Notes under the pieces: generated by a model
Told to the model about the DNA's origin: nothing
The model's input: the letters and a program-made list of their open reading frames with translations, nothing else
Databases searched by the model: none
Position numbers and translations under genes: made by a program
Shown: positions 1-64,000 of the stretch, in pieces
Numbering within the stretch: the first letter of the stretch is position 1
Layout of the letters: the number at the start of each line of letters is the position of its first letter
DNA from: Gammaproteobacteria bacterium
Lineage (GTDB): Bacteria > Pseudomonadota > Gammaproteobacteria > SZUA-152
Assembly: GCA_024276955.1 (NCBI GenBank)
Contig: JAJRWE010000033.1
Span: 54 to 64,053 of the forward strand
Length of the DNA: 64,000 nt
Reading direction: 5' to 3'

Positions 1-802
1 GGCCCGAGTTATGTACACGCGGCGCCATCTCGTTGACCAGAAGCTGTCCATCGAGCTGAAAAAACTCAATCGCCAACACCCCTACATACTCCAGATGTTC
101 GAGCAGGCGCTGCGCATAATCTTCCGCCAATCCCTGCATGGGATCATCCGGCAAACTGGTGGAGAGCCGTAAAATACCCGCTTCATGCACATTTTCCGAC
201 AACGGATAGAAGGCCACCTCGCCCGACAAGCTTCTGACCGCAATGATAGAGACCTCCCGTTCAAAGGGAACGAAGCCCTCCAGGATTGCCGCCGCGCCAT
301 TGAACCCCTCCCAGGCAGCGGCCAACGGCGAAGCATCATGCAGGCGCTGCTGTCCCTTGCCGTCATAACCCAGGGTGCGGGTCTTGAGAATGGCGGGCAG
401 GCCTATTTTCGCCACCGCCTGTTGCAGATCACTTAAACTGTCTACCGCCATGAACGGCGCCGTATCGATACCCAGCTCGTTAAACAGGTTTTTCTCATGC
501 AGGCGATCCCTGGCTGTTGCCAGCGCTTGCGGTGGTGGATAGACGGGTAATTTGCCGCTTAAGTATTCCACCGCACCAGCAGGCACACTTTCGAATTCGT
601 AGGTGACCCTGTCCACTTTCCCGGCCAGGCGCTGCAGGGCGGCTTCATCGTCAAAGCCGGCACACAGATGTTCACCGAGTGGCGCCGCGCAGGCGTCGGG
701 TACGGGGCAAAGAAAAACGAACTCAACCCCCAGCGGATAACCCGCCAAAGCCAGCATGCGGGCGAGCTGACCGCCACCAAGAACACCGACCCTCATACTC
801 AT
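1..802 (-). CDS. purK: N5-carboxyaminoimidazole ribonucleotide synthase PurK (partial, C-terminus beyond window start)
   Basis: Minus-strand frame from ATG at 800-802 reads [37 protein letters not shown]...[15 protein letters not shown] (ATP-grasp PurK N-terminus). Start overlaps the purE stop (ATGA). The ORF runs off the window edge, so it is absent from the ORF track. Confidence 0.8.
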
Positions 803-1293
803 GCCCCATCCCTTGGATCAGGATGGCTCAGAACCCGTTCTGTCTGACGCTCGCGATACGCCTTAAGTGCAGTGCGAATCGCTGCATGCTTGTTCCCCAA
901 CATAGCCGCCGCCAGCAGCGCTGCATTGACCGCACCGGCCCGGCCGATGGACAAAGTGCCCACCGGGATACCCGCAGGCATCTGCACGATGGACAGCAAC
1001 GAGTCCATGCCGTTGAGGGCCTTTGACTGCACCGGAATGCCAAGTACCGGTAAAGCGGTCTTGGATGCGGCCATGCCTGGCAGATGCGCCGCGCCCCCGG
1101 CCCCGGCAATAATGACTTCAATACCGCGCCCTTCCGCCTCTTCGGCATAGCGGAACAGCTTGTCCGGGGTGCGATGGGCAGAGACCACTTCGGCCTCGAA
1201 GAGCACATTCAGCTCCTCCAGGGTTTCGGCGGCATGGCGCATCGTCTCCCAGTCGGAAGTGGAACCCATGATGATGCCCACCAGTGGTTTCAT
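799..1293 (-). CDS. purE: N5-CAIR mutase PurE
   Basis: 164 aa; GSTSDWETM...[28 protein letters not shown] motifs typical of PurE; immediately upstream of purK. Confidence 0.92.
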
Positions 1294-1373
1294 TGTATTT
1301 CTCCTGTCATTATTATGGTGTCTCCGGACACGGAGTGCACCAAAAGTAGGCGCTTTAGGCGAGATGCTGGTTT

Positions 1374-1434
1374 CACAGTGGAATCAAGAGCTTGTGCTTT
1401 GCGCCGTGCGCCGTCATGAAGTCACGGATTGAGG
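1374..1434. repeat. Half-copy of a repeated element (cacagtggaatcaagagcttgtgctttgcgccg...tcatgaagtcacggattgagg) related to the MITE-like element at 40559-40718
   Basis: ~55 bp near-identical to 40676-40718; only one arm present here. Confidence 0.7.
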
Positions 1435-1546
1435 ATTATACCATCCCCCCGGGCGGTGCCGCATATTGGCAAATTGAAGGTAAAGCGGCAAGCCCACCAG
1501 GATCACCTTCACCTCCAGTATCACTACCATCGGCGGCATATAGGAC

Positions 1547-2788
1547 TCATAACTTATTTTTTGAGGGTCCATACCGGATCGCACCCAGGGTGAGTGTGCG
1601 CGTATCGGCAATACGCACCCTGTGCGGCAGACTGCCCTGCAACATCGCCATAACCTTCTCCGCCGTCGCCCGGTAGGCCGTCAGCTTGCCGCCATAAATT
1701 GTCAGCAAGCGAGGAGAGTCCGGGCAATCGGCGTGTAACACGATTTCACGTTGGCGCGCCGCATAGTGACCCTGACTCGCCCCTTTACCGGCAGGTAATA
1801 CCCGCAAGCCGGCAAACGCATCACGGATCCGCGGCGATGTGGAAAAATAGTGGTGATACGTATCCAGCAGATATTCCTGCTCTGCAGGCAACGGGTGTAC
1901 CTCGGCGGGGTTTCCCGTGTAGCGGGTTTCCGTGGTACCCAGCAGAATGGCGCTGCCCTCCGGATCCCCGGCAAGCTGCCAGGGGATGGCAAATACCGGG
2001 CGCCGATCCCGGGGGGATTGCAGATAATAGGCGCCGCGACCCAGCCTGCCGTCCAACACCAGATGAGTACCTTGCACCAGCTCAACGTCCACCGTGCTCG
2101 CCGCTGGGGTGATGCGCGCCAGTACCTCGTTCACCCAGGGGCCGGCGGCATTCACTATCACGGTTGCCGTACAGATGTGTTCCTGTCCATGCTGCCGGTA
2201 ACGTACCCGCCAGTACGCTTCCTGCCCATTCTCAAGCCTGGACGCGGCAACAAACGTGGCCTGTGTTTTGGTCCGCGCACCCAAGGCCTGGGCGGAAGCC
2301 ATCACCGCGCGCGTCAATGCCGCATCATCGGTTTGTGCATCTTGATACTGGAATACCGCCCGCAGCCCAGCGGTTTTGAGCCCATCCAGCACCTCCCACT
2401 CACGGCGTGGAAGGCGATGAAAACGTGTATCTCGCCCAGCGCCGCCCAACAGGGAATAGAGGGTGAGGCCCGCCCACACCCGCCAGCGGCTGCGTGTCGA
2501 GTCGGCATAAATAGGGATAATAAACGGGCGCAACCTCACCAGCCCTGGGGCATTTTTCAACAGCAACGCGCGCTCATGCAGGCACTCCCGCACCAGCGAA
2601 AACTGCCCGTACTCAAGATAACGCAGACCACCATGAATCAGTTTACTGGAACGGCTCGATGTACCACTGGCCAGCTCGCCTTGTTCCAGCACCAGGGCAC
2701 GGTAACCGGCCGCCGCCGCAGCCTGCGCAACGCCGACACCGTGAATACCGCCGCCAATGATCAGCAGGTCGTAGTGTTCATTGTCCAT
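1547..2788 (-). CDS. FAD-dependent oxidoreductase, glycerol-3-phosphate dehydrogenase (GlpA/GlpD) family, short form
   Basis: 413 aa; N-terminal DLLIIGGGIHGVGVAQAAAAAG dinucleotide-binding fold and GlpD-like conserved blocks; 413 aa is shorter than canonical ~500 aa GlpD. Confidence 0.75.
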   Translation of the reverse strand: MDNEHYDLLIIGGGIHGVGVAQAAAAAGYRALVLEQGELASGTSSRSSKLIHGGLRYLEYGQFSLVRECLHERALLLKNAPGLVRLRPFIIPIYADSTRSRWRVWAGLTLYSLLGGAGRDTRFHRLPRREWEVLDGLKTAGLRAVFQYQDAQTDDAALTRAVMASAQALGARTKTQATFVAASRLENGQEAYWRVRYRQHGQEHICTATVIVNAAGPWVNEVLARITPAASTVDVELVQGTHLVLDGRLGRGAYYLQSPRDRRPVFAIPWQLAGDPEGSAILLGTTETRYTGNPAEVHPLPAEQEYLLDTYHHYFSTSPRIRDAFAGLRVLPAGKGASQGHYAARQREIVLHADCPDSPRLLTIYGGKLTAYRATAEKVMAMLQGSLPHRVRIADTRTLTLGAIRYGPSKNKL

Positions 2789-2828
2789 TGTTTTTCCCGG
2801 CCGGCCTGTGCGTTGAGCCTAGATTAAT

Positions 2829-3599
2829 CTAGGTTGAAACATCCGCCACCTGCAATCGAGGGGCATGCATCATGGCGCCAATATCCCAGGTCTCGATCAA
2901 CTGCGCACCGCGTGAAAACCAGTGCAGCGCCTGCGCCGGATCCACCACATCATACAGTGCCCACGACCAGACGCCCGGCCACAGTGCCTCCTTTTTCGGT
3001 ATCTTCTTGTAGTTACAGAACAGTACATCCGGCATCAGCCATTCGGCCTGTTGACGGGCGGCACCTTTCCACGCCGACAGCACCCAGCCAATACGCGGCA
3101 TACCGGCATCCCGAGCCAGCTGTAAGACCTCGGCATTAAAGGATATCAATATGCAGTTATGCTGAAAGGGCGCCAGCTCAGACGCCATGCGTTGCGCCAC
3201 CATGGCGGCGCCAAAATGTGCCACCGAGCCTTGCTTGATTTCCACAAACGCGGTCGCATCCGGCCATTGCGACAACAACCGCAGGGCATCTGCCAGGCTG
3301 GGTATCGGTTCATCAGCGAAGCGATCGCCAAACCGTTTTGCCTCGCTGGCCCGCAATGGCGCCAGCTGCGCAGCCGTTAGCCGATGGATGTTGCCGCTGA
3401 CGCCCGTGACCCGTTGCAGTTTGTCGTCGTGAAACACCACCGGCACCCCGTCGGCGGTAAATTGCACATCGAACTCCACATACCGTGCGCCGATAGCCAA
3501 CGCCGCCTGCAAGGCGGCCAGGGTATTCTCGGGATAACACTGACTGTAGCCACGGTGGGCCACCAGGCGATGGGTCAGGGGTTGTGCGGGCGTGTTCAT
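2829..3599 (-). CDS. Glycerophosphodiester phosphodiesterase family protein (GDPD/UgpQ-like)
   Basis: 256 aa; HRGYSQCYPENTLAALQAALAIGARYVEFDVQFTADGVPVVFHD matches GDPD catalytic N-terminus. Confidence 0.8.
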   Translation of the reverse strand: MNTPAQPLTHRLVAHRGYSQCYPENTLAALQAALAIGARYVEFDVQFTADGVPVVFHDDKLQRVTGVSGNIHRLTAAQLAPLRASEAKRFGDRFADEPIPSLADALRLLSQWPDATAFVEIKQGSVAHFGAAMVAQRMASELAPFQHNCILISFNAEVLQLARDAGMPRIGWVLSAWKGAARQQAEWLMPDVLFCNYKKIPKKEALWPGVWSWALYDVVDPAQALHWFSRGAQLIETWDIGAMMHAPRLQVADVST

Positions 3600-3610
3600 G
3601 GGTCGGCCTT

Positions 3611-5068
3611 TTACTCTGCGTCCACTTTATCAGCACTCACTGCCGCGAGCAGGGCACTGTGCCAGTGCCGGTAACGCACATCCAGCGAACGATTATTCTG
3701 TGGCACAAAACGGCAGGCTTCGCCCCTGCTGCCCCACACCTGGCCAGGCCTGGCCAGCAGATACGCCAAGCCCTTTGCCGTCGCCTCCGTTTGCGACGCT
3801 CGCTCCACCGGCAACTGGCTGATATCGGCCAGTCGCTGACACAGCCCATCCAGCACCGACAGACCACCACTGATCTTAATACCTTGCAGCGGCACACCGG
3901 CACGTGCCATTTCTTGCAGATTGAGCGATAACAAGAACACGATGCTCTCCAGCACCGCGACCATTTTCTCCGGCGGCATTGCCGTATTGGCGTGCGGCCC
4001 GACAAATCGTGAGGCAAACTGCGGCAACCAGAACGGCGAACCCAGGCCAGAAACCCCATTCAGGTACAGCGGAATATTTTTTGCCGCCGCCAGCCAATGG
4101 GCGTATTGGCTCTGTGTATCCCGTGCAGAAATACCCAGTTCGTTTGCCACCGTCAGCAGTGCGCTGCCCGCGCCATTCACCGTGGCCTCCAGCACCTGAA
4201 GCGAATGCCCCGCATCATCCCAGACCACACTGCGTAACAAATTGGCCTGCGCCGGATTTTCCGCTTCGCTTGCAGACGAAGCGGTGAGGCATTGCACAAA
4301 GGCGCCGGTACCGATATTGACGTAGGCGATATCCGCCTCGGGCTTTCCGCCCGCAAACAAGGCGGCCGACTGGTCTCCCGTGCACACCGTCAGGGGGATT
4401 GGGACACCGGCCATGTCCAGTTCGCCAAAGCGATAGCGATTGGCGACGCCCTGTGGCAGATAATCGTCCGTCATCCCAAACAGCTGCAACAGCTCTGCGG
4501 ACCAGTGGCGTTGCCGCCAGTCCCACAACAAGGTCCGTGAGGCATTGACGGAATCCACCACAAAGGGATGCGCCTTCAACAAACGAAACAACAGAAAACT
4601 CGCCAGCGGGCCACAGGCAAGGCGGCCCCGCTTGCGCACGGCCTGCACCTCGGCCAGCTGTTCGAGGCACCAGTGTATTTTACTGACGCCATAATGCGCA
4701 CTGGGCAACAGGCCGGTGATGTCGCGAATCCGCGCCCGCTGCGCGGCAAATTGCTGCATCCAGCCCTGTGCGCGACGATCCTGCCAGCTGATGGCCGGTG
4801 ACAGCACGGCGCCGGTCTGACGATCCCAGCAGACAATATTGGAACGCTGCGTGGCCAGCCCCGCCGCACGGATGCGACGACAATCCGCGCCGAGTTGTTC
4901 GGCCATATCGGCAAGGGCCAGGCGTAGCGACTGCTCTATCTCATCCGCATCCTGCTCTACCCAACCCGGCTGCGGCTGGTGCGCACCCACCGCCCGCACA
5001 GCACTGGCAAGCTGTACCCCACGCCCATCGAACACGACCACCCGGCTGGCGTGCCCGCCCTGGTCCAT
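3611..5068 (-). CDS. FGGY-family carbohydrate kinase (glycerol kinase-like)
   Basis: 485 aa; MDQGGHASRVVVFD...QPGWVEQDADEIEQS aligns with the GlpK DQGTTSSR...KPGWVEHDPMEIW block; co-directional with the GDPD and GlpD-like genes. Confidence 0.75.
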   Translation of the reverse strand: MDQGGHASRVVVFDGRGVQLASAVRAVGAHQPQPGWVEQDADEIEQSLRLALADMAEQLGADCRRIRAAGLATQRSNIVCWDRQTGAVLSPAISWQDRRAQGWMQQFAAQRARIRDITGLLPSAHYGVSKIHWCLEQLAEVQAVRKRGRLACGPLASFLLFRLLKAHPFVVDSVNASRTLLWDWRQRHWSAELLQLFGMTDDYLPQGVANRYRFGELDMAGVPIPLTVCTGDQSAALFAGGKPEADIAYVNIGTGAFVQCLTASSASEAENPAQANLLRSVVWDDAGHSLQVLEATVNGAGSALLTVANELGISARDTQSQYAHWLAAAKNIPLYLNGVSGLGSPFWLPQFASRFVGPHANTAMPPEKMVAVLESIVFLLSLNLQEMARAGVPLQGIKISGGLSVLDGLCQRLADISQLPVERASQTEATAKGLAYLLARPGQVWGSRGEACRFVPQNNRSLDVRYRHWHSALLAAVSADKVDAE

Positions 5069-5285
5069 GGCCAGAAACCACCCACCCTCAGCACTGACGT
5101 CGATAAGAACCCCTCCGCGAAATTCTCCGCAACACCTTGTTCATTACAAGTATAGAGCCCCCAGCCTGATGGCATCGGCCACACCACCATAGACTATTTC
5201 AGCGAAGATAAGGAATGTACACGTTCCTGGGGTCGGCACGCCCTCAGCCATGTTGAGTGCTGGAAAAATTAAATTTAATCGGAAT

Positions 5286-8200
5286 TCAGGTCATCGGGGA
5301 AGCATAAACCGGCGACGGCAGCATTGGGTAGGTGCGATACACATGCCTGAACACCTCCTCTGCTCTTTTGTTCACATCGTCCTCCGTGTACGCGTCAACG
5401 GGGAGCCCCGTTTCATCGCCCCACAGATAATCATGTATCGTAACTCGCACCGCATCACGGGTGGCTTCCTTGTCACGCCAGTGGTCAATGCGTAGCTTTT
5501 CTTCTTTCAGCCGCTCCAGTAACTGCGCCGCAACCTTCTTGATTTTCTTAATTTCTGTCGACTGCAAATCGGGCTTCTTCAAAAGATCGAAAATCGCCAA
5601 CGACTCTTCATCCAGCCCTTCACGAACGGCACGGTGTTCCTCTTCATCGAGCGCCTGAACAAGACTGAACAGCGCTTCAAAGGTTTTTTCGATCGTCGCC
5701 CGGTCTTTCTCTCGATTGTACCCAGCAACAATATTCTCGTAGTGCTGCTGAAAATCGGTGCGCAAAGGGTTTTGTTGCAAGAGGCGCTGCAATCGCTGTT
5801 CCACGGCCTGACGCAGGTTCTGCACGGTCGTATTTTTTGCTGAATGATGCCCAAACTCCTTGCGCAACAAATCAAAATCAATCTTGCTGATGTCATACGG
5901 CACAGGCTCCTCGCCCACGCACTCCGGCTGCACCTCGATCGCCTCATCCACCACCTGGTGCAACTGCCGAATAATGCCGCTGATATCCGCCTGCTCACGA
6001 TCCTGTTGCAGGCTCTTGTAAACAATGTTGATCGCATCTCTATCCGACCGATGAGCATTGATGCCCTGAACATTGATACAGGCCTTGAATTTCTTGAATA
6101 CCTCCCGGCACATCACCTCGAAGCGTTTACGACTCTCGTCACTCTCGTTGGCCGCTTCCTTGCAGGCGACGATGGCGGCATTGCGCTCAAAGCCGGTCTT
6201 TTGAATGATGTCATCAAGTGTAGCGGCCTGGCCTTCGAGAAACATTCGCACCAAAGCAATGGCCTCGGCCAGATCCGCCAGCAACTCCTCATCCGGCCGT
6301 GCCGGGTCGATCGCGCCACCCTCGCCCTCTGGCTGGGTACCCGCGAAGGTCGCCAGCGCCTTGCGCAGGTGCTTGAGAATGCCGCAGTAATCTACGATCA
6401 AACCGTTGTTCTTTCCCTCGTTGACGCGATTGGCACGCGCGATGGCCTGCATCAAGGTATGGGCCTTGAGGGGCTTATCCAAGTAGAGCGTGGCAAGGCT
6501 CGGCACATCAAAGCCAGTCAGCCACATGGCGCAGACAATCGCCACGCGCAGCGGATGCTCCTGCGCCTTGAAGGCATCGTCCAGCGCCATGGTCTGCATA
6601 TTTCGATACTCGGGCTTCTCTCGCATCGACTCGGGCAGATCGATACCCTCCTTCATCAGCCGGCGATGCGGGGTGATGTCCAGACCCCACTGGCGGAACT
6701 TGTCTACCTCGCCCTGCTCCTCACTCACCACCACCGCCATGCGGGTCTCGCGCATCCAGTCGAGCTGGCGACGGCGGAACAGCTCTTCCTGTTCATCGTC
6801 GATGGTTGCCAGCCCTTTTTCCAACTCACTGATTCGTTCGTCCCAGTAGAAGCCAATCAGCCGGTGCATGCGCACGCAGGTTACCTTGTCGATGCACACC
6901 AGCATCGCCTTGCCGGTCTCCCACGCGGTGGCGTAGTGCTGCACGAAGTCCCGCGCCACCTGATCGAGCCGCTTGTCGGCGGTGATAATGTGGTAGTCGC
7001 GCTTGAGTTCCCGCTCCAGCCGCTGCTCGACATCGATGTCATCGGCCTCCAACGCTTCCAGCTTTTCAGCAATACGTTCGTTGAGGTCACCGATGGCCAC
7101 GCCCAGCTTCTCGCCACGGGCATCGTAGTACAGCGGCACCGTGGCCTTGTCCTCCACCGCGCGCTGAAAGTCGTAGGTGGAAACATACTCGCCAAAGACC
7201 CGACGGGTGATCTCGTCGTCTTTGAACAGCGGCGTGCCGGTAAAACCGATATAACTGGCATTAGGCAGTGCATTGCGCAGATTGAGCGCCAGTGTGCCGT
7301 ACTGAGTGCGGTGTGCTTCATCGGTAATCACGATGATGTCATCACGCTCACTATAGGGCTGCTCCGGCTCGACCTTTTGATTAAACTTCTGAATCAGCGA
7401 GAAGATGTAAGCCTTGTGCTGGGTCAGCAACGTATTCAGATGACGGCCACTGGCCGCCCGGCACGGTTCCTGCTCACTCACCACGCCGCAATTGGCAAAG
7501 GTCTTGTAGATCTGGGTATCGAGATCGTCACGGTCGGTCAATACCAGAAAGGTAAAGTTGCCACCGAGCTTGCGGTGCACCTTGCGGGTAAACATCACCA
7601 TGGAATAGCTCTTGCCCGAGCCCTGGGTATGCCAGAACACACCCAGCTTTCCCTGCCGTGCCTTGCGCTCGCGCACGGAATCGATGGCGCGATTGACACC
7701 CAAAAACTGGTGGTTGCGGGCGATGATCTTCTTCGGCTCACCGGTGGTCTCATCGAACAGAATGAAGTTCTCCAGAAAGTCGAGAAAATTGCCCTTGTCA
7801 CACACGCCCTTGAGCAGTGTTTCCATGTCCACCGCCCCCGGGGCATCCTCGGCCAGGCGCTTCCACTCGTTGAAATGTTCCCAACGGCTGGTCATGGAGC
7901 CGATCTTGGCTTGCTCACCGTTACCAAACATCACGATGGCGTTGTGGTGGAACAGGTGTGGAACGGTATCGAGATAGTCGGAGAAGTTTTGTTCGAAGGC
8001 GGTCTTGAGATTCTTGTGAATGTTTTTGCATTCGATGAACAGCAGCGGCAAGCCATTGATGAAGCCAACGATATCCGCCCGCCGTCGGTAGAGATCACCG
8101 CGCACCCACAGCTCGCGCACGCAGAGAAAATCGTTGTTCTCTGGCTCATCGAAGTCAAGCACCCGCAGCCGCTGACGTACCCGCTCGCCGGTATCGTTGC

Positions 8201-8516
8201 GAAAGGTTACCTGCACACCATCACGCAACTGGTCGTATTTCTCGCGATTGGTGGCCACTAGCGGCTGCGAGGCGACGATGGCAGTCATCTGCCGCACGGC
8301 ATCGTCATAGGCCGCATCCGGCAGGCCCGGATTCAGTGACACCAGCTTCTCGCGCAGCGTTCGTGTCAGCACCACCTCACGATCAGAAGTACGACCCAAA
8401 AGGCTATCCGGCCCGAAGTCCTCGTTGTTCCAGGCATACACCGACCGCCAACCGAGCTGCTGTTCCAGATAGTTGGCGGTGGTCTGCTGGACGAGGGTGT
8501 CTTCGGTGTAGTTCAT
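5286..8516 (-). CDS. hsdR: Type I restriction enzyme R subunit HsdR
   Basis: 1076 aa; SF2 helicase/HsdR motifs (GSGKSYSMV, VITDEAHRTQYG, FTGTPLFKDDEITRRVFGEYV, QAIARANR); last gene of the hsdM-hsdS...hsdR minus-strand array. Confidence 0.92.
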   Translation of the reverse strand: MNYTEDTLVQQTTANYLEQQLGWRSVYAWNNEDFGPDSLLGRTSDREVVLTRTLREKLVSLNPGLPDAAYDDAVRQMTAIVASQPLVATNREKYDQLRDGVQVTFRNDTGERVRQRLRVLDFDEPENNDFLCVRELWVRGDLYRRRADIVGFINGLPLLFIECKNIHKNLKTAFEQNFSDYLDTVPHLFHHNAIVMFGNGEQAKIGSMTSRWEHFNEWKRLAEDAPGAVDMETLLKGVCDKGNFLDFLENFILFDETTGEPKKIIARNHQFLGVNRAIDSVRERKARQGKLGVFWHTQGSGKSYSMVMFTRKVHRKLGGNFTFLVLTDRDDLDTQIYKTFANCGVVSEQEPCRAASGRHLNTLLTQHKAYIFSLIQKFNQKVEPEQPYSERDDIIVITDEAHRTQYGTLALNLRNALPNASYIGFTGTPLFKDDEITRRVFGEYVSTYDFQRAVEDKATVPLYYDARGEKLGVAIGDLNERIAEKLEALEADDIDVEQRLERELKRDYHIITADKRLDQVARDFVQHYATAWETGKAMLVCIDKVTCVRMHRLIGFYWDERISELEKGLATIDDEQEELFRRRQLDWMRETRMAVVVSEEQGEVDKFRQWGLDITPHRRLMKEGIDLPESMREKPEYRNMQTMALDDAFKAQEHPLRVAIVCAMWLTGFDVPSLATLYLDKPLKAHTLMQAIARANRVNEGKNNGLIVDYCGILKHLRKALATFAGTQPEGEGGAIDPARPDEELLADLAEAIALVRMFLEGQAATLDDIIQKTGFERNAAIVACKEAANESDESRKRFEVMCREVFKKFKACINVQGINAHRSDRDAINIVYKSLQQDREQADISGIIRQLHQVVDEAIEVQPECVGEEPVPYDISKIDFDLLRKEFGHHSAKNTTVQNLRQAVEQRLQRLLQQNPLRTDFQQHYENIVAGYNREKDRATIEKTFEALFSLVQALDEEEHRAVREGLDEESLAIFDLLKKPDLQSTEIKKIKKVAAQLLERLKEEKLRIDHWRDKEATRDAVRVTIHDYLWGDETGLPVDAYTEDDVNKRAEEVFRHVYRTYPMLPSPVYASPMT

Positions 8517-8525
8517 GCCTGGCGA

Positions 8526-8894
8526 TCAGTCCTTGCCATAAGCCAGTGTCAGTGAATCGGCCACCTTTCGCAGGCGCTTGTCCCGTGTCCACAGTTGCGC
8601 CGAACCGGCCAAGGCCACCGCCGCCAACAGGTGAGCATCCACATAACCAATACCTCGCCCCATCAGTGCATGCCGTTCGATGAAAAACCGCACTTCGTCA
8701 TCCGTAGCGACCGTCACATGCGGCAGATCATTGAGCAGCGCCAACACCTCATCCCGGTTGCCAAGGTTGCCGCAGGCCAGCTCCCCCAGCACAAAGGGGT
8801 GCATCAGCACTTGGCTGTGATTCAACAGAGCGGCCAGGTCTTTGTCACCGACGCGCAGGTGATCGATCCAGACCGAGGTATCAACCAGGATCAT
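8526..8894 (-). CDS. vapC: PIN-domain toxin VapC
   Basis: Probable start MILVDTSVWIDHL (internal Met of the 151 aa ORF); PIN acidic residues; overlaps vapB by 14 nt. Confidence 0.85.
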   Translation of the reverse strand: MILVDTSVWIDHLRVGDKDLAALLNHSQVLMHPFVLGELACGNLGNRDEVLALLNDLPHVTVATDDEVRFFIERHALMGRGIGYVDAHLLAAVALAGSAQLWTRDKRLRKVADSLTLAYGKD

Positions 8895-9087
8895 GCTGGC
8901 CAGACTGTCTACGGGAGACCGGCTCCAACTGCGGTTCGCTGCCACCCAAGCGCGCCAGCCGCCGGGCACTTTCGCGCTCAATCAGTGCGCGCAGCCCCTC
9001 CCGCACCAGCGCGGTTTTTTCGGTCACACCGGTAATGCGCTGGGCTTCATCCAGCAATTGGTCATCAATATTCAGGGTCGTGCGCAT
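8881..9087 (-). CDS. vapB: VapB-family antitoxin
   Basis: 68 aa; MRTTLNIDDQLLDEAQRITGVTEKTALVREGLRALIERE typical of the VapB/PSK antitoxin family; directly upstream of vapC. Confidence 0.75.
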   Translation of the reverse strand: MRTTLNIDDQLLDEAQRITGVTEKTALVREGLRALIERESARRLARLGGSEPQLEPVSRRQSGQHDPG

Positions 9088-9265
9088 GGCAACACCTCAT
9101 TCAGTCACGATATACACCAAACAATACATCACATGATGCTGTTTGTCGTGCCTGGAAAGCTGTTGGATTTAGGGCCTGACGGATCAAGGTCTTGCCCAGA
9201 AGATCCATCGCCTGCCTGATAGACTTTGCCATCGGCAGCAGTTGTTGCATTTTCGGCGTAATCCA

Positions 9266-9610
9266 TCAGTCAACGTCATCCGCCTCGTTCAGCATCTCAC
9301 GAATACATTCTTCAAGCGGTGGCAAGTGCCCGTCGATTACCGCGGCTATTGTGAGAGGATCAATAGTACCCAGATAGTTATGCACGAGAATGTTCCGAAA
9401 ACCGCTGATCTCACGCCACGGGATAGCCTGCTAGCGCGCTTTCATCTCCTGCGGCAACAACTGCGTGGCTTCAGACAGTGTTTGCAAATTTCGCAAGGCG
9501 GCGTCATACAGCACCTCATCCTGGGTAAGATCACCGCGCTCCCGGATACGCCGAATCTTCGCAATGGCATCAAGAATATGCAGAGCGTAAGGCTGCCAGG
9601 GCTTTTTCAT
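9266..9610 (-). pseudogene. HepT-family (DUF86) toxin gene interrupted by an in-frame TAG
   Basis: Minus-frame translation MKKPWQPYALHILDAIAKIRRIRERGDLTQDEVLYDAALRNLQTLSEATQLLPQEMKAR*QAIPWREISGFRNILVHNYLGTIDPLTIAAVIDGHLPPLEECIREMLNEADDVD. The HepT Rx4HxY motif (RNILVHNY) lies after the amber codon (plus-strand cta at 9431-9433). The ATG overlaps the MNT stop (ATGA). Confidence 0.65.
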
Positions 9611-9897
9611 AACTCCACGGCTTCCTTTAAAACCTGCTCGCGAATATGGCGGTTGAGTTCATGCTCCGGGATGAGTTCCACCCGGCGCTTGAGCAAATCC
9701 GCCAGCTGTTCGGTCAGGGGCAAACGTTGGGCAAACAGGTCATAGCCCCGCGGCAACTCCACCAGAAAATCCACATCACTGTCAGGCCGCTCTTCGCCTC
9801 TGGCAACCGACCCAAATACCCGTATGTGCCGAGCACCATAGCGGCTGACCAATTCGGTGATGACCTCTCTTTTTGCATGCAATTCATCGATTAGCAT
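9607..9897 (-). CDS. Nucleotidyltransferase-family antitoxin (MNT)
   Basis: 96 aa; RVFGSVARGEERPDSDVDFLVE minimal nucleotidyltransferase motif; paired with the downstream HepT-like gene. Confidence 0.8.
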   Translation of the reverse strand: MLIDELHAKREVITELVSRYGARHIRVFGSVARGEERPDSDVDFLVELPRGYDLFAQRLPLTEQLADLLKRRVELIPEHELNRHIREQVLKEAVEL

Positions 9898-10065
9898 AGC
9901 AACCCCTGGCTCGTGTAACTCGTTTCAAAAATATTAGTATGCCCACATTCCGAAATAATGGCATCCAGATTGTCATGTTTGCGTTGCCGCCGAACTTGTC
10001 GTGCAGGTTTGCTGGACGAGGCTGTCTTCGGTGTCGGCCGTTAATGTCATGACTCGATGCCTTCC

Positions 10066-10365
10066 CTATCTGTTTCTATCGAACATTCTATTGGCAATCC
10101 AGCAAGATTTACCGAGCCCAACACAGTTATAACTCACTGATAATAAAAATTTATCTTCCCAAGAAGGGAGTCTATCAAGCAAAACAATCATGATTTCGGG
10201 CTGATTTGACAATATTGTGTTCAATAGCCCTTCGAGCCAACCTAGCATCGTCGCAGCATCTGATAACCTAGCTCCAAAATTATCCTGCACAGGATCCAGA
10301 CTACACTGGCTTCTGACCAAAAATTCTAAACTCCTTACACCTCCGGATAAACATGTCGAGGGCAA
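10066..10365 (-). CDS. Hypothetical small protein (low-GC, overlaps 3' end of the TOPRIM-like gene)
   Basis: 99 aa ORF in an AT-rich stretch; no recognisable motif; possibly a third component of the inserted module, or non-coding. Confidence 0.2.
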   Translation of the reverse strand: MPSTCLSGGVRSLEFLVRSQCSLDPVQDNFGARLSDAATMLGWLEGLLNTILSNQPEIMIVLLDRLPSWEDKFLLSVSYNCVGLGKSCWIANRMFDRNR

Positions 10366-10982
10366 CCAATATTTTCACAAAGCAATCCAACAGCTCGTTC
10401 AAGCGACCCAAAACACGGAACTTCAGCCCCTCTTAGCACAGGCAAATCTATTTTTCTGGTCATAATGAGTTGATCCATTGTGGGCTTATAACTCCTCCCA
10501 TCTGGAAAATTTTTGCTAAGCCATTCCTTTACGCCTCGACGGGCCTCCCATGATTCACCATCCCAACCAGTGCCAAGCATCAGCCCCGAACGCCCATCTG
10601 GAAAATTACCTGTCATCCGCTCAAGACACGGAAGAAAAAGAACCTCGTATTCAGGATGCAGGAGAACATATGCAACGGGGAACGGAAGATCCATGCCACG
10701 CAGAGAGCCAGCAATGCTCGGTGCAAGTTCCTTGGGACAGCCGTCATCTTCATCACGCAGAATGAGCAGGCCGCCTACATCCGATTTCCCTCTGATAAAA
10801 TCTGCGCCTCTTCGCACACCACCTCGACTTGATTCCCACTGGTGGAGATTTTGCCAACGTAACGGCGTAGACCAAGGATGAAAGCATTCCAAATCACGGG
10901 ACATCCTCGTCAATAGATTTTGAACCGCCTGCACCTCACCATGACCTTCTACAAGAACGTACAACTTCGACATATTTTTCAA
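10335..10982 (-). CDS. TOPRIM-like small protein (DUF4276-like), partner of the upstream ABC-type ATPase
   Basis: 215 aa; LYVLVEGHGEVQAV (TOPRIM Glu motif) and LLILRDEDDGCP (DxD motif); start overlaps the ATPase stop by 4 nt (ATGA); lower GC than flanking hsd genes. Confidence 0.6.
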   Translation of the reverse strand: MKNMSKLYVLVEGHGEVQAVQNLLTRMSRDLECFHPWSTPLRWQNLHQWESSRGGVRRGADFIRGKSDVGGLLILRDEDDGCPKELAPSIAGSLRGMDLPFPVAYVLLHPEYEVLFLPCLERMTGNFPDGRSGLMLGTGWDGESWEARRGVKEWLSKNFPDGRSYKPTMDQLIMTRKIDLPVLRGAEVPCFGSLERAVGLLCENIGCPRHVYPEV

Positions 10983-12160
10983 TCCAGAGGAAGTGAAAGT
11001 TGAAGGTCACCAGAAATCATGATTTCTCCTAGTGTCAAAAGTTGATTTCGTACTGCATCGATATGCCCAGTAGACAACGGACATACAGAGGTAACGGCAC
11101 CACTGCGCTGAATGACAAAAACATTACTATCATCAAGATCAATATAATCGAGAAGAATTGGGCTATGAGTGGTTACGAATATCTGGGATCGAGCACTTGC
11201 CTCATTTAAATAGTCGTAAATAAGTGGAAGCGCCCCAGGATGCACTGTCAACTCAGGCTCCTCTATCCCAATAACCGTTAGCGCAGGCTTTTGTAACAAA
11301 GCTATCAGCAGACCTGCAACACGCAATGTTCCATCTGACTCAAGGTCAGCACCAAACCATTTTTTTGCTTTCTCTCCACGTGCCTTGTGATGGAATTGCG
11401 TAATCAGGAACCCTGATGCCTTTGCTACCTTAATATCGTCAATATCACCTGTAAGCTTTTCCAGTGCTGATACCAAATCTGGTTTCCAACCACTCTTTTC
11501 CTGCTGGTGGAGACTGGAGACCCAATTTTCACCACGAGGCTGCATTGGTGTCTCATTGCTATATTTCTGGGGTTCACGAAGCACATCAGGATAAATAGAA
11601 TAGACCATCATATTCGCCAGAAACTCCCATAACGGCTTGATCCGCGCATCTCCACCGAGAGACGTAACAGCTAAACTCTGACTGTCAATATTTGGACGCA
11701 AGTTCTCTGGTCCTTTCCATTCACCAGCATCAACAGAAAATGCTGTGGTTTCGCCTGAAATATTCAGGCTGCCCCACTCTTTCTTAACCCGGTATTCCTC
11801 ACCACGGTCACCAGTAATCTCAAATCCGTAGCAAACTTCACCATTCTCGAGCGAAGCCTCAATCTCAATTCTGACATTCCTGGGATGACCGCTACTATGC
11901 CTCCGTACTGATTCAATACCATTATTATTTGTGATAGCTCCTGGAAGGCCCATGCGAACAGCCTCTCGAACAAAGGTCAAGGCCCGAAGTACATTACTTT
12001 TCCCACTGCCATTGGCGCCAACGAGAAAATTAAGACGTCCCGGCCTGATGTCGACACTGGCGCCAATACTTCTGAAATTCGATAGGGTTAGCTTAGTTAT
12101 CATGGGATACTCCAAATATTCAAAGTGCTTTGCCTGGATTGCAAATACATATTGTGACAC
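10979..12160 (-). CDS. ABC-type (AAA_21/AAA_15-like, OLD/AriA-like) ATPase
   Basis: 393 aa (likely start MITKLTLSNFRSIG); Walker A LVGANGSGKSN, signature-like ESDGTLRVAGLL, Walker B/D-loop TVIGIEEPELTVHP, H-loop VTTHSP; no transmembrane domain. Confidence 0.8.
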   Translation of the reverse strand: MSQYVFAIQAKHFEYLEYPMITKLTLSNFRSIGASVDIRPGRLNFLVGANGSGKSNVLRALTFVREAVRMGLPGAITNNNGIESVRRHSSGHPRNVRIEIEASLENGEVCYGFEITGDRGEEYRVKKEWGSLNISGETTAFSVDAGEWKGPENLRPNIDSQSLAVTSLGGDARIKPLWEFLANMMVYSIYPDVLREPQKYSNETPMQPRGENWVSSLHQQEKSGWKPDLVSALEKLTGDIDDIKVAKASGFLITQFHHKARGEKAKKWFGADLESDGTLRVAGLLIALLQKPALTVIGIEEPELTVHPGALPLIYDYLNEASARSQIFVTTHSPILLDYIDLDDSNVFVIQRSGAVTSVCPLSTGHIDAVRNQLLTLGEIMISGDLQLSLPLD

Positions 12161-12167
12161 TTATTTG

Positions 12168-13373
12168 TCATGACATGGGGATGCGGCCATTCATCAGGCG
12201 TGGCAGGAGAAGATCACGGACTTTCATCAACTTGACATTCATACTTTGCAAGGCCTCAATCTGGTCAAAGAGCGGACATACTGACTCTGAGAATAGATAT
12301 AATAATCCCTTTGTCGGCAATACCATTTCAAAAGCCTTTATTACTTGTTGGCTGATATTGTTTTGTGCAGCCCCTTGCCCCAAGCCAACAAGGTCCGCTT
12401 TGTGGTGATTGAAGAAAAGATAAGCATGCGCATATGTCACCCCAGGCACTAAGGGAGTTACAGCGCAACAAGCCTGATTTGAGGCCGACGGAACAGAAAG
12501 GATTGCCGTTTGCCCTATCGTCGCTCCATACATGGCAACCAATACAGTATGCCGAGGAAACAGTTTTGCCGACGAAGACTTGATAGCTTCTTCAGTAATT
12601 CTTTCTTCAGTGGACAAAATAAAGCCGCCAGTCAACTCTCGGGTCTTCACCCATGGAACGTCACCCGAATAGAAATCTGGTTTTTTCCTGCTTGGCGTTC
12701 CACCGGATGCGGTTGAATAAAAATCGGAAACTACACCTTCCTCCCACCCCTCCGGTACGCCGTTTTTGATTTTGACGTGTTCGTGGCCGGGGAAGCGGAG
12801 GTGGACGAACCATTCCTTGTAGAGCAGCCGTGCGGCCTGTTCCAGCAACTGTATCCGCCGCTGGTTGTTTTCGATCAGATTGTCGTAGGTGGATAGGACA
12901 TCTGCAATCTGCCGCTGCTCTGTGACAGGCGGAATCGGAAACTTCAGGGACAGAAGCTTTCCCTGACTTAAATTATCTTGGGCAGCACCCTGGGTGAATT
13001 GCTTAAACTGCTTTTTAAGCATCGCATCGAACAAGTACTTAACGAATCTTGCATCAGCCTTTCCCTCATCTGGGATAAAACCAATGACACTGTCGGGAAA
13101 GCAGGCGTCAATTCCAAGGATTGCTGTGTCGGCAATGTTCGCGGCAATGGTGATACATAATGTCCCCGGCGGCCACATACGGCTTTGTGCAAGCCCAGCC
13201 TCACTATATGTCTGCGAGTGTTCATTTAGGTACAGACCAGCGTGTTTAACGTCTCCGGTCTGAACAAAAGGGTGCGCCCCTCCATACAAGTGAGCGGCAT
13301 CACGGGGACGATGACGTGACCGCCCTCGACTGACAAAGCCCAGTTCATCAAGGCTTTGAGGCTGCCATGTCAT
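12168..13373 (-). CDS. hsdS: Type I restriction-modification specificity subunit HsdS
   Basis: 401 aa; two target-recognition domains separated by conserved central helical repeats (TEQRQIADVLSTYDNLIENNQRRIQLLEQAARLLYKEWFVHLRFPGHE); start overlaps the hsdM stop (ATGA). Confidence 0.88.
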   Translation of the reverse strand: MTWQPQSLDELGFVSRGRSRHRPRDAAHLYGGAHPFVQTGDVKHAGLYLNEHSQTYSEAGLAQSRMWPPGTLCITIAANIADTAILGIDACFPDSVIGFIPDEGKADARFVKYLFDAMLKKQFKQFTQGAAQDNLSQGKLLSLKFPIPPVTEQRQIADVLSTYDNLIENNQRRIQLLEQAARLLYKEWFVHLRFPGHEHVKIKNGVPEGWEEGVVSDFYSTASGGTPSRKKPDFYSGDVPWVKTRELTGGFILSTEERITEEAIKSSSAKLFPRHTVLVAMYGATIGQTAILSVPSASNQACCAVTPLVPGVTYAHAYLFFNHHKADLVGLGQGAAQNNISQQVIKAFEMVLPTKGLLYLFSESVCPLFDQIEALQSMNVKLMKVRDLLLPRLMNGRIPMS

Positions 13374-15277
13374 ACCCCCAACTCCTCAAAATTCCTTTTG
13401 ATCGTCGCAGCCAACGTGACGGCCTCGACATTGAGGTCTTCCAGCTCGACGTGGATTTCGCGCAGGGTTTCTTCGAAGTCGAAGTCTTCGTCGACTTCCT
13501 CGGGGGCGACGCCGACGTAGCGGCCGGGGGTGAGGCTCCAGTCGTTGGCTTCGATCTCTTTGATGTCCACGAGCTTGACCAGCCCTTCCACATCGCGCAG
13601 CTTGGCCTCGGGGAAATGTTCGGTGAGCCAGTGGGCCTGTTTCCAGAAGTAGCGCACCTGCTTGAGTTGCTCGACGGCGCGTTGGCGGGCTTCGTCGGCG
13701 GCCTTGCGGGCGCGGGTGATGTCGCGGGTGTTGAACCCCGGATTCCGCTTCGCTTCATCCAGGCTACGCCCCTTCCGAGCGATTTCATCGATCAGACGGG
13801 TGGCGAGTTTGTAGATGAGGTCGGTCTGTTTGATGAGGTCGCGGCTGGCCTCGCTCATGGGTTCAAACTGGGCGATGAGTTTGCACAATGCGGCGTTGCT
13901 GTCCGGTGCGGCCTGCCATTGCCGGGCGGCCTTGTCTGCACGTTTGCGAAACTGTTCGATGTCCTGCGCGAAGACTGCGAAGGCCTTGTCCAGCTCACCG
14001 GTGGCATCCGTTACTCTCACCTCCGCCCCCTCACTCGGTGAGAACGCGGCATCCTTTGGCAGGCTGTCCAGAATTGGCGCGAGGATTTTGCGCAGGGCCT
14101 TGAGTGCCTCGGCGTAGTCTGGCAGTGGCCGGGCGCTCTGTCCGGTTTCGTCTTCCCATGCCAGGCAGGCCTGTGCCTCGTCGGCGACATTGCCGAGGTA
14201 TTGCGAAACCAGCTGCAAGTAGCGTTCGCCTTCGCCCCGATGGAGCCAGACGATGGCCAGCAGGTTTTGCTGTTGTTCGGGGGAGAAGTCGTAGATCTTG
14301 CGCGTGACCTTGCGGTAGACGTTGCGTGCGTCGATCATCAGGACGTTGCCCCTGTGATTCGGAGCAACACCACCCTCACCCCTGCCCTCGGCTTTGGCCT
14401 CCTGCACCGCCCTAGCTCCTCCACCCCTGGAGTCGTCTCCCTGAGGGAGAGGGGGTCTATTGCGATCGAGGAACCACAGCTCGCAGGGCACAGTGCGGGT
14501 GTAGAAGAAGTTGGAGCGGATGGCGATCATGGCGTCGACGTCGCCAGTCTCGACCAGTTTCTGCCGCAGTTTCGCCTCACCGCCACCGGCGCTGGAGGCC
14601 TGCGATGACATGACGAATCCGGCGCGGCCCTGTTCACTCAGGTAGCTGTAGAAGTAGCTGATCCAGACGTAGTTGCCGTTGCTGACCTTGCCCTTTTTGT
14701 TGACGCCGGGCAGGCCGAAGGGCAGGCGCGGGTCGGACTTGATCTTGTCGGCGTCGATCTCGTCCACGTTGAAGGGCGGGTTGGCCATCACGTAGTCGGC
14801 CTTGCCGAGCAGTTCGTGCGGGTCTTCGTAATAGGTGATGGCCTTTTGGATATCGCCTTCCAGACCGTGCACGGCGAGGTTCATCTTGGCCAGGCGGATG
14901 GTGGTGGCGTTCTTTTCCAGGCCGCGGAAGGTGAGCTTTTCCGTGGGGCTGTCGCCGTGTTCCTCGACGATGCGCGCACTCTGCACGAACATGCCGCCGG
15001 AGCCGCAGGCCGGGTCCAGCACGGTGCCGCGTTCGGGGTCGAGCACGTGGGCGATCAGCGAGACCAGCGACACGGGTGTGAAGAACTCGCCGCCGTCGTG
15101 GGCGCCCTGATCCGCGAATTGGGTGAGGAAGTATTCGTTGCTGGCGTAGTTGGAATTGGCACGCAGGTTATCGGCGGCACTCCAGAGGCGTTTTTCGATA
15201 GCTTCGATGTGTTCGAGCTGTGACACTTTTATGGCGATCCTTTTTCGTTTGCTGGCTTTGAAATTCGCTGATATCAA
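13370..15277 (-). CDS. hsdM: Type I restriction-modification N6-adenine DNA methyltransferase HsdM
   Basis: 635 aa; HsdM N-domain (IEKRLWSAADNLR), AdoMet motif I (VLDPACGSGGMF), motif IV (MANPPFN); carries a ~30 aa Gly/Arg-rich low-complexity insertion after the LWFLDRNRP block. Confidence 0.9.
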   Translation of the reverse strand: MISANFKASKRKRIAIKVSQLEHIEAIEKRLWSAADNLRANSNYASNEYFLTQFADQGAHDGGEFFTPVSLVSLIAHVLDPERGTVLDPACGSGGMFVQSARIVEEHGDSPTEKLTFRGLEKNATTIRLAKMNLAVHGLEGDIQKAITYYEDPHELLGKADYVMANPPFNVDEIDADKIKSDPRLPFGLPGVNKKGKVSNGNYVWISYFYSYLSEQGRAGFVMSSQASSAGGGEAKLRQKLVETGDVDAMIAIRSNFFYTRTVPCELWFLDRNRPPLPQGDDSRGGGARAVQEAKAEGRGEGGVAPNHRGNVLMIDARNVYRKVTRKIYDFSPEQQQNLLAIVWLHRGEGERYLQLVSQYLGNVADEAQACLAWEDETGQSARPLPDYAEALKALRKILAPILDSLPKDAAFSPSEGAEVRVTDATGELDKAFAVFAQDIEQFRKRADKAARQWQAAPDSNAALCKLIAQFEPMSEASRDLIKQTDLIYKLATRLIDEIARKGRSLDEAKRNPGFNTRDITRARKAADEARQRAVEQLKQVRYFWKQAHWLTEHFPEAKLRDVEGLVKLVDIKEIEANDWSLTPGRYVGVAPEEVDEDFDFEETLREIHVELEDLNVEAVTLAATIKRNFEELGV

Positions 15278-15429
15278 AATCGTTGGGTATGTTTTCCGGG
15301 CAGTGTGACGTTATATGGGCAAATGGTCATTCTGAGATTCTGCACAGGTCGCTTCAGCATATATCGAAAAGCCGCCACTGTGGTCGAAAATGACTGCACG
15401 GACAGGCGACACATCGAAAATTTTACCCT

Positions 15430-16173
15430 TCAGATTTTTATAACCCAGCCAGGCCTGAAGTCCGGGTTCAGTGCCTCTGGGGCATAGCCACGCGGGTTGC
15501 AGACCACCCGCGTGCCATAAACCTCGTAATCAAAGGAATCATGCGTATGCCCGTGAACCCACAATGCTGCGCGGTCGCCATCCATGAGATTCTCGAGGTT
15601 GCTGGCGAAGGCCGGGGTCAACAGGTCGCGCGCGAATCTTGGATGCACTGACCGAGATGAAGGGGCATGGTGGGTAACCACCACCGTCTTGCCGGCAAAG
15701 GGTTCTGCCAGCATGATGGCCAGCCAGTCCCGGCTTGCTGTGTGCAGCCTGATGGCGTCCTCGGGCGTGAACCGCTGCCCATGATGTTGAATGATGGAAA
15801 AGTCCGTCATCTGTTGCCGCGCCTGCTGCATGGCAAAAAACCTGTCCGCCTCACCAAACAGGGCGAAGTCCGTCCACAGGATACTGCCCAGGAATCGTAC
15901 GTCGTCAATGATGACCTGATCGTCGTTCAGTACGTGAACGTTATCGGCTGTCTCTGACTTCAACGCATCAATCAGCGCAATATCATGATGGTAGAACTCG
16001 TGGTTCCCAGGCACGTAGATGACGGGCCGGTCCGGGAATCGAGCTTCTGCCCAGCGCAGGCCACCCATACCCACACCAATATCGCCTGCAAGGATGACCA
16101 CATCGGCATCGGTTGCCGGTGGCTCGAAATTATCGAACTCAATGTGCAGGTCATTCAGGATGTGGAGCTTCAC
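15430..16173 (-). CDS. Metallophosphoesterase (calcineurin-like phosphoesterase)
   Basis: 247 aa; metal-binding motifs DLHIE, GDIG, GNHEF, GHTH. Confidence 0.75.
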   Translation of the reverse strand: MKLHILNDLHIEFDNFEPPATDADVVILAGDIGVGMGGLRWAEARFPDRPVIYVPGNHEFYHHDIALIDALKSETADNVHVLNDDQVIIDDVRFLGSILWTDFALFGEADRFFAMQQARQQMTDFSIIQHHGQRFTPEDAIRLHTASRDWLAIMLAEPFAGKTVVVTHHAPSSRSVHPRFARDLLTPAFASNLENLMDGDRAALWVHGHTHDSFDYEVYGTRVVCNPRGYAPEALNPDFRPGWVIKI

Positions 16174-16730
16174 GGTACAACCTTATCACCCAACAAATAC
16201 CATGCGTACTTTGCAAGTGCTGAGCGCCAGAAATCTGAAACCACCGGGAGGGGAAAGGGGGCGGGGGTCAGCGTAGACCTACGTACTACGGCGAATTATA
16301 GACAATTCAGCCGGCACAAGTGGCTCTTGAGGTGGGCATGACAGAGCCACATTTCTGAGATAAGTGGTAGGCCCACAGGGTTCTTACCAAGACCTCAACC
16401 CGTTCAACAGCGTCCATAATTAACAGTCGCAATTCCCGATCAAAGACATAAAGGTCTACGACCTAAATGGCACTGACTTAAGGCAATAAGTACATATAAT
16501 CCACTAGGTTGAGCAAAGCTACCGCGTCCTGCTATCGCTCCTCGCCTAAGAGCGCCTACTTTTGGTGCCTACATCCATGTATGCAAAGCGTAGCGTGCCC
16601 AACATCTCCATGCATTCCGTTGGGCACGTCGCTATCGCTCCTTTGCCCAACCTACATACTGTCAGTACAAAAGCCAGAGGCCACGTATACCCTTCACATC
16701 CCTGCTTACCGAGCGATACAAACGACACTA

Positions 16731-16760
16731 AAAAGCCCGCACGAGGCGGGCTTTGAGTAT
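16731..16760 (-). terminator. Rho-independent terminator downstream of the tRNA
   Basis: Minus strand reads aagcccgcctcgtgcgggc followed by ttttt. Confidence 0.5.
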
Positions 16761-16771
16761 TGCCGTCTTTA

Positions 16772-16848
<77 letters not shown>

Positions 16849-16887
16849 GGTAACGAACAAATGCGTCGAGCTTTCGTTTCATCAACA

Positions 16888-18747
<1,860 letters not shown>

Positions 18748-18821
18748 CTATAAAAAATAGCCGCGTATTATAACCTAATATCACAGGGATTTGCGACTGA
18801 TTTAAAACACCCTGCGGCAGG

Positions 18822-20618
18822 TCAAGCGCCACTGCCACTTTTGGCGGCAAGAGATTGCTTCAATTGATGTTTTTCCTCATCACTGAGGTCGCCAAGACGG
18901 GACTTCGCGAGCAGGCGATCCAGCGCCTGCTCATCACGCAAGGCGGCGATATGCGACATCACATCGCTAAACTCGACCGCCAGTCCGTCCTCTGGCACAT
19001 CGACCGGCGACTGCGCCAGGCGTGCGAGATGCCGGCCTTCGTCCTGGCCCCGCCAGTGCTCGAGAATGGCACCACACCTTAAATGTGGGCTGTCACGCAA
19101 TAAATCAATCATTGCCTGTAGCAGTGACACACCGGGTAATTCGAGCCCCCGCAGGGCATCAAGTTCCGTCAGGCCTTCAGCCAGTTGCGGACGCTGCAAG
19201 AGCAGACGGATCGCACGGCGCACGGGCGAAGTGCCCGCCACCGGCGCACTGCGCCTGGGCGCCGCCGCCGGACGGGGGACGCCGGTCAGATCGGCCAGCG
19301 CTGCGGCATCGAGCCGGGCGATCTCCGCCAACTGCGTCGCCATCATGTGCCGAAACACACCCTGCGGCAGCTTTTTCAGCAGCGGCCGCGCCTGCTCCAC
19401 CAATTGCGCGCGGCCATCGATAGAGCCTAAATCGACCCTGCCCGATAAAGCATCAAAGAAATAGTTGGAAAATGGGCTGGCGTTCTCCAAACGCTGTTCA
19501 AAACCGGCCTGCCCTTCCTTGCGCACCAGGCTGTCCGGGTCTTCGCCATCGGGCAGAAACATGAAGCGGACCTGCCGACCCTCACTCAGCACCGGCAGGG
19601 CATTTTCCAATGCCCGCCAAGCAGCCTCCCGCCCGGCACGGTCGCCATCGAAACAAAACACCACCTGCGGAACAACACGAAACAGACGCTGCAAATGTTC
19701 CGCCGTGGTGGCCGTGCCGAGGGTGGCAACCACATTGCGCACGCCGAACTGCGCCAGCGACACCACGTCCATGTAGCCCTCCACCACCAGCAGGCGCTCC
19801 AGCTTGCGCACCGCCTTGCGCGCCTGGTAAAGACCATACAGCTCGCTGCCTTTATGAAACACCGGGGTCTCCGGCGAATTGAGGTATTTGGGCCCGGTCG
19901 CTCCCGCCGTCCTGGCTCCTGCGACATTCGCACCTCCCTGTGCATCATCTTCGCCGCCCATGACACGCCCGCCAAAGCCGATCACCCGGCCCCGGCGGTA
20001 ACGGATGGGAAACATGATACGCTCACGGAAGCGGTCATAGTGGCCGCCGTTGTCCCTGCGAATCAGCATGCCGGCCGTCAGCAGCCGCTCGGCCTTGACG
20101 CCCAGCGCGGCGGTCAGATTGTCCCAACCGGGCGGAGCGAAGCCCAGCTCGAACTCGGCGGCAATCTCACCGCTCAGGCCGCGCCCCTTGAGGTAGTCCT
20201 GTGCACGCTGTGCCTGCGGATGTTGGCGCAGCTGCTGACGGTAGTAATCGGCAGCCTTGCCCAACAGCTCGTACAAATCCTGATTATCGCGATCCGCTGA
20301 CGGCACCGACGAGCCGGCCTCGCGCGGCACCTCCAATGCGACCAAACCCGCTAGCTCCTCCACCGCCTCGACAAAGCCCATGTGCTCATATTCCATCAGA
20401 AAACCGATGGCCGAACCATGTACGCCACAGCCGAAACAGTGATAGAACTGCTTTTCGCGACTCACCGTGAACGACGGGGTCTTTTCGTTGTGGAAGGGGC
20501 AACAGGCGGTATATTCGCGGCCGGCCTTTCTCAGCGCCACGCGACCATCGATGACGTCGACAATATCGACGCGGGTCAGCAGTTCATCAATGAAATGGGG
20601 GGGGATGCGGCCAGCCAT
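18822..20618 (-). CDS. dnaG: DNA primase DnaG
   Basis: 598 aa; zinc-ribbon CCPFHNEKTPSFTVSREKQFYHCFGCG; TOPRIM core EGYMDVVSL...FDGDRAG. Confidence 0.95.
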   Translation of the reverse strand: MAGRIPPHFIDELLTRVDIVDVIDGRVALRKAGREYTACCPFHNEKTPSFTVSREKQFYHCFGCGVHGSAIGFLMEYEHMGFVEAVEELAGLVALEVPREAGSSVPSADRDNQDLYELLGKAADYYRQQLRQHPQAQRAQDYLKGRGLSGEIAAEFELGFAPPGWDNLTAALGVKAERLLTAGMLIRRDNGGHYDRFRERIMFPIRYRRGRVIGFGGRVMGGEDDAQGGANVAGARTAGATGPKYLNSPETPVFHKGSELYGLYQARKAVRKLERLLVVEGYMDVVSLAQFGVRNVVATLGTATTAEHLQRLFRVVPQVVFCFDGDRAGREAAWRALENALPVLSEGRQVRFMFLPDGEDPDSLVRKEGQAGFEQRLENASPFSNYFFDALSGRVDLGSIDGRAQLVEQARPLLKKLPQGVFRHMMATQLAEIARLDAAALADLTGVPRPAAAPRRSAPVAGTSPVRRAIRLLLQRPQLAEGLTELDALRGLELPGVSLLQAMIDLLRDSPHLRCGAILEHWRGQDEGRHLARLAQSPVDVPEDGLAVEFSDVMSHIAALRDEQALDRLLAKSRLGDLSDEEKHQLKQSLAAKSGSGA

Positions 20619-20735
20619 GGGACTATGGTAGGCCCTTGCAAGAGGAATGTCTGTGCCTTATCAACGAACCGGGCCTCTCAACAACCCAATGGCAAATCCG
20701 TCGGAAAATACAGCCGCGGGGCAGCGCTCCGGGCA

Positions 20736-21197
20736 TCAGTTGCCGAGACGCGCCTTGAGCTTGGCGCTCACGGCACCCATGTCGGCTCGGCCCTGAACCC
20801 TGGGCTTGAGAATACCCATGGCCTTGCCCATTTCCTTCATGGAACTGGCGCCGCTGGCGGCGATGGCCTCGTCGATGAGGGCATCGAGTTCGTCGTCACT
20901 GAGCGCCTCGGGCAGGTAGGTCTGCAATACCGTGATCTCGAAGGATTCCTGATCCGCCAGGTCCTGGCGACCGGCCTCTTCGAACTGACGCACGGAGTCA
21001 CGGCGCTGCTTGACCATCTTGTCGAGTACCGCCAGTACCTGCGTATCATCCAGCTCCACGCGCTCATCCACTTCACGCTGTTTGATGGCGGCCAGCGCCA
21101 GACGCACCACGCCGAGGCGGGGCTTGTCCTTGTCGCGCATAGCCTGCTGCATGTCGGCGCTGAGCTGTTGCTTGAGTTCAGACATAAGAGGAGTCAA
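20736..21197 (-). CDS. GatB/YqeY domain-containing protein
   Basis: 153 aa (likely start MSELKQQL); LALAAIKQREVDERVELDDTQVLAVLDKMVKQRRDS typical of YqeY; located between rpsU and dnaG. Confidence 0.85.
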   Translation of the reverse strand: MTPLMSELKQQLSADMQQAMRDKDKPRLGVVRLALAAIKQREVDERVELDDTQVLAVLDKMVKQRRDSVRQFEEAGRQDLADQESFEITVLQTYLPEALSDDELDALIDEAIAASGASSMKEMGKAMGILKPRVQGRADMGAVSAKLKARLGN

Positions 21198-21204
21198 TCA
21201 GAAG

Positions 21205-21232
21205 AAGGGGAAAACCGCCCACGAAGGGGCGG
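21205..21232 (-). terminator. Possible hairpin/attenuator between rpsU and the yqeY-dnaG genes
   Basis: ccgccc-acgaag-gggcgg stem-loop followed on the minus strand by a T/C-rich run. Confidence 0.3.
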
Positions 21233-21241
21233 CCATCGAAA

Positions 21242-21457
21242 TCAGTACATGCGCTTGCGGCGTGTCACTTCGCGAGAGATCTTCTTCAGGTGACGCTTGA
21301 CGGCAGAGGCCATCTTGCGCTGGCGAGCCTGGGTGGGCTTTTCGTAGTATTCGCGACGACGAACTTCGGTGAGAACACCGGCCTTCTCGCAGGAACGCTT
21401 GAAACGACGCAGGGCGACGTCGAAGGGCTCGTTTTCTCTGACACGGACGTTTGGCAT
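21242..21457 (-). CDS. rpsU: 30S ribosomal protein S21
   Basis: 71 aa; [29 protein letters not shown]... Confidence 0.95.
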
Positions 21458-21604
21458 TTGTATTCCAATCCTTGCTGCTAACTAATGATAAAATTCGCTT
21501 TTCAATCCTGCGCCACGTCTGCCTACAAGGACACCCATGCGCGGGAGAACGCGGAATTCTAGCTGCATCAAGAGTGAAATGCAAAATTCTTGGAACCCCT
21601 TATT

Positions 21605-22630
21605 ATGAAAATCCTCGGCATCGAGACCTCCTGCGATGAAACCGGCATCGCCATTTACGACACCGAACAGGGCCTGCTGGCCGATGCCCTGCACAGCCAG
21701 GTCGCTCTGCACGCCGACTACGGCGGCGTGGTGCCGGAGCTGGCCTCGCGCGACCACGTGCGCAAGACCCTGCCGCTGATCCGCCAGGTGCTGGGCGACG
21801 CCGGCTGCACGGCAAGCGACATCGACGGCGTCGCCTTCACCGCCGGGCCCGGACTGGTCGGCGCCCTGCTGGTGGGCTGCGCCATCGGCCGCAGCCTGGC
21901 CTGGGCCTGGGGCGTGCCGGCGGTAGAGGTGCATCACATGGAAGGCCACCTGCTGGCGCCGCTGCTGGAAGACGACGCCCCGGCCTTTCCCTTCGTCGCC
22001 CTGCTGGTGTCCGGCGGCCATACCCTGCTGGTGGCGGTGCAGGCCGTGGGCGAATACGAGATCCTCGGCGATACGCTGGATGACGCCGCCGGTGAGGCCT
22101 TCGACAAGACCGCCAAGCTGCTGGGCCTCGACTACCCCGGCGGCCCGGCACTGGCCCGGCTGGCCGAATCCGGCGACCCGGCACGCTTTCGCTTTCCCCG
22201 CCCCATGACCAACCGCCCCGGACTGGACTTCAGCTTCAGCGGCCTGAAGACCTTCGCCGTCAACACCGTGAGCGAAAACACGGACACCCCGCAGACTCGC
22301 GCCGACATCGCCCGCGCCTTTCAGGACGCACTGGTGGATACGTTGCTCATTAAATGCCGCCGTGCACTGAAACTGACCGGTATGCAACGGCTGGTGATCT
22401 CCGGCGGCGTCAGCGCCAACCAGCAGCTGCGCACCAGCCTGCAGGCCAATGCCGAGAAAGAAGGCTTCCGCGTGTTTTATCCGCGCCCGGCCTTCTGCAC
22501 CGACAACGGCGCCATGATCGCCTTCGCTGGCGCCCTGCGCCTGAGCGCCGGCGAACGGATGGGCCTTGCTTTCAATGGTCGGCCGCGCTGGCCCATCGAT
22601 ACCCTGAGTACGCCCGGCCAGCCGGGCTGA
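21605..22630 (+). CDS. tsaD: tRNA N6-adenosine threonylcarbamoyltransferase TsaD
   Basis: [19 protein letters not shown]...; Kae1/YgjD family motifs; divergent from rpsU as in other gammaproteobacteria. Confidence 0.95.
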
Positions 22631-22639
22631 GCAATTTCG

Positions 22640-22789
22640 GTAGGAGCGGGCCATGCCCGCGATGAATAATGGATGGAAAACCATAAATCCCTGTGGGAGC
22701 GGCTTCAGCCGCGAAGAAATAACAATCTTTATTCGCAGCTGAAGCCGCTCCCACAATCTCTACAAATTTTCGCGGGCATGGCCCGTTCC
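22640..22789. repeat. REP-like nested palindromic element
   Basis: Outer arms gtaggagcgggccatgcccgcgatg / cgcgggcatggcccg. Inner arms tgtgggagcggcttcagccgcgaag / cgcagctgaagccgctcccaca. The same family recurs at 60181-60342 and 60903-60973. Confidence 0.8.
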
Positions 22790-22856
22790 AAAATTAAAGC
22801 ACGCACAAAAAAAGGCGACCATTGGCCGCCTTTTTTCGTTACTGGCTAAAACAGAC

Positions 22857-23318
22857 TTACTTGGAAGCCATCCCCTTCAGCTTGGTTAGCGGCAGAACCT
22901 TGACCTTGGTGCTGGCGGGCTTGGCGGCCACATTCATCAGCTCACCGGGCTTAAACGGATTCGGCACATTCTTGCGCGCCTTGCGAGCCGGCTTCTTTAT
23001 CGTCTTCACCTTCAGCAGGCCTGGCAGGGTGAATTCACCACAGGAACGCGGCTTGATGTGACGTTCGATCAACACTGCCAGCTCATCCAGTACGGCAATG
23101 ACCTGCTTTTTGCTGAGCTCCGTGTTCTCGGCCAGCTCATTAAGAACCTGCGTCTTGGTGTAACGTTCCTTGATCGCCGTCAGCTTGCGTTCCGGAGCAA
23201 CTGCCTTCTTCGCAGCGGCCTTCTTTTTCGCAACAACCTTTTTCTTTGCAACGGCCTTTTTCGCCGGTGCCTTCTTCTTCGCGGCGGACTTCTTGACCAC
23301 CTTTTTCTTTATTGCCAT
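22857..23318 (-). CDS. HU-family DNA-binding protein with lysine/alanine-rich histone-H1-like N-terminal tail
   Basis: Probable start MAIKKKVVKK... with AGGGAGA ribosome-binding site 8 nt upstream (the longer ORF to 23441 lacks support). N-terminal KKAAAKK repeats; C-terminal HU fold (TQVLNELAENTELSKKQVIAVLDELAVLIERHIKPRSCGEFTLPGLLKVKTIKKPAR...). Confidence 0.75.
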   Translation of the reverse strand: MAIKKKVVKKSAAKKKAPAKKAVAKKKVVAKKKAAAKKAVAPERKLTAIKERYTKTQVLNELAENTELSKKQVIAVLDELAVLIERHIKPRSCGEFTLPGLLKVKTIKKPARKARKNVPNPFKPGELMNVAAKPASTKVKVLPLTKLKGMASK

Positions 23319-23520
23319 GAGCGGGAATCTCCCTGAGGGATAGTAAAATGGAATGGGGCTGCCATCACCGAACAAACAGAATTCAGCAATTTCGCGGGTT
23401 TTATAGTCTTTTTTTCGGCCGCGCGCAATGTCGGCGCGCAAAATACTCGTGCCAAAGGCTATACATCACGTTACTATGACCGGCATATAGAGCAGCCTGC
23501 AAGGCCTATCATCCCCCGCT

Positions 23521-24066
23521 ATGCGCAAGACACCCGAAGTCCTCGACACCAAAATCATCGCCCGCACACGGTTCTTTCGTGTCGAACAGCGCGACCTGCG
23601 CTTCGCCAACGGCACCGAAGTCAGCTACGAGCGACTGGTCGGTTCATCGGGCGGCGCGGTGCTGATCGTGCCGATGCTGAATGATGACACCGTGTTGATG
23701 ATCCGCGAATACGCCGCCGGCGTGCATCGTTATGAACTGGCCCTGCCGAAGGGCAAGATCGAAAAGGATGAGGCCATCCTCGATGCGGCAAACCGGGAAA
23801 TCATGGAAGAAGTCGGCTATGGCGCCCATAAGCTGAAACACATGACCAGCCTGACCATTGCCCCCGGCTACCAGAGCCATTGCACCCATGTGGTACTGGC
23901 ACAGGACCTCTTTGAGCAGCGCCGAGAGGGTGATGAACCGGAAGAAATCGAAGTCGTACCCTGGCCGCTAGATCGTCTGAATGAACTGCTGACACAGGAA
24001 GAATGCACCGAGGCACGCAGCATCGCGGCACTCTTCATGGTTCGCGAACACCTGGCGCGGCAATAA
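23521..24066 (+). CDS. nudE: ADP compounds hydrolase NudE (NUDIX)
   Basis: 181 aa; strong similarity to the E. coli NudE pattern (IREYAAGVHRYELALPKGKIEKDEAILDAANREIMEEVGYGA...ARSIAALFMVREHL). Confidence 0.85.
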   Translation: MRKTPEVLDTKIIARTRFFRVEQRDLRFANGTEVSYERLVGSSGGAVLIVPMLNDDTVLMIREYAAGVHRYELALPKGKIEKDEAILDAANREIMEEVGYGAHKLKHMTSLTIAPGYQSHCTHVVLAQDLFEQRREGDEPEEIEVVPWPLDRLNELLTQEECTEARSIAALFMVREHLARQ

Positions 24067-24093
24067 CATCCCTAGCAACCCAAGGAAGCAAAT

Positions 24094-25149
24094 GTGGCAA
24101 ACCCCAGCGAACTCCTGAATGATGTCATCGACCTCGCCACCGACGCCGGTGAACGCATTCTGGAAATCTATCAAACGGACTTCGACGTCACCCAAAAAGA
24201 AGACGACTCACCACTCACCGCCGCCGACATGGCCGCACACAATGCCATCATCGCCGGCCTTTCCATCCTCACCCCGGAACTGCCGATTCTGTCTGAAGAG
24301 TCCGCCAAGATTCCCTTCGAGGAGCGAAAAAAATGGCACACCTACTGGCTCGTTGACCCCCTCGACGGCACCCGTGAATTTATCAAACGCAACGGTGAAT
24401 TCACCGTCAACATCGCCCTCATCGACGATCACGAATCCATCCTCGGCGTGATCTATACGCCGGTTAGCGGGTTGACTTACTACGCCGCTCGCGGCCAGGG
24501 CGCCTTCAGGCGCATCAAGGACGGCGAGGCCTCGCGCATCCATACCCGCAAGAAGGAAGCGGGCCGCACCACCGTCGCCGGCAGCCGCTCACATCGCGGC
24601 GATTCCCTCAATGCCTTCCTCGCCCATATTGGTAACTACGACATCATCAGCATGGGCAGCTCGCTGAAATCCGGGCTGGTGGCGGAAGGCAAGGCCGACA
24701 TTTACCCCCGCCTCGGCCCGACCTCGGAATGGGATACCGCCGCCGCCCACTGCATCGTCGACGAGGCCGGTGGACGCATCACCCGAACCGACCTGTCACC
24801 GCTGCGATACAACACCAAGGAATCTCTGCTCAACCCGGAATTCCTCGTTGTCGGCGACCCGGACTATGACTGGGTGCGCTTTCTGTTAAAAGAGTGCAAA
24901 GGAACCTTTTATTCCAGAGCCGATCAAATTAAAATCTCGTCTCGCGCCAAGGGCCTCCCAAGCGTAAAACCACAAAGGAAACAACGTGAAAACCACCAAT
25001 ATCGTACTCAAAACCACCCTCGGCACATTATTGTTATGCGGCATCTTGACGGCCGGCAACGCCCTCGCCGCCGACCCCAGCCTGAAGACCGAACAGGAAA
25101 AATTCAGTTATGCCATCGGCTTCCAGGTCGGTCAGAGCTTCAAGCGTGA
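24094..25149 (+). CDS. cysQ: 3'(2'),5'-bisphosphate nucleotidase CysQ (C-terminal boundary uncertain)
   Basis: Inositol-monophosphatase fold motifs (WLVDPLDGTREF, IYPRLGPTSEWDTAAAHCIV). The ORF continues ~85 codons beyond the expected CysQ end and overlaps the fkpA-like start by ~160 nt. Confidence 0.8.
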   Translation: MANPSELLNDVIDLATDAGERILEIYQTDFDVTQKEDDSPLTAADMAAHNAIIAGLSILTPELPILSEESAKIPFEERKKWHTYWLVDPLDGTREFIKRNGEFTVNIALIDDHESILGVIYTPVSGLTYYAARGQGAFRRIKDGEASRIHTRKKEAGRTTVAGSRSHRGDSLNAFLAHIGNYDIISMGSSLKSGLVAEGKADIYPRLGPTSEWDTAAAHCIVDEAGGRITRTDLSPLRYNTKESLLNPEFLVVGDPDYDWVRFLLKECKGTFYSRADQIKISSRAKGLPSVKPQRKQRENHQYRTQNHPRHIIVMRHLDGRQRPRRRPQPEDRTGKIQLCHRLPGRSELQA

Positions 25150-25699
25150 AGGACTGGATATCGACAGCAAGGCCCTGGCACAGGCCATCGACGATGTCTT
25201 GAAAGACAATAAACTGAAGCTGAGCATGGATGAAATGCGCGACATTGTAGAGTCCTTCCAGGCCAAACAGGCCGCCGAACGCACCGCCCGTGCCGACAAG
25301 GCCCTCGAAGAAGGCAAGACCTTCCTGGCTGCCAACAAGGAAAAGCCCGGCGTAAAGGAACTGCCCAGCGGCGTACAGTACAAGGTCATCACCTCCGGCT
25401 CCGGCAAACAGCCCAAACTCACCGACAGCATTTCCGCCCACTACCGCGGCACCCTGCTCAACGGCGAGGAATTCGACAGTTCCTACAAGCGCGGCCAGCC
25501 CGCCACCTTCGGCGTTAACCAGGTCATCAAGGGCTGGCAGGAAATCCTTCCCATGATGCACGAAGGCGACAAATGGGAAATCTATATTCCCGCAGAAATG
25601 GCCTATGGTGCACAGGGCGCGGGCGGCAATATCGGCCCCAATGAAGCCCTGATCTTCGAAATCGAACTGATCAAAGTCAACGAGCCTGATTCCCAATAA
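24986..25699 (+). CDS. FKBP-type peptidyl-prolyl cis-trans isomerase (FkpA-like), periplasmic
   Basis: GTG start; signal peptide LLLCGILTAGNALAADP; FkpA N-terminal dimerisation helix and C-terminal FKBP domain (YRGTLLNGEEFDSSYKRGQPATFGVNQVIKGWQEIL...LIFEIELIKV). Confidence 0.8.
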   Translation: MKTTNIVLKTTLGTLLLCGILTAGNALAADPSLKTEQEKFSYAIGFQVGQSFKREGLDIDSKALAQAIDDVLKDNKLKLSMDEMRDIVESFQAKQAAERTARADKALEEGKTFLAANKEKPGVKELPSGVQYKVITSGSGKQPKLTDSISAHYRGTLLNGEEFDSSYKRGQPATFGVNQVIKGWQEILPMMHEGDKWEIYIPAEMAYGAQGAGGNIGPNEALIFEIELIKVNEPDSQ

Positions 25700-25865
25700 G
25701 GAACGTGCACGTAATAATTTCCTGATATGGCGCTCATATTTAGTCTGTATTTGTTTGTTCTGATTGAACAAAGGCGCAGGAATAGTTGTTCTATTTTGAG
25801 CTTTTGTGATTGAAGAACGGACGAAGACGGGCTGAAGATGGGATGCAAGATCGGGAAATTATTGC

Positions 25866-26462
25866 GTGCACGTTCCTGAGCCGCACATGGGCGCCAACAC
25901 CTTTACGCTGAAACTACAGCAGGTGTTGCGCGCCCACCCCGCTGGAATCAGCGAATTCAATCTCATAAAATGGCTTGAAGCTGACGGCCAGGCCGGCTTC
26001 GACAAGGACTGCCTGCGCACCAGCCTGTCGCTGTTTCAGACCCATTTCCTGCTGTTCCACAGCCTCTATCTGCTGCGCGACGAGTTGCGTGCCCGTGGCG
26101 AGGCCCGCCTGGATATCAGCGCACTCTGCATCCAGCTCGTCCCGCTCACACACACCTCGCCATCCGCCATCGACCGGCACGACCCACTGCGGGTCTATTA
26201 CCTGGATCTGAGCCATCTGGAAAACACCTGTGATAACGAGGTCGACGCCTTACTGAACACTTTCTGGGCGCGCTTCATCGGCAACGACGAACGCCGACAG
26301 GCACTCGGCGTGCTCGAACTGCAGGATCCGGTGGACTGGCCCACCATCAAGACCCGACACCGCAGACTGGCCATGCAGCACCACCCGGATCGCGGCGGCG
26401 ACGAGGCGCGACTGCAGGCCATCAATGCCGCCATGGATCGCTTGGCGCGTAGCTATAAATAG
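25866..26462 (+). CDS. DnaJ-related (J-domain C-terminal) protein
   Basis: 198 aa; C-terminal J domain with HPDRGGD (HPD motif). The true start is possibly at MGANTFTLK. Confidence 0.6.
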   Translation: MHVPEPHMGANTFTLKLQQVLRAHPAGISEFNLIKWLEADGQAGFDKDCLRTSLSLFQTHFLLFHSLYLLRDELRARGEARLDISALCIQLVPLTHTSPSAIDRHDPLRVYYLDLSHLENTCDNEVDALLNTFWARFIGNDERRQALGVLELQDPVDWPTIKTRHRRLAMQHHPDRGGDEARLQAINAAMDRLARSYK

Positions 26463-26587
26463 CTATGCACGGAAAAAAAACAGACTTGCCACAGAGGCGC
26501 GGAGAACACAGAGAAACTATTGCTCGTTACAGCGCTCCACGGTGTAACGAAAAGCTGAAAAATTCACCGCCTACGTGACGCGGCGCT

Positions 26588-26629
26588 GAGCGCCGCACGA
26601 TGTGCGGCACCGCAGAGCAGTGCCACAAG
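26588..26629. promoter_or_regulatory. Conserved ~42 bp intergenic motif, copy 1 (shared with 45787-45838)
   Basis: gagcgccgcacgatgtgcggcaccgcagagcagtgccacaag vs aagcgccacaagatgcgtggcaccgcagagcggtgtcacgag; ~80% identity; each contains a hairpin-forming core around caccgcagagc; both lie 110-170 bp upstream of a plus-strand gene. Confidence 0.5.
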
Positions 26630-26750
26630 AATAAGTTATCAGGGGCTTTCTCTGTGTCCTCCGTGCCTCTGTGGCCAATACACGCCCCACCCCAAACGGA
26701 GTATCATTGTCGGCTATTCCGATGGCACCACGAGAACCACGAGACTGACA

Positions 26751-27791
26751 ATGGAATTTCGCAAACTGGGACAGACCGACACCGAGGTCAGCGCCATCTG
26801 CCTGGGAACGATGACCTTCGGCAAGCAGAATACCGAGGCCGAGGCCCACGCGCAGCTCGACGCCGCAGTGGCCGCGGGGGTAAATTTTATCGACACCGCC
26901 GAAATGTACCCGGTGCCGCCGGAGGCGGAGACCTTCACCCTCACCGAGCAGTACATCGGCAACTGGCTGCGCAAGCGCGGCGCTCGTGAGCAACTGATCA
27001 TCGCCACCAAGGTAGCCGGCCGCGGGGACTGGCTGCCGTGGATTCGCAATGACCGCAACTGCCTTGACCGCCCGAATATCGAGGCCGCCATCGACGGCAG
27101 TCTGCAGCGCCTGCAGACCGACTACATCGACCTCTACCAGCTGCACTGGCCGGATCGCAGCACCAACTTCTTCGGCGAGCTGGGCTACCGCCACCCGCCC
27201 GGCCAACACAGCGTGCCCATCGAGGAGACCCTGCGCGTGCTGGCCGAACTGGTCGAGGCCGGCAAGGTGCGTCACATCGGCCTCTCCAACGAGACCCCAT
27301 GGGGGACGATGAAATTTCTGCAGCTGGCAGAACAGTGCGGCCTGCCACGCGCAGTGAGCATCCAAAACCCCTTCAGTTTGCTCAACCGCACCTTCGAGGT
27401 CGGCCTTGCCGAGATCGCCCACCGCGAACAGTGCGGCCTGTTGGCCTATTCACCGCTGGGCTTTGGCGTGCTGTCGGGAAAATATCTCAACGGCGCCCGC
27501 CCCGAAGATGCACGCATCAGTCTGTTCGAGCGCTTTTCCCGCTACACCAATCCGCGTACCGAACGCGCCACCGCGGCCTACGTCGAACTGGCCCGTATCC
27601 ACGGGCTGAATCCAGCGCAAATGGCCCTGGCCTTCGTCACCAGCCGCCCCTTTGTCACCAGCACCCTCATCGGCGCCACCAACCTGGAGCAGTTGCAGGA
27701 CAACCTGGATAGCGCGAACATTCGGCTCGATGACGACATCCTGGAGGCCATCGAGGCCATCCATGCCGACAATCCCAACCCGGCGCCCTGA
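26751..27791 (+). CDS. NADP(H)-dependent aldo/keto reductase (Tas/YajO-like)
   Basis: 346 aa; MEFRKLGQTDTEVSAICLGTMTFG...FIDTAEMYPVPP...DLYQLHWPDR AKR signatures. Confidence 0.9.
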   Translation: MEFRKLGQTDTEVSAICLGTMTFGKQNTEAEAHAQLDAAVAAGVNFIDTAEMYPVPPEAETFTLTEQYIGNWLRKRGAREQLIIATKVAGRGDWLPWIRNDRNCLDRPNIEAAIDGSLQRLQTDYIDLYQLHWPDRSTNFFGELGYRHPPGQHSVPIEETLRVLAELVEAGKVRHIGLSNETPWGTMKFLQLAEQCGLPRAVSIQNPFSLLNRTFEVGLAEIAHREQCGLLAYSPLGFGVLSGKYLNGARPEDARISLFERFSRYTNPRTERATAAYVELARIHGLNPAQMALAFVTSRPFVTSTLIGATNLEQLQDNLDSANIRLDDDILEAIEAIHADNPNPAP

Positions 27792-27835
27792 CAGCGGCCG
27801 TTAATAACAATAAGAACACACGCAGGAGAAACATT

Positions 27836-28444
27836 GTGAACCACACACGCCTGATGGCTGTTATAAGCCTTGCTGTCACACTACTGCTAAGCAGTGGCTG
27901 CGCCACGGTCTACACCCAACACCCAGCGCTCGCCAACAAGGCCGGTCCGGATGTCGTCAGTGTGTATTTTATCCGCACCGTGCCCGTATACACCCACGCC
28001 CTTGCCGATGCCCCGGTGATCATCGAATTTCAGGGCAAGAAACTGCTCAAACTCGGCGAAGGTGCCTACACGCTCCTCTACCTGAAACCTTCCAAGGGCG
28101 AGCTGAAGATCTACAACAATACGCTGTTTACCAACCTGCCGAGCAGCCAGCGCGTGTGGAAAGAGCGGCGCTATCGCTTTGTCGGTGGACGCACCTATTT
28201 CATTCATGTCAAGCAGGTTGATGAAGAGTTCCGTGGCATCTTCTACGAACCGGATCTGGTGTCCCTGCAAGAGGCTAAACGACTGGTCAAGCACCTCAAG
28301 CGCATGGGCGCCGCGGCCGCCACCCACCCCATCGACAAGCTCAGCCATGTTACCGCCCCCCCGGAGAGCGCCGCCAAGGATGAAGAACCCACGCTACCGG
28401 AAGATCTCTATAAATCCGCACCCTACATGCTGGACGAAAAATAG
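27836..28444 (+). CDS. Hypothetical lipoprotein
   Basis: 202 aa; lipobox LLLSSGC; no recognisable catalytic motif; immediately upstream of the LVIVD-repeat protein. Confidence 0.5.
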   Translation: MNHTRLMAVISLAVTLLLSSGCATVYTQHPALANKAGPDVVSVYFIRTVPVYTHALADAPVIIEFQGKKLLKLGEGAYTLLYLKPSKGELKIYNNTLFTNLPSSQRVWKERRYRFVGGRTYFIHVKQVDEEFRGIFYEPDLVSLQEAKRLVKHLKRMGAAAATHPIDKLSHVTAPPESAAKDEEPTLPEDLYKSAPYMLDEK

Positions 28445-28447
28445 GCC

Positions 28448-31400
28448 GTGCCGGGAAAAGAAATCGTAACCCCGGATCGCTATCGACCACGCCGACAGCG
28501 CAATCTAAGCAAGATACTGGTGCTCCTCGGTGGACTGTTCGCCTTCGGCTTGACCCTGGCGGCACCGCAGGCTGTCTCAGTCAACCCTGATCAGGTTCAG
28601 CGCCATCAGCCCGCCACGCTCAACATCAAAACAACGGACTGGCACCCGCAGGCACAACTGGCCCTGGTGCCCGGCGGCCCCTTCAGCAGCCATCGCCTGG
28701 CGCTGCCGACCACGCCACGCGCCATCGCCAGCGACGGGCAAGACGCCTACGTTGCCAGCCGTGGCGGCTGGCTGCAGATCATCGAATTCCCGCCTGGGGC
28801 CGAGGCCGAGATCAGTGCACAGCTGAAGATCGGTGACGGTCATATCCACCAGTTGAAGGTCGCCCACGGCCAGTTGCTGGCCGCCGTCGACGGCATGGGT
28901 GTAATGCTGTTCGACGTCTCCCAACCCCGGCAGATCCTGCACCGCTGGACCTATCGCAGCGCCGCCCCGGTACTGGACATGCAGCTGGGCGAGGGCGAGG
29001 CATGGCTGCTGCTGGGCAACCAACAGCTCAAACACCTGCGCTTCGACGAATCCGCGCCCGCCGAAGCGGAAAAGAGCTGGTCCCTGCCCTTCACCGCCCA
29101 CAGTTTTGCCCTGCAGGGCGAAACCGCGCTGGTCGTCGGCGCCAAGGGCATCGCCAGCCTGGATCTGGCTACGCCGTCGGCAAAAATATTCGACCAGCAC
29201 ACCACGCGCGGCACACCACGCCGGGTGCAACTGGCGGCCGGGCTGGCGCTGGTCGACGATGGTCCGGGCGGACTGGTGGTGTTCGATGCCAGTGACCCAC
29301 ATCGACTACACTGGCTGGGCAGCCATGCCAAGCGCGGCCCCATTCACGGCCTGAGCGCCTCTGCCGACCGCGTATGGGTGGGCGTCGGTGAACGCACACT
29401 CCTGAGTATCGCCCTCGGCAACCCGGCGCTGCCCGCCGCCGGCGATGCCCTGCGTCTCGACGCCCCACTGGTCGGGCTGGCGGCACACGGCGACATCGTC
29501 TTCGCCGCCACCACCACTGGCGTGCAGCGTCTCGACTTCGGCACCCCGGCGGTGGCCGACATCTCCCCCGAGGGCGTCAACCTCGGCGGCAGCCGCCGCG
29601 GCGTGATCCGCGATGACATCCTCTACGTCGCCGACTGGTTCTCCGGTCTGCACCTCTACGACATCCGCGAACCGGCCAACCCCCGCCACCTCGGTAACTA
29701 CCATACCCCCGGCTCCAGCAAGGGCGTAACCCTGTACGGCGACTACGCCCTGGTGGGCGACGACGACTACGGCCTGCAGATCATCGACATCAGCGACCCG
29801 CGCCGGCCACGCTGGATATCCGAACTGCGCTGGGTGTCCGACATCTCCACTCTTGGGCTCGCCTATACCATGAAGCGCGTCGGCAGCACCCTGTATCTGG
29901 CCGACCATCGCGGCGGCTTCCAGATCATCGACCTTAGCGACATCGAGCAGCCGCGCATCCTCGGTGCGCTGGACACCCCCGGCAAATCCTGGGCCATCGA
30001 TGTGAGTGGTCACACCGCCTTCGTCGCCGACGATGACGACGGCCTGCTCATCGTCGATGTCAGCGACCCCGCACAGATCGGCCTCGTCGGCCAGTTCAAT
30101 CCCGGCGGCCACGTCGAAGACGTGGTGGTGCGCGACGGCCTCGCCTACCTGGCCCTGTTCGACAATGGCCTGTTCATCGTCGACGTCAACGACCCCACCA
30201 AGCCACGCCCGCTGGCCCACCTGACGATCCCCGGCAACGCGCGCGGCATCACGCTGGTGGGCAGCCTGGCCTACGTCAGCGGCTGGGAATCCGGCCTGCA
30301 GGTGGTCGACATCAGTGACCCGCGTACACCGCGCATCATCGGCCACTTCGACACCGACGGCGCCGCCTGGGGCACCACCGTGCAGGGTGACACCGCCTAC
30401 GTGCTGGACTGGTGGGGAGGCATCAAGGTACTGGACGTCGGCAACCCGGCCCGCCCCACCGCCATCGCCCGCTACCAGGCTCGCGGCACCTTGCAACAGC
30501 TGCGCCGTGCCGGCCACTACCTCTTCGCCGCCAGCGGCGCCGGCGGCCTGCAGGTGTTCGATATCCGCAATCCCCTCAACCCCATCTGGACCACGGGCGC
30601 TGACCTGCCCGGCGAGGCCCTGGACCTATGGCTGGAGGACGGCCACGCCTACGTCGCCAGCGGCGATGCGGGCGTGGCGGTGATCAATACCCACGACCCC
30701 TTCTACACACGCATCGTCGGCCGGCTCGACACCCCCGGCGCAGCGTGGCTGATCCGCGCCCGCAACGACTACCTGTTCATCGCCGACGAAAGCGCCGGCC
30801 TGCTGCTGGCAGACGCCCACGACCCGGCCCATCCGCAGCTATTATCGCGCCAGCCCATGACCATCAACGACCTGTGGGTGGACGATGAAGGCCTCTACAT
30901 CGCTGGCCCCGAGGGTCTGCAACTACTGACCCTGAGCGAGTCCGGCCGGCTGATCCCGGCGGCACGCTTCCGCGCCCCAGGCGTGCAAAAGATCCGCAGC
31001 CAGGATGGCCTGCTGGCCATCAGTCTCAGCGATGACACGGTGCAACTGCTGCATCGGGAGGGCGATAGCTTCACCCCGCTGGGCCGCTTCCAACCCCGCG
31101 AGCCAGTGCTCGACCTGCAACTGGACGGCGAGCAGCTGTTCGTCCTCGGCGCCCACTCCGGCCTCATGACGGTGGATATCAGCCGGCCCAACACCCCACG
31201 CCTGACCACCCTCTATCCCGCCACCAGCCGCCACCGCAACCTGCTGCTGACCGGTAACGCCGCCTTCCTCGGCGGCGAGCGGCACCTGAACTCCGTGACC
31301 CTGCTACCACCCGTTCAAGCCACCACCCCGCCAGGCAAACCGATCCAGCTGCAATTGCCCAGCGGTCTGCCCAGTGGCCGCTACCACCTCCTCAGCATCA

Positions 31401-31525
31401 ACACCGACGGCCGACAACGGCTGCTGCCCAATGCCTTCACAGCGCGCTTCGGCGTCCCCGGCAAGAAGCGCTTTAACCTCAAGACCCTGCGCCAGTTCAT
31501 GAAACAGTCGCCCGCCGATAACTAA
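28448..31525 (+). CDS. LVIVD-repeat beta-propeller protein (~20 tandem ~44 aa repeats), secreted/membrane-anchored
   Basis: 1025 aa; N-terminal hydrophobic anchor ILVLLGGLFAFGLTLAAP; reiterated unit G..AY.A....GL.I.D(I/V)SDP..P...G..DTPG (e.g. LYVADWFSGLHLYDIREPANPRHLGNYHTPG; AFVADDDDGLLIVDVSDPAQIGLVGQF). Confidence 0.75.
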   Translation: MPGKEIVTPDRYRPRRQRNLSKILVLLGGLFAFGLTLAAPQAVSVNPDQVQRHQPATLNIKTTDWHPQAQLALVPGGPFSSHRLALPTTPRAIASDGQDAYVASRGGWLQIIEFPPGAEAEISAQLKIGDGHIHQLKVAHGQLLAAVDGMGVMLFDVSQPRQILHRWTYRSAAPVLDMQLGEGEAWLLLGNQQLKHLRFDESAPAEAEKSWSLPFTAHSFALQGETALVVGAKGIASLDLATPSAKIFDQHTTRGTPRRVQLAAGLALVDDGPGGLVVFDASDPHRLHWLGSHAKRGPIHGLSASADRVWVGVGERTLLSIALGNPALPAAGDALRLDAPLVGLAAHGDIVFAATTTGVQRLDFGTPAVADISPEGVNLGGSRRGVIRDDILYVADWFSGLHLYDIREPANPRHLGNYHTPGSSKGVTLYGDYALVGDDDYGLQIIDISDPRRPRWISELRWVSDISTLGLAYTMKRVGSTLYLADHRGGFQIIDLSDIEQPRILGALDTPGKSWAIDVSGHTAFVADDDDGLLIVDVSDPAQIGLVGQFNPGGHVEDVVVRDGLAYLALFDNGLFIVDVNDPTKPRPLAHLTIPGNARGITLVGSLAYVSGWESGLQVVDISDPRTPRIIGHFDTDGAAWGTTVQGDTAYVLDWWGGIKVLDVGNPARPTAIARYQARGTLQQLRRAGHYLFAASGAGGLQVFDIRNPLNPIWTTGADLPGEALDLWLEDGHAYVASGDAGVAVINTHDPFYTRIVGRLDTPGAAWLIRARNDYLFIADESAGLLLADAHDPAHPQLLSRQPMTINDLWVDDEGLYIAGPEGLQLLTLSESGRLIPAARFRAPGVQKIRSQDGLLAISLSDDTVQLLHREGDSFTPLGRFQPREPVLDLQLDGEQLFVLGAHSGLMTVDISRPNTPRLTTLYPATSRHRNLLLTGNAAFLGGERHLNSVTLLPPVQATTPPGKPIQLQLPSGLPSGRYHLLSINTDGRQRLLPNAFTARFGVPGKKRFNLKTLRQFMKQSPADN

Positions 31526-31580
31526 TTTGCGCCAAACCCGTCGCAATATCACATTGAAAAAGTACTAGTATTAAATTTTT

Positions 31581-33119
31581 TTGGGCATGCTGCCGCTAAT
31601 GCCAGTGGTCCATCAAACATATATTGATGGACCACGAATGCTCTGGCGGGCAAACACTGCCCACCAAATCCGGATAACACGACAGCAGGAAGTTGCAGTG
31701 GGGAACAACATGTCTACTTCAATTACAGTTCGACGTTTTCTCGATACGCAGGATGTTCCCTATTCCGTCATCCGCATCAGCCGCGGTGAGAACGGCAAGC
31801 TACTCAGTGAAGGTAAAGAGATCCCGTCTGTGAGCATTGCCAAGGCAGTAATTCTGAAAGACATTCGCGGCATGCTGATGGCGGTGTTTCCCATCACCCA
31901 CCGTCTCAGCCTGAACACACTGAATCGCCAACTGCACCGGCGCCTGGAACCCGCCGACACAGCCGACTATCACGGCGTATTCGCCGACTGCGCCCCCGGC
32001 CTGCTACCCGCGCTGGGCGAGGCCTACGGTTTTGAGACCATCATCGACGATAGCCTGCTGGATCAGAACCACATTTACCTGGCCTCTGGCAATACCGGCG
32101 AACTGATCCGCCTCAGTGGCGCGGATTTCCAGTTGCTGCACAGCAATGCCTGGTACGGCAATACCTTTTCCAGCATATCCGAAGGGCCGATGCAGAAAAA
32201 ATCCCCCAGTGGCACGCCACCGGCACCCGCCGCCGGCCCCAACGACAGCGGTATGATCCCTATTGCCGACATGCGCCGGCGCATCGAACGCATCAACGAA
32301 CTGCCCGCCATGCCCTCGCTGGCACAGAAGATTTTCCAGCTCAACGCCAACCCCTATGCCCATGCCGAGGACCTGGCCAAGCTGGTGGAACGCGATCCCA
32401 GCCTGTCGGCACAGATCGTGCGCTATGCCCAGTCGCCGTTTTACGGCTACCCGGGCAAGATCGCCTCGGTGCGTCAGGCCATCTCGCGTGTACTGGGCTA
32501 TGACATGGTAATGAACATGGCCCTGGGCATCGCCGCCGCACGGCCCTTCAAGCTGCCCGTGGACGGCCCGCTGGGGCTGGCCGAGTTCTGGCGACACGCC
32601 ACCTATAGCGCCACCCTGGTGCAGTCCCTGTGCAAGATCATCCCGCGCGAAAAACGGCCACGCCCCGGCACCGCCTACCTCGCCGGCCTGCTGCACAATT
32701 TTGGTTTCCTGCTGCTCGGCCACCTGTTTCCCAAGGAATTCAACGTGCTTTCCAAGGCCCTGCGCAAGGAACCGGAAATCCCCGTGGTGGAACAGGAACA
32801 GCGTCTGCTGGGCGTCAGCCACATGGAAATGGGTAGTTGGCTGATGGAGGCCTGGAACATGCCGGAGGAAATCCTCATCACCCAACGTGAACACCACAAC
32901 ACCGCCTACGACGGCCCGCATGCCGGCTATGTGCACCTGCTGCTGGTTTCCGACGCCCTGCTGAAGAGCCACGAGATCGGCGAGGCCAGCAGCAGCGAGC
33001 TGCCGGAGCGCTCCCTGCTCGCCCTGGGACTGAGCGAGGATGACGTCATCGGCGTGCTGGAAAGCACCATCGAAAACCGCGAATCCCTGGACACCATGGC
33101 CCGCCAGCTAGTGGCCTAA
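31581..33119 (+). CDS. YbaK/aminoacyl-tRNA deacylase-like domain fused to HDOD domain protein
   Basis: N-terminal block (probable start MSTSITVRRFLD at ~31710) resembles the YbaK/ProX deacylase fold. C-terminal ~280 aa is an HDOD domain (LPAMPSLAQKIFQLNANPYA...LAGLLHNFGFLLLGHLFP). Confidence 0.65.
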   Translation: MGMLPLMPVVHQTYIDGPRMLWRANTAHQIRITRQQEVAVGNNMSTSITVRRFLDTQDVPYSVIRISRGENGKLLSEGKEIPSVSIAKAVILKDIRGMLMAVFPITHRLSLNTLNRQLHRRLEPADTADYHGVFADCAPGLLPALGEAYGFETIIDDSLLDQNHIYLASGNTGELIRLSGADFQLLHSNAWYGNTFSSISEGPMQKKSPSGTPPAPAAGPNDSGMIPIADMRRRIERINELPAMPSLAQKIFQLNANPYAHAEDLAKLVERDPSLSAQIVRYAQSPFYGYPGKIASVRQAISRVLGYDMVMNMALGIAAARPFKLPVDGPLGLAEFWRHATYSATLVQSLCKIIPREKRPRPGTAYLAGLLHNFGFLLLGHLFPKEFNVLSKALRKEPEIPVVEQEQRLLGVSHMEMGSWLMEAWNMPEEILITQREHHNTAYDGPHAGYVHLLLVSDALLKSHEIGEASSSELPERSLLALGLSEDDVIGVLESTIENRESLDTMARQLVA

Positions 33120-33127
33120 AAAGAAAG

Positions 33128-34357
33128 ATGCCACTGAACCGAAGCGCGCAAAAGCCATCGAATGAACCATGGAGCCCCGCTACAGCGCCCGCCACCATGA
33201 CCTCCGACAGCGACCTCTACCGCGAGAACCAGCTGCTGCGCCGCAAGCTTCGCGCCTTTCTCACCCAGGCACGCGAGAACGAGCAGAAGATGCGCCGCTT
33301 CCACGAGCAGGAGCTGCGCCTGATCAGCACTCCCTCGCTGTCGGAACTGGTACAGCGCGTGCTGTACAACTATCGCACCGCCTTCACCCTCGACGTGGTG
33401 GGCCTCACCCTCCACGACCCCGGCTACGAGATCCAGCGTATCCTCGAAGACGAGGGTGTGCGAGTGGCGGAATTCACCAGCCTGCACTTCGTCGCCGAGA
33501 CCGACGAACTGGATAGCCTGTTCGGCGTCTCACTGGAGCCGCAGCTGGGCGCCTTTCGGCCTCACGAACACGATGCCCTGTTTCCCGGTGACTGCCGCGC
33601 ACAGAGCATCGCCCTGTTGCCTCTGGTGCGCTACGGCGAACTCATTGGCAGTCTCAACCTCGGCAGCAACGACCCGGATCGCTTCGTCGCGGGCTCCGCC
33701 ACCGACTTCCTGCAGCGCCTCGCCACCATCGTCGCCATCTGCCTGGAAAATGCCACCAATCATGAACGCCTCAAGCGCGTCGGCCTCACCGACTCCCTCA
33801 CCGGCGTCAACAATCGGCGCTTCTTCGATCAACGTCTGGGCGAGGAAGTGGCGCGCGCACAGCGCTCCGGTGAACCGCTGGCCTGCCTGTTTCTGGATAT
33901 CGATCACTTCAAGCGCATCAACGACCGCCACGGCCATCGCGTGGGCGACCGTGTGCTGAGCGAGGTGGCGGGGTTGATCCGCGAACAGCTGCGCAGCACC
34001 GATGTGCTGGGCCGTTATGGCGGCGAAGAATTTTCCGCGTTGCTGGTCAACGCGGAGAAAGGCAAGGCCCTGGAAATCGCCGAGCGCATCCGTGGCGTCA
34101 TCGAGGCGCGGCAATTTCCGCTGGAAGGTGGAGGGACGCTGTCGGCGACCATTTCCATCGGTGTCTCCAGCCTGCAGGCCACCGTCGAAGGCAGCGGGAA
34201 TATCGCCGAAGAGCTGGTGGATCGCGCCGATCAGGCGCTCTATCTGGCCAAGAATGCTGGCCGCAACCGGGTGGTGCCGGCCGAGGAAGGGCACTCAGCC
34301 AGCGCCGACATCACCGAGCTGAAGCCCGCTGCAATAATGTTATCGCGGCCGCGATGA
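33128..34357 (+). CDS. Sensor diguanylate cyclase (DUF484/GAF-like N-domain + GGDEF)
   Basis: 409 aa; N-terminal coiled-coil/DUF484-like region; GGDEF domain with RYGGEEF active site and RxxD I-site (RINDRH). Confidence 0.8.
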
Positions 34358-35647
34358 GCCACTGCGGCCACGCGAGTGCCGCGAAGAACCCGAACCACCC
34401 CGGCCCCGCCCGGAGCCCGAACGGCCACCGCCCGGCTTCGGCTTGCGCGCGATGCGCACCCGCGGCTTGATGTCTTCCGCCAGCAATTCGGGCGTGACCC
34501 GCCCACGCGGAATCTCGTAGTCGATATAGTCCTGAATATCCCCCAGTGAAAAGGCGTACTCCTCACAGGCGAAGCTGATGGCATCACCTCTGGCGCCAGC
34601 GCGTGCGGTGCGGCCAATGCGGTGCACGTAGTCCTCGGCGTCCTGCGGCAGGTCGTAATTGATAACGTGACTGACATCGGGAATGTGCAGACCACGCGCC
34701 GCTACGTCCGTGGCCACCATCACCGGCAGTTCACCGGCCTGGAATTGCGTCAGCAGGCTAATGCGCTTTTTCTGCGGCACGTCGCCGGACAGCACCGCGG
34801 CCTGGATGCCGTTGCTCTCCAGATAACCCCACACGCGCTCGGCGGCACGCTTGGTATTGACGAAAATAATCGTGCGGGTCGGATCCATGTGCCGCAGCAG
34901 GCCCAGCAGCAGCGGTATCTTCTCCTCGTTGGAGGGCCCATAGACGATCTCGGTGACACGGTCGGCGGTCACCTTGTCGGTCTCCACGCTGATCGTCACG
35001 GCCTTGTTCATGTGCTCGTAGGCCAGCTCGGTGACACGCAGCGGCAGGGTGGCGGAGAACAGCATGTTGAGGCGCTCCTCCGGCGGCGGCATGCGCCGCA
35101 GCAGGTAGCGGATGTCCTTGATAAAGCCGAGGTCGAACATGCGGTCGGCCTCATCCAGCACCATCGCCTGCACCTGCTTCAGGTCGTAGACATGCTGCTT
35201 GAAATAGTCGATGAGCCGACCCGGCGTACCAACAAGGATGTCGACGCCCGCCTGCAGATCATTGCGCTGCTGCTCATAGCCGGAGCCGCCATAGACCACT
35301 TGAATACGGAAATCCGTATTGCCGGCCAGGGCCAGGGCGTCCTTGTGAATCTGGATCGCCAGCTCGCGGGTAGGGGCAAGAATAAAGGCGCGCGGCTGAT
35401 TGGGCCGACGCGACGCCGATGGCGGCACCGTCAGCAGACGATGCAGGGCGGCGAGCAGAAAGGCCGCCGTCTTGCCAGTACCGGTCTGCGCCTGGCCGAG
35501 CACGTCCTGTCCCTTGAGGGCCAGCGGCAGGGTCTCTGCCTGAATCGGTGTGCAGTAAGAAAACCCTGCCGTTTCAACGCCTTGTACCAGCGCATCGGCA
35601 AGCCCCAACTCCCTGAATGAAGTCTCTGTGAGATGTGTGTCTGACAT
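34340..35647 (-). CDS. rhlB: ATP-dependent RNA helicase RhlB (DEAD-box)
   Basis: Start [11 protein letters not shown] (the ORF extends 24 codons further 5'); Q-motif, [21 protein letters not shown] motifs; Arg/Gly-rich C-terminal tail. Confidence 0.85.
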
Positions 35648-35940
35648 AGGCAGAAGAGAATAACAAAATTGCCACGGCTTTGGGCTTGAAATCGGCCGCG
35701 TATTGAGCTGAAATGTCACATCAGCCCGGGTTATCGATATTTTCCAGGAGTTTGTCGGGTTGTAGATGGTCGTCTCGAGGGAAAACTATTTTATTGGATC
35801 CAATTTTTTGATCGTTTGAGGCGAACAGCCGTCGCTATTCAACGAAAAGGATCGAAAAAATTGGCCACAATGGATTTTCTGCAGCAGATCCGCCCTAAAC
35901 CCGACGGTCTACCCGGCCGATAACCTCAATTTCATCCCAA

Positions 35941-36282
35941 ATGGAGATCCATCACGTGAGTGGAAACATCGTTTACCTCTCAGACGATTCCTTCGAAGAA
36001 GAAGTCGTCAATGCCGACGGCCCGGTTCTGGTCGATTACTGGGCAGACTGGTGCGGCCCCTGCAAAATGATTGCACCAATCCTCGATGAGATCGCCGAAG
36101 AATACGCAGGCAAGGTCAAGATCGCCAAGCTTAACATTGACGAAAATCCGGCCACCCCACCGAAGTTCGGCATTCGCGGCATCCCCACCCTGATGCTGTT
36201 CAAGGGTGGTAATGTCGAAGCAACCAAGGTTGGCGCCGTCTCCAAGTCCCAACTCACCGCCTTCCTCGACAGCAATATCTAA
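35941..36282 (+). CDS. trxA: Thioredoxin 1
   Basis: [34 protein letters not shown]...[12 protein letters not shown]; alternative GTG start at 35956 would match E. coli TrxA length. Confidence 0.95.
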
Positions 36283-36527
36283 AGCTGACTTATAGCCATG
36301 GGGCGCCACCAGTACTAGACGGCGCCCCGCCATCGTGTTAGCTTACACGCCAAAGCGCCAGGTTCAACTGCGTGCCGACGTTCCGGCCCACTCCCAATAA
36401 AGCCCTTTAGACACACAGCAAGCTTGTATCTGATCGCCTGCGCGTCACGTCCGTTCACACGAACGCTCATCCCAGATTCCCCTGATCGACTAAACCCTTT
36501 CTATTGCATCCAACCGACCGAAGAACC

Positions 36528-37784
<1,257 letters not shown>

Positions 37785-37800
37785 GCAGGAATCTCCAGCA

Positions 37801-38571
37801 GTGACATTCGCCTTGACCTCCCTTCACGCCATCTCGTGGCGCACGACCTTCATCCTGTTGATAATGCTGGCTACCTTGCTGGGCGGCTGTTCACGCGAGA
37901 CTTACACCTCGTTGATGAACGCGGCGAAAGACGGCAATGTTGAGGCCATTGTGCGCATTCTCGACAGCGGCGCCGACGTCAACGAACGCACCACGGAGGG
38001 CAAGCGCGCCCTGATGATGGCCGCCTCGGAGGGCCACGCCGATGCGGTGCAGCTGCTGATCGAGCGCGGTGCAGACGTGGATGCTGTGGATGCACACAAC
38101 ACCACGGCGTTGATCGTCGCCGCCACCGGCGGGTACGACGATGCCGTCACCCTACTGCTGGGAAACGGCGCCAATCCGCTGGCCCGCGACGACAGCGGCG
38201 GCAGCCCGCTGGTCAACGCCATTTATTTCGGCCGCAGCCAGACGGTACGGCTGCTGCTGGATAAAGCCCCGCCTCTGGACAGACAGGATGGCGAAGAACT
38301 GCTGCTACTGGCCTCGGGACTGGGGCACACGGAAGCGGTGGCGGCACTGCTCGATGACGGCGTGGACGTAAATGGACGCGGCCTGAAGCAGCGCACCGCG
38401 CTAATGGCCGCCGCAGCCTTCAATCAGCCCGAGGTCGCCCGTTTGCTGCTGAAACGCGGCGCCGACCCCGCGGCCCGCGACGAAGACGGCGAGACCGCCC
38501 TCAGCGTGGCGGAGGACAAGGGCAACAAGGAAGTCATCGGCCTGCTAAAGACGGCCACAAGCCCCTCCTGA
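37801..38571 (+). CDS. Ankyrin-repeat lipoprotein
   Basis: 256 aa; lipobox LLGGCS; >=6 ankyrin repeats (GADVNERTTEGKRALMMAASEGHADAVQLLIERGADV...). Confidence 0.8.
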   Translation: MTFALTSLHAISWRTTFILLIMLATLLGGCSRETYTSLMNAAKDGNVEAIVRILDSGADVNERTTEGKRALMMAASEGHADAVQLLIERGADVDAVDAHNTTALIVAATGGYDDAVTLLLGNGANPLARDDSGGSPLVNAIYFGRSQTVRLLLDKAPPLDRQDGEELLLLASGLGHTEAVAALLDDGVDVNGRGLKQRTALMAAAAFNQPEVARLLLKRGADPAARDEDGETALSVAEDKGNKEVIGLLKTATSPS

Positions 38572-38609
38572 ACCTACTTGCCGAACCTACTTGCCGAACC
38601 TACTTGAGG
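38571..38609. repeat. 3 x 13 bp tandem repeat (aacctacttgccg) in the convergent intergenic gap
   Basis: aacctacttgccg aacctacttgccg aacctacttgagg directly after the ankyrin gene stop. Confidence 0.85.
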
Positions 38610-38612
38610 GCA

Positions 38613-39308
38613 CTACCACCACTTCGGTCCGGAGCCCGGGTGCGACACGCTGTGACAGCGCTCGCAAACAAAGAGCGAAAATGACACCTTACCGTGGCAG
38701 ACGCCACAGTATTCACCCGCCAGCACGGCATTCATGGTGATATTGTTGCCGCCCGCTTTCGGTTCGAAAATCTCCGAATGGCAGTTGGTGCAATCCAGCC
38801 ACGCGGTATGACTGCTGTGCGGGAACAGCACCCAGGGCATCAGCTGCGTGCGCTTCATGAGGATATCCATATCCAGAACCTGCATCTCTGACTGGCCCAG
38901 CAGATCGGCGCGCGGCTCAATCAACGCCTCATCCAACGCCAGCACCCAGTCCACTTCGCCACGCCGGTCACGCGGAAATTCGGCCATCGCCTGCACCGGA
39001 TCCTGCAGGATGGCCAACGATTCATTGAGCGCATCGTGGATGCCGTCGTTGCGCGGTGACTCACTGGCCTGTTCCACTGCTGGAGTCTGCGTCAACGGCG
39101 CACTGGGCTCGACCGCCGGAATCGCTTCAACGGACGGGGCCGGCGTCTCCGCCTGCACCATGCCCTCGTCCAGCGCCGCCTGCAATTCAGACGTCAGCAC
39201 CACCGGGCTTTCCGCTTCCTCCACAAGCTGGGTATCCAGCCCGGCCTTGCAGCCCACCAACACCACCAACATCATCATCAGCAAAAGAGCTTTCATCATC
39301 ACCACCAC
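38613..39308 (-). CDS. Triheme c-type cytochrome lipoprotein (paralog 2)
   Basis: 231 aa; lipobox LVGCKAG; three CxxCH motifs at the C-terminus (CTNCH, CGVCH, CERCH) preceded by VLFPHSSHTAWL (His distal ligands); Ala/Pro/Glu-rich linker. Confidence 0.75.
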   Translation of the reverse strand: MVVMMKALLLMMMLVVLVGCKAGLDTQLVEEAESPVVLTSELQAALDEGMVQAETPAPSVEAIPAVEPSAPLTQTPAVEQASESPRNDGIHDALNESLAILQDPVQAMAEFPRDRRGEVDWVLALDEALIEPRADLLGQSEMQVLDMDILMKRTQLMPWVLFPHSSHTAWLDCTNCHSEIFEPKAGGNNITMNAVLAGEYCGVCHGKVSFSLFVCERCHSVSHPGSGPKWW

Positions 39309-39934
39309 TTCGCCGGCGAGCCTTCATGGGGCACGCTGTGACAACGCTCACACACCCACAGCGTAAACGACACCTTGCCATGGCAGCGGCCGCAGAATTC
39401 ACCGGCCAGCACCGCATCCATGGTGATCTTGTTGGCCCCGGCCTGGGGAATAAATATCTCGTCGTGACAATTGGTGCAGTCCAGCCAGGCGGTGTGCTTG
39501 TTGTGCGGGAACAACACCCAGGGCATGGCGCCAGTGTTCTTGAACATGATGTCCATGTCCATTACCTGCATCTCGGATTCACCCAGCAGATCGGCACGCG
39601 GCGAAATAATGCCCAGATCCAGCGCCTTCACCCAGTCAGCGGCACCACGGCGGTCGATGGGAAAGGCCGCCAGCGCCTCAGCGGGCTCCTGCAGGGCCGA
39701 GAAGGCCTCATTCTGCGGATCGTGAATACCGTCGCTGGCCAGTGACTCCACGTCCAGAGTCGCCTGGGTAGGCCGCGAGCGGCGCCAGCTGGTACCGGTG
39801 TCTTCGCTGCCATCCACCACATAGCCAGCGCTGCGCGAGACAGAGGGAGGCTGAGACGAACAGGCGACCAGCAGCAGGGCCGCTAGACCCAACGATATCA
39901 GTGTTGTTATGAAAACACGCATCCCGTCACTCAC
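39299..39934 (-). CDS. Triheme c-type cytochrome lipoprotein (paralog 1)
   Basis: 211 aa; lipobox LLVACSS; C-terminal ~110 aa ~75% identical to the downstream paralog, including CTNCH, CGRCH, CERCH; 10 nt overlap with paralog 2. Confidence 0.75.
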   Translation of the reverse strand: MSDGMRVFITTLISLGLAALLLVACSSQPPSVSRSAGYVVDGSEDTGTSWRRSRPTQATLDVESLASDGIHDPQNEAFSALQEPAEALAAFPIDRRGAADWVKALDLGIISPRADLLGESEMQVMDMDIMFKNTGAMPWVLFPHNKHTAWLDCTNCHDEIFIPQAGANKITMDAVLAGEFCGRCHGKVSFTLWVCERCHSVPHEGSPAKWW

Positions 39935-40489
39935 TCAGTATTTCGCACCGGCGGCCTGCAGCAATGCCAGTATCTCGGTCTGCCCCTCGCTACGCGCAAT
40001 CATCACGGCATTGCGCCCATTCTTCGTCGTGGCATTGGCATCGGCACCCGCGGCCAACAGCACGTCAACAAGCCCGGCATGCTCCCGGGTAACCGCCCAC
40101 AACAGCGGCGTCCAGTCCTTGTTATCGGCCAGATTGACATCCGCGCCCTGCTCGATCAAAAACATTGCGGCCCCCTGCTGGCCCTTGGTCACGGCACGCA
40201 GCAGTGGTGTCCAGCCATCATTGTCCTGTGCGTTGATATCGGCGCCTGCCGCCAGTAACACACGCAGACTGTCGATATCGCCCTGCCGCGCTGCATGCAT
40301 CAATGCCGTCCAACCGTAACGATTGCGCGCATCGACAGCATCTCCCTGTGCCAGCCTGGCCTCGATCGACACCACATCACCGGACATGGCCTGCGCCATC
40401 AGCTCCGTGTTGCCATCGCAGGCAGCCACCAGCCACAGCAACAAAAAAGCAGACATCAGCCGGCCGATCTTTCCCCCAATACTACCCAT
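39935..40489 (-). CDS. Ankyrin-repeat lipoprotein
   Basis: 184 aa; LVAACDG lipobox; four ankyrin repeats; stop abuts the start of cytochrome paralog 1. Confidence 0.8.
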   Translation of the reverse strand: MGSIGGKIGRLMSAFLLLWLVAACDGNTELMAQAMSGDVVSIEARLAQGDAVDARNRYGWTALMHAARQGDIDSLRVLLAAGADINAQDNDGWTPLLRAVTKGQQGAAMFLIEQGADVNLADNKDWTPLLWAVTREHAGLVDVLLAAGADANATTKNGRNAVMIARSEGQTEILALLQAAGAKY

Positions 40490-40558
40490 TTATCCCCCAC
40501 CCAATACACCGTAGATCGTCAACAAAAACAGCCGTGAAGTATTTTTCTTTCGATTGTA

Positions 40559-40718
40559 CCTGAATCCGTGACTTCAGGGCGGATGCAGAGTGCAAGATAT
40601 TGATTACACAGTGGAATCAAAAAATCTTAGCTTCACCCATAGGTTAAGCGGGCATTTTTTGAACCGCTGTGAAATCAAGGGCTTGTGCTATGCGCCGTCA
40701 TGAAGTCACGGATTCAGG
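40559..40718. mobile_element. MITE-like element with perfect 18 bp terminal inverted repeats
   Basis: cctgaatccgtgacttca (40559-40576) and its exact reverse complement tgaagtcacggattcagg (40701-40718) flank ~125 bp. The internal segment includes a duplicated block ctgtgaaatcaa / cagtggaatcaa. The right half recurs at 1374-1434. Confidence 0.6.
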
Positions 40719-40809
40719 TTGTAACCAATCCCCCCTCCCGGGAATAGGCAGGCACCCCGCCACTCGGTTAAGATCGGCAGCCTGACAACAACGGCTGGCG
40801 ACACGACTC

Positions 40810-41121
40810 ATGGCATCCATACCCTGCCCCCATTGTGAGCAGAAATCCTTTTCCTGGTGGGACAAATACCGCAGTGCAAAGTGGGCCATCATGCATTGCC
40901 CGAACTGCGACGGCCGCGTCTGCGCCCAACCCCTCGTCATGGCCGCCATGTACTTCCTCTATCTGTGGGACGTGGTGCTGTTCGGTTACCTCGCCTATCT
41001 CGACAGCCTCTGGTATCTGCTCGCCGGCCTGGTGGGCTGGCTGATCCTCGACTACTTCAGCCTCTACATCCCCCTCTCCGCCATGCGCAGGGCCGACAGT
41101 GGCCCGGACAAGAGCCACTAA
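40810..41121 (+). CDS. Hypothetical small membrane protein with N-terminal zinc-ribbon-like CxxC...CxxC
   Basis: 103 aa; CPHC...CPNC followed by two hydrophobic helices; no homolog recognised. Confidence 0.35.
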   Translation: MASIPCPHCEQKSFSWWDKYRSAKWAIMHCPNCDGRVCAQPLVMAAMYFLYLWDVVLFGYLAYLDSLWYLLAGLVGWLILDYFSLYIPLSAMRRADSGPDKSH

Positions 41122-41131
41122 AGCCGCAACG

Positions 41132-42043
41132 ATGGCAAACATCCTCGGCGTCGGCATCGCCACCCTGGACATCATCAACCACGTCGCCGCCTGGCCCGCC
41201 GAGGACGAGGAGGTGCGCGCCCTGGCGCAGGATATCCGTCGCGGAGGCAACGTCACCAACACCCTGGTGGTGCTCAGCCAGCTGGGCCACCACTGCCACT
41301 GGGCCGGTACCCTGGCCGACGACGCCAGCAGCGCGACCATCCGCGACGACCTGGTGCAATACGGCATCGATACCACCCATGTGCAACAGATCCCCGGCGC
41401 CCACGCGCCCACCTCCTACATCGCCCTCAACGCGCACAACGGCTCGCGCACCATCATCCACTACCGCGACCTGCCGGAGTACGACGCCGAGGCCTTTCGC
41501 CGTATCGACCTGCAGCAACTGGACTGGCTGCATGCCGAGGGACGCAACGTGGAGGCACTCGCCGAGATGCTGAAACACGCCCGCCGACAGTGCCCGCAGC
41601 TACCCCTGTCCGTCGAGATTGAGAAGCCCCGCGAGCACATCGAGCAACTGTGCGGGCTCGCGGACCTGCTGATATACTCCCGCCACTACGCGCTGCACCA
41701 ACTTGGCGCAGAGGCCCCGGCCGTCCCCGAGACCGCCGCCGACACCTTCCTGCGCCAACAGCGGCAACGGACGCCACAGGCGGTTCATGTCTGCAGCTGG
41801 GGAGAGCACGGCGCCTACGGCCTGGCGCCGGGCGGCGAACTCCGTCACAGCCCGGCCTTCGCGCCGCTAAAGGTCATCGACACCCTCGGCGCTGGCGACG
41901 CCTTCAACGCCGGCCTGATCCACGCCCGGCTGGCGGGACAGGGACTCGTCGACAGCCTGCACAGCGCCTGCCGGCTGGCCGGCGACAAGGTCGGCCAGCG
42001 CGGCTTTCACGGCCTCCCCACCACCCAAGCACTTCAGGACTAA
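41132..42043 (+). CDS. PfkB-family carbohydrate kinase (ribokinase/ketohexokinase-like)
   Basis: Start MANILGVGIATLDII; C-terminal PfkB signature DTLGAGDAFNAGLI. Confidence 0.8.
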   Translation: MANILGVGIATLDIINHVAAWPAEDEEVRALAQDIRRGGNVTNTLVVLSQLGHHCHWAGTLADDASSATIRDDLVQYGIDTTHVQQIPGAHAPTSYIALNAHNGSRTIIHYRDLPEYDAEAFRRIDLQQLDWLHAEGRNVEALAEMLKHARRQCPQLPLSVEIEKPREHIEQLCGLADLLIYSRHYALHQLGAEAPAVPETAADTFLRQQRQRTPQAVHVCSWGEHGAYGLAPGGELRHSPAFAPLKVIDTLGAGDAFNAGLIHARLAGQGLVDSLHSACRLAGDKVGQRGFHGLPTTQALQD

Positions 42044-42045
42044 TC

Positions 42046-43146
42046 ATGCATGACCATCTCATCGTCGGCGGCGGCATCATCGGCCTGCTCACCGCCCGCT
42101 ATCTCAGCCAGGCCGGCGCCAACGTCACCCTGCTGGAACGCCACCAGATCGGCCGCGAATCCTCCTGGGCCGGTGGCGGCATCCTGTCCCCGCTCTACCC
42201 GTGGCGCTACGCGGAACCGGTCAACGCCCTCGCCCGCTGGAGCCAGCAACACTATCGCACCCTCGCCGATGAACTGCAGGCCGACACCGGCATCGATCCC
42301 GAGTGGATCCAGAGCGGACTGCTGATCCTCGACCGCGACGAAACCTCCCGCGCCACCGCCTGGGCCGCGACGGCCGGCGCACGGCTCGACATCATCGACC
42401 ACGACACACTCGCCCGCATCGAACCCGCCGTCGGCGAACCCCCCGAGAGTGGCCTGCTGTTCCCCGAATTCGCCCAGGTACGCAACCCCTGCCTGCTCAA
42501 GGCCCTGCGCCAGGACGTGCAGGCGCGCGGCGTACGCATCATCGAATCGGCCGAAGTCAGCCACCTGCTGCACGAAAACGGCCGCATCGGCGGCGTCGCC
42601 ACCGCCGATGGCAGCAGTATCGCCGCCGAGCGGGTCATCATCGCCTGCGGCGCGTGGAGCGCCTCCCTGCTGCGGGAGCTGGGTCAGGCCATCGACATCA
42701 CCCCCGTACGCGGCCAGATGCTGCTCTACCGGGGAAAGCCCGGGCTGCTGAAACACGTCGTCCTGCATCGGGGGCACTACGCCATCCCGCGCCGCGACGG
42801 CCGCCTGCTCTTCGGCAGCACTCTGGAAGACGTGGGCTTCGACAAGACGGTCACCGAACAGGCACGGCACGAGCTGGAACACGCCGCCCAAGCCCTGATC
42901 CCCGCACTCGCCGAGATACCGCTGGAACGCCACTGGGCCGGCCTGCGCCCCGCCTCCCCCAACGGCATCCCTTACATCGGCGCCCATCCGCAGATCGAGG
43001 GGCTGTACATCAACGCCGGCCACTTCCGCAATGGCGTGGTCATGGCCCCTGCCTCCGCACACCTGCTGGTCGACCTGCTGCTGGGACGCCGCCCCGTGCT
43101 GGACCCCACGCCATTCGCCCTCGACACGCACGCCAGCGCGGCCTGA
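42046..43146 (+). CDS. thiO: FAD-dependent glycine oxidase (ThiO-like)
   Basis: MHDHLIVGGGIIGLLTARYLSQAGANVTLLER Rossmann N-terminus; DAO-family architecture with HYAIPRRDGRLLFGST and GHFRNGV blocks. The upstream 130 codons of the 498 aa ORF are Arg/Pro-rich read-through. Confidence 0.75.
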   Translation: MHDHLIVGGGIIGLLTARYLSQAGANVTLLERHQIGRESSWAGGGILSPLYPWRYAEPVNALARWSQQHYRTLADELQADTGIDPEWIQSGLLILDRDETSRATAWAATAGARLDIIDHDTLARIEPAVGEPPESGLLFPEFAQVRNPCLLKALRQDVQARGVRIIESAEVSHLLHENGRIGGVATADGSSIAAERVIIACGAWSASLLRELGQAIDITPVRGQMLLYRGKPGLLKHVVLHRGHYAIPRRDGRLLFGSTLEDVGFDKTVTEQARHELEHAAQALIPALAEIPLERHWAGLRPASPNGIPYIGAHPQIEGLYINAGHFRNGVVMAPASAHLLVDLLLGRRPVLDPTPFALDTHASAA

Positions 43147-43194
43147 AACAGCTAGTATTAGAAATTTCCCGCATGGGACGATATACTTAGCATC

Positions 43195-43620
43195 ATGGTA
43201 GGAAATAGCGACAAACGATTTGGCGGTGATGTCGACGAGCTGCTCGCCAGCCACGGCATCTCGCCCACCCAACAACGCCGGCAGATTGCGCGCATCATGT
43301 TTGCCCGCCCGCAGCATTTGTCGGCGGAGCAGATCCTCGAACGCGTCAACACGGAAGAGCATCAGGTCTCCAAGGCCACGGTGTACAACACCCTCGGCCT
43401 GTTCACCCGCAAGGGCCTGATCCGCGAAGTGGTGGTTGACCCCAGCAAGATCTTCTACGACTCCACCACCCGCCCGCATCACCACTACTTCAACCTCAGC
43501 ACCGGCATGCTGAGCGACATCGATGACGAGCAGATCGCCCTCAGCCAGCTACCCATGCCCCCCGACGGCACCGAGCTGGAAGGCATCGACATCATCGTCC
43601 GCCTGCGCAACAAACCCTGA
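43195..43620 (+). CDS. Fur-family transcriptional regulator
   Basis: 141 aa; winged-helix N-domain (RQIARIMFARPQHLSAEQILERV...SKATVYNTLGLFTRKGLIREV) and HHH/HHY metal-site residues. Confidence 0.8.
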   Translation: MVGNSDKRFGGDVDELLASHGISPTQQRRQIARIMFARPQHLSAEQILERVNTEEHQVSKATVYNTLGLFTRKGLIREVVVDPSKIFYDSTTRPHHHYFNLSTGMLSDIDDEQIALSQLPMPPDGTELEGIDIIVRLRNKP

Positions 43621-43625
43621 CCCCG

Positions 43626-43670
43626 ACCGGCGCCGCAGAAACCCCATTCAGCGGCGCCGGTTGTTTCCCC
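43626..43670 (+). terminator. Rho-independent terminator after the Fur-family gene
   Basis: ccggcgccgc...gcggcgccgg 10 bp stem followed by ttgttt. Confidence 0.5.
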
Positions 43671-43721
43671 ACCCCGCCATCTCGTATACTCCCGCCTCCC
43701 GCGCGGTAAACCCGATCACAC

Positions 43722-43797
<76 letters not shown>

Positions 43798-43906
43798 TGT
43801 TTTCAATAAGTTACATAAACCGTCGAATCCCAGACAGGGCCATGCAGGCGCGCGACAACCCTTCAGATCGCCCCTATGGATGGCATTATCTAAAGGCAGC
43901 ACCCCG

Positions 43907-44887
43907 TCAGGTTTTCTTTTCAATATTTTCTGCATTTAGCCCTCTATCAGTATTATATGTACTGTACGAAACCTTATCCCCAGCCTGAAGCTCCCAAAAA
44001 CCAATATTTTTTAACTTGCTAGAATGGAAAAAAATGTTCTTATCACCATTGTCTGGCTCAATAAATCCATAACCTTCATTAAGATTTTTTATAGCACCAT
44101 TAAGAGTAGCGCCTTGTGTTTCGGTGGCTTCACCAACTATTGTTCTTGCTAGAGCGACTGTTTTTTCAAAGTTATCATACTTAATTTCAATTTTTGGAAT
44201 GTCATCCAGCATCTCAGCCAGCTTTGAGTACCCATATTTCGCATGAGAAAAAGTTGAGTCCTTCTTTTTTAAAGACAAACCTATATTCGCCAAGTTAACC
44301 CATCTATCATTAACAGAACTTCCCTCCAACTCCTTTAATGTGCCAATAACATATTCATGTGAAGAATTTTTATCTAAAGATTCATTATATACATTTCCTT
44401 GCTTACCCATTCTCGGTTTATAAGATATAACATCGTCTACGATTGTTGTAAGATCTTTAGACAACGTATCTGGAACCGCCAATATAACCACTTTTTTTCC
44501 GAGAGCCTTTAGTTCCGCTATCAATGGTATATAGTCGCGATCTCCAGATGCAAGCACGAGGGTATCAATCGTATTATTCTGGAAAAACAGCTTCATAGCA
44601 GAGACAATTAGAAAGCAGTCCAGACTACTTTTACCATCTTGAGACAATGGAACAAAAATAGGCTGAATACCATTTCTCTGAATTTCTGGAACCTCTTTAG
44701 AAAACTCTATCCAATCACCAAATGCCTGTATCGAAGAAATTCTTCCATATTCTTTACAAGCCTCTACCACCCACGACCAGTCAGGTGTTTCAGAGTAATG
44801 ATTAAGTGTAGAGTAGTGGATATTTTCCACATCTATAAAAACAGCCACCGATGAACTTTTAAGCATTTTTATTCCTAAATTTCTCAA
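43907..44887 (-). CDS. NYN-domain / OST-HTH(LOTUS)-like / cold-shock-domain protein in AT-rich islet
   Basis: 326 aa; N-terminal NYN/LabA-like PIN fold (VAVFIDVENI...LVLASGDRDYIPLIAELKALGKKVVIL); C-terminal CSD (GYGFIEPDNGDKNIFFHSSKL...GDKVSY). The gene is markedly AT-rich relative to its surroundings. Confidence 0.7.
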   Translation of the reverse strand: MRNLGIKMLKSSSVAVFIDVENIHYSTLNHYSETPDWSWVVEACKEYGRISSIQAFGDWIEFSKEVPEIQRNGIQPIFVPLSQDGKSSLDCFLIVSAMKLFFQNNTIDTLVLASGDRDYIPLIAELKALGKKVVILAVPDTLSKDLTTIVDDVISYKPRMGKQGNVYNESLDKNSSHEYVIGTLKELEGSSVNDRWVNLANIGLSLKKKDSTFSHAKYGYSKLAEMLDDIPKIEIKYDNFEKTVALARTIVGEATETQGATLNGAIKNLNEGYGFIEPDNGDKNIFFHSSKLKNIGFWELQAGDKVSYSTYNTDRGLNAENIEKKT

Positions 44888-44968
44888 TTAGACTATGGCC
44901 TACGAAAAACCATTACAGCAGAGACACCGGCTCAAAACTACAAGCCAACGAACAGAAGCTACATATTA

Positions 44969-44998
44969 AGCGCCAACGGGGTCAGCGCCAACGGGGTC
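44969..44998. repeat. Perfect 2 x 15 bp tandem duplication (agcgccaacggggtc)
   Basis: agcgccaacggggtc agcgccaacggggtc at the inner edge of the AT-rich islet. Confidence 0.9.
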
Positions 44999-45509
44999 AG
45001 TTCTCGCATTGTCACATCTGTCCACAGTGATCCCGTCCACAGTGGCCAAGTGTAATCCATAATACTCTGTAATGAGATCACGTGATAGAAGGCACCGGGA
45101 AATTTAAATTTCCTTATACCCGCTGAATCAATGATGTATATTCCTTGCTTAGCATCAATAGAACAGTGTTGTTCGATTATCCATATACCATTAATATGAT
45201 AAGCATGCAGAGCATGATCCATTCCCAATTGAAATTATATTATTAACATCAATTGGTATCTCATCCTGAGAATTCTATGGAATTAATTTTACATTAGAAG
45301 TATTCCATTCGTGAACTGATCCGATTCCGTCACTCCACTCTCGCGCACGTCCTTTAATGCCATGGCATACTGCCGCAGAATATCCAGCGTCCAACCGATG
45401 CGCTTACGGTAATACTTATCCGGTCTCGCGTCATTGTCCTCCGCCGCCGCATTCAGCACCTGCTCGGGGATGTAGCACAGGCGGTTGTTTTTGTAGCTGC
45501 TGATGCGAC

Positions 45510-45740
45510 TTAGTCGCCCACCCGTTGCAGAGATTGCAATTTGTTGTTGTCGTCCACGCGCAGCATGAACTGCCCGTAGATGCCGTCATGCGTGACGAAG
45601 GGCCGCAGGCTTTCGGCGGGAAATTCCAGCCGCGTGCCATCGGCCAGGGTCACCACTACGCCGCTCACCAGCCCCTGATAGTGGGCCAGGTAGCGCTCGG
45701 CGGAGATGGCGATTCGGAAATGGTATTCGCGCATGGGCAT
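45510..45740 (-). CDS. DUF2835-like small protein
   Basis: Probable start MPMREYHFRIAISAERYLAHYQG; ~76 aa. Confidence 0.5.
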   Translation of the reverse strand: MPMREYHFRIAISAERYLAHYQGLVSGVVVTLADGTRLEFPAESLRPFVTHDGIYGQFMLRVDDNNKLQSLQRVGD

Positions 45741-45786
45741 AGTATAGGCATTTGTGCGCCGGCCACTAAACAGTAGAGGTGCCGCC

Positions 45787-45838
45787 AAGCGCCACAAGAT
45801 GCGTGGCACCGCAGAGCGGTGTCACGAGTCCAAAGCCG
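45787..45838. promoter_or_regulatory. Conserved intergenic motif, copy 2 (see 26588-26629)
   Basis: aagcgccacaagatgcgtggcaccgcagagcggtgtcacgag; hairpin cgtggcaccgc-agag-cggtgtcacg; ~55 bp upstream of the NUDIX gene. Confidence 0.5.
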
Positions 45839-45891
45839 TTATGCTACAGTGATTTTGTGCGCATTCCATTACAAATACAAAACGCTCATCC

Positions 45892-46374
45892 ATGAAATAC
45901 TGCCCGCTGTGCACCCAGCCTCTACACCTCATACCCCACGATGGGACACAACGCCTCAGCTGCCCGGATAGCAGTTGCGGCTTTGTTTTCTGGGACAACC
46001 CGGTTCCGGTTGTCACCGCTATCGTCGAGACGCCAGAAGGTGTAGTTTTGGCTCACAACAGGGCCTGGCCGGAGGGGCTGTTTTCGGTGATCAGCGGTTT
46101 TCTGGCGTCCGGCGAATCACCGCAGGCGGCTGTTGAAAGGGAGATCGTCGAGGAACTGGGACTGACTGCTCACGATGTGGCACTGCTCAGCCTCTATCCA
46201 CTGCCGGAACAGAATCAGCTGATCATCGCCTATCACCTGCGTACGGAGGGGGCGATCTCCCTGAACGAGGAACTGGACGCCTTCAAGATCATTCCGGCTA
46301 CGCAACTGGGCGGCTACGATTTCGGCCCGCTGACACTGACCCGACGGCTGGTTGACGACTGGCTGGCGACATAG
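45892..46374 (+). CDS. NUDIX hydrolase with N-terminal zinc ribbon (NudC-like)
   Basis: 160 aa; CPLC...CPDSSC zinc ribbon; Nudix box GESPQAAVEREIVEELGL. Confidence 0.8.
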   Translation: MKYCPLCTQPLHLIPHDGTQRLSCPDSSCGFVFWDNPVPVVTAIVETPEGVVLAHNRAWPEGLFSVISGFLASGESPQAAVEREIVEELGLTAHDVALLSLYPLPEQNQLIIAYHLRTEGAISLNEELDAFKIIPATQLGGYDFGPLTLTRRLVDDWLAT

Positions 46375-46387
46375 GTATTCACACACC

Positions 46388-46936
46388 ATGCACATCAACC
46401 CCGACAGCGGCCTGCTCGACACTGCACACCAACGACCCTCACCCAATTTCGACGAGCGCCCGCCAGGCTGCGATATCGACCTGCTGGTGATCCACGCCAT
46501 CAGCCTGCCGGTGGGCGAGTTTGGCGGGCCGTGGATTGACGAGCTGTTCTGCAACGGCCTTGACCCGGCCGAGCACCCGGATTTTGCGGCGATCTGCAAG
46601 TTACGGGTCTCCGCCCATGCCCTGATCCGCCGCGACGGCGGCATCACCCAGTACGTCCCCTTCCACCGCCGTGCCTGGCACGCCGGCCAGTCTTGCCACG
46701 CCGGGCGCAAGCGCTGCAACGACTTCTCCATTGGTATCGAGCTGGAGGGCTGCGACGAGCAGCCCTTCATGGCGATCCAGTACACACGCCTGGCCGAGCT
46801 GGCGCACAGCCTGTTCGCCGCCTATCCGAATCTCAACCCGCGGCGCATCACCGGCCACAGTGACATCGCCCCCGGCCGCAAGACCGATCCCGGCCCGCAC
46901 TTCGACTGGCAGCGGCTGCACGACCTGCTGGGCTGA
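46388..46936 (+). CDS. ampD: 1,6-anhydro-N-acetylmuramyl-L-alanine amidase AmpD
   Basis: Start MHINPDSGLL; amidase_2 motifs (IDLLVIHAISLP, HAGQS, GHSDIAPGRKTDPG). Confidence 0.9.
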   Translation: MHINPDSGLLDTAHQRPSPNFDERPPGCDIDLLVIHAISLPVGEFGGPWIDELFCNGLDPAEHPDFAAICKLRVSAHALIRRDGGITQYVPFHRRAWHAGQSCHAGRKRCNDFSIGIELEGCDEQPFMAIQYTRLAELAHSLFAAYPNLNPRRITGHSDIAPGRKTDPGPHFDWQRLHDLLG

Positions 46937-46984
46937 ATCCGCTATCATCACTACCGTTTCCCGACGCCTTTCAAGGACACCCGC

Positions 46985-47845
46985 ATGTTCCTGCTCGCCA
47001 TCCTGATCAGTCTCGCCCTGGAAAAGCTCGTCCCGGCGCTGGACGGGCTGCGCAGCCTGCAGTGGTTTCACCGCTACGCCGACGACCTGCGCCGCAAGCT
47101 GCTGCCGGCGGACAACCGCCGCGGCACCCTCACCGTACTGCTCACGGTGCTGCCGCCGGTGCTGGTGGTGGGCCTCATACAATATCTGTTGGACATGCAG
47201 CTGTGGCTGTTCAGCTTCGCCCTCAGTCTGGCGGTGCTGGTCTATGCCCTGGGGCCACACAACATGAACCGGCAGGTCAGTGCCTGGCTGGAGGCCCGCG
47301 CGCAGAACGACGAGGAGCGGGCGCAGACCATCCTGCGCGAATTCCTGCCCTTTCCGGTGCCGGCGAGCGAGCAGGCGCGCACGGATGTGGTCATCGACAT
47401 GATTTTCGTGCTGACCCATGAGCGGGTGCTGGCGGTGTTTTTCTGGTTCGTCCTGCTCGGCCCCATGGGGGCGATCCTGTACCGGCTGGTCTCCGAGCTG
47501 GTCTCTACGCCGCCGGAAAACGCCAACGAGGACTACTGGCTCACCGCCACCCGCCTGCACATGCTGCTGGCCTGGCTGCCGGCGCACCTGTCGGCACTCA
47601 GCTTCGCCGTCATGGGCAGCTTCATGCACGCCCTGCAGGTCTGGCGTGAGACCTCGTTGCGGGATATGTCGAGGGTGCCGGTGGTCTGCCATCAATACGT
47701 CATCCGCACCGGACGTGCCGCCCTGCAGCTGGATCAGGTCGACGGTAACCAAGCCATTGAAGAGGCCCTGGGCCTGTGCAGCCGCAGCCTGATTGCCTGG
47801 GTGACGATTCTTGCCCTGCTGACCCTCTCCGGACTGGTGTTGTAA
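46985..47845 (+). CDS. ampE: Regulatory membrane protein AmpE
   Basis: 286 aa; polytopic; immediately downstream of ampD as in the enterobacterial/pseudomonad ampDE operon. Confidence 0.85.
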   Translation: MFLLAILISLALEKLVPALDGLRSLQWFHRYADDLRRKLLPADNRRGTLTVLLTVLPPVLVVGLIQYLLDMQLWLFSFALSLAVLVYALGPHNMNRQVSAWLEARAQNDEERAQTILREFLPFPVPASEQARTDVVIDMIFVLTHERVLAVFFWFVLLGPMGAILYRLVSELVSTPPENANEDYWLTATRLHMLLAWLPAHLSALSFAVMGSFMHALQVWRETSLRDMSRVPVVCHQYVIRTGRAALQLDQVDGNQAIEEALGLCSRSLIAWVTILALLTLSGLVL

Positions 47846-47855
47846 TCAACACCCC

Positions 47856-50747
47856 TTAGGGAGGTGTGGAAAAAACCACGCCGAAACGGGCCACCAGCCC
47901 ACTACTGGGGTCAACCAGCAGATAATGGGCGCCCAGCCCCTGATCCACCACTGCCTCGCCAAGGGTCACGATAAAACCGAGCTGCATGCCTCCCGCCAGC
48001 CAGCCACCGTTAAGCTGGGCGGGATCACTGATGGCCAGCAGCTCGGTGTCACCGTTCTCCAGCACAAAGCCCTGCAGGGGAATGGGCCGGTTGGAGGTGT
48101 TGAACAGGAAGAAGCCTAACCGCGCCCCGGCCTGCACCACGCCGTCAATACGCTCGGCATCGGCAAACGCCGCAGGAATGACCACCACCAGCGGCTGCCC
48201 ACTGGCGTAGAGCAACCCGCGCCCCACCACCTCACCACCCGCCACCCGTGCCTCGATCAGTAACAGGCCACTGGCGGTGGTGGTGAAATCGAAACCGGCC
48301 TCGCCGCCGCTGGTGCTCACGGTGGTGCTGAATAATGCCTGCCCGTCCTGGCTTACGCTCACCGCCACCAGAGTGCCATCGGCCACTGTTGCCGTGGCGC
48401 CGGCCGCCCGCAGGCGCAGGGTGATACGCGAACTGTCGCTATCGTCATTGCGCAGCACGTTGGGACTGGGCAGCACCACCAGCGACACCGGGCGCTGCGG
48501 CTCAAAGGTGATATCCAGCCACTGTTCGGCACTCAGTCCGGCGTACCCGGCGCGGATGCTCACACTGCCGGCGGCATTGCTGGCCGCCACCACCACGCCA
48601 CGGCTGTCCGCCGTATTGCCCACACTGGCCAGTGCCGGATCAAGGCTGGACCAGACCACGTCATAGTCCAGCGGCTGACTGCTGTCATCGGAAAAATTGG
48701 CCACGGCGCTTAGGCGGACACTCTCGCCGCTGGCCAGCGCGGTGACCGGCGCCGTGATGTGCAGACCCCTGATGGTGGCGCCGGTGACGGTTACATCCAC
48801 GGCCCGTTCAAGGCCGCCGAAGCGGGCCGTCAGCCGCGAAGAACCCACGGCCCCGGCACGCACCCGAAACGGGTCACCATTGCTGACGCTGAGCACCACC
48901 GGATTCGCGGAGGCCCATACCGCCTGTGCCGTGACATCGCGGCGGCTGCCATCGGAATACACCGCTACGACACTGAAGCCCATCGTAGTACCACTGGCCA
49001 GGCGGGGGCTGGCCGGGGTGATCTCCAGATCCGTCAGGGTGGCAGTGCTCACCTGCACAGGGATACTGCCCGTTATCCCGTCCAGACTGGCACTGATGCG
49101 CGCCTCACCCGACTGCAAGGCCAGCAATTCGCCACTCTCGTCGATGCGCACGACATCCAGTTGCGCCGACTCCCAGCGCACCGCCGCACCGAGCGGCTGG
49201 GTGGAACCGTCGGAGAAACCACCCACGGCACGCAGCATGAGACGCTCGCCGCTGGCCAGGCTGATCTCTGCCGGCTCGATGGTGATGACCTCAAGATACG
49301 CCGCAGTCACGCTCAATGGCACGCTGGCCGAGATCCCACCGAGCTGGACACGAATGCGCGTATCACCGACCGCCAGTCCCTGCACCTGCCCGGCCTGACC
49401 GTCGATATTGGCGACGGCGGCAATGGTTGGCTCATCGCTGGACCAGGTTACCTGGTCACTCAGTATTTTCAGAGAAGCGTCGGAATAGCGCCCCAGGGCC
49501 TGCATCCGCAGACCTGTGCCGACGGCCAAGCGCGGCGCCACCGGCTCCAGCTCCAGTGTTTGCAGGTCGGCGGCGCTGACGATCAACGTGGCCTGTACCT
49601 CAACTCCGTCCAGGGCGGCGCCGACCGTGACGGTACCGGCGGCCAGCGCCGTGGCCAGCCCCTCGTTGCCGACGGCGTTGGCGATGGCCAGACGGGCATC
49701 GTCGCTGCTGCGCCAGATGACCTGCGCGGTGAGATCACGCAGGCTGCCGTCACTGAAGTGGCCCAGGGCCCGTAGTGGGCGGCTGAGGCCGGTCGGCAGA
49801 TCCGCGCCGCCCAGATCCAGTTCCAGGCGGCTCAACACGGCATCGGTGACACGCACCTGTGCCTCGATACTCAATCCACCTACATCGGCACGCAGGGTGG
49901 CGCTACCGCTGGTGAGTCCACGCAGCATGCCAGCATCCAGACTGGCGACGGCCGGTACATCGATCTGCCAACTGGCCTGGGCGCTGAGATCCTGCTGGCT
50001 GCCGTCACTATAGAAACCATCGATACGCAGCATGACCTCACTGCCAACGGGCAGCTCAACACTGGCGGGGGTGACACGCAGGGTGGTGAGATCGGCATCG
50101 CTGACGGTAATATCGATCTGTGTACTAAGGACACCGAAGCTGGCCTGCAAGGCACCGCTGCCGACCGCCAGCGCAGTCAGATGGCCGGTGGAGGAAATAC
50201 TGAAGAGGGAGGGGGCGAGCGAGGTCCAGACAACCTGATCGTCCAGCGCCTGGCGGCTGCCATCACTGAACAGGCCAAAGACATTGAGCGGATATTGTGT
50301 GCCCTTGGCCAGTCGCAGCCCGGCGGGCTCAATATCGAGGCGTTGCAAAGTAGCCGCCGTGACCTCGATGGACGCCTCGGCATCATGCCCGTCAAAGTTG
50401 GCACGAATGTGGGTACGGGCGGCCGACAGGGCATGAATACGGCCATTCTCAGCCACGCTGAGCGCCGTTGTATCGTCGCTGTGCCAGGCAACGCTGTCGC
50501 TAAGATCGCGCCGGCTGCCATCGCTGTACAGGCCCGTGGCATGGAGGTTCAGTTCGGTGCCGACGGCCAGACTGGCGGCCACCGGGCTGAGTTCAAGGCG
50601 TTGCAGGCTTGGCGGTTCGCCGCCCGGGCTCGGCGCCGGAGCTGGCGCATCCGCACCGCCACAGGCCGTGAGCAACAGCAGACACAGAACAGCAAGCAGC
50701 CGGTAAATACTCCACCGGGAGTGATGCTGATCGCTGCTGTTTTTCAC
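47856..50747 (-). CDS. Large lipoprotein with ~10 tandem bacterial Ig-like (Big_2) domains
   Basis: 963 aa; lipobox LLLTACGG; reiterated ~88 aa units (…L..L.I.P....L..G....L.A.G.YSDGS..DL...V.W.S.....A.V...G...A...G...I.A…). Confidence 0.75.
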   Translation of the reverse strand: MKNSSDQHHSRWSIYRLLAVLCLLLLTACGGADAPAPAPSPGGEPPSLQRLELSPVAASLAVGTELNLHATGLYSDGSRRDLSDSVAWHSDDTTALSVAENGRIHALSAARTHIRANFDGHDAEASIEVTAATLQRLDIEPAGLRLAKGTQYPLNVFGLFSDGSRQALDDQVVWTSLAPSLFSISSTGHLTALAVGSGALQASFGVLSTQIDITVSDADLTTLRVTPASVELPVGSEVMLRIDGFYSDGSQQDLSAQASWQIDVPAVASLDAGMLRGLTSGSATLRADVGGLSIEAQVRVTDAVLSRLELDLGGADLPTGLSRPLRALGHFSDGSLRDLTAQVIWRSSDDARLAIANAVGNEGLATALAAGTVTVGAALDGVEVQATLIVSAADLQTLELEPVAPRLAVGTGLRMQALGRYSDASLKILSDQVTWSSDEPTIAAVANIDGQAGQVQGLAVGDTRIRVQLGGISASVPLSVTAAYLEVITIEPAEISLASGERLMLRAVGGFSDGSTQPLGAAVRWESAQLDVVRIDESGELLALQSGEARISASLDGITGSIPVQVSTATLTDLEITPASPRLASGTTMGFSVVAVYSDGSRRDVTAQAVWASANPVVLSVSNGDPFRVRAGAVGSSRLTARFGGLERAVDVTVTGATIRGLHITAPVTALASGESVRLSAVANFSDDSSQPLDYDVVWSSLDPALASVGNTADSRGVVVAASNAAGSVSIRAGYAGLSAEQWLDITFEPQRPVSLVVLPSPNVLRNDDSDSSRITLRLRAAGATATVADGTLVAVSVSQDGQALFSTTVSTSGGEAGFDFTTTASGLLLIEARVAGGEVVGRGLLYASGQPLVVVIPAAFADAERIDGVVQAGARLGFFLFNTSNRPIPLQGFVLENGDTELLAISDPAQLNGGWLAGGMQLGFIVTLGEAVVDQGLGAHYLLVDPSSGLVARFGVVFSTPP

Positions 50748-50921
50748 GCCCTGCCCTCACTGTCGAGACGGGGAACCGGCTCCCCTCAGGCACACACCGA
50801 CAACGGCATGAGTGTGCCCGGTTCCTGTCAGTTTATAGCGGCCCACCGGGGGTTTCCTTGACCCGGGCTTGGGGGCTAGCGGACTGTCATTTGGGCATTT
50901 GCATGGGCTTGAGAGGGGGCG

Positions 50922-51920
50922 CTACTGCTGCACAATGATAGCCGCGTGAAACACCACATCGGGGGCGGTAGCGACGGCGACATCCTCCACCACCGCCAGT
51001 TCGATGCGGGTTTGCTTGGCCAGCCGCAGGCTGCCGCCCATGCTGAGCTGCAGGGAATCGGCGCCCAGCTGGGTCAGTTCGCTGTTCCGATAGATGGCGC
51101 CATTATAATCCAGCTGCACCTTCAGTGACAGACGCGGCAGCACCCAGGCACCGGCACCCAGGCTGCCAAACAGGACACGGCTGCGCTGCAGTTCGGGCAG
51201 TACATCGCCCTTGTTCATCAGCAGTATGCCCAGGCCTCCAAACACCGAGGCCGACGGCCCCAGTCCATAACCGCCATAGCCGCCATTCAGCCATAGAGCC
51301 AGATCCGTGCCACCGCTGCCACGCAGCTGCTCGCTGTCGCCGGTGGGAAGTTTCAGGCTCGTGCGCAGGGTGATGGCGGCGTTGTCATCCGCGCCTGGGC
51401 GCAGCAGCTGCCAGCCGCCGGTGAGGCGGACATCGCCCACACCCTCGCCTACCAGCGTCTGACTGACCAAGGTCTGGCCATCGCGCATATACTGGTAATT
51501 CAGCACATCATCGGGCACCGCAGTCCGCCCGCCCTGCGACAGGCCGAGGGCATCGTGCCAACCACGGATAAAGCTATCCAGCACGCCCCCGCTGTGCGAC
51601 ACATAGGGGATCTGTACCCCCCATTCGAAATTGCGTCCGCCGTGGCCGCTGAAGGCCAGGGTCAGACGCGTGGTCTCGCCATCGAGCACGATGGATTCCG
51701 CGCCCGACTGGCCGGCGCTGAAATTGCTGGCGAGATCCGCCTGCAACCGGTAGCGCTGCTCACCCGGGTCGAGAATGCGCGCCGCGCCGATGGCCGGCAG
51801 GCCGTAGAGCTGCACCAGCGGGCTCTGATTGAAGGTAAAGAATGGCGTTACCGGGCGCGCCTGTGCGACCAGTGGCAGCAACAGGATGACGCCGAGAACA
51901 ACGGAGCTAAATAATTTCAT
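50922..51920 (-). CDS. DUF3187-like outer-membrane protein
   Basis: 332 aa; signal peptide; Gly/Leu-rich beta-strand-like composition; FTFNQSPLVQLYGLP N-terminal block. Confidence 0.5.
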   Translation of the reverse strand: MKLFSSVVLGVILLLPLVAQARPVTPFFTFNQSPLVQLYGLPAIGAARILDPGEQRYRLQADLASNFSAGQSGAESIVLDGETTRLTLAFSGHGGRNFEWGVQIPYVSHSGGVLDSFIRGWHDALGLSQGGRTAVPDDVLNYQYMRDGQTLVSQTLVGEGVGDVRLTGGWQLLRPGADDNAAITLRTSLKLPTGDSEQLRGSGGTDLALWLNGGYGGYGLGPSASVFGGLGILLMNKGDVLPELQRSRVLFGSLGAGAWVLPRLSLKVQLDYNGAIYRNSELTQLGADSLQLSMGGSLRLAKQTRIELAVVEDVAVATAPDVVFHAAIIVQQ

Positions 51921-51959
51921 GCGTCTGTCACACCCCGTGGCCGGGAGAGTCTCCCGGGT

Positions 51960-53351
51960 TCAGTTTTCCTGCAACCACTGCCGCGCGCGGGCACAGGCCG
52001 CACGCACCTGCGCGGGCGCGGTGCCACCGATGTGGTCGCGTGCCGCCACCGAGCCGTCGAGGGTCAGCACGTCGAACACATCGGCATCGATATGATCGGA
52101 AAACAGCTGCAACTGTGCCAGCGTCATGTCGGCCAGGTCACAATCCTCTTTGACACCCAGGGCCACGGCCTTACCCACCACCTCGTGGGCGTCGCGGAAG
52201 GGCACGCCCTTACGCACCAGATAATCGGCCAGATCCGTGGCGGTGGAAAAACCACTGCGCGCCGCCGCGCGCATGTTGTCGCGCCTGGGCGTGATGGCAG
52301 GGATCATGTCAGCGAACACGCGCAGGGAAGCGCGCAGGGTATCGACGCTGTCGAACAGCGGTTCCTTGTCCTCCTGATTGTCTTTATTATAGGCCAGCGG
52401 CTGGCCCTTCATCAGGGTCAGCAGGGCGACCAGGTGGCCGTTGACGCGGCCGGTCTTGCCACGGATCAGCTCCGGTACGTCCGGGTTTTTCTTCTGCGGC
52501 ATGATGCTGGAGCCGGTGCAGAAGCTGTCGCCCAGCTCGATGAAGTTGAACTGCGCCGAGGCCCAGATCACCAGCTCTTCGGAGAAGCGCGACAGGTACA
52601 TCATCAACAGCGCGGCATCGGCGACGAATTCGATGGCGAAATCGCGATCGCTCACCGCATCCAGCGAGTTTTCGCACACGCCATCGAAGCCCAATAATTC
52701 AGCGCTGTATTCACGGTCGATGGGATAGGAGGTGCCGGCCAGGGCGGCGGCGCCCAGGGGCAACACGTTGAGACGCACAGCGCAGTCACACAGGCGGCCG
52801 TGGTCACGCTTGAGCATCTCGAACCAGGCCAGCAGATGATGACCGAAGGTCACTGGCTGGGCGGTCTGCAGATGGGTGAAACCGGGCATGATGGTGTCGG
52901 CCTCGGCTTCCGCCAGAACCACCAACGCAGCCTGCAGGCGCGTGAGCTCACTGATGATCGCCGCCAGCTCATCGCGCAGATAGAGACGAATATCCGTGGC
53001 CACCTGATCGTTGCGCGAGCGGCCGGTGTGCAGCTTCTTGCCCACATCACCGATACGCTCAATGAGGCGCGCCTCAATGTTCATGTGCACGTCTTCGCGG
53101 GCGATGGACCATTCAAACTCACCGGCCTCAATCTCGGCCTTGATGGCCTGCAGGCCGTCGATAATGGCATCGCGCTCGACCTCCGTGAGCACACCCACTT
53201 TAGCCAGCATGGTGGCATGGGCGATGGAGCCGGCAATATCGTGGGCGTAAAGGCGTTTGTCGAAGGTGACCGAGGCGGTGAAGGCCTCGACGAAGGCATC
53301 GGTGGGCTCGCTGAAGCGGCCGCCCCAAGGTTTTTCTACGTGGTTGCTCAT
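51960..53351 (-). CDS. argH: Argininosuccinate lyase ArgH
   Basis: 463 aa; fumarate-lyase signature [12 protein letters not shown]; near full-length conservation. Confidence 0.97.
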
Positions 53352-53497
53352 GTTTTAAAACTCGCGAGTCAATAGGCTTGGGCGCCCCTGATCGATTCTG
53401 GCTGAACAGAAATGAGATTGACCAGAGACCTCCCTTTATCAAGAATCCGCGCAGTATAGCCGATATTGACCCCGATCCGCGCTAAACTCAGCCCACC

Positions 53498-54592
53498 ATG
53501 AGCCGTCAAGCCCCGCCAAAAAGCACCAACGACAACTTCTTTCTGCCGGACTTCTGTTCCGTGCGCATGGTCTTCGCCGTGGTGGTCATCAGCGAGCTGC
53601 TGGCTATCGTCCTGACCCTGGCGCCGATGGAGAGCCGCAGTGGCCGCTGGGGTGATCTCAGCATCACCTCCCTGTTCATTCAATGGGTCGGCCTGAGCAG
53701 CGCCGCCGTGCTGTGCATCAGCCGCCCCCGACTGAGCCGTATGAATGAAACGCGGGCCGCCGTTACCAGCTATTTACTGTTACTCGTCACCACCCTGGTA
53801 ATCACCGAACTGGCCTGGTGGATCGGCCAGGAGATGCCCCATGCCGGCATCGGCAGCCAATGGAGCGCTGGCGGACGGCACACCGATCTGCTGCTGCGCA
53901 ATCTCGGCATCAGCGCCATCGTCAGCGCCCTGGTACTGCGCTACTTTTATGTTCAACAGCAGTGGAAGCAGAACATGCGCGCCGAGGCCGAGGCGCGCCT
54001 GCAGGCCCTGCAATCACGCATTCGTCCGCACTTCCTGTTCAACAGCCTCAATACCATCGCCAGCCTCACCCAGATCAACCCGCAGCAGGCCGAGGAGGCG
54101 GTGGAAAATCTTGCCGACCTGTTCCGCAACAGCATGGCCGACGCCAGCCACCAGATCACCCTCCGCGAAGAGCTGGCCCTTTCCCACCGCTATCTGGATA
54201 TCGAGACACTGCGTCTCGGTGATCGCCTGCAACTGCGCTGGTGCATCGACGAACTGCCGGGCGATGCCCTGGTGCCACGTCTCATCATTCAGCCACTGCT
54301 GGAAAACGCCATTTACCACGGCATCGAAACCATGGGCGCGGGCGGCATCATTGGCATAGACGGCCACCGGTATGACCGGGAAATCTACATCAGCATCAGC
54401 AATCCCCTACCCGCACAGCAGGACGCCAGACAACACCAGGGAAACCGCATTGCGGTGGAAAATATCCGCCAGCGTCTGGCCGCCATCTATGGCGAACAGG
54501 GAAGACTCACCACCCAGGCCGACGCCGACAGCTACATCACCACGATTACCCTCCCTTACACAACACTCGCTGATGTGGAGCCGAAGAAATGA
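53498..54592 (+). CDS. algZ: LytS/YehU-family sensor histidine kinase (AlgZ/FimS-like)
   Basis: 364 aa; 4+ TM helices then His_kinase domain (RIRPHFLFNSLNTIASL) and HATPase_c (IIQPLLENAIYHGIE). Confidence 0.8.
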   Translation: MSRQAPPKSTNDNFFLPDFCSVRMVFAVVVISELLAIVLTLAPMESRSGRWGDLSITSLFIQWVGLSSAAVLCISRPRLSRMNETRAAVTSYLLLLVTTLVITELAWWIGQEMPHAGIGSQWSAGGRHTDLLLRNLGISAIVSALVLRYFYVQQQWKQNMRAEAEARLQALQSRIRPHFLFNSLNTIASLTQINPQQAEEAVENLADLFRNSMADASHQITLREELALSHRYLDIETLRLGDRLQLRWCIDELPGDALVPRLIIQPLLENAIYHGIETMGAGGIIGIDGHRYDREIYISISNPLPAQQDARQHQGNRIAVENIRQRLAAIYGEQGRLTTQADADSYITTITLPYTTLADVEPKK

Positions 54593-55341
54593 AAGCGCTG
54601 ATCGTCGATGATGAACCCCTGGCCCGCACCCGCCTGGCACGCCTGCTGGATGATATTGACGGCATCGAAACCGCCGGTGAAGCCAGCACCGGACGCGAAG
54701 CGATTCAGCTGACCGACGCATTGAATCCGGATATTGTCCTGCTCGATATCCGCATGCCGGAAATGGACGGACTCGAGGCCGCCATGCACCTGTCACAACT
54801 GGACAGCCCGCCGGCGATCATTTTCACCACCGCCTACAATGAACACGCCCTGGCCGCCTTCGAGGCCAACGCCGTGGACTACCTGCTGAAACCCATTCGC
54901 CGCGAACGCCTGGCCGATGCCCTGGCCCGGGCACGGCGCATCAACCGCGCCCAGCTGCTTGACATCAACCAGCAGGAAGGCAGCGAAGAGAGTGCGCATG
55001 CGCGCACCCACATCAGCGCCAATATCGGCGGCAACTTGCAGTTAGTTTCCATTGAGGACGTGATTTATTTTCAAGCGGAACAAAAATACGTCACGGTGCG
55101 GCATCTCGGCGGGCAGCTGCTGATCGACGACCCGCTGAAATCACTGGAGGCGGAATTCAGTGACCGATTCCTGCGTGTGCACCGCAATTCCCTGGTCGCC
55201 ATGCAGTCCGTGCAGGGGCTTGAACGTATCCCCGGCGGACGCTACGAAATCTATTTCCGCACTATCGATGATCGGCTGGAAGTCAGTCGCCGGCTGGCAA
55301 CAGCGGTGCGCAGGCGGCTAAAGGGGGTGGGTCAGGTTTAA
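54589..55341 (+). CDS. algR: LytTR-family response regulator AlgR
   Basis: 250 aa; REC domain (LIVDDEPLAR...DIVLLDIRMP) plus LytTR DNA-binding domain; overlaps the algZ stop; argH-algZ-algR synteny as in pseudomonads. Confidence 0.85.
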   Translation: MKALIVDDEPLARTRLARLLDDIDGIETAGEASTGREAIQLTDALNPDIVLLDIRMPEMDGLEAAMHLSQLDSPPAIIFTTAYNEHALAAFEANAVDYLLKPIRRERLADALARARRINRAQLLDINQQEGSEESAHARTHISANIGGNLQLVSIEDVIYFQAEQKYVTVRHLGGQLLIDDPLKSLEAEFSDRFLRVHRNSLVAMQSVQGLERIPGGRYEIYFRTIDDRLEVSRRLATAVRRRLKGVGQV

Positions 55342-55407
55342 GCAACCATCCCGGCTTTTCAGGTGGCGCCGCAGAACCGTGTTACACACCAAAACAGCCT
55401 GCCTAAA

Positions 55408-56904
55408 TCACTGGTGATTTTTCCGGGTACCATAGAGTTTGATCTGCCATTTGATGAACGTACCGCTACCGCCCTCGGCCCTATCGACAGCCTTCAGCTG
55501 CCATTCCCCCCGGGACCGCTCGCCCAAATGCCGCATTGTTCCAAATCGCCAGTTATTGTACTGAAATACACCAAACATCTCGTTGTGCTGTTCGGCCAGA
55601 ACGCTTTCCGTTCCCTCGGGTGACGTCAGCACAATGTCCAGATCTCCCAGATTCGGGTGATCACTGGCATCGAAGAAAATATCGACAAATTCTATGTAAA
55701 GATCTCCGTCTACAAAGATTTCACTTTGCACGCCATCATTCTTACCATCTGGAATCGGCTCGCCAACATTCTGCTGATACTCAAGCATCTTTTCGTCACC
55801 CACACCCGCCCATTCTGCCGCAAATTGTACTGCCCTGTCTGCATCCACCAAACCGAATCCATATTGGTGATTGACAAGATAACCGGCGCCGTTCTCAATC
55901 CAATCCACATCGGAGGCATCATTCCGCCTGGCGCTCCTGGCGAGGATAATCCGCACATCCCGCCATGAGAGCCGCGGATTGGCTTCCAGCATCAAGGCCA
56001 CAACACCCGATACCATCGGTGCGGCTGCGGATGTACCACCGAAGTTGCCCGTGTAGCCTTGGTTTTCAAAGTCATCAGGAAACAGTGTGGGGTTATACCC
56101 ATCCTCCCCGGTAACATCGGTGGTCGTGATACCCAACCCTTCCGCACGCCCTTTCGAGGGTACACAGACAATCAGTGTCGCGCCCTTTTCAGAGTAAACC
56201 GCCTTTTTTCCATATTCATCGATGGCGCAGACAGGGATGGTGTAACGGTTGTTGACCAAACCGCTGTAATTGACGTTATCGATCGGCAGGTCATTGACGA
56301 CGCCATCACCGTTACCCGCGGCAAAAACATAGACAATACCCCGGCCGTTTCTGCCGTCAGTGACGCCATCGATCAACGCATCCCGTATCAGACTTTTCAG
56401 CGCCAGAGGCTCACCCCAGCTATTGATATCCCCCCAACTGTTATTAGAGATCCATACATGCTCTTTCTCTCTCACCAGGGCATCCGCCAGATTACTGACC
56501 GTTGCCAATCTCAAGGCATTGAAACCGATAATCCTGGCTTGCGGAGCAATGCCTTTGATTCCTTTTCCATTGCCTTCAACAGCGGCAATGATGCCAGCAG
56601 TCGCCGTACCATGGTCGGCCGCCTGCGAAAAACCATATTCCTCGGGCAGGTAGCTGTAACTCCCCTTGCCGATATTCGCTTGCAGGTCTTCATGAAAAAC
56701 GTCAATGCCATTGTCCACTGTAGCAACCAGCACACCCCGGCCTTTGTACCACGGTTGATTCAGATTGATATGCACAACGTCTGCATCACGAGCGCTGCCG
56801 GAAAGATACCACTGCTCGGCCGCGAGGGGATCGATCTCATAATCACTACCGCCGCAACTGACAAGAAAAACTAAACAGGCAGGAAGCAGGCTCAGGCGGC
56901 TCAT
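55408..56904 (-). CDS. Kexin-like S8 serine peptidase with C-terminal P-domain, lipoprotein, lacking an N-terminal prodomain
   Basis: 498 aa; lipobox LVSCGGS; catalytic triad motifs VATVDNGID (Asp), DHGTATAGIIAA (His), GTSAAAPMVSGV (Ser). C-terminal P-domain pattern HPNLGDLDIVLTSPEGTESVL...GEWQLKAVD...GTFIKWQIKLYG. The catalytic domain begins ~30 aa after the signal. Confidence 0.88.
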   Translation of the reverse strand: MSRLSLLPACLVFLVSCGGSDYEIDPLAAEQWYLSGSARDADVVHINLNQPWYKGRGVLVATVDNGIDVFHEDLQANIGKGSYSYLPEEYGFSQAADHGTATAGIIAAVEGNGKGIKGIAPQARIIGFNALRLATVSNLADALVREKEHVWISNNSWGDINSWGEPLALKSLIRDALIDGVTDGRNGRGIVYVFAAGNGDGVVNDLPIDNVNYSGLVNNRYTIPVCAIDEYGKKAVYSEKGATLIVCVPSKGRAEGLGITTTDVTGEDGYNPTLFPDDFENQGYTGNFGGTSAAAPMVSGVVALMLEANPRLSWRDVRIILARSARRNDASDVDWIENGAGYLVNHQYGFGLVDADRAVQFAAEWAGVGDEKMLEYQQNVGEPIPDGKNDGVQSEIFVDGDLYIEFVDIFFDASDHPNLGDLDIVLTSPEGTESVLAEQHNEMFGVFQYNNWRFGTMRHLGERSRGEWQLKAVDRAEGGSGTFIKWQIKLYGTRKNHQ

Positions 56905-57302
56905 TTTCTCAGGGTCAACCAGTACGGATAAGCAAACCGCACCTTGTCATCGAGATAAATCCGGTTGGCGATATCCAGAGAGGACTCCCTGTCGACGGTG
57001 CTGAAAAGATAATACCCGGAACCGATGCGAAGCCTTTTTAGCAGTGTTACGGCGTACCTTGCCTGAAAGTTCGCAAGGCTATCCGTACCTGGGGCATCGG
57101 AAAACTTGACGATGATATTGCCGGTCAGCCGGCGTTTGGGGGCATGTGATGAACCGCCAAAGCGATAGACATAGACGTCCAAAGTGGCATCGTAGCTACG
57201 CTCATGGATAAGCACTCTTCGGTCATCGTCATACCAGTACAAATCTCCACCCAGCACATTGAACGACAACAGGCTCAGAAGAAGAGGAAAAAGAAATCTC
57301 AT
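56901..57302 (-). CDS. Small secreted protein, possible trans-acting S8 prodomain/I9-like chaperone
   Basis: Start MRFLFPLLLSLLSFNVLGG (signal peptide). Mature ~110 aa shows prodomain-like pattern NIIVKF...YYLF...KVRFAYPYWLTLRK. ATGA overlaps with both neighbours. Confidence 0.35.
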   Translation of the reverse strand: MRFLFPLLLSLLSFNVLGGDLYWYDDDRRVLIHERSYDATLDVYVYRFGGSSHAPKRRLTGNIIVKFSDAPGTDSLANFQARYAVTLLKRLRIGSGYYLFSTVDRESSLDIANRIYLDDKVRFAYPYWLTLRK

Positions 57303-58558
57303 TGCCCCAGCCATTTCGGCATGGTGGAAACAAAATTGTAGCGGGTGGAAATTCGCGTGTCTGACCAATCACGGTCAATGGTTAGCGGCTTGCTGATGCG
57401 GGAGAAATCCCGGGAAACCACATAGACCCTGGCCAGGCTCCCGTCGCGGCTCTGCAACGTGAAGACCAGCCCATCCCCGATGGCATTGATACGTTCGAAT
57501 CGGTCACTGTATTCAAACGGGAATTCCTGCCAGGTATCCTTCTCCGAATCGTAACGAATCGCCCGCTGATCGCGGGTGAGAATGTAGATCGCCTCGTCCA
57601 CCGCAAAATAATGGTAGACACCCCCGTCGATCTTTTTCAGCCTGGTGTACGTCCACTCACCGCTTTTAGGATCCTCTTCGAAACGGTACAAGGTATCGCG
57701 CTCCATGCCGCGGTAATAGGCCTGAAATCGCGCCTCCACGGGATCATCGGGTATGGGTTGAGGCTGCTCAAGAAGATGTTCGTGGCCTTTTATGGCGGCT
57801 AGATAGCGCTCGGTTGCCGACCATAGCAGATAATACCGGTCACCATTACCGCGCACGTGAATGTCATTGAGACTGCCGGCCACCTTGCTCACCCGGGTAC
57901 GCCGGCCAGCATTCAAATCTAGCCGGTACAGCCCGGTATCGGGCGTTACAGTCTCTGGCGCCAGCAGTATATCGCCATAGATTCCTGCGCTGTCTCCTAG
58001 GGCCGCACCAAAACGATAAGAACGCTCCGGCCTGAAGCTTCGGTCATCCATACGAGAAAATGGAATATAGTGAGTATAAAGAAACACTTCTTTACCATCT
58101 TCACGGTACGAATGGCCGCGCTCTTTGTCTCGTATTAAAAAGGGTGAATCACCCAGAGACGCGTCCGGCGACTCTGCATGCAGGCGATTTGTCCCCACCA
58201 GAATGCCGTCCCGGTATGAAACAAACCTTACAGGCCCGTCAGAAAACCCGATCTGCTCAGCCTTTCCGTCCCGGTGAATAATCTCAAATCCCGCGTCCTC
58301 CTTTGCCGGGCCACGAAACTGGTAAGACGACAAGACAATATCCCGCTCACAGAGATAACTGCTCTGAAACCTCTGTTCCCCTTCATAGTGCTGAACCAGA
58401 CGAATTGCATTCGACGTTTTTTCGTAGGCCAGAAGATCAAACTGATTGCTCCCTGACACAACGAAGGTATTGTCGCAGTCAGTCACCACCGCCGTTTCAA
58501 CATCAGGCCTGCAGCCCAGCAATACGACGATCGTGATCAGAAACAGAAATATTGGCAT
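57299..58558 (-). CDS. Hypothetical lipoprotein
   Basis: 419 aa; lipobox LLGCRP; no recognisable catalytic motifs; beta-rich composition. Confidence 0.45.
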   Translation of the reverse strand: MPIFLFLITIVVLLGCRPDVETAVVTDCDNTFVVSGSNQFDLLAYEKTSNAIRLVQHYEGEQRFQSSYLCERDIVLSSYQFRGPAKEDAGFEIIHRDGKAEQIGFSDGPVRFVSYRDGILVGTNRLHAESPDASLGDSPFLIRDKERGHSYREDGKEVFLYTHYIPFSRMDDRSFRPERSYRFGAALGDSAGIYGDILLAPETVTPDTGLYRLDLNAGRRTRVSKVAGSLNDIHVRGNGDRYYLLWSATERYLAAIKGHEHLLEQPQPIPDDPVEARFQAYYRGMERDTLYRFEEDPKSGEWTYTRLKKIDGGVYHYFAVDEAIYILTRDQRAIRYDSEKDTWQEFPFEYSDRFERINAIGDGLVFTLQSRDGSLARVYVVSRDFSRISKPLTIDRDWSDTRISTRYNFVSTMPKWLGQ

Positions 58559-59871
58559 GTCCCAACCTTCTTTTTCTTCGACTCAGCCATCTTTACAACA
58601 AGGGTGTGATTCAAAATGTCATTAGGAAAAACGACCCAGCCACCATTGCTATCCAGATCGATATCCCTCCATTCGGGGCGCGACGATCCCGGCCGGGCAG
58701 TTTGCCTGTAGGCTTGCCAGACGAGTTGCGAGCAATAGGTTCTGTCATCGGCGTTCTTGTTGAAAAAGTTCCAGTTATAAGGCTTGTTAACTTGGCCCAT
58801 TGCCCAATTGACAATAGCGAACATGCGCTGCGTAACGTAGTTATAATAGTTTTTTCCACTCTGCGAGCAGTCCTTGTAATCGCAGGGCGGTGTAAAGTTT
58901 GGCCATCCGATGGAATGGGCGTAAGTATACCGCCTGACAGTATCGTACTTCTTTTGCCATGCATCCATTAGGAGAGCGCCTTGATGCAGGTTAACCCCTC
59001 CAGTATTGGCGTCCACGATCGACAACCATGCACCACCTGGCCTACTCCAAGACCAGGGCAGCGCCCCTCTCGCTATCTCGCCTTCCGTATTATTGAAGTG
59101 GGTTACAATTCCCATGTGGCCAAAACCAGCTCCTCCATCGCTCCAGATGATATCGCCAGGACGCCAGGCCCAGTCGGAAATATCCGATTCATGCTTGTAC
59201 TCGGGTTTCTCGTCTTTCTTCTTGTCCTTACCCCCGCCGCCCTTCATCGACGAGCTGTAGATAATGTACTTTGGGGCTCGGCCGGGCAACTCGTAGGGCA
59301 GGTTGTATTTTTCCACCAGTTTTTCCTGAGCCTTGAGGAAAACTGCATCATCTTTCGCCGTTTCCACTTCCAATGCCTTCAAGCGCGCAATCTCCTCCTC
59401 GGCCGACACTCCGAGGTCGAAGTAACGCACGGCGTCGGGAAGAGAATCCATATCGACCGCTGGAGGCCTGGCGCTCATCGCCTCATAGTCGCCGCTGTAC
59501 CAGGTCTCGCTCATCTGGGAAATCATGGCGCCAAACTGCCCGCTGACCTGCAACAACAGCATCCCGCTGCGGAACTCTGCAATGCTCCCCTCCACATCTT
59601 CACCTTTGGCGTACTGCAAAGCAAAGCCGTTGGCCACCAACTTGATCTCATTGATGACGGTGGCCTTGAACTCTTCCGGAAAGCCATATTCGCCGAAATA
59701 TTCGTCATAAAGCCAATCGGCATTCATGAAATTCTGGATTTCGACAGAGGCCGTCTCGGGTGAGGCGTATTCGACTTGAGGTTGATCGGGTGATGCGGCG
59801 TGATCTCCCTCGCTACATCCCGCCATAAAAAAAGCACTCAGAACAACATAGACAATAACCCTTTTCATCAT
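58537..59871 (-). CDS. Lipoprotein with C-terminal permuted papain-like (YiiX/C92-like) hydrolase domain
   Basis: 444 aa; lipobox FMAGCSEG; C-terminal RPGDIIWSDGGAGFGHMGIV (His first)...YNWNF...DDRTYCSQLVWQAY (Cys last), the order typical of permuted NlpC/P60-like YaeF/YiiX amidases; lysine-rich linker GGGGKDKKKDEKPEYK. Confidence 0.5.
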   Translation of the reverse strand: MMKRVIVYVVLSAFFMAGCSEGDHAASPDQPQVEYASPETASVEIQNFMNADWLYDEYFGEYGFPEEFKATVINEIKLVANGFALQYAKGEDVEGSIAEFRSGMLLLQVSGQFGAMISQMSETWYSGDYEAMSARPPAVDMDSLPDAVRYFDLGVSAEEEIARLKALEVETAKDDAVFLKAQEKLVEKYNLPYELPGRAPKYIIYSSSMKGGGGKDKKKDEKPEYKHESDISDWAWRPGDIIWSDGGAGFGHMGIVTHFNNTEGEIARGALPWSWSRPGGAWLSIVDANTGGVNLHQGALLMDAWQKKYDTVRRYTYAHSIGWPNFTPPCDYKDCSQSGKNYYNYVTQRMFAIVNWAMGQVNKPYNWNFFNKNADDRTYCSQLVWQAYRQTARPGSSRPEWRDIDLDSNGGWVVFPNDILNHTLVVKMAESKKKKVGTCQYFCF

Positions 59872-59920
59872 TCTCTCCCAGAGCTTCCTATCACTGAATT
59901 TTATGTCCGTATAAACCCTA

Positions 59921-59931
59921 CCCCCCCCCCA
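59921..59931. promoter_or_regulatory. Homopolymeric C(11) tract (G11 on the coding strand) in the putative promoter spacer of the four-gene operon
   Basis: Minus strand reads TTGACA-taatttcct-GGGGGGGGGGG-TAGGGTttat...(~40 nt)...GGGAGAGAATGATG. The tract lies between the -35-like and -10-like hexamers. Confidence 0.6.
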
Positions 59932-60048
59932 GGAAATTATGTCAAGTGCGAAATTACCACCCCGGCAATCCAGCCGGCCATTTTTGCGACCGACATGCCG
60001 TAACCGACAGGGAATCGAAAGTCTTGACAGAATAGTCAGTGCAGGGGC

Positions 60049-60120
60049 TGGAGCGCACCCCCGGCGGACGCTACGAAATCTATTTCCGCACTATCGATGG
60101 TCGGCTGAAGGGGATAGGCG
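60049..60120 (+). repeat. Imperfect direct repeat (~73 bp) of the algR 3' coding end (55210-55282)
   Basis: gtgcaggggctggagcgcacccccggcggacgctacgaaatctatttccgcactatcgatggtcggctgaag vs algR gtgcaggggcttgaacgtatccccggcggacgctacgaaatctatttccgcactatcgatgatcggctggaag. The reading frame is preserved (VQGLERTPGGRYEIYFRTIDGRLK...). Confidence 0.9.
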
Positions 60121-60180
60121 GCTAGTCGACCACGAAGGTCGCGAAGAAGTGGTTCGAAATATCACGAAAAAAGACATCAA

Positions 60181-60342
60181 CCGTAGGAGCGGGCCATGCC
60201 CGCGATGGTCACGATATTGTAGGAGCGCCTTCAGGCGCGACAGCCAGAATCAATCAAACTGTCGCGCCTGAAGACACTCCTACAAGTGCATCGATGAAGC
60301 CTTGATGATAAAACCATCGCGGGCATGGCCCGCTCCTACGGG
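60181..60342. repeat. REP-like nested palindromic element
   Basis: Outer 28 bp perfect inverted repeat ccgtaggagcgggccatgcccgcgatgg / ccatcgcgggcatggcccgctcctacgg. Inner imperfect inverted repeat tgtaggagcgccttcaggcgcgacag / ctgtcgcgcctgaagacactcctaca. Confidence 0.85.
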
Positions 60343-60866
60343 CCCGTACCCTGACGTAACAGTACACGTGCCACATCGATGGCCTGATCCAGATAGGCAG
60401 GGTAGAAATCCGGCGAGGTGTAGCCGACGATCCTGGGCACCAGCTCACGGCCCTCGCCATCCAGCAGGTAGAGGGTGGGCACCATACCGACCCTCTTCCG
60501 CCGCACCAACTCGTCGGCACTGATTTCCCGCCCCTGGAAATCACGCAGGCTGTCCGCCGTCTCCAGCATGATTTTGCGCAACAGCACCCGACGCGGGTCG
60601 TCACCGACCAGTTTCATCGGCCCCAGTACCTCGGCCTCCAGTCGCTCACAAAAGTGGCAGTCTTCACTGGCGAACATCAACAGGATCGGCACACCGGCCT
60701 CGCGCACCATGCGGCCCAGTGCCTGCAGGTCACTGACCTCCGTCAGTTGTGTGTGGGGGCCGTCCTCGGCCATATCGTCTTCATCGGCCAGCACCGGCAA
60801 GGCGAACAGGCCCAGCAGTGCCAGTGCAAGCCATTGGCAGATAATGGAATTTTGTAATCTGCTCAT
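60336..60866 (-). CDS. Periplasmic thioredoxin-fold protein (CxxC)
   Basis: 176 aa; signal peptide; MFASEDCHFCERLE CxxC; the 3' end runs into the REP arm, so the true stop may differ. Confidence 0.6.
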   Translation of the reverse strand: MSRLQNSIICQWLALALLGLFALPVLADEDDMAEDGPHTQLTEVSDLQALGRMVREAGVPILLMFASEDCHFCERLEAEVLGPMKLVGDDPRRVLLRKIMLETADSLRDFQGREISADELVRRKRVGMVPTLYLLDGEGRELVPRIVGYTSPDFYPAYLDQAIDVARVLLRQGTGP

Positions 60867-60902
60867 CGTGCTGTTACCCGTCTACCATGCCCAAATCACG
60901 AC

Positions 60903-60973
60903 CGTAGGAGCGGACCCTCGGGCCGCGAAAGGGCCCTGATGCCAAACCTTCGCGGCCGAGGGTCCGCTCCCAC
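60903..60973. repeat. REP-like palindrome (gtaggagcggaccctcgggccgcgaa ... ttcgcggccgagggtccgctcccac)
   Basis: ~23 bp stem with ~19 nt loop; same GTAGGAGCGG core as the other two elements. Confidence 0.8.
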
Positions 60974-61018
60974 CTGTCGGTGTTCAATCTCAGAGTCTCA
61001 GGCGCCACCCGGAGTTCC

Positions 61019-61495
61019 TCAGTCCAGCAACATCCACAGCCCCAGCAGGGCAAGAACCAGGGCAAACACCCGTTTCAATGCCAGTCCCGACAGCCGATAC
61101 GCCAACCGCGCACCCAGCGGGGCGAACAGCACGCTGGCGGCCACCAGCAATTCGAAGGCACCGAAGCCCACCCTCAGCCACTGCCCGGACAGCCACGACG
61201 CCTGCATCGCCCTCAGCCCAGCACCCAACAGGATACCCGGCGCCAGCCGCCGAACCTGAGGCCACAGCACCACGCCGCGCCAGTGATGGGCACGCACCGA
61301 GGAGACGGAAGTAAAGACGATACTCGCCAGCGAGGTAGCAATGGCCATCTGCATCAGCCAGGGGCTGTCGACACCGCCCTGTTGCCAGATGGCCAGCAGT
61401 ACCGGCACGATGATCAGGCCACCGCCGATGCCCAGCAGGCCGGCCGAAACGCCGGCCAGCACACCCAATAACAGATACGCCGCCAAGGCCTCCAT
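61019..61495 (-). CDS. TSUP (TauE/SafE) family membrane protein, half-length
   Basis: 158 aa; single GLLGIGGGLIIVPVL repeat motif where full-length TauE proteins (~250 aa) carry two; possibly truncated. Confidence 0.55.
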   Translation of the reverse strand: MEALAAYLLLGVLAGVSAGLLGIGGGLIIVPVLLAIWQQGGVDSPWLMQMAIATSLASIVFTSVSSVRAHHWRGVVLWPQVRRLAPGILLGAGLRAMQASWLSGQWLRVGFGAFELLVAASVLFAPLGARLAYRLSGLALKRVFALVLALLGLWMLLD

Positions 61496-61501
61496 TATTC
61501 C

Positions 61502-63958
61502 CTATCCCAGTACCAGGGGTTCCGGGGTAGCAATGAAATAGCCCTGGGCATAGTCGACACCGATTTCATCCAGTGCCTCCAGCACACCCAGGCGGGTAAC
61601 GAACTCGGCCACGGTCTGTATGCCCATCAGGTGGCCGATTTCGTTGATGGCCGCCACCATCGCGCGGTCAACGGGATTACGATCCATATCCTTGACGAAG
61701 CTGCCGTCTATTTTCAGATAATCCACGGGCAGGTTCTTGAGATAACTAAAGGAACTCAGGCCGCTGCCGAAGTCGTCCAGGGCGAAATGGCAACCCATGC
61801 GCTTGAGTTCGCTGATCAGGCCCACAGCGTGGCTCAGGTTGGTGATGGCGGTGGTCTCGGTCACCTCGAAACACAACCACTGCGGCGGTACGCCACTGGC
61901 CAGCACCGCGGTGGTGACAAAGGCCGGAAAGTCCTCATCACACAGGGACTGACCGGACAGGTTGATGGACAGGTTCATCACCCCGCCCTGCGCTTGCAGG
62001 GCGCGCAGGAAGGTCAGCACCTGTGTCACCACCCAGCGATCGATCTGCGGCATCAGATGGTAGCGCTCTGCGGCGGGCAGGAAGCTGCTGGGCACAACCA
62101 ACTCCCCCTCCCCGGTACGCAGGCGCAGCAGAATCTCACTGTGCGGTGTGTCATTCCCTGCCGGCGGGACCCCCTTCATGGGCCGGATGGCCTGCTGATA
62201 CAGCACGAAGTCATCGTTTTCCAAGGCCTGGCGGATGATTTGCAACCATTGCATCTCGCCCTTCTGATGCAACAGGGCCAGATCGTCCGGTGCGAAGACG
62301 TGCAGCCGGTTGCGGCCCTGATCCTTGGCCACGTAGCAGGCGGAGTCGGCGGCGCTGAGGACATCGGTGATATTGCCGCTCTGCGCGCTGATGGGCGCCA
62401 GGCCGATGCTGATACCCACATCGAAGGCCTTGTCGGCCCAGACGAAACGGAACTCGGACACCATCTGCAACAGGTTATTCACCACCCCGCGCGCCTGCTC
62501 CAGATGACAGCCTTCCAGCAGCAGGCCGAACTCGTCACCCCCCAGGCGGGCGAGGATATCGGCCTCACGGATCGAGGCCCGCATACGCGTGGCCAGCTGC
62601 TTCAGTAACTCGTCGCCGGCCACGTGGCCACAGGTGTCATTGACTACCTTGAAGCGATCCAGATCCATGTAGCACAGGACATGCTCGATACTTTCATGCC
62701 GGGCGCTCTCCAGCGCCAGTTCCAGACGCGCCTCGAATTCATGCCGGTTGATCAGCCCGGTGAGGGAATCGTGGCTGGCCTGATACGACAGGCGGTGGGT
62801 GAGCGAGGTCAGTTCGGTGGTGTCGTGGAACACCAGCACCACACCCAGGGCCTGCTGGTCCGCATCCTGGATCGCCGAAACGCGCACCTCTACCGCGAAC
62901 TCCTTGTCGCCCTCGCGGTTCAGCAGGTTCAGTGGCCCCGGCAGGGGAAAACTATCGGCCGAAGCCAGACAACGCACCACCGGATCCGTCACGGGCTGAT
63001 CACTGTCTTCATCCATCAAGCGCAGCACCGTTGCCAGCGGTTGCCCCATGGCCTCCTCACGGGTCCAGCCTGTGAGTTTTTCGGCCATGACATTGAGGTA
63101 GCCCACCCGCCCCTCGGTATCCGTCGTCACCACCCCGTCGGCGATGGACTGCAGCGTCGAACAGGCAAATTCATCGGCCTTGTGAAACATCGAGGGACGC
63201 CGCTCAAGCAAGGCCGGCACATTCTCCACCACCGCCTCCAGTGGCTGCCTCGACGGCCCCAGGCTGCGCACGAACATCAGTGTACCCAGCACCGCCAGCA
63301 GTTGCAGCAAGGCCCAGACAAACAGTGTCTCTATACTGAAATAGCCCGTGTGCGACCAGTAGTACTGCAGCAGCAGGGTAGTCACCAGCAGTGGCACCAT
63401 GGCCCCCAGCATGAACACCCTGGTACGGATGGAGAGCAACGGCCGCGACAGGTGCAGACCACTCAGGGTGCGACTGAACAGGTCGAAGACGGCAAGGAAC
63501 ACCGGCAGACCAACGATGATAAAGGCGATCAGCGCCACCAGATGGATGCGCAACCAGTCCCCGGTCGTGGCCTCAAAGTCCGTGGCCATCTCGGCGCTGA
63601 CGATGACCGAGGCCGGGGCCAGCAGCAGATAAAACAGAAACACCCCCCAGAAGTGGCGGGGAAAGGCCCGCACCCGGGCCAGTGCAGTAGCGGCGGTCGA
63701 CTCACCGGGCTGCGCCAGCCAGTCCGCCACCGGACGCACAAAGCGGCTGAAATACCACTGCGAAAAAAACAGCCAGCCCAGTACGAAGCCCACCTCCAGC
63801 GGCGTGGTCAACAATTGCAGGATCTGCTGCAGCGAAAACATGCCGATAAGCAACAGAAAGAACATGCCGAACAGCGGCGTAATCAGCCACGCCAGCAGGA
63901 TCAGCAGACGGAAGTGCCGTATGAAATCGGCGCCGGAAGGAGGGTGCGCCGCAGACAC
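61502..63958 (-). CDS. Membrane sensor PAS-GGDEF-EAL protein (bifunctional c-di-GMP cyclase/phosphodiesterase architecture)
   Basis: 818 aa; ~8 N-terminal TM helices, PAS (LQSIADGVVTTDTEGRVGYLN), GGDEF (RLGGDEFGLLL), EAL (CFEVTETT...DDFGSG...YLKIDGSFV). Confidence 0.85.
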   Translation of the reverse strand: MSAAHPPSGADFIRHFRLLILLAWLITPLFGMFFLLLIGMFSLQQILQLLTTPLEVGFVLGWLFFSQWYFSRFVRPVADWLAQPGESTAATALARVRAFPRHFWGVFLFYLLLAPASVIVSAEMATDFEATTGDWLRIHLVALIAFIIVGLPVFLAVFDLFSRTLSGLHLSRPLLSIRTRVFMLGAMVPLLVTTLLLQYYWSHTGYFSIETLFVWALLQLLAVLGTLMFVRSLGPSRQPLEAVVENVPALLERRPSMFHKADEFACSTLQSIADGVVTTDTEGRVGYLNVMAEKLTGWTREEAMGQPLATVLRLMDEDSDQPVTDPVVRCLASADSFPLPGPLNLLNREGDKEFAVEVRVSAIQDADQQALGVVLVFHDTTELTSLTHRLSYQASHDSLTGLINRHEFEARLELALESARHESIEHVLCYMDLDRFKVVNDTCGHVAGDELLKQLATRMRASIREADILARLGGDEFGLLLEGCHLEQARGVVNNLLQMVSEFRFVWADKAFDVGISIGLAPISAQSGNITDVLSAADSACYVAKDQGRNRLHVFAPDDLALLHQKGEMQWLQIIRQALENDDFVLYQQAIRPMKGVPPAGNDTPHSEILLRLRTGEGELVVPSSFLPAAERYHLMPQIDRWVVTQVLTFLRALQAQGGVMNLSINLSGQSLCDEDFPAFVTTAVLASGVPPQWLCFEVTETTAITNLSHAVGLISELKRMGCHFALDDFGSGLSSFSYLKNLPVDYLKIDGSFVKDMDRNPVDRAMVAAINEIGHLMGIQTVAEFVTRLGVLEALDEIGVDYAQGYFIATPEPLVLG

Positions 63959-64000
63959 CCGCTCAGCGCACCCAAATCGTCTTGGCGTTGACGAATTCGC

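Follow-up and report, generated by a model that had tools for sequence, protein, structure and literature searches.

The window, a 64,000 nt stretch of a gammaproteobacterial contig, carries two minus-strand genes between the hsdS and hsdR genes of a Type I restriction-modification (R-M) operon, an arrangement claimed in a preliminary description of this DNA and reproduced by the ORF calls. Gene A (nt 10979–12103), called as an ORF and supported by profile matches, encodes a 374 aa soluble, HEC-01A-like ABC-type ATPase. Gene B (10335–10973) encodes a divergent DUF4276/TOPRIM-like protein of 212 aa, resembling HEC-01B and predicted to be a metal-dependent nuclease. The genes of the host operon lie on the same strand: hsdM (13370–15277; Pfam N6_Mtase, 2e-66), hsdS (12168–13373; Methylase_S, 1.2e-34), which is directly upstream of gene A, and an intact hsdR (5286–8516, 1076 aa; HSDR_N, 3.8e-38; SWI2_SNF2, 8.6e-73; ResIII and T1RH-like_C). 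The pair does not fill the whole space between hsdS and hsdR, as had been supposed; an extra 1.8 kb (8517–10334) separates gene B from hsdR. Within it are an unknown ORF, the relic 5′ end of an hsdR gene, genes for an MNT antitoxin and a HepT toxin (the latter broken), and vapBC. The locus is a clean, intact example of HEC-01 in a Type I R-M operon that is itself intact, and illustrates how such operons gather nested defence and toxin-antitoxin (TA) cargo.

An ATGA start/stop overlap had been described for the two genes, and is absent. The junction reads GAT TGA AAAAT ATG: the TGA stop codon of gene A (10979–10981) is followed 5 nt on by the ATG of gene B at 10973, and an overlap, as TTGA, is possible solely from an alternative TTG start for gene B (10982). 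The A/B junction of a related locus, L081, is identical to that of the window. The mechanical ORF of gene A starts at a GTG (12160), but the start codon is most likely the ATG at 12103, which has GGAG before it. A public protein collection holds the exact 374 aa and 212 aa products and both proteins have full-length profile matches, which puts the pair far beyond chance. Scans for promoters and terminators around the pair gave counts no higher than the shuffle expectation. An Rfam scan of the window found two tRNAs and nothing else, and a search of the far end of the island for att-like copies of the tRNA-Met 3′ end in direct orientation found none.

The lower GC of the pair compared to the flanking hsd genes was confirmed, the two genes having GC contents of 0.455 and 0.493, and GC3 values of 0.38 and 0.41. 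Among the neighbouring genes, GC3 is 0.785 in hsdM, 0.72 in hsdR and 0.755 in rpoD. The contrast between the pair (0.38–0.42) and the hsd genes (0.72–0.79) backs the earlier view of foreign cargo within a Type I R-M locus, and supports the conclusion that the pair was horizontally acquired and has a foreign base composition.

Features of the two proteins

The four ATPase motifs reported for gene A are all found in its translation, on the minus strand, and their key residues are strongly conserved among 46 homologs. They are a Walker A/P-loop, GANGSGKSN (11993–12019; G29, N31, G34, K35 and S36 invariant), an ABC signature-like ESDGTLR (11321–11341; S256, D257 and G258 invariant), a Walker B motif, IEEPE (11252–11266; E281, P283 and E284 invariant), and an H-loop, TTHSP (11159–11173; T312, S314 and P315 invariant, H313 in at least 90%). 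The protein matches Pfam AAA_21 (7.6e-33) and AAA_15 (6.5e-17), the domains that had been predicted for it, and its match to the PADLOC HEC-01A profile PDLC04178 (3.3e-92) places ORF residues 18–387 on profile positions 6–381 of 399. An AF2 model (pLDDT 91.2, lower in a conserved C-terminal tail at about residues 355–367) gave Foldseek matches to SMC/Rad50 heads and PtuA (E values of 1e-12 to 1e-15). Judged by its motifs and the ABC head fold of the model, the predicted product is an ABC-type ATPase of the SMC/Rad50/OLD-like kind.

The match to DUF4276 predicted for gene B covers its full length, yet falls below the Pfam gathering threshold (PF14103, 22.6–22.7 bits against a threshold of 30.2). 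Seven other members of the gene B clade were tested and scored 17–29 bits, while two remoter relatives, reached through the gene B family profile, pass with 49 and 54 bits, so that gene B represents a divergent subclade tied transitively to DUF4276. It also matches PADLOC HEC-01B profiles (PDLC04196, 7.8e-27, residues 4–199 on positions 1–189 of 197; PDLC04200, 4e-19).

The VEGHGE and RDEDD blocks noted previously in the small protein are present in its translation, and their conservation was examined in a set of 97 sequences (the window protein and 96 divergent representatives, median identity 34%). VEGHGE (10935–10952, minus strand) is the TOPRIM glutamate block and supplies E9 and E13, which lie in the loop that follows strand 1; 94 of the 97 sequences retain E9, and 95 have E/D13. 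RDEDD (10743–10757, minus strand) is the DxD block at the end of strand 3, with D74, D76 and D77; D74 is present in all 97 sequences, and D/E76 in 96. Just past strand 4 lies PEYEV (10641–10655, minus strand), the E108-x-E110 block (E108 in 87/97, E110 in 96/97), and K149 (10527–10529, minus strand), in the helical C-terminal half, is retained in 92/97. In the structural model of gene B (pLDDT 94.4), E9 follows the strand formed by residues 3–8, and D74-x-D76 ends the strand of residues 66–74. A glutamate after strand 1, a DxD after strand 3 and an alpha/beta core, as expected of a TOPRIM domain, are therefore all found in the predicted structure.

These near-invariant residues occur in the same order (E, E, DxD, ExE, K) as those of the two-metal site of BpOLD, where the active-site residues are E400, E404, D455, D457, T506/E508 and K562 (PMC6755086), and the gene B model aligns with the TOPRIM-plus-helical region of BpOLD over 160 residues. 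The spacing of E9 and E13 is E-x3-E, as for E400/E404. The E108-x-E110 block appears to occupy the position of T506-x-E508, the metal B ligands, and K149 is a candidate counterpart of K562. We offer, as a residue-level hypothesis, a two-metal, OLD-like site made up of E9, E13, D74, D76, E108, E110 and K149. An OLD metal site shared by HEC-01B has been described (Payne et al., bioRxiv 2024), and a 2025 NAR paper assigned DUF4276 to the Toprim superfamily.

A Foldseek search of the gene B model against the PDB returned generic flavodoxin/Rossmann-like matches alone (E ≥ 0.01), which are uninformative for TOPRIM, and the family profile HMM had no match to any PDB sequence at E ≤ 10. When the gene B alignment was compared to the single P2 Old sequence by hhalign, the probability was 0.3%, which is not significant, and the aligned stretch was LVEGxxE only. 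A homolog search with the C-terminal region of P2 Old recovered five near-identical fragments and nothing more.

Family assignment and genomic context

By sequence, the pair is assigned to HEC-01 (Hma-embedded candidate 01), a candidate anti-phage family already catalogued in PADLOC-DB v2 (Payne, Hughes, Fineran & Jackson, bioRxiv 2024). HEC-01A and HEC-01B are both matched, both at full length, and the two genes are adjacent on the same strand with a gap of 5 nt. The pair thus adds one more member to a kind that is known but still poorly understood, and the locus reveals no new kind of system. The family shares with the window pair its adjacent, same-strand genes for an ABC ATPase and a small TOPRIM-like protein, and its nesting within a multi-gene defence system (Payne et al. 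2024). It was defined from Hma systems, whereas the host of the window pair is a Type I R-M operon, and, set against HEC-01 as defined, the gene B subclade of the window falls below the Pfam DUF4276 cut-off.

Conserved pairing elsewhere had been predicted, and gene A was found directly upstream of gene B in 75 of the 76 genome loci that were informative, spread over many phyla. The two genes overlap or are separated by no more than 12 nt in 66 of 73 loci. They also co-diverge, their distance matrices showing a Mantel r of 0.84 that was reached by none of 999 permutations. Both are under purifying selection, with dN/dS values against L081 and L082 of 0.06–0.12, a range also seen for hsdR and hsdM. 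On plasmids, the gene B family is represented by three Streptomyces megaplasmid matches only, with 28–30% identity.

About 12% of the loci sit within Type I R-M operons, and these show two architectures. The window and L081 have the order hsdM-hsdS-A-B-hsdR, while L004, L007, L011, L012 and L068 have hsdR-hsdS-A-B-hsdM. The two R-M layouts are distantly related, and in both the pair lies directly after hsdS. The genome-locus relatives closest to the gene B protein of the window include most of the loci embedded in R-M operons. In about 62 of the 73 loci there is no hsd gene within 10 kb, and most loci outside Type I R-M operons appear to stand alone. With crude ORF picking, these roughly 62 loci seem to be flanked by ordinary metabolic genes and not to belong to defence islands. 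Such genes adjoin the pair in most loci of Myxococcota and Acidobacteriota. Neighbours differ from locus to locus, with none conserved. In high-GC loci, the greedy choice of ORFs led to wrong calls for some neighbours, such as an hsdM gene overlooked in L006, so that the Pfam neighbour counts understate the R-M context; R-M embedding was recounted by targeted phmmer searches. Four loci (L082–84 and L013) retain genes A and B intact and under purifying selection although their R-M genes have decayed, which argues for an autonomous function.

Relation to known ATPase–nuclease systems

Pairing an ABC ATPase with a nuclease, as in OLD, Gabija, PARIS and Septu, is a major theme of bacterial immunity, and HEC-01, with its DUF4276 partner, is among the smallest versions. 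The pair had been called PARIS/OLD-like, which is fair as a description of its logic; membership of PARIS or OLD proper does not hold, because there are no DUF4435, AriB or TOPRIM_OLD matches. In PARIS, as in the window pair, an AAA_15/AAA_21-type ATPase and a TOPRIM nuclease are encoded by separate, adjacent genes, the ATPase being thought to act as sensor and scaffold, and the nuclease as effector. Gene B has no match to AriB (PADLOC, E ≤ 0.01) or to DUF4435 (Pfam, E ≤ 10). Among AriA models, the one strong match of gene A is to a generic AAA_21-like profile, 304 positions long (5.4e-31), another giving 2.4e-18; HEC-01A models score far better. The PARIS proteins also differ in size, AriB being about 35 kDa compared to the 212 aa of gene B, and AriA about 55 kDa compared to the 374 aa of gene A. 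PARIS is often borne by phages or satellites, whereas a search for the gene B family in phage genomes and IMG/VR viral contigs found none.

The OLD nucleases (P2 Old/TsOLD, class 1; BpOLD and GajA, class 2) likewise combine an ABC ATPase with a TOPRIM nuclease, but as single polypeptides, whereas the ATPase and TOPRIM-like protein of the window are split. The separate genes, and the lack of a match to TOPRIM_OLD (PF20469), place the pair outside OLD classes 1–3; the PADLOC Old model matches only the ATPase part of gene A (1.6e-17). Gabija was rejected, as GajA models match ATPase segments of gene A only (about 1e-15) and the locus has no helicase gene besides hsdR, the UvrD-like helicase partner (GajB) being absent. 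Septu and the retron Ec78-Ec83-Eco7 PtuAB share the logic of an ATPase scaffold plus a nuclease, and PtuA is the solved defence ATPase closest to the gene A model (E about 1e-14, TM 0.45–0.5). The partner of PtuA is the HNH nuclease PtuB, in contrast to the TOPRIM-like partner in the window, and gene A scores 29 bits against the NCBIfam PtuA model, for which the cut-off is 500.

In MADS, Mad3-Mad4 similarly place an AAA_15/21 ATPase beside a DUF4276 protein in a methylation-based defence locus, which differs from the classical hsdMSR operon of the window. Gene A scores 86 bits against NF047739 (MAD3; cut-off 420), gene B has no mad4 match, and no further mad genes are present, so MADS was also rejected. 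PrrC and the RloA/RloB-type genes are, like the pair, ABC-type ATPase defence genes nested among hsd genes. PrrC is embedded almost exclusively in Type I R-M systems, and is a single ATPase–anticodon nuclease fusion, unlike the two genes of the window. A 2025 NAR paper counts RloB in the Toprim superfamily and links it to Type I R-M; gene B has no match to RloB (PF13707).

Proposed function and alternatives

Genes A and B probably form a self-contained, horizontally acquired HEC-01 module. In a mechanism modelled on that of OLD, Gabija, PARIS and Septu, an ATPase-regulated nuclease would block phage. The product of gene A, predicted to be a compact SMC/Rad50/PtuA-like head with no coiled coil, would oligomerise and serve as sensor, scaffold and switch. 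It would hold or regulate protein B, the small DUF4276/TOPRIM metal-dependent nuclease, until it was released or activated by a signal from the phage or by an altered nucleotide state. Protein B would then cut nucleic acid and stop phage propagation, either directly or through abortive infection; the abortive infection or nuclease function suggested in the preliminary description is likewise putative. As a guess, there is about an even chance that the substrate is DNA, nicked or cleaved as in OLD, and a rather smaller one, again guessed, that it is tRNA or another RNA, as with AriB. The module would function without relying on the Type I R-M system around it, which would be its landing site and carrier only. 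The HEC-01 representative of Payne et al. (2024) gave no defence against the phages tested, while a cold-seep study found E. coli B carrying one representative to be protected from at least one of three phages (T7, T5 and T4). That study used IPTG overexpression and spot assays, and its text gives neither a magnitude for HEC-01 nor mutants.

The same pair could instead guard the Type I R-M system: phage anti-restriction factors (DNA mimics of the Ocr/ArdA type, or Stp-like peptides) attacking the R-M complex would set off the nuclease as a backup defence. PrrC of the EcoprrI locus and the response of PARIS to Ocr are parallels, the domain logic is that of PARIS, and the position immediately downstream of hsdS in two remotely related Type I layouts, mostly among the closest genome-locus relatives of the window gene B, is consistent with such a role. 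With so many loci lacking an hsd gene within 10 kb, and with genes A and B intact and selected in L082–84 and L013 despite R-M decay, we consider this unlikely as an account of the pair. That the pairs directly after hsdS in particular are dedicated guards of the restriction complex, sensing phage anti-restriction proteins that disable HsdMSR and responding with the TOPRIM nuclease, is quite unlikely. If true, it would represent a PrrC- or PARIS-like 'anti-anti-restriction' layer with a different and much smaller TOPRIM effector, and the unameliorated, low GC3 of the pair might hold down the expression of this toxic effector. An addiction or stabilisation module, toxin-antitoxin-like rather than anti-phage and retaining the island or R-M locus, is brought to mind by the Pfam description of AAA_21 ('putative AbiEii toxin, Type IV TA system'), by the accumulation of other TA modules (MNT/HepT, VapBC) right beside the pair, and by its outlasting of R-M gene decay. 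The pair includes neither an antitoxin-like partner nor an autoregulatory DNA-binding domain, both proteins keep their full enzymatic motifs, and the family is nearly absent from plasmids apart from the three distant matches, all of which make this explanation very unlikely.

A phage-blocking HEC-01 module also accounts better for the locus than a housekeeping or DNA repair role, comparable to RecF (ABC ATPase) with RecR (TOPRIM) or to SbcCD-type ATPase–nuclease pairs. The domain logic is the same, Rad50/SMC heads are the best matches of the gene A model, and metabolic genes are neighbours in most Myxococcota and Acidobacteriota loci. These neighbours are not conserved between loci, the GC3 is foreign, embedding in R-M operons is repeated, and gene B keeps a complete nuclease-type acidic site; with the recF profile match confined to the Walker A region (31 bits, cut-off 172), a repair function seems highly improbable. 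The idea of an inert passenger undergoing decay in this genome, at which the broken HepT gene alongside and the pair's own atypical codon usage might hint, can hardly be credited: neither ORF is disrupted, every invariant residue is present, and the dN/dS values of the pair against L081 and L082 equal those of hsdR and hsdM.

Gene order of the locus and a later insertion

Both genes lie on the minus strand, as do hsdM (13370–15277; Pfam N6_Mtase, 2e-66), hsdS (12168–13373; Methylase_S, 1.2e-34) and an intact hsdR (5286–8516; HSDR_N, SWI2_SNF2, ResIII, T1RH-like_C). The operon is flanked by a Metallophos gene (15430–16173) and a minus-strand tRNA-Met (16772–16848), which sits beside rpoD and probably marks the island edge. 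The gene A ORF spans 10979–12160. Its start, placed at 12160 in the preliminary description, is most likely ATG 12103, which follows a GGAG and makes the protein 374 aa long. The gene B ORF (10335–10982) starts at ATG 10973, 5 nt past the stop of gene A, so that the junction reads GAT-TGA-AAAAT-ATG and not the ATGA overlap first described; the closest relative, locus L081, has the same junction. The exact 374-aa and 212-aa products were found in a public protein collection. The lower GC of the pair relative to the hsd genes was readily seen in GC3, with 0.38 for gene A and 0.41 for gene B against 0.785 for hsdM, 0.72 for hsdR and 0.755 for rpoD.

The pair does share its strand with hsdS and hsdR, as first described, but 1.8 kb of toxin–antitoxin (TA) cargo between gene B and hsdR had been overlooked. 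This secondary insertion (8517–10334) is missing from the syntenic L081. The minus-strand features here are vapC (8526–8981), vapB (8881–9087), a HepT (HEPN) toxin gene broken into two frames (9431–9610 and 9266–9385), an intact MNT-type nucleotidyltransferase antitoxin gene (9607–9897), a 25-codon relic of the hsdR 5′ end (9973–10050), and a low-GC, unannotatable ORF with no Pfam match (10066–10365). A 29-nt direct repeat (8481–8509 and 10006–10034) and the relic hsdR start (MTLTADTEDSLVQQT, compared with MNYTEDTLVQQT at the intact start) show that the TA block went in at the hsdR 5′ end. In the HepT gene (9266–9610) the match to HepT-like (1.1e-05) is confined to the first 59 codons, and this gene beside the MNT antitoxin is probably a pseudogene.

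An ABC-type ATPase and its TOPRIM-like partner

The motifs quoted earlier for both proteins were all recovered at the expected places on translation. Gene A gave the anticipated Pfam matches to AAA_21 (7.6e-33) and AAA_15 (6.5e-17). Among PADLOC models it matched HEC-01A (PDLC04178) at 3.3e-92 over almost the entire profile, far ahead of the AriA, AbiLi, Old, GajA and mad3 models, and it fell far under every cut-off of the NCBIfam equivalogs MAD3, PtuA, Eco8 effector and RecF. Little or no variation is seen among 46 homologs in the Walker A motif, the SDG signature, Walker B (EEPE) or the H-loop (THSP). By Foldseek, the AF2 model (pLDDT 91.2) resembles PtuA, the ATPase of Septu and retrons, as well as the heads of SMC and Rad50 (E 1e-12 to 1e-15, TM 0.45–0.58). 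From these domain matches, motifs and modelled fold, gene A encodes an ABC-type ATPase that is compact and lacks a coiled coil. Its C-terminal tail (residues ~355–374, nt 10979–11040; consensus LGDLMxSGDLQL) is conserved, but was modelled with low pLDDT in the monomer; it may act as a docking peptide in oligomerisation or in binding B.

Gene B matched the PADLOC HEC-01B models over its full length (7.8e-27 and 4e-19). The predicted DUF4276 match was also full-length but sub-threshold (22.6 bits; cut-off 30.2). DUF4435, RloB and TOPRIM_OLD gave no match up to E = 10 (Pfam). Seven other members of the B clade scored 17–29 bits against DUF4276, while two relatives further out, retrieved by the family profile, cleared the cut-off at 49 and 54 bits. 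The family numbers 631 proteins by word-indexed search and 1652 clusters at 50% identity (E ≤ 0.001); among the matches listed, full-length relatives are ~200–240 aa and carry no extra domain.

The AF2 model of B is of high confidence (pLDDT 94.4, pTM 0.91). No significant match came from Foldseek, from a search of PDB sequences with a profile HMM, or from hhalign with P2 Old (class 1). Sequence conservation gives stronger evidence for the TOPRIM reading than these searches. Kept in the 97 sequences compared (the window protein with 96 divergent representatives; identity 34% at the median) are E9 (94/97), E/D13 (95/97), D74 (97/97), D/E76 (96/97), E108 (87/97), E110 (96/97) and K149 (92/97). 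In the model, E9 and E13 come after strand 1, D74-x-D76 is at the end of strand 3, and E108-x-E110 comes after strand 4. These mirror, in order and spacing, the two-metal site of the class 2 nuclease BpOLD, where metal A is bound by E400, D455 and D457, metal B by E404, T506 and E508, and K562 is catalytic (PMC6755086). A BpOLD-type metal site has been described for HEC-01B (Payne et al., bioRxiv 2024), and a 2025 NAR study placed DUF4276 in the Toprim superfamily. The assignment of B as a TOPRIM nuclease is well supported, if not independently proven here. Just past the DxD block, a Cys-Pro pair (C79-P80, nt 10734–10739) is also conserved, the Cys in 94 and the Pro in 87 of the 97 sequences; we know of no matching TOPRIM role.

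A catalogued two-gene unit

Eighty genome loci were sampled at one genome per species; 76 were informative and the other four were cut by contig ends. In 75 of the 76, gene A is the immediate upstream neighbour of B, bearing out the expected pairing of homologs; locus L072 has a truncated B without A. The gap is ≤12 nt, or the genes overlap, in 66 of 73 loci, and the pairwise-identity matrices of A and B are correlated (Mantel r 0.84, reached by 0/999 permutations). Carriers include Myxococcota, Acidobacteriota, Planctomycetota, Desulfobacterota, Chloroflexota, Gammaproteobacteria and others. Neither 50,697 phage genomes nor IMG/VR yielded a relative. Since flanking genes are not conserved between loci, the unit consists of exactly two genes. 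A Desulfobulbaceae locus (L008, 8772–13283) has two tandem pairs, the second B apparently truncated.

The pairing is already catalogued as the HEC-01/DUF4276 candidate family, of which the window pair is a further member. Payne et al. (bioRxiv 2024) described HEC-01 as an ABC ATPase and TOPRIM pair embedded in Hma systems, and found that their representative failed to protect E. coli from the phages tested. A cold-seep metagenome study reported a positive result for one representative: on IPTG induction, E. coli B was protected from one or more of T7, T5 and T4, the text giving neither magnitude nor mutants. With one negative and one positive phage test, a role in defence is plausible, if sparsely tested. 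MADS3-4 and AbiL are grouped in the PARIS paper with PARIS itself, OLD and Gabija, as systems that combine an ABC ATPase with TOPRIM. The earlier observation was essentially right, and its PARIS/OLD-like interpretation is supported in its ATPase–TOPRIM logic, but not as membership: both PARIS and OLD were rejected for this pair on the missing DUF4435 and TOPRIM_OLD matches.

Embedding in restriction–modification operons and possible function

L081 (B 87%, A 89% identical) shares the order tRNA, Metallophos, hsdM, hsdS, A, B, hsdR. Its first 5400 nt hold a tRNA-like sequence as in the window, then an integrase and HipBA, both absent from the window, where the hsd locus looks like a degraded tRNA-integrated island; a search at the far side found no att repeat for tRNA-Met. 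In L082–84 and the Methylococcaceae locus L013, hsdM is an HsdM_N stub, hsdR lacks the motor domain and an AAA_14/DUF4143 gene is inserted. Both A and B are intact in L082–84 (dN/dS 0.07–0.11), and B is apparently split into two ORFs in L013. In all comparisons dN/dS was 0.06–0.12 for A and B, and likewise for hsdR and hsdM, at dS 0.6–1.0. The shared L081 layout, R-M decay and low dN/dS show that the embedding is old, that selection has kept both genes, and that an intact R-M system is not needed. In L081 the two genes have GC3 of 0.42 and 0.41 against ~0.75 for the hsd genes; at a synonymous divergence of ~0.6 (window 10335–12103; L081 8871–10648), the pair (0.38–0.42) has not drifted toward the host value of 0.72–0.79.

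The analogy with PARIS, Septu, Gabija and OLD suggests a mechanism in which A would oligomerise and hold or gate B, and a phage cue or a change of nucleotide state would activate B. Its two-metal site might then cut DNA or tRNA/RNA, DNA being likelier given the OLD-like site.

Other functions can be proposed. A role as a guard of the R-M system, set off by anti-restriction proteins, is unlikely; Type I embedding or adjacency is seen in ~9/73 loci (12%), the remainder appearing among metabolic genes (neighbour ORF picking was crude), and the pair stays intact beside decayed hsd genes in L082–84. An addiction module is less likely still: the B family had only three distant matches in plasmids. 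A repair function, which the Rad50-like fold of A might bring to mind, is improbable, and an inert passenger, set beside the selection on both genes, is very improbable.

Distantly related to this operon is a second Type I family, with the order hsdR-hsdS-A-B-hsdM (L004, L007, L011, L012 and L068; partial in L002 and L015). In nearly all its loci the pair comes straight after hsdS, L006 having an extra ORF between hsdS and A. In L007 a PDC-S02 gene (YhcG/DUF1016-type PD-(D/E)xK; 5787–6962) is nested in the operon with the pair, and in L011 a protein with weak matches to SIR2/pAgo-associated models (5531–7192) lies between B and hsdM.

Follow-up and report, generated by a model that had tools for sequence, protein, structure and literature searches.

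The window analysed here, a 64,000-nucleotide stretch of a single metagenome-assembled contig from an uncultured vent gammaproteobacterium, raises the question of how a foreign operon came to lie in the coding end of a regulatory gene, algR, with that gene undamaged and with no recombinase gene of its own. The original prediction was that an element had inserted at the algR 3' end and had regenerated the C-terminus of the gene product. Our results uphold both parts: the inserted DNA is low in GC, a near-empty site exists in a relative, no duplicate of the gene end is present in six related loci and the same operon is found elsewhere, and algR is intact and ends in a terminus of a different type from that of the displaced relic. 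The block between 55279 and 60033 was probably placed in the chromosome by a Campbell-type event that integrated it into the 3' end of algR.

The algR-like gene (54589..55341, plus strand) encodes an intact regulator of 250 residues with Response_reg and LytTR domains, ending in ...RLKGVGQV and the stop codon. It lies downstream of the gene for its partner, a FimS/AlgZ-like histidine kinase (53498..54592, plus strand; PF06580 His_kinase, E 2.7e-25) that is syntenic in all relatives, and argH lies divergently upstream, so that the arrangement of REC plus LytTR regulator and PF06580 kinase is of the AlgR type. Homologues of the product are found at 86–92% identity, and one of these (P0001), together with many more distant matches, carries the JGI name AlgR; the top NCBIfam model is BtsR, with a score of 157.8 that lies below its cut-off of 246. 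It had been noted earlier that hemC, the neighbour expected in pseudomonads, is missing. It is indeed absent downstream of algR, both here and in the relatives, but in this lineage a thioredoxin-like gene, not hemC, is to be expected after algR, as the relatives show, and the argument is irrelevant because the source is not a pseudomonad. In the window this native right-hand neighbour (60336..60866, minus strand; PF13098, E 1.1e-10), syntenic in L081 and L083, is preceded by native algR–thioredoxin intergenic DNA carrying nested REP-like palindromes (60181..60341; inverted repeats I1 of 29 nt, 100% identical, and I2 of 27 nt, 93% identical). A REP homologous to these is found in L083 (11163–11239), and the REP and thioredoxin gene side is syntenic in the relatives.

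The block is bracketed by a direct repeat of 74 nt (55205–55278 and 60034–60107), of which 68 positions are identical (92%). The longest identical run is 41 nt (55230–55270 in copy 1), and the exact 40-nt core (55231–55270 and 60060–60099) occurs only twice in the window and had no match in 100 shuffles. The core reads CCCGGCGGRCGYTAYGAAATCTATTTCC, and a restored site, made up of the left arm of copy 1, the core and the tail of copy 2, would read ...ATCCCCGG...GATGGTCGGCTGAAGGGGATAGG. The duplication described in the original prediction is therefore real, with two corrections to its extent: copy 2 begins at 60034 and not at 60049, about 15 nt earlier, and copy 1 stops short of the end of algR, as the gene continues for a further 63 nt to 55341, so that the repeat does not correspond to the final 73 bp of the gene. 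Copy 1 (55205..55278, plus strand), which is attL-like, occupies algR codons 206–230 within the LytTR domain (residues 151–244), which is complete; insertion at this position without a rebuilt gene end would truncate that domain.

Copy 2 (60034..60125, plus strand) is attR-like and represents a relic of an algR 3' end, situated 55 nt from the REP cluster. Its left edge is abrupt, the sequence upstream of 60034 being unrelated to algR, and a TAG at 60033–60035 closes its frame on that side. As first described, the reading frame is preserved and terminated, but the apparent divergence after RLK consists of a 42-nt deletion and a terminus of another type, ...RLKGIGG; the in-frame loss of these 42 nt, which lay between two CGGCTG motifs, brings copy 2 to its algR-type stop codon (TAG, 60123–60125). 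The KGIGG terminus of copy 2 is of the type found in L096, and the KGVGQV terminus of copy 1 is of the type found in L083. The tail of copy 2 together with 5 nt past its stop codon matches the L096 algR end at 25 of 28 nt, with a local score of 41 against 15.6 ± 2.1 for shuffles. The possession of different termini by the two copies points to recombination between two algR alleles and not to duplication in place, and it implies that the functional end of algR is not the one that originally lay beside the thioredoxin gene.

The differences between the copies are unevenly spread, with 5 mismatches in the 25 nt of the left arm, 1 in the 49 nt of the centre, and tails of different types. The probability that mismatches would avoid the 41-nt run is 0.04 for the 74 nt with their 6 mismatches and 0.004 when the tail is included (89 nt), statistics that are built on only 6–12 mismatches. 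When changes were polarised with outgroups, four (two of them non-synonymous) and the deletion fell to copy 2, and two, both synonymous, to copy 1; the synonymous to non-synonymous ratio, worked by hand for the six mismatches of the repeat, does not discriminate between models. The two copies also share states that occur in none of the relatives, namely an ACT codon and a GAT/GGT third base.

Comparison with relatives, as originally suggested, reveals a near-empty site. In L083, algR is followed by 0.4 kb and then by the thioredoxin-like, TauE and GGDEF/EAL genes, with no second piece of algR, and none of the six related loci (L083, L081/L082, L084–86, L092, L096 and L097) contains a duplicate algR end. 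Each of these loci has different low-GC DNA after algR. The island flags the stretch immediately downstream of algR as a hotspot of recombination in this lineage. A metagenome scan with a degenerate form of the repeat core returned one contig (L092), without a duplicate, and a viral scan returned none; accordingly, these core-pattern scans yielded no other island flanked by algR repeats. No donor in which the operon adjoins algR is known. A search of genome contigs with AlgR was useless for finding empty sites, as the best of the matches listed was 56% identical and they were generic response regulators.

The repeat-bracketed block of 4.8 kb holds a single four-gene operon and no further gene. 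As originally described, the four genes run in one direction and overlap; they lie on the minus strand. The block is compositionally foreign, with a GC content of 52.2% within 55414–59948 and of 61.9% and 61.7% in the flanks. On its left, the last 63 nt of algR and a unique spacer of 72 nt (55279..55413, plus strand) would be incoming DNA under the Campbell model; homology to the relatives ends at or before the algR stop codon (55341), and homology to the operon of L087 starts at 55414. On its right, that homology ends at 59948, at the edge of a conserved leader upstream of the operon (59872..59948, minus strand) that contains a TTGACA hexamer (59940–59945) and, on the coding strand, a run of 10 G (59921–59930). 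A scan for promoter and terminator consensus sequences gave nothing above shuffles, and no promoter was called in the leader. Between the leader and copy 2 lies a further unique spacer of 85 nt (59949..60033), which matches no locus and contains a weak terminator-like hairpin (59962–59977). The limits 55414 and 59948 were considered as borders of the element and rejected, since one falls at the stop codon and the other at the leader; at a dS of about 0.6 they represent the reach of selection.

The earlier observation that no integrase remains also holds, none of the four island genes having a recombinase domain. Domain searches found no integrase, excisionase or transfer gene in the island or beside it (the neighbours being fimS, algR and the thioredoxin-like and TauE genes), the open reading frames adjoining the two tRNA genes of the window include no integrase, and the island, with spacers of 72 and 85 nt, contains no remnant of an ICE/IME backbone.

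These observations are most readily accommodated by a single reciprocal recombination between the resident algR 3' end and incoming, probably circular, DNA in which a somewhat divergent algR 3' end of about 137 nt was linked to the four-gene operon. The crossover would have fallen in the middle of the 74-nt repeat, where the copies are nearly identical. In such an event algR would retain its own 5' part and gain the incoming KGVGQV terminus, leaving its LytTR DNA-binding domain intact, and the resident KGIGG terminus would be pushed 4.8 kb to the right, beside the native REP and thioredoxin DNA. The displaced copy 2 may since have been decaying as a relic, with its two amino-acid changes and its 42-nt deletion. 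The recombinase is not encoded in the island as it stands: it may have been a site-specific integrase acting in trans or one later deleted, as in cis-mobilizable elements (CIMEs), or RecA may have acted on about 50 nt of near-identity.

A less likely explanation, to which we give limited weight, is homology-facilitated illegitimate recombination, a known mechanism in naturally transformable bacteria, in which linear DNA is taken up from a related strain without a circle or an integrase. One end of the fragment would have been anchored by homology, on the algR or the thioredoxin/TauE side, and the other joined illegitimately at 60033/60034. Such an event would leave part of algR present twice with no recombinase gene to be found, as is the case here, and it fits the abrupt start of copy 2 after unrelated sequence, the correspondence of the two termini to two alleles that occur in close relatives, and the region after algR, which is different in every relative and seems to be replaced often by recombination. 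The locus resembles the products of this mechanism in that foreign DNA lies at a homologous anchor without an element-encoded recombinase; however, a long direct repeat with an identical core is not usually left. On its own the mechanism leaves unexplained the near-identity of the repeat centre when the arm and tail differ by 20–30%, so that later gene conversion would be needed, and a sliding-window comparison of fimS–algR with six relatives, of low power, revealed no mosaic block that could be a donor tract.

It is rather doubtful that the operon and the 137-nt algR-like segment together form a cassette of cargo alone, for whose movement a site-specific recombinase encoded elsewhere would act in trans, with the 3' end of algR as its recognition site. 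If this were true, uncultured vent gammaproteobacteria would have a counterpart, on the scale of an operon, to integron cassettes or CIMEs, and it would explain both the differing low-GC DNA after the algR stop codon and the differing last algR codons of the relatives.

It appears very improbable that the algR 3' end was duplicated where it stands, through a process such as replication slippage or template switching during an illegitimate insertion, and that copy 2 then decayed neutrally. The states unique to both copies are as this explanation would predict, and four changes and a deletion in copy 2 against two synonymous changes in copy 1 fit the decay of one copy; however, it does not account for termini of different types, each with a few bases past the stop codon found in a different relative, or for mismatches that are clustered and not uniform. 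Equally hard to credit is an assembly artefact, a chimeric metagenome contig that joins two strain variants through a common algR core, although the window proteins P0121 and P0124 occur on one NCBI contig only, look-ups of the AlgR, 419-residue and C92 proteins of the window gave no gene record for it, and two terminus alleles could come from two co-assembled strains. Against an artefact, the DNA in front of copy 2 is the operon leader and 85 nt of unique sequence, with no common word by which a k-mer graph could re-enter at 60034; copy 2 has a deletion and substitutions of its own; and other assemblies contain the operon as a real unit under selection.

The operon is found at other loci. In L087–L090 it is 84% identical and lies between an MCP gene and mnmG, with no repeat, and the same gene order is seen in L093 and L094; a distant version sits among housekeeping genes, and a diverged form is present on a low-GC metagenome contig. 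Neither a flanking repeat nor a mobility gene was found around the operon in L087 or L093, indicating that the operon is not itself an algR-targeting element. Relatives with the cassette and without the repeat had been named as evidence against the insertion, and L087 is literally such a case, but at a different locus; it argues against a self-contained algR-targeting element and not against insertion here. No plasmid or phage match was found for either the 419-residue or the C92 protein described below. The divergence of the operon (dS 0.41–0.63) is about equal to that of core genes (0.39–0.52), which would also fit an operon that had long resided in the genus and was later relocated.

With Campbell-type integration as the preferred reading, what remains is the neat scar, of a fairly ordinary kind, of a genomic island without an integrase. 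Integration at the 3' ends of protein-coding or tRNA genes and CIMEs are reviewed in PMC5704250, and the locus is like these in carrying cargo only, without integration or transfer genes, in its atypical composition and in the empty sites of relatives; like a CIME as defined there, it has kept att-like sites. It differs in its algR target, in its size of 4.8 kb with one operon, and in repeats of 74–137 nt that have diverged outside the 41-nt core. As in site-specific 3'-end islands, there is a flanking repeat, a rebuilt target gene and an unoccupied site in relatives, but there is no element-encoded integrase. We did not find algR reported as an attachment site in the literature, nor did we find a related algR element with an integrase, so that any descent from an ICE or IME is hypothetical. 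Neither the locus nor its cargo overturns current understanding. The locus does show cleanly, in nature, how a functional operon can sit in the coding end of a global regulator, which is undamaged, without an element-encoded recombinase, and its two algR termini are a preserved record of the exchange.

The cargo is a conserved envelope module under purifying selection, with a dN/dS of 0.10 for the S8 protease gene against L089 and of 0.10–0.41 across the operon genes, and constitutes a four-gene lipoprotein module of vent gammaproteobacteria. The first gene (58537..59871, minus strand) encodes a predicted, amidase-like lipoprotein of 444 residues with a C-terminal permuted-papain (C92/NlpC-P60-like) domain. 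Its match to PF05708 (E 2e-9; 38.2 bits, above the 27-bit cut-off) covers only profile positions 78–122 of 166, and residues 213–263 have weak CHAP and Amidase_6 matches; 28 homologues were found, with the same four-gene order in those examined. The second gene (57299..58558, minus strand) encodes a predicted lipoprotein of 419 residues (lipobox LLGC) of no known family, with no Pfam or NCBIfam match and only 3 clusters among 5.8e9 proteins. A homologue is present at the same position in L093 (25% identical, E 3e-32). An AF2 model of this protein, built from 3 sequences, had a pLDDT of 36 and was discarded as unusable.

The remaining genes encode a small secreted protein (56901..57314, minus strand), with a probable start at M19 of an open reading frame whose mechanical start is the TTG at 57368, and a kexin/furin-like S8 protease with a P-domain (55408..56904, minus strand; PF00082, E 4.8e-41; PF01483, E 3.9e-18), a predicted lipoprotein (lipobox LVSC) that has no prodomain. 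The protease aligns end to end, over its catalytic and P-domains, with furin (1p8j, E 1e-52, from query residue 24) and kexin (E 1.5e-48), and the alignment to mature furin begins 7 residues past the lipobox cysteine. The small protein is a free-standing convertase prodomain, assigned by homology through remote homologues and by fold search; it gave nothing in PDB sequence and profile searches, and the small proteins gave nothing in Pfam. Its gene lies immediately upstream of the protease gene, with a 4-nt overlap, and its product may fold the S8 protease and transiently inhibit it in trans. Whereas furin, kexin and PC1/3 carry their prodomain in cis, here it is a separate polypeptide, in a bacterial host and with enzymes predicted to be lipid-anchored.

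A precedent is provided by the Aeromonas sobria protease ASP and its external chaperone ORF2 (PDB 3hjr and 3wqb; PMC5638518). ASP, which the window protein matches with an E of 2e-35, is likewise a kexin-like S8 protease that has a P-domain but lacks an N-terminal prodomain, and in both cases a neighbouring gene encodes a small secreted protein in the prodomain role. ORF2 ends in a lysine that docks in the active site, and four of the five small proteins end in K or R. However, neither the window protein nor the profiles matched the ORF2 family (PF18492; 3wqb chain B), of which only a trace below cut-off is seen in one remote homologue (P0171, 18.6 bits against 29.2). The two systems also differ in that the small-protein gene lies upstream of that for the protease and not downstream, the window protease is predicted to be a lipoprotein and not a secreted toxin, and the unit includes two extra conserved lipoprotein genes, for the C92 and 419-residue proteins. 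With the cargo, the ASP/ORF2 principle would come to include enzymes anchored in the envelope and prodomains of another family, and the small protein and the S8 protease form a testable pair for folding by a prodomain in trans. In the related bacterial proteins P0188 and P0195 the prodomain is fused, so that the furin-like protease of the window, with its prodomain as a gene of its own, is the split version of this arrangement.

The response regulator gene algR (54589–55341; 250 aa, REC and LytTR domains), named after the designation given by JGI to some homologues of the window regulator, is intact and has upstream of it a histidine kinase gene (PF06580) and, divergently oriented, argH. It contains the left copy (copy 1) of a 74-nt direct repeat (55205–55278 and 60034–60107) whose two copies are identical at 68/74 positions. 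The original prediction of a repeated algR end, with four co-directional, overlapping genes and no others between the copies, is borne out, the four lying on the minus strand; copy 2 had been placed ∼15 nt off, and the repeat is not the last ∼73 bp of algR, which extends 63 nt past it. The exact 40-nt core occurs twice in the window, in the two copies, and not at all in shuffled sequence, and GC content falls from ∼62% to 52%, a drop confined exactly to the 4.8-kb block (the island) between the copies. Five mismatches fall within the first 25 nt of the repeat and one within the following 49 nt, after which the tails are of two kinds. The identical run of 41 nt has a random-placement probability of 0.04 over the 74 nt, or 0.004 with the tail counted in, and the near-identical centre has states common to both copies that are absent from every relative. 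Exchange or conversion between two diverged homologous segments leaves just such a pattern, in which an arm and a tail that have diverged lie on either side of a near-identical centre.

The functional algR ends in KGVGQV, which is of the type found in the related locus L083 (KGIGQT), with the likeness running a few bases past the stop codon. Copy 2, closed on its upstream side by a TAG (60033–60035), reads VQGLERTPGGRYEIYFRTIDGRLKGIGG and a stop, and relative to the full algR end lacks 42 nt between two CGGCTG motifs, an in-frame microhomology deletion. Its tail, CGGCTGAAGGGGATAGGCGGCTAGTCGAC, matches the genuine algR end of L096, where AlgR terminates in KGIGG, at 25/28 positions, including 5 nt past the stop (local score 41, compared with 15.6 ± 2.1 for shuffles). 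The two copies thus carry two distinct natural algR termini. Among the window, L081, L083, L084, L092, L096 and L097, the AlgR tail after the common RLK is GVGQV, GIGQT, GIGG, GLGTN, NLSQG, SLGQG or G; it differs in almost every relative, and homology between genomes stops within ∼10 nt of the stop codon.

The host is an uncultured gammaproteobacterium, and its closest AlgR homologues (86–92% identical) were found in metagenome-assembled genomes and on metagenome contigs, one or more of them from a hydrothermal-vent metagenome. DNA flanking the island is 84–88% identical to that of six related loci. The empty site sought in relatives is approached in L083, where a single algR end is followed by 0.4 kb of 48% GC DNA with a 68-aa ORF and a REP, and then by the thioredoxin-like gene (Trx), TauE and GGDEF/EAL genes. 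At the corresponding place L081 and L092 have a He_PIG/Big_5 surface-protein gene, L084–L086 a MITE-like element followed by a different neighbourhood (M48, LemA), and L096 and L097 yet other content. No second algR fragment was found in any of these loci; only the window has the duplicate. Low-GC DNA begins at the algR stop codon in all related loci compared; this varied DNA, together with the varied last codons of algR, indicates that the algR-downstream position is a replacement hotspot.

The He_PIG/Big_5 gene (692 aa, 52–54% GC; L081 7178–9256, L092 5395–6387) occupies the algR–Trx gap, with no repeat there. The window has its own copy of the MITE-like element (177 nt, 25700–25876), which ends in terminal inverted repeats of 23 nt (GGAACGTGCACGTAATAATTTCC) and is flanked by genes for an FKBP isomerase and a DnaJ-related protein; the copy directly 3′ of algR in L084–L085 (L084 11033–11206) is 86% identical to it. 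It is probably a small mobile element of the lineage that has also landed at the hotspot. Nested, perfect REP-like palindromes of the GTAGGAGCGGGCCATGCCCGC type lie 55 nt past the relic algR stop codon (60181–60341) and again past Trx (60904–60973); L083 has a related REP and L096 a half-site. The right flank of the island carries three deletions: the 42 nt of copy 2, ∼300 nt of the TauE/SafE gene (60867–61501; 158 aa versus 261–262 aa in L083 and L081) and ∼590 nt from the part of the GGDEF-EAL gene that encodes the N-terminal sensor region (∼63184–63189; 818 aa versus 1003–1032 aa in L083/L081).

The repeat and insert topology is probably the product of a Campbell integration, in which a resident a-core-b segment and an incoming a′-core-b′ segment would yield a-core-b′, insert, a′-core-b. 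The b′ tail (KGVGQV) would then serve algR today, the b tail (KGIGG) would remain beside native REP/Trx DNA, and a′ would correspond to the arm of 26 nt with its abrupt start at 60034. AlgR could be kept whole only by an insertion supplying a replacement end, since the LytTR domain (residues 151–244) encloses the repeat; insertion at the algR 3′ end with regeneration of the C-terminus, as originally proposed, is essentially right, with AlgR intact and the relic end displaced. Islands that insert into tRNA or housekeeping genes at their 3′ ends behave in this way, and here too the end would have been rebuilt by the incoming copy. Elements that retain att sites and have lost their integrase are known as CIMEs (PMC5704250). 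The island has no integrase gene, as had been noted, and searches turned up no related island at algR that carries one. RecA acting on the ∼50 nt of near-identity could substitute for a site-specific recombinase. Homology-facilitated illegitimate recombination with linear DNA is a less probable, rather doubtful route: it accounts for the abrupt left edge of copy 2 and makes a circle unnecessary, but leaves the identical repeat centre unexplained. Duplication of the algR 3′ end in place is very improbable, being contradicted by the two terminus types, and an assembly chimera is highly unlikely because unique DNA stands before copy 2. The island is a recognisable kind of event, at a target (algR) for which a literature search returned no earlier report.

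The S8 protein of the island (498 aa, lipobox LVSC) aligns, over the full extent of its catalytic and P-domains, with mature furin (E = 1e-52) and kexin (1.5e-48), and with the Aeromonas protease ASP (2e-35). The furin-like domain starts seven residues past the lipobox, leaving no room for a prodomain. The product of the gene directly upstream is a secreted protein of 137 aa; its sequence matches no family (Pfam, NCBIfam) and no PDB entry, and an exhaustive search gave 44 representative relatives. In two of these relatives, P0188 and P0195, the corresponding segment lies directly N-terminal to Peptidase_S8 and P_proprotein domains (BLASTP 2e-13), two further relatives match the fervidolysin prodomain family, and the C-terminus is K or R in 4/5 orthologues, a residue that the kexin-like active site would bind. 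Together these observations point to the small protein being a detached prodomain. ASP, a kexin-like protease deficient in a propeptide, depends on the neighbouring ORF2 protein, which serves it as an external chaperone and inhibits it temporarily, with the C-terminal Lys of ORF2 occupying the ASP active site (PMC5638518). Both systems pair a prodomain-less protease with an adjacent small protein; however, the window protein falls outside the ORF2 family by sequence and its gene is upstream of the protease gene, whereas ORF2 is downstream. The cargo would represent a previously undescribed variation on the external-prodomain arrangement. The product of the first operon gene is a lipoprotein that partially matches C92/NlpC-P60, and that of the second a mostly beta lipoprotein of 419 aa, found in only 3 clusters among 5.8 billion proteins; we infer that the operon is a proteolytic and amidase module of the envelope or surface.

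The entire operon (55414–59948) recurs with 84% identity in L087–L090, which represent one locus (two NCBI assemblies and two metagenome contigs), where it is flanked by an MCP gene and mnmG/gidA, with parAB and the atp operon nearby. A search for the cassette elsewhere between target duplications had been proposed; here neither flanking repeat nor mobility gene was found, and searches of plasmid and phage collections with the 419-aa and C92 proteins gave no match. The first gene is shorter in L087 and L088 than in L089, the L087–L089 difference being a 1-nt indel (L087 8690–8835). A decaying copy adjoins a DUF498 gene in L091, with the S8 gene broken into 159- and 246-aa pieces and its 3′ end missing (2256–3501). 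C92 homologues (35–44% identity) lead the same four-gene order in L093 and L094; the L093 operon, surrounded by housekeeping genes, has 419-aa, small and S8 counterparts with 25%, 24% and 56% identity. In the window, as in L087 and L093, operon GC is 6–13 points under that of the flanks. Purifying selection acts on the operon (dN/dS 0.10–0.41), and the window and L089 copies differ at synonymous sites (0.41–0.63) about as much as core genes do between genus-level relatives (0.39–0.52). Given this level of divergence, the homology limits, at the S8 stop codon and the leader, mark the reach of selection and not element borders. In the leader, a run of ten C (59921–59930; G on the coding strand) lies between a conserved TTGACA hexamer and the first-gene start, its L087 counterpart being GGTGGGGGG; the run may act as a slipped-strand switch for expression of the operon. 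Pseudomonads have algR-hemC and then hemD-hemX-hemY; in the L087 genome, a RES/Xre (MbcA/ParS-type) toxin–antitoxin pair (5322–6508) lies 2 kb from the operon, with hemD-hemX-hemY 5 kb beyond it.

Follow-up and report, generated by a model that had tools for sequence, protein, structure and literature searches.

A run of ten G residues lies between candidate −35 and −10 hexamers at the head of a mobile four-gene cassette for exported lipoproteins and a subtilase-type protease, and the locus is probably an ordinary slippage-based expression switch in an unusual host, an uncultured marine or vent bacterium. The window in which it was found, i.e., the whole stretch of gammaproteobacterial DNA that was analysed, is 64,000 nt long. 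In the mechanism that we propose, slipped-strand mispairing at replication would add or remove 1-2 G, and each change in G count would alter both the −35/−10 spacing and the helical phasing of the two hexamers. G8-G9 (17-18 nt spacer) would correspond to high expression and G10-G11 (19-20 nt) to low expression, with the assembled G10 representing the low-expression state. The whole four-gene cassette would follow, its genes being translationally coupled, and the population would consist of a mix of high- and low-expressing cells, with a graded response. We give about an even chance to the proposal that slippage in this spacer sets the expression of the cassette; the choice of hexamers by RNA polymerase, the variation of tract length among cells of the population and the dependence of expression on this length are all things that we infer.

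An Acquired Lipoprotein/Protease Cassette

The four genes of the cassette, all on the minus strand, overlap or abut, and neither a promoter nor a terminator stands out in the interior of the operon:

58537..59871, minus strand: gene 1, a 444-aa lipoprotein (lipobox FMAGC) whose C-terminal domain is a permuted papain-like amidase of the Peptidase_C92/YiiX-like type
57299..58558, minus strand: gene 2, a 419-aa predicted lipoprotein (LLGC) without known domain, mostly beta strands
56901..57368, minus strand: gene 3, a small exported protein, 155 aa from TTG
55408..56904, minus strand: gene 4, a 498-aa lipoprotein, S8 subtilase with P-domain (furin/kexin-like), without a propeptide of its own

The C92 domain of gene 1 was recognized as a match to PF05708 (2e-9); His252 and Cys380 are invariant across the family, which is rare (41 representative clusters at E<=1e-10 among 1.84 billion). 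Gene 4 matches PF00082 (5e-41) and PF01483 (4e-18), and its best matches among solved structures are furin (1e-52), kexin (1.5e-48), and the Aeromonas protease ASP (2e-35). For gene 3, a start at the ATG at 57302, which overlaps the gene 2 stop and gives 133 aa, is more likely than the TTG, and a similarity search with its product found nothing detectable. The structure predictions for genes 2 and 3 (pLDDT 36 and 47, respectively) are too poor for fold comparison; of note, the C-terminal half of gene 3 follows a beta-alpha-beta-beta-alpha order in the low-confidence model (pLDDT 47).

The kexin-like serine protease ASP of Aeromonas sobria has a separate chaperone, ORF2. Like ASP (PDB 3hjr, 3wqb), the gene 4 protein combines an S8 domain with a P-domain, lacks a propeptide, and is encoded beside a small protein of about 130-150 aa; unlike in the Aeromonas case, this small protein is encoded upstream of the protease and has no detectable similarity to anything. 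By analogy with ASP/ORF2, gene 3 may thus encode a separate propeptide or chaperone for the S8 protease. A PADLOC search of the cassette proteins returned only a generic subtilase match for gene 4 and no defence system, and the domain search found no regulator gene in the cassette. Lipoproteins and other exported products are the class that is usually placed under slippage switches, which counts in favour of such a switch here.

The cassette is a 4.7-kb low-GC insertion (GC 0.49-0.56 over about 55250-60250, versus about 0.61 on either side) in the last codons of a gene for a LytTR/AlgR-like response regulator (54589-55341). It is bounded by two direct-repeat copies of 74 nt that are 92% identical:

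55205..55278, plus strand: left copy, in the 3' end of the LytTR/AlgR-like response-regulator gene
60034..60107, plus strand: right copy, left over from the 3' end that the regulator gene had originally, with 42 nt deleted from its interior

In all, the duplication covers about 125 nt of the regulator 3' end (55205-55341 and 60034-60125), and the right copy retains the original stop codon. The empty site is found in two close relatives (L030 and L031), where the regulator, a thioredoxin-like gene, TauE, and a GGDEF-EAL gene are present with nothing between them; in these contigs, one of which comes from a MAG labelled Chromatiales, the regulator is at least 90% identical to that of the window. 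Neither an integrase nor a transposase was found within the insertion. The cassette is evidently a recent horizontal acquisition. In its nearest relatives (69-84% protein identity), which come from other Gammaproteobacteria MAGs, the cassette occupies a different site, flanked by an MCP gene and by mnmG (gidA). Homology with the cassette of one of these lineages (L001) extends from CACTTGACA, 3 nt upstream of TTGACA, to just past the stop codon of the S8 gene, and upstream of the former boundary the two share no sequence. Since homology is limited by the promoter on one side and by the S8 stop on the other, the transferable unit consists of the promoter and the four genes.

Nested perfect inverted repeats of the REP type, one of them terminator-like, part the cassette from the upstream genes on the same strand, so that the cassette should depend on its own promoter. 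These repeats are built on GTAGGAGCG and include a 29-nt perfect pair (60181-60209 / 60313-60341), inside which lies a 27-nt pair (60217-60243 / 60259-60285); a further inverted-repeat pair is found at 60904-60921 / 60956-60973. They yield spurious microRNA matches in Rfam.

The G-Tract and Its Candidate Promoter

Read on the minus strand, the region upstream of gene 1 is organized as CAC-TTGACA-TAATTTCCT-G10-TAGGGT-TTATACGGACA-TAAAAT-N19-GGGAGAG-A-ATG, with the following elements:

59940..59945, minus strand: TTGACA, candidate −35 hexamer, 6/6
59936..59944, minus strand: TGACATAAT, extended −10-like (8/9 of TGnTATAAT), an alternative promoter element read from the sequence
59921..59930, minus strand: G10 tract (C10 on the plus strand), candidate slipped-strand mispairing site
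59915..59920, minus strand: TAGGGT, candidate −10 hexamer, 3/6 (T-12, A-11, and T-7 present), abutting the tract
59898..59903, minus strand: TAAAAT, −10-like (5/6), conserved, 17 nt downstream of the tract
59873..59879, minus strand: GGGAGAG, Shine-Dalgarno-like, of which GGGAG is invariant in orthologues
59871, minus strand: first base of the gene 1 ATG

The initial annotation had counted 11 C at 59921-59931, about 50 nt upstream of the first ATG of an operon for secreted lipoproteins and a protease, and had placed them between TTGACA and TAGGGT in a 20-nt spacer that the loss of 2-3 G would bring to 17-18 nt. The homopolymer does lie at this place, with its first C 50 nt from 59871, the hexamers flank it as described, and exported lipoproteins and an S8 protease are indeed encoded downstream. 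The numbers need correction: base 59931 is an A, so that the run ends at 59930 and counts 10 C, the spacer is 19 nt (9 nt plus G10; 17 nt if G8), and the loss of 1-2 G already gives 18-17 nt.

Counting all four bases, the 64-kb window has no other homopolymer as long as C10, and the next G/C runs are one of 8 and one of 7. The number of G/C runs drops about five-fold per extra base, and 0.02-0.05 runs of at least 10 are expected per 64 kb, whether from the run-length decay in the window or from Markov extension of order 2-5 (a first-order model gives about 0.27). A run of 10 is unusual for a single window and is not extraordinary genome-wide; as a genome of a few Mb is expected to hold one to a few runs of at least 10, the tract alone proves little. 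Its ten uninterrupted residues exceed the length of about 8-9 nt from which slippage is frequent, and its position before the ATG sets it apart from translational switches, in which the homopolymer lies in the 5' coding region.

Two other runs were considered as switch candidates and rejected as background. The first is the G8 on the plus strand at 20597-20604, which corresponds to C8 in codons 5-7 (Ile-Pro-Pro) of dnaG, the presumably essential gene for DNA primase (18822-20618, minus strand, Pfam domains confirmed); as an internal control, it can serve to gauge how often homopolymers are misread. The second is a G10 in a relative of the cassette locus (L008:434-443), i.e., C10 on the coding strand, which is built from the T-arm and acceptor stem of a tRNA-Leu gene.

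T-12, A-11, and T-7, which TAGGGT retains, are the three most important positions of a −10 hexamer. Under a crude sigma-70 scoring matrix built on consensus frequencies, TTGACA-N-TAGGGT is the top sigma-70 pair at every tract length from G6 to G12; the score peaks at G8, and the pair at G10 lies about 2.7 bits below this peak. A strict sigma-70 scan of 59700-60400 called no promoter, the tract region being passed over because the spacer exceeds 18 nt and the −10 is only 3/6. Inspection of the promoter region by eye found no match to sigma-54 or ECF-type motifs, and TAAAAT has no usable −35, GGGGGG occupying that spot. The TTGACA/TAGGGT pair is the only evident promoter for the cassette, and a promoter formed by these candidate hexamers with the tract in its spacer is the most economical and most likely reading of the region. 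That the tract lies between the −35 and −10 of a sigma-70-type promoter is partly supported, the apparent geometry being right in outline. Of note, TTGACATAAT also holds TGACATAAT, which overlaps the apparent −35 and from which a start at about 59929, inside the tract, is predicted; furthermore, the spacer segment TAATTTCCT is conserved as well as the hexamers. An Rfam search of the leader found no relevant RNA family, and its fold z-score of +0.27 is not that of a stable leader.

The Tract in Orthologous Promoters

In the closest orthologues (69-81% protein identity), a G-rich tract occupies the same position and takes different forms, namely G10 in the window, G9 in L004, and G2TG6 (GGTGGGGGG) in the L001 lineage:

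Window: TTTCC-T-G10-T-AGGGTTTAT
L004 (73% identity): TTTCC-AT-G9-C-AGGGTTAAT
L001 lineage (81% identity): TTTCC-T-GGTGGGGGG-C-AGGGTTTAT

The non-coding bases around the tracts vary, and the −10 equivalent is CAGGGT in both orthologous lineages, i.e., its first base is C and not T. The interrupted tract of the L001 type, present in L001/L002/L003/L023/L027-29, is invariant across at least five assemblies; this is expected because the run is interrupted, and it provides no positive sign of switching.

The window lineage is represented by one assembly, and tract-length differences are seen only between diverged lineages. An exact protein look-up for gene 1 returned no further sample of this lineage, in homologue searches with genes 1-3 the source contig was the sole match at 100% identity, and neither a DNA pattern scan of viral contigs nor the plasmid and phage collections yielded one. 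The start of the L004 contig, 7 nt before its G9, was considered as a sign of length heterogeneity and rejected, since a length bubble would break the assembly graph within the run and not upstream of it.

Tracts in Other Cassette Clades

More distant relatives of the cassette (28-44% identity) were compared by counting G/C runs of at least 8 within −150 to +80 of the start codon. Four separate clades carry such runs: the window clade, L008, L010, and L005 together with L017/18. In L008, the promoter region reads TTGACA-ATGTA-C12-NN-ACCCCCGT-TAGTAT, about 100 nt upstream of the ATG, and in L010, a contig of 37% GC, a G8 directly abuts TAGAAT about 60 nt upstream of the ATG. Both clades thus have the tract next to a TAGNNT hexamer, in the same layout as the window, and L008 also has TTGACA upstream. 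In the public record of L008 (CXWL01078991.1), the NN falls within the poly-C of the promoter (L008:2872-2891), which indicates that the assembler could not resolve this run.

The tracts of L005 (from sample Ga0256833) and L017/18 (from ERZ23491300) lie in coding sequence: a G9 directly follows the lipobox Cys codon (TGT-GGGGGGGGG). As assembled, this G9 is out of frame and G8 would restore the frame, so that gene callers start these proteins at internal codons. All three assemblies have the OFF length, with the caveat that L017 and L018 may share a sample. The signal peptide encoded upstream of the out-of-frame G9 is well conserved between L005 and L017, and the G9 itself is retained between L005 and L017/18 at 70% protein identity and 38-40% GC.

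The four gains contrast with the background of the same loci, in which 148 kb of surrounding sequence contain three G/C runs of at least 8 (in dnaG, in the tRNA-Leu gene, and in frame within a coding sequence). From this background, 0.07 events are expected in the 3.4 kb of 5' regions, versus 4 found (Poisson P about 9e-7). Many cassette relatives are without any tract, and the closest relatives of each tract-bearing clade are tract-less. Lineage L033-37, for instance, is 73% identical to L008 and has an unrelated upstream region without tract; length variants of the poly-C were sought in this sister lineage, among 13 contigs with identical protein, and no tract is present there. Alignment of the upstream regions of clades A and B revealed no credible homology. 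In two clades, uninterrupted G9-G10 tracts have been retained over 27-30% protein divergence.

This recurrence in separate clades, together with retention over such divergence, is the main ground for taking the window tract for a selected switch, and the comparative data raise the likelihood of slippage-based switching there. Several points stand against a spacer switch: the −10 is weak, with C as first base in the orthologues, the strict scan is empty, the L001-type tract is invariant, G/C runs of 8-10 also occur without a switch role, and many relatives are tract-less. As to the form that switching would take, promoter-spacer tracts usually give graded and not strictly ON/OFF expression. The stochastic switching of the operon that had been annotated initially agrees with the differing tract lengths of orthologues and with the independent tracts of other clades, a graded response being more usual than ON/OFF control.

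Other Readings of the Tract

That the tract is neutral, i.e., tolerated in an inherited G-rich promoter in which it mutates at times, with the cassette decaying in several lineages, seems to us fairly unlikely. The runs in dnaG and tRNA show that long G/C runs exist without a switch role, and the invariant tract of the L001 lineage and the tract-less state of most clades would also be explained. Moreover, gene 1 has been broken by ordinary mutations, namely a deletion in L002/L003/L027-29, a TGA in L004, and a frameshift in L033-37, a pattern that would fit decay as well as repeated selection for silencing of gene 1. Four independent gains at 5' ends, against the 0.07 expected, are difficult to reconcile with neutrality, as is the persistence of uninterrupted G9-G10 over 27-30% divergence, including in genomes of 38-40% GC, where such runs are very improbable. 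In addition, the conservation of the signal peptide upstream of the G9 between L005 and L017 argues that the ON frame is used. Taken together, the statistics on enrichment and on retention speak against a purely neutral tract.

A quite unlikely reading, which starts from the same promoter region, is that the extended −10 TGACATAAT (59944-59936) is the true promoter. Transcripts would then start at about 59929, with the leading G's of the tract, and their reiterative transcription would damp or tune expression, perhaps in response to the levels of GTP and of the next nucleotide, tract length having little or only a graded effect. In support of this, TGACATAAT is identical in the L001 lineage, along with the TTCCT that follows it; such a promoter would account for the perfectly conserved TAATTTCCT, and the T-to-C change at the first base of TAGGGT in orthologues would cost nothing. 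Reiterative initiation at homopolymeric start regions is established, and the window would resemble pyrG and pyrBI in that the transcript begins in a homopolymeric run (PMC8812562, PMC7039003). Unlike the window with its 10-nt run, the known cases involve runs of 3-4 nt and nucleotide-metabolism genes, and no described precedent for a reiterative start on a 10-nt run before a lipoprotein cassette was found in the literature. The other clades also fit poorly: L010 lacks an element of this kind at the proper distance before its G8, which instead abuts TAGAAT, a 5/6 hexamer; the L008 hexamer at this position, CAATGT, is a poor one, and transcripts would have to begin on C's; and the frame switch by G9 in the coding sequence of L005 and L017 is left unexplained. 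Furthermore, a poly-G 5' end would find neither a structure nor a C/U-rich partner in the leader.

We regard as very unlikely that the G-run is a recognition or structural element, such as a regulator site or, with the adjacent GGG, a G-quadruplex, and not a length switch. No other non-coding block is as well conserved in the three orthologous lineages as the G-run with AGGGTT, which speaks for this reading. Yet the length and interruption of the run differ between them (G10, G9, G2TG6), and no motif is common to the other clades, since the L008 tract is C on the coding strand and those of L005 and L017 lie within coding sequence; nor does the cassette contain a regulator gene. The G-quadruplex was rejected, as one G10 and one GGG cannot form four well-separated G3 runs. 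Finally, it is hardly credible that the tract or its length is an artefact of assembly or sequencing: homopolymer length is error-prone, the L008 tract contains NN, and the source is apparently an assembly from an uncultured organism, whose proteins occur once, on a 67.6-kb NCBI contig, but the tract is internal to the contig, and independent assemblies of other samples have homologous tracts.

Comparison With Known Slippage Switches

The reading of the tract as a slippage switch in a promoter spacer has close counterparts in Neisseria. There, porA (poly-G), fetA/frpB (poly-C), and opc (poly-C) are subject to phase variation through homopolymers in the spacers of surface-protein promoters, and tract length sets the spacing and thereby how strongly the gene is transcribed (PMC5320596, citing van der Ende 1995, Carson 2000). 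As in porA and fetA, a G/C run of about 10 nt lies between −35 and −10 hexamers in the window, where the hexamers are candidates. Unlike in Neisseria, the −10 of the window is weak, the start site, length polymorphism and expression effect are predictions, the bacterium is an uncultured marine/vent gammaproteobacterium (nearest named relatives Chromatiales MAGs) and not a host-restricted pathogen, and the tract heads a four-gene mobile cassette.

In Bordetella pertussis, a C-stretch in the fim2 and fim3 promoters alters the distance between an upstream element and the −10, which switches the expression of a surface structure; these promoters depend on the activator BvgA. The window shares with them a poly-C/G tract in a promoter; unlike in fim2/fim3, no activator site upstream of TTGACA is conserved between orthologues.

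Coding-sequence tracts provide another point of comparison. The NalP protein of N. meningitidis is a phase-variable, subtilisin-like (S8) lipoprotein protease of the cell surface with a poly-C tract in its coding sequence (PMC3723659, PMC3025981), and the poly-G loci of Campylobacter jejuni are contingency genes of the coding-sequence type as well (PMC3025981). The G9 after the lipobox Cys codon in L005 and L017/18 follows this classical translational ON/OFF design. Unlike in NalP, the window tract lies in a promoter, and the gene that would be switched in L005 and L017/18 encodes the C92 amidase lipoprotein and not the S8 protease.

Possible Significance

The mechanism proposed here is already known; what is new is its setting and the mobile, uncharacterised lipoprotein/protease cassette that seemingly attracts tracts repeatedly. 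To our knowledge, nearly all documented contingency loci that are driven by slippage belong to host-adapted pathogens or commensals. More tentatively than for the window tract itself, we suggest that the cassette could be a contingency locus of uncultured marine/hydrothermal bacteria that has been put under homopolymer control at least four times, in promoters as well as in coding sequence. If this is true, the same form of bet-hedging would exist in environmental or symbiotic uncultured Gammaproteobacteria, and perhaps in other groups, in marine and vent metagenomes, i.e., in organisms for which phase variation is scarcely documented. The lipoprotein/protease module would then be a surface trait under strong fluctuating selection, of which phage, predators, or recognition by an animal host could for instance be the source. 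If the tract proves to be stable in length, it is merely part of the G-rich promoter of an acquired operon.

Variants of Gene 1

Two gene 1 alleles are found in a lineage of near-identical sequences, with an identical promoter in both. The first is intact, with GCGGGATGC (lipobox MAGC; L001, L023), and the second carries a 1-nt deletion, GCGGATGC (L002:5895-5915, L003, L027-L029), that frameshifts the signal peptide. In L004 (L004:115-125), the lipobox Cys codon of gene 1 is replaced by TGA (FLVTG*GEGD) and the remainder is open; this would be a nonsense allele, recoding being much less likely. The 77-aa protein P0067 is 87% identical to residues 1-63 of the gene 1 protein and differs from it beyond FGEY, which points to a further close relative whose gene 1 copy is frameshifted or truncated. 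In the L033-L037 lineage (gene L033:1501-2523), the same frameshift is present in all 13 contigs, shortly before the catalytic Cys region, and shortens the C92 protein to 340 aa instead of about 374, the rest being readable in another frame. This lineage also has an in-frame G8 (L033:2198), which encodes Trp-Gly-Gly-Trp.
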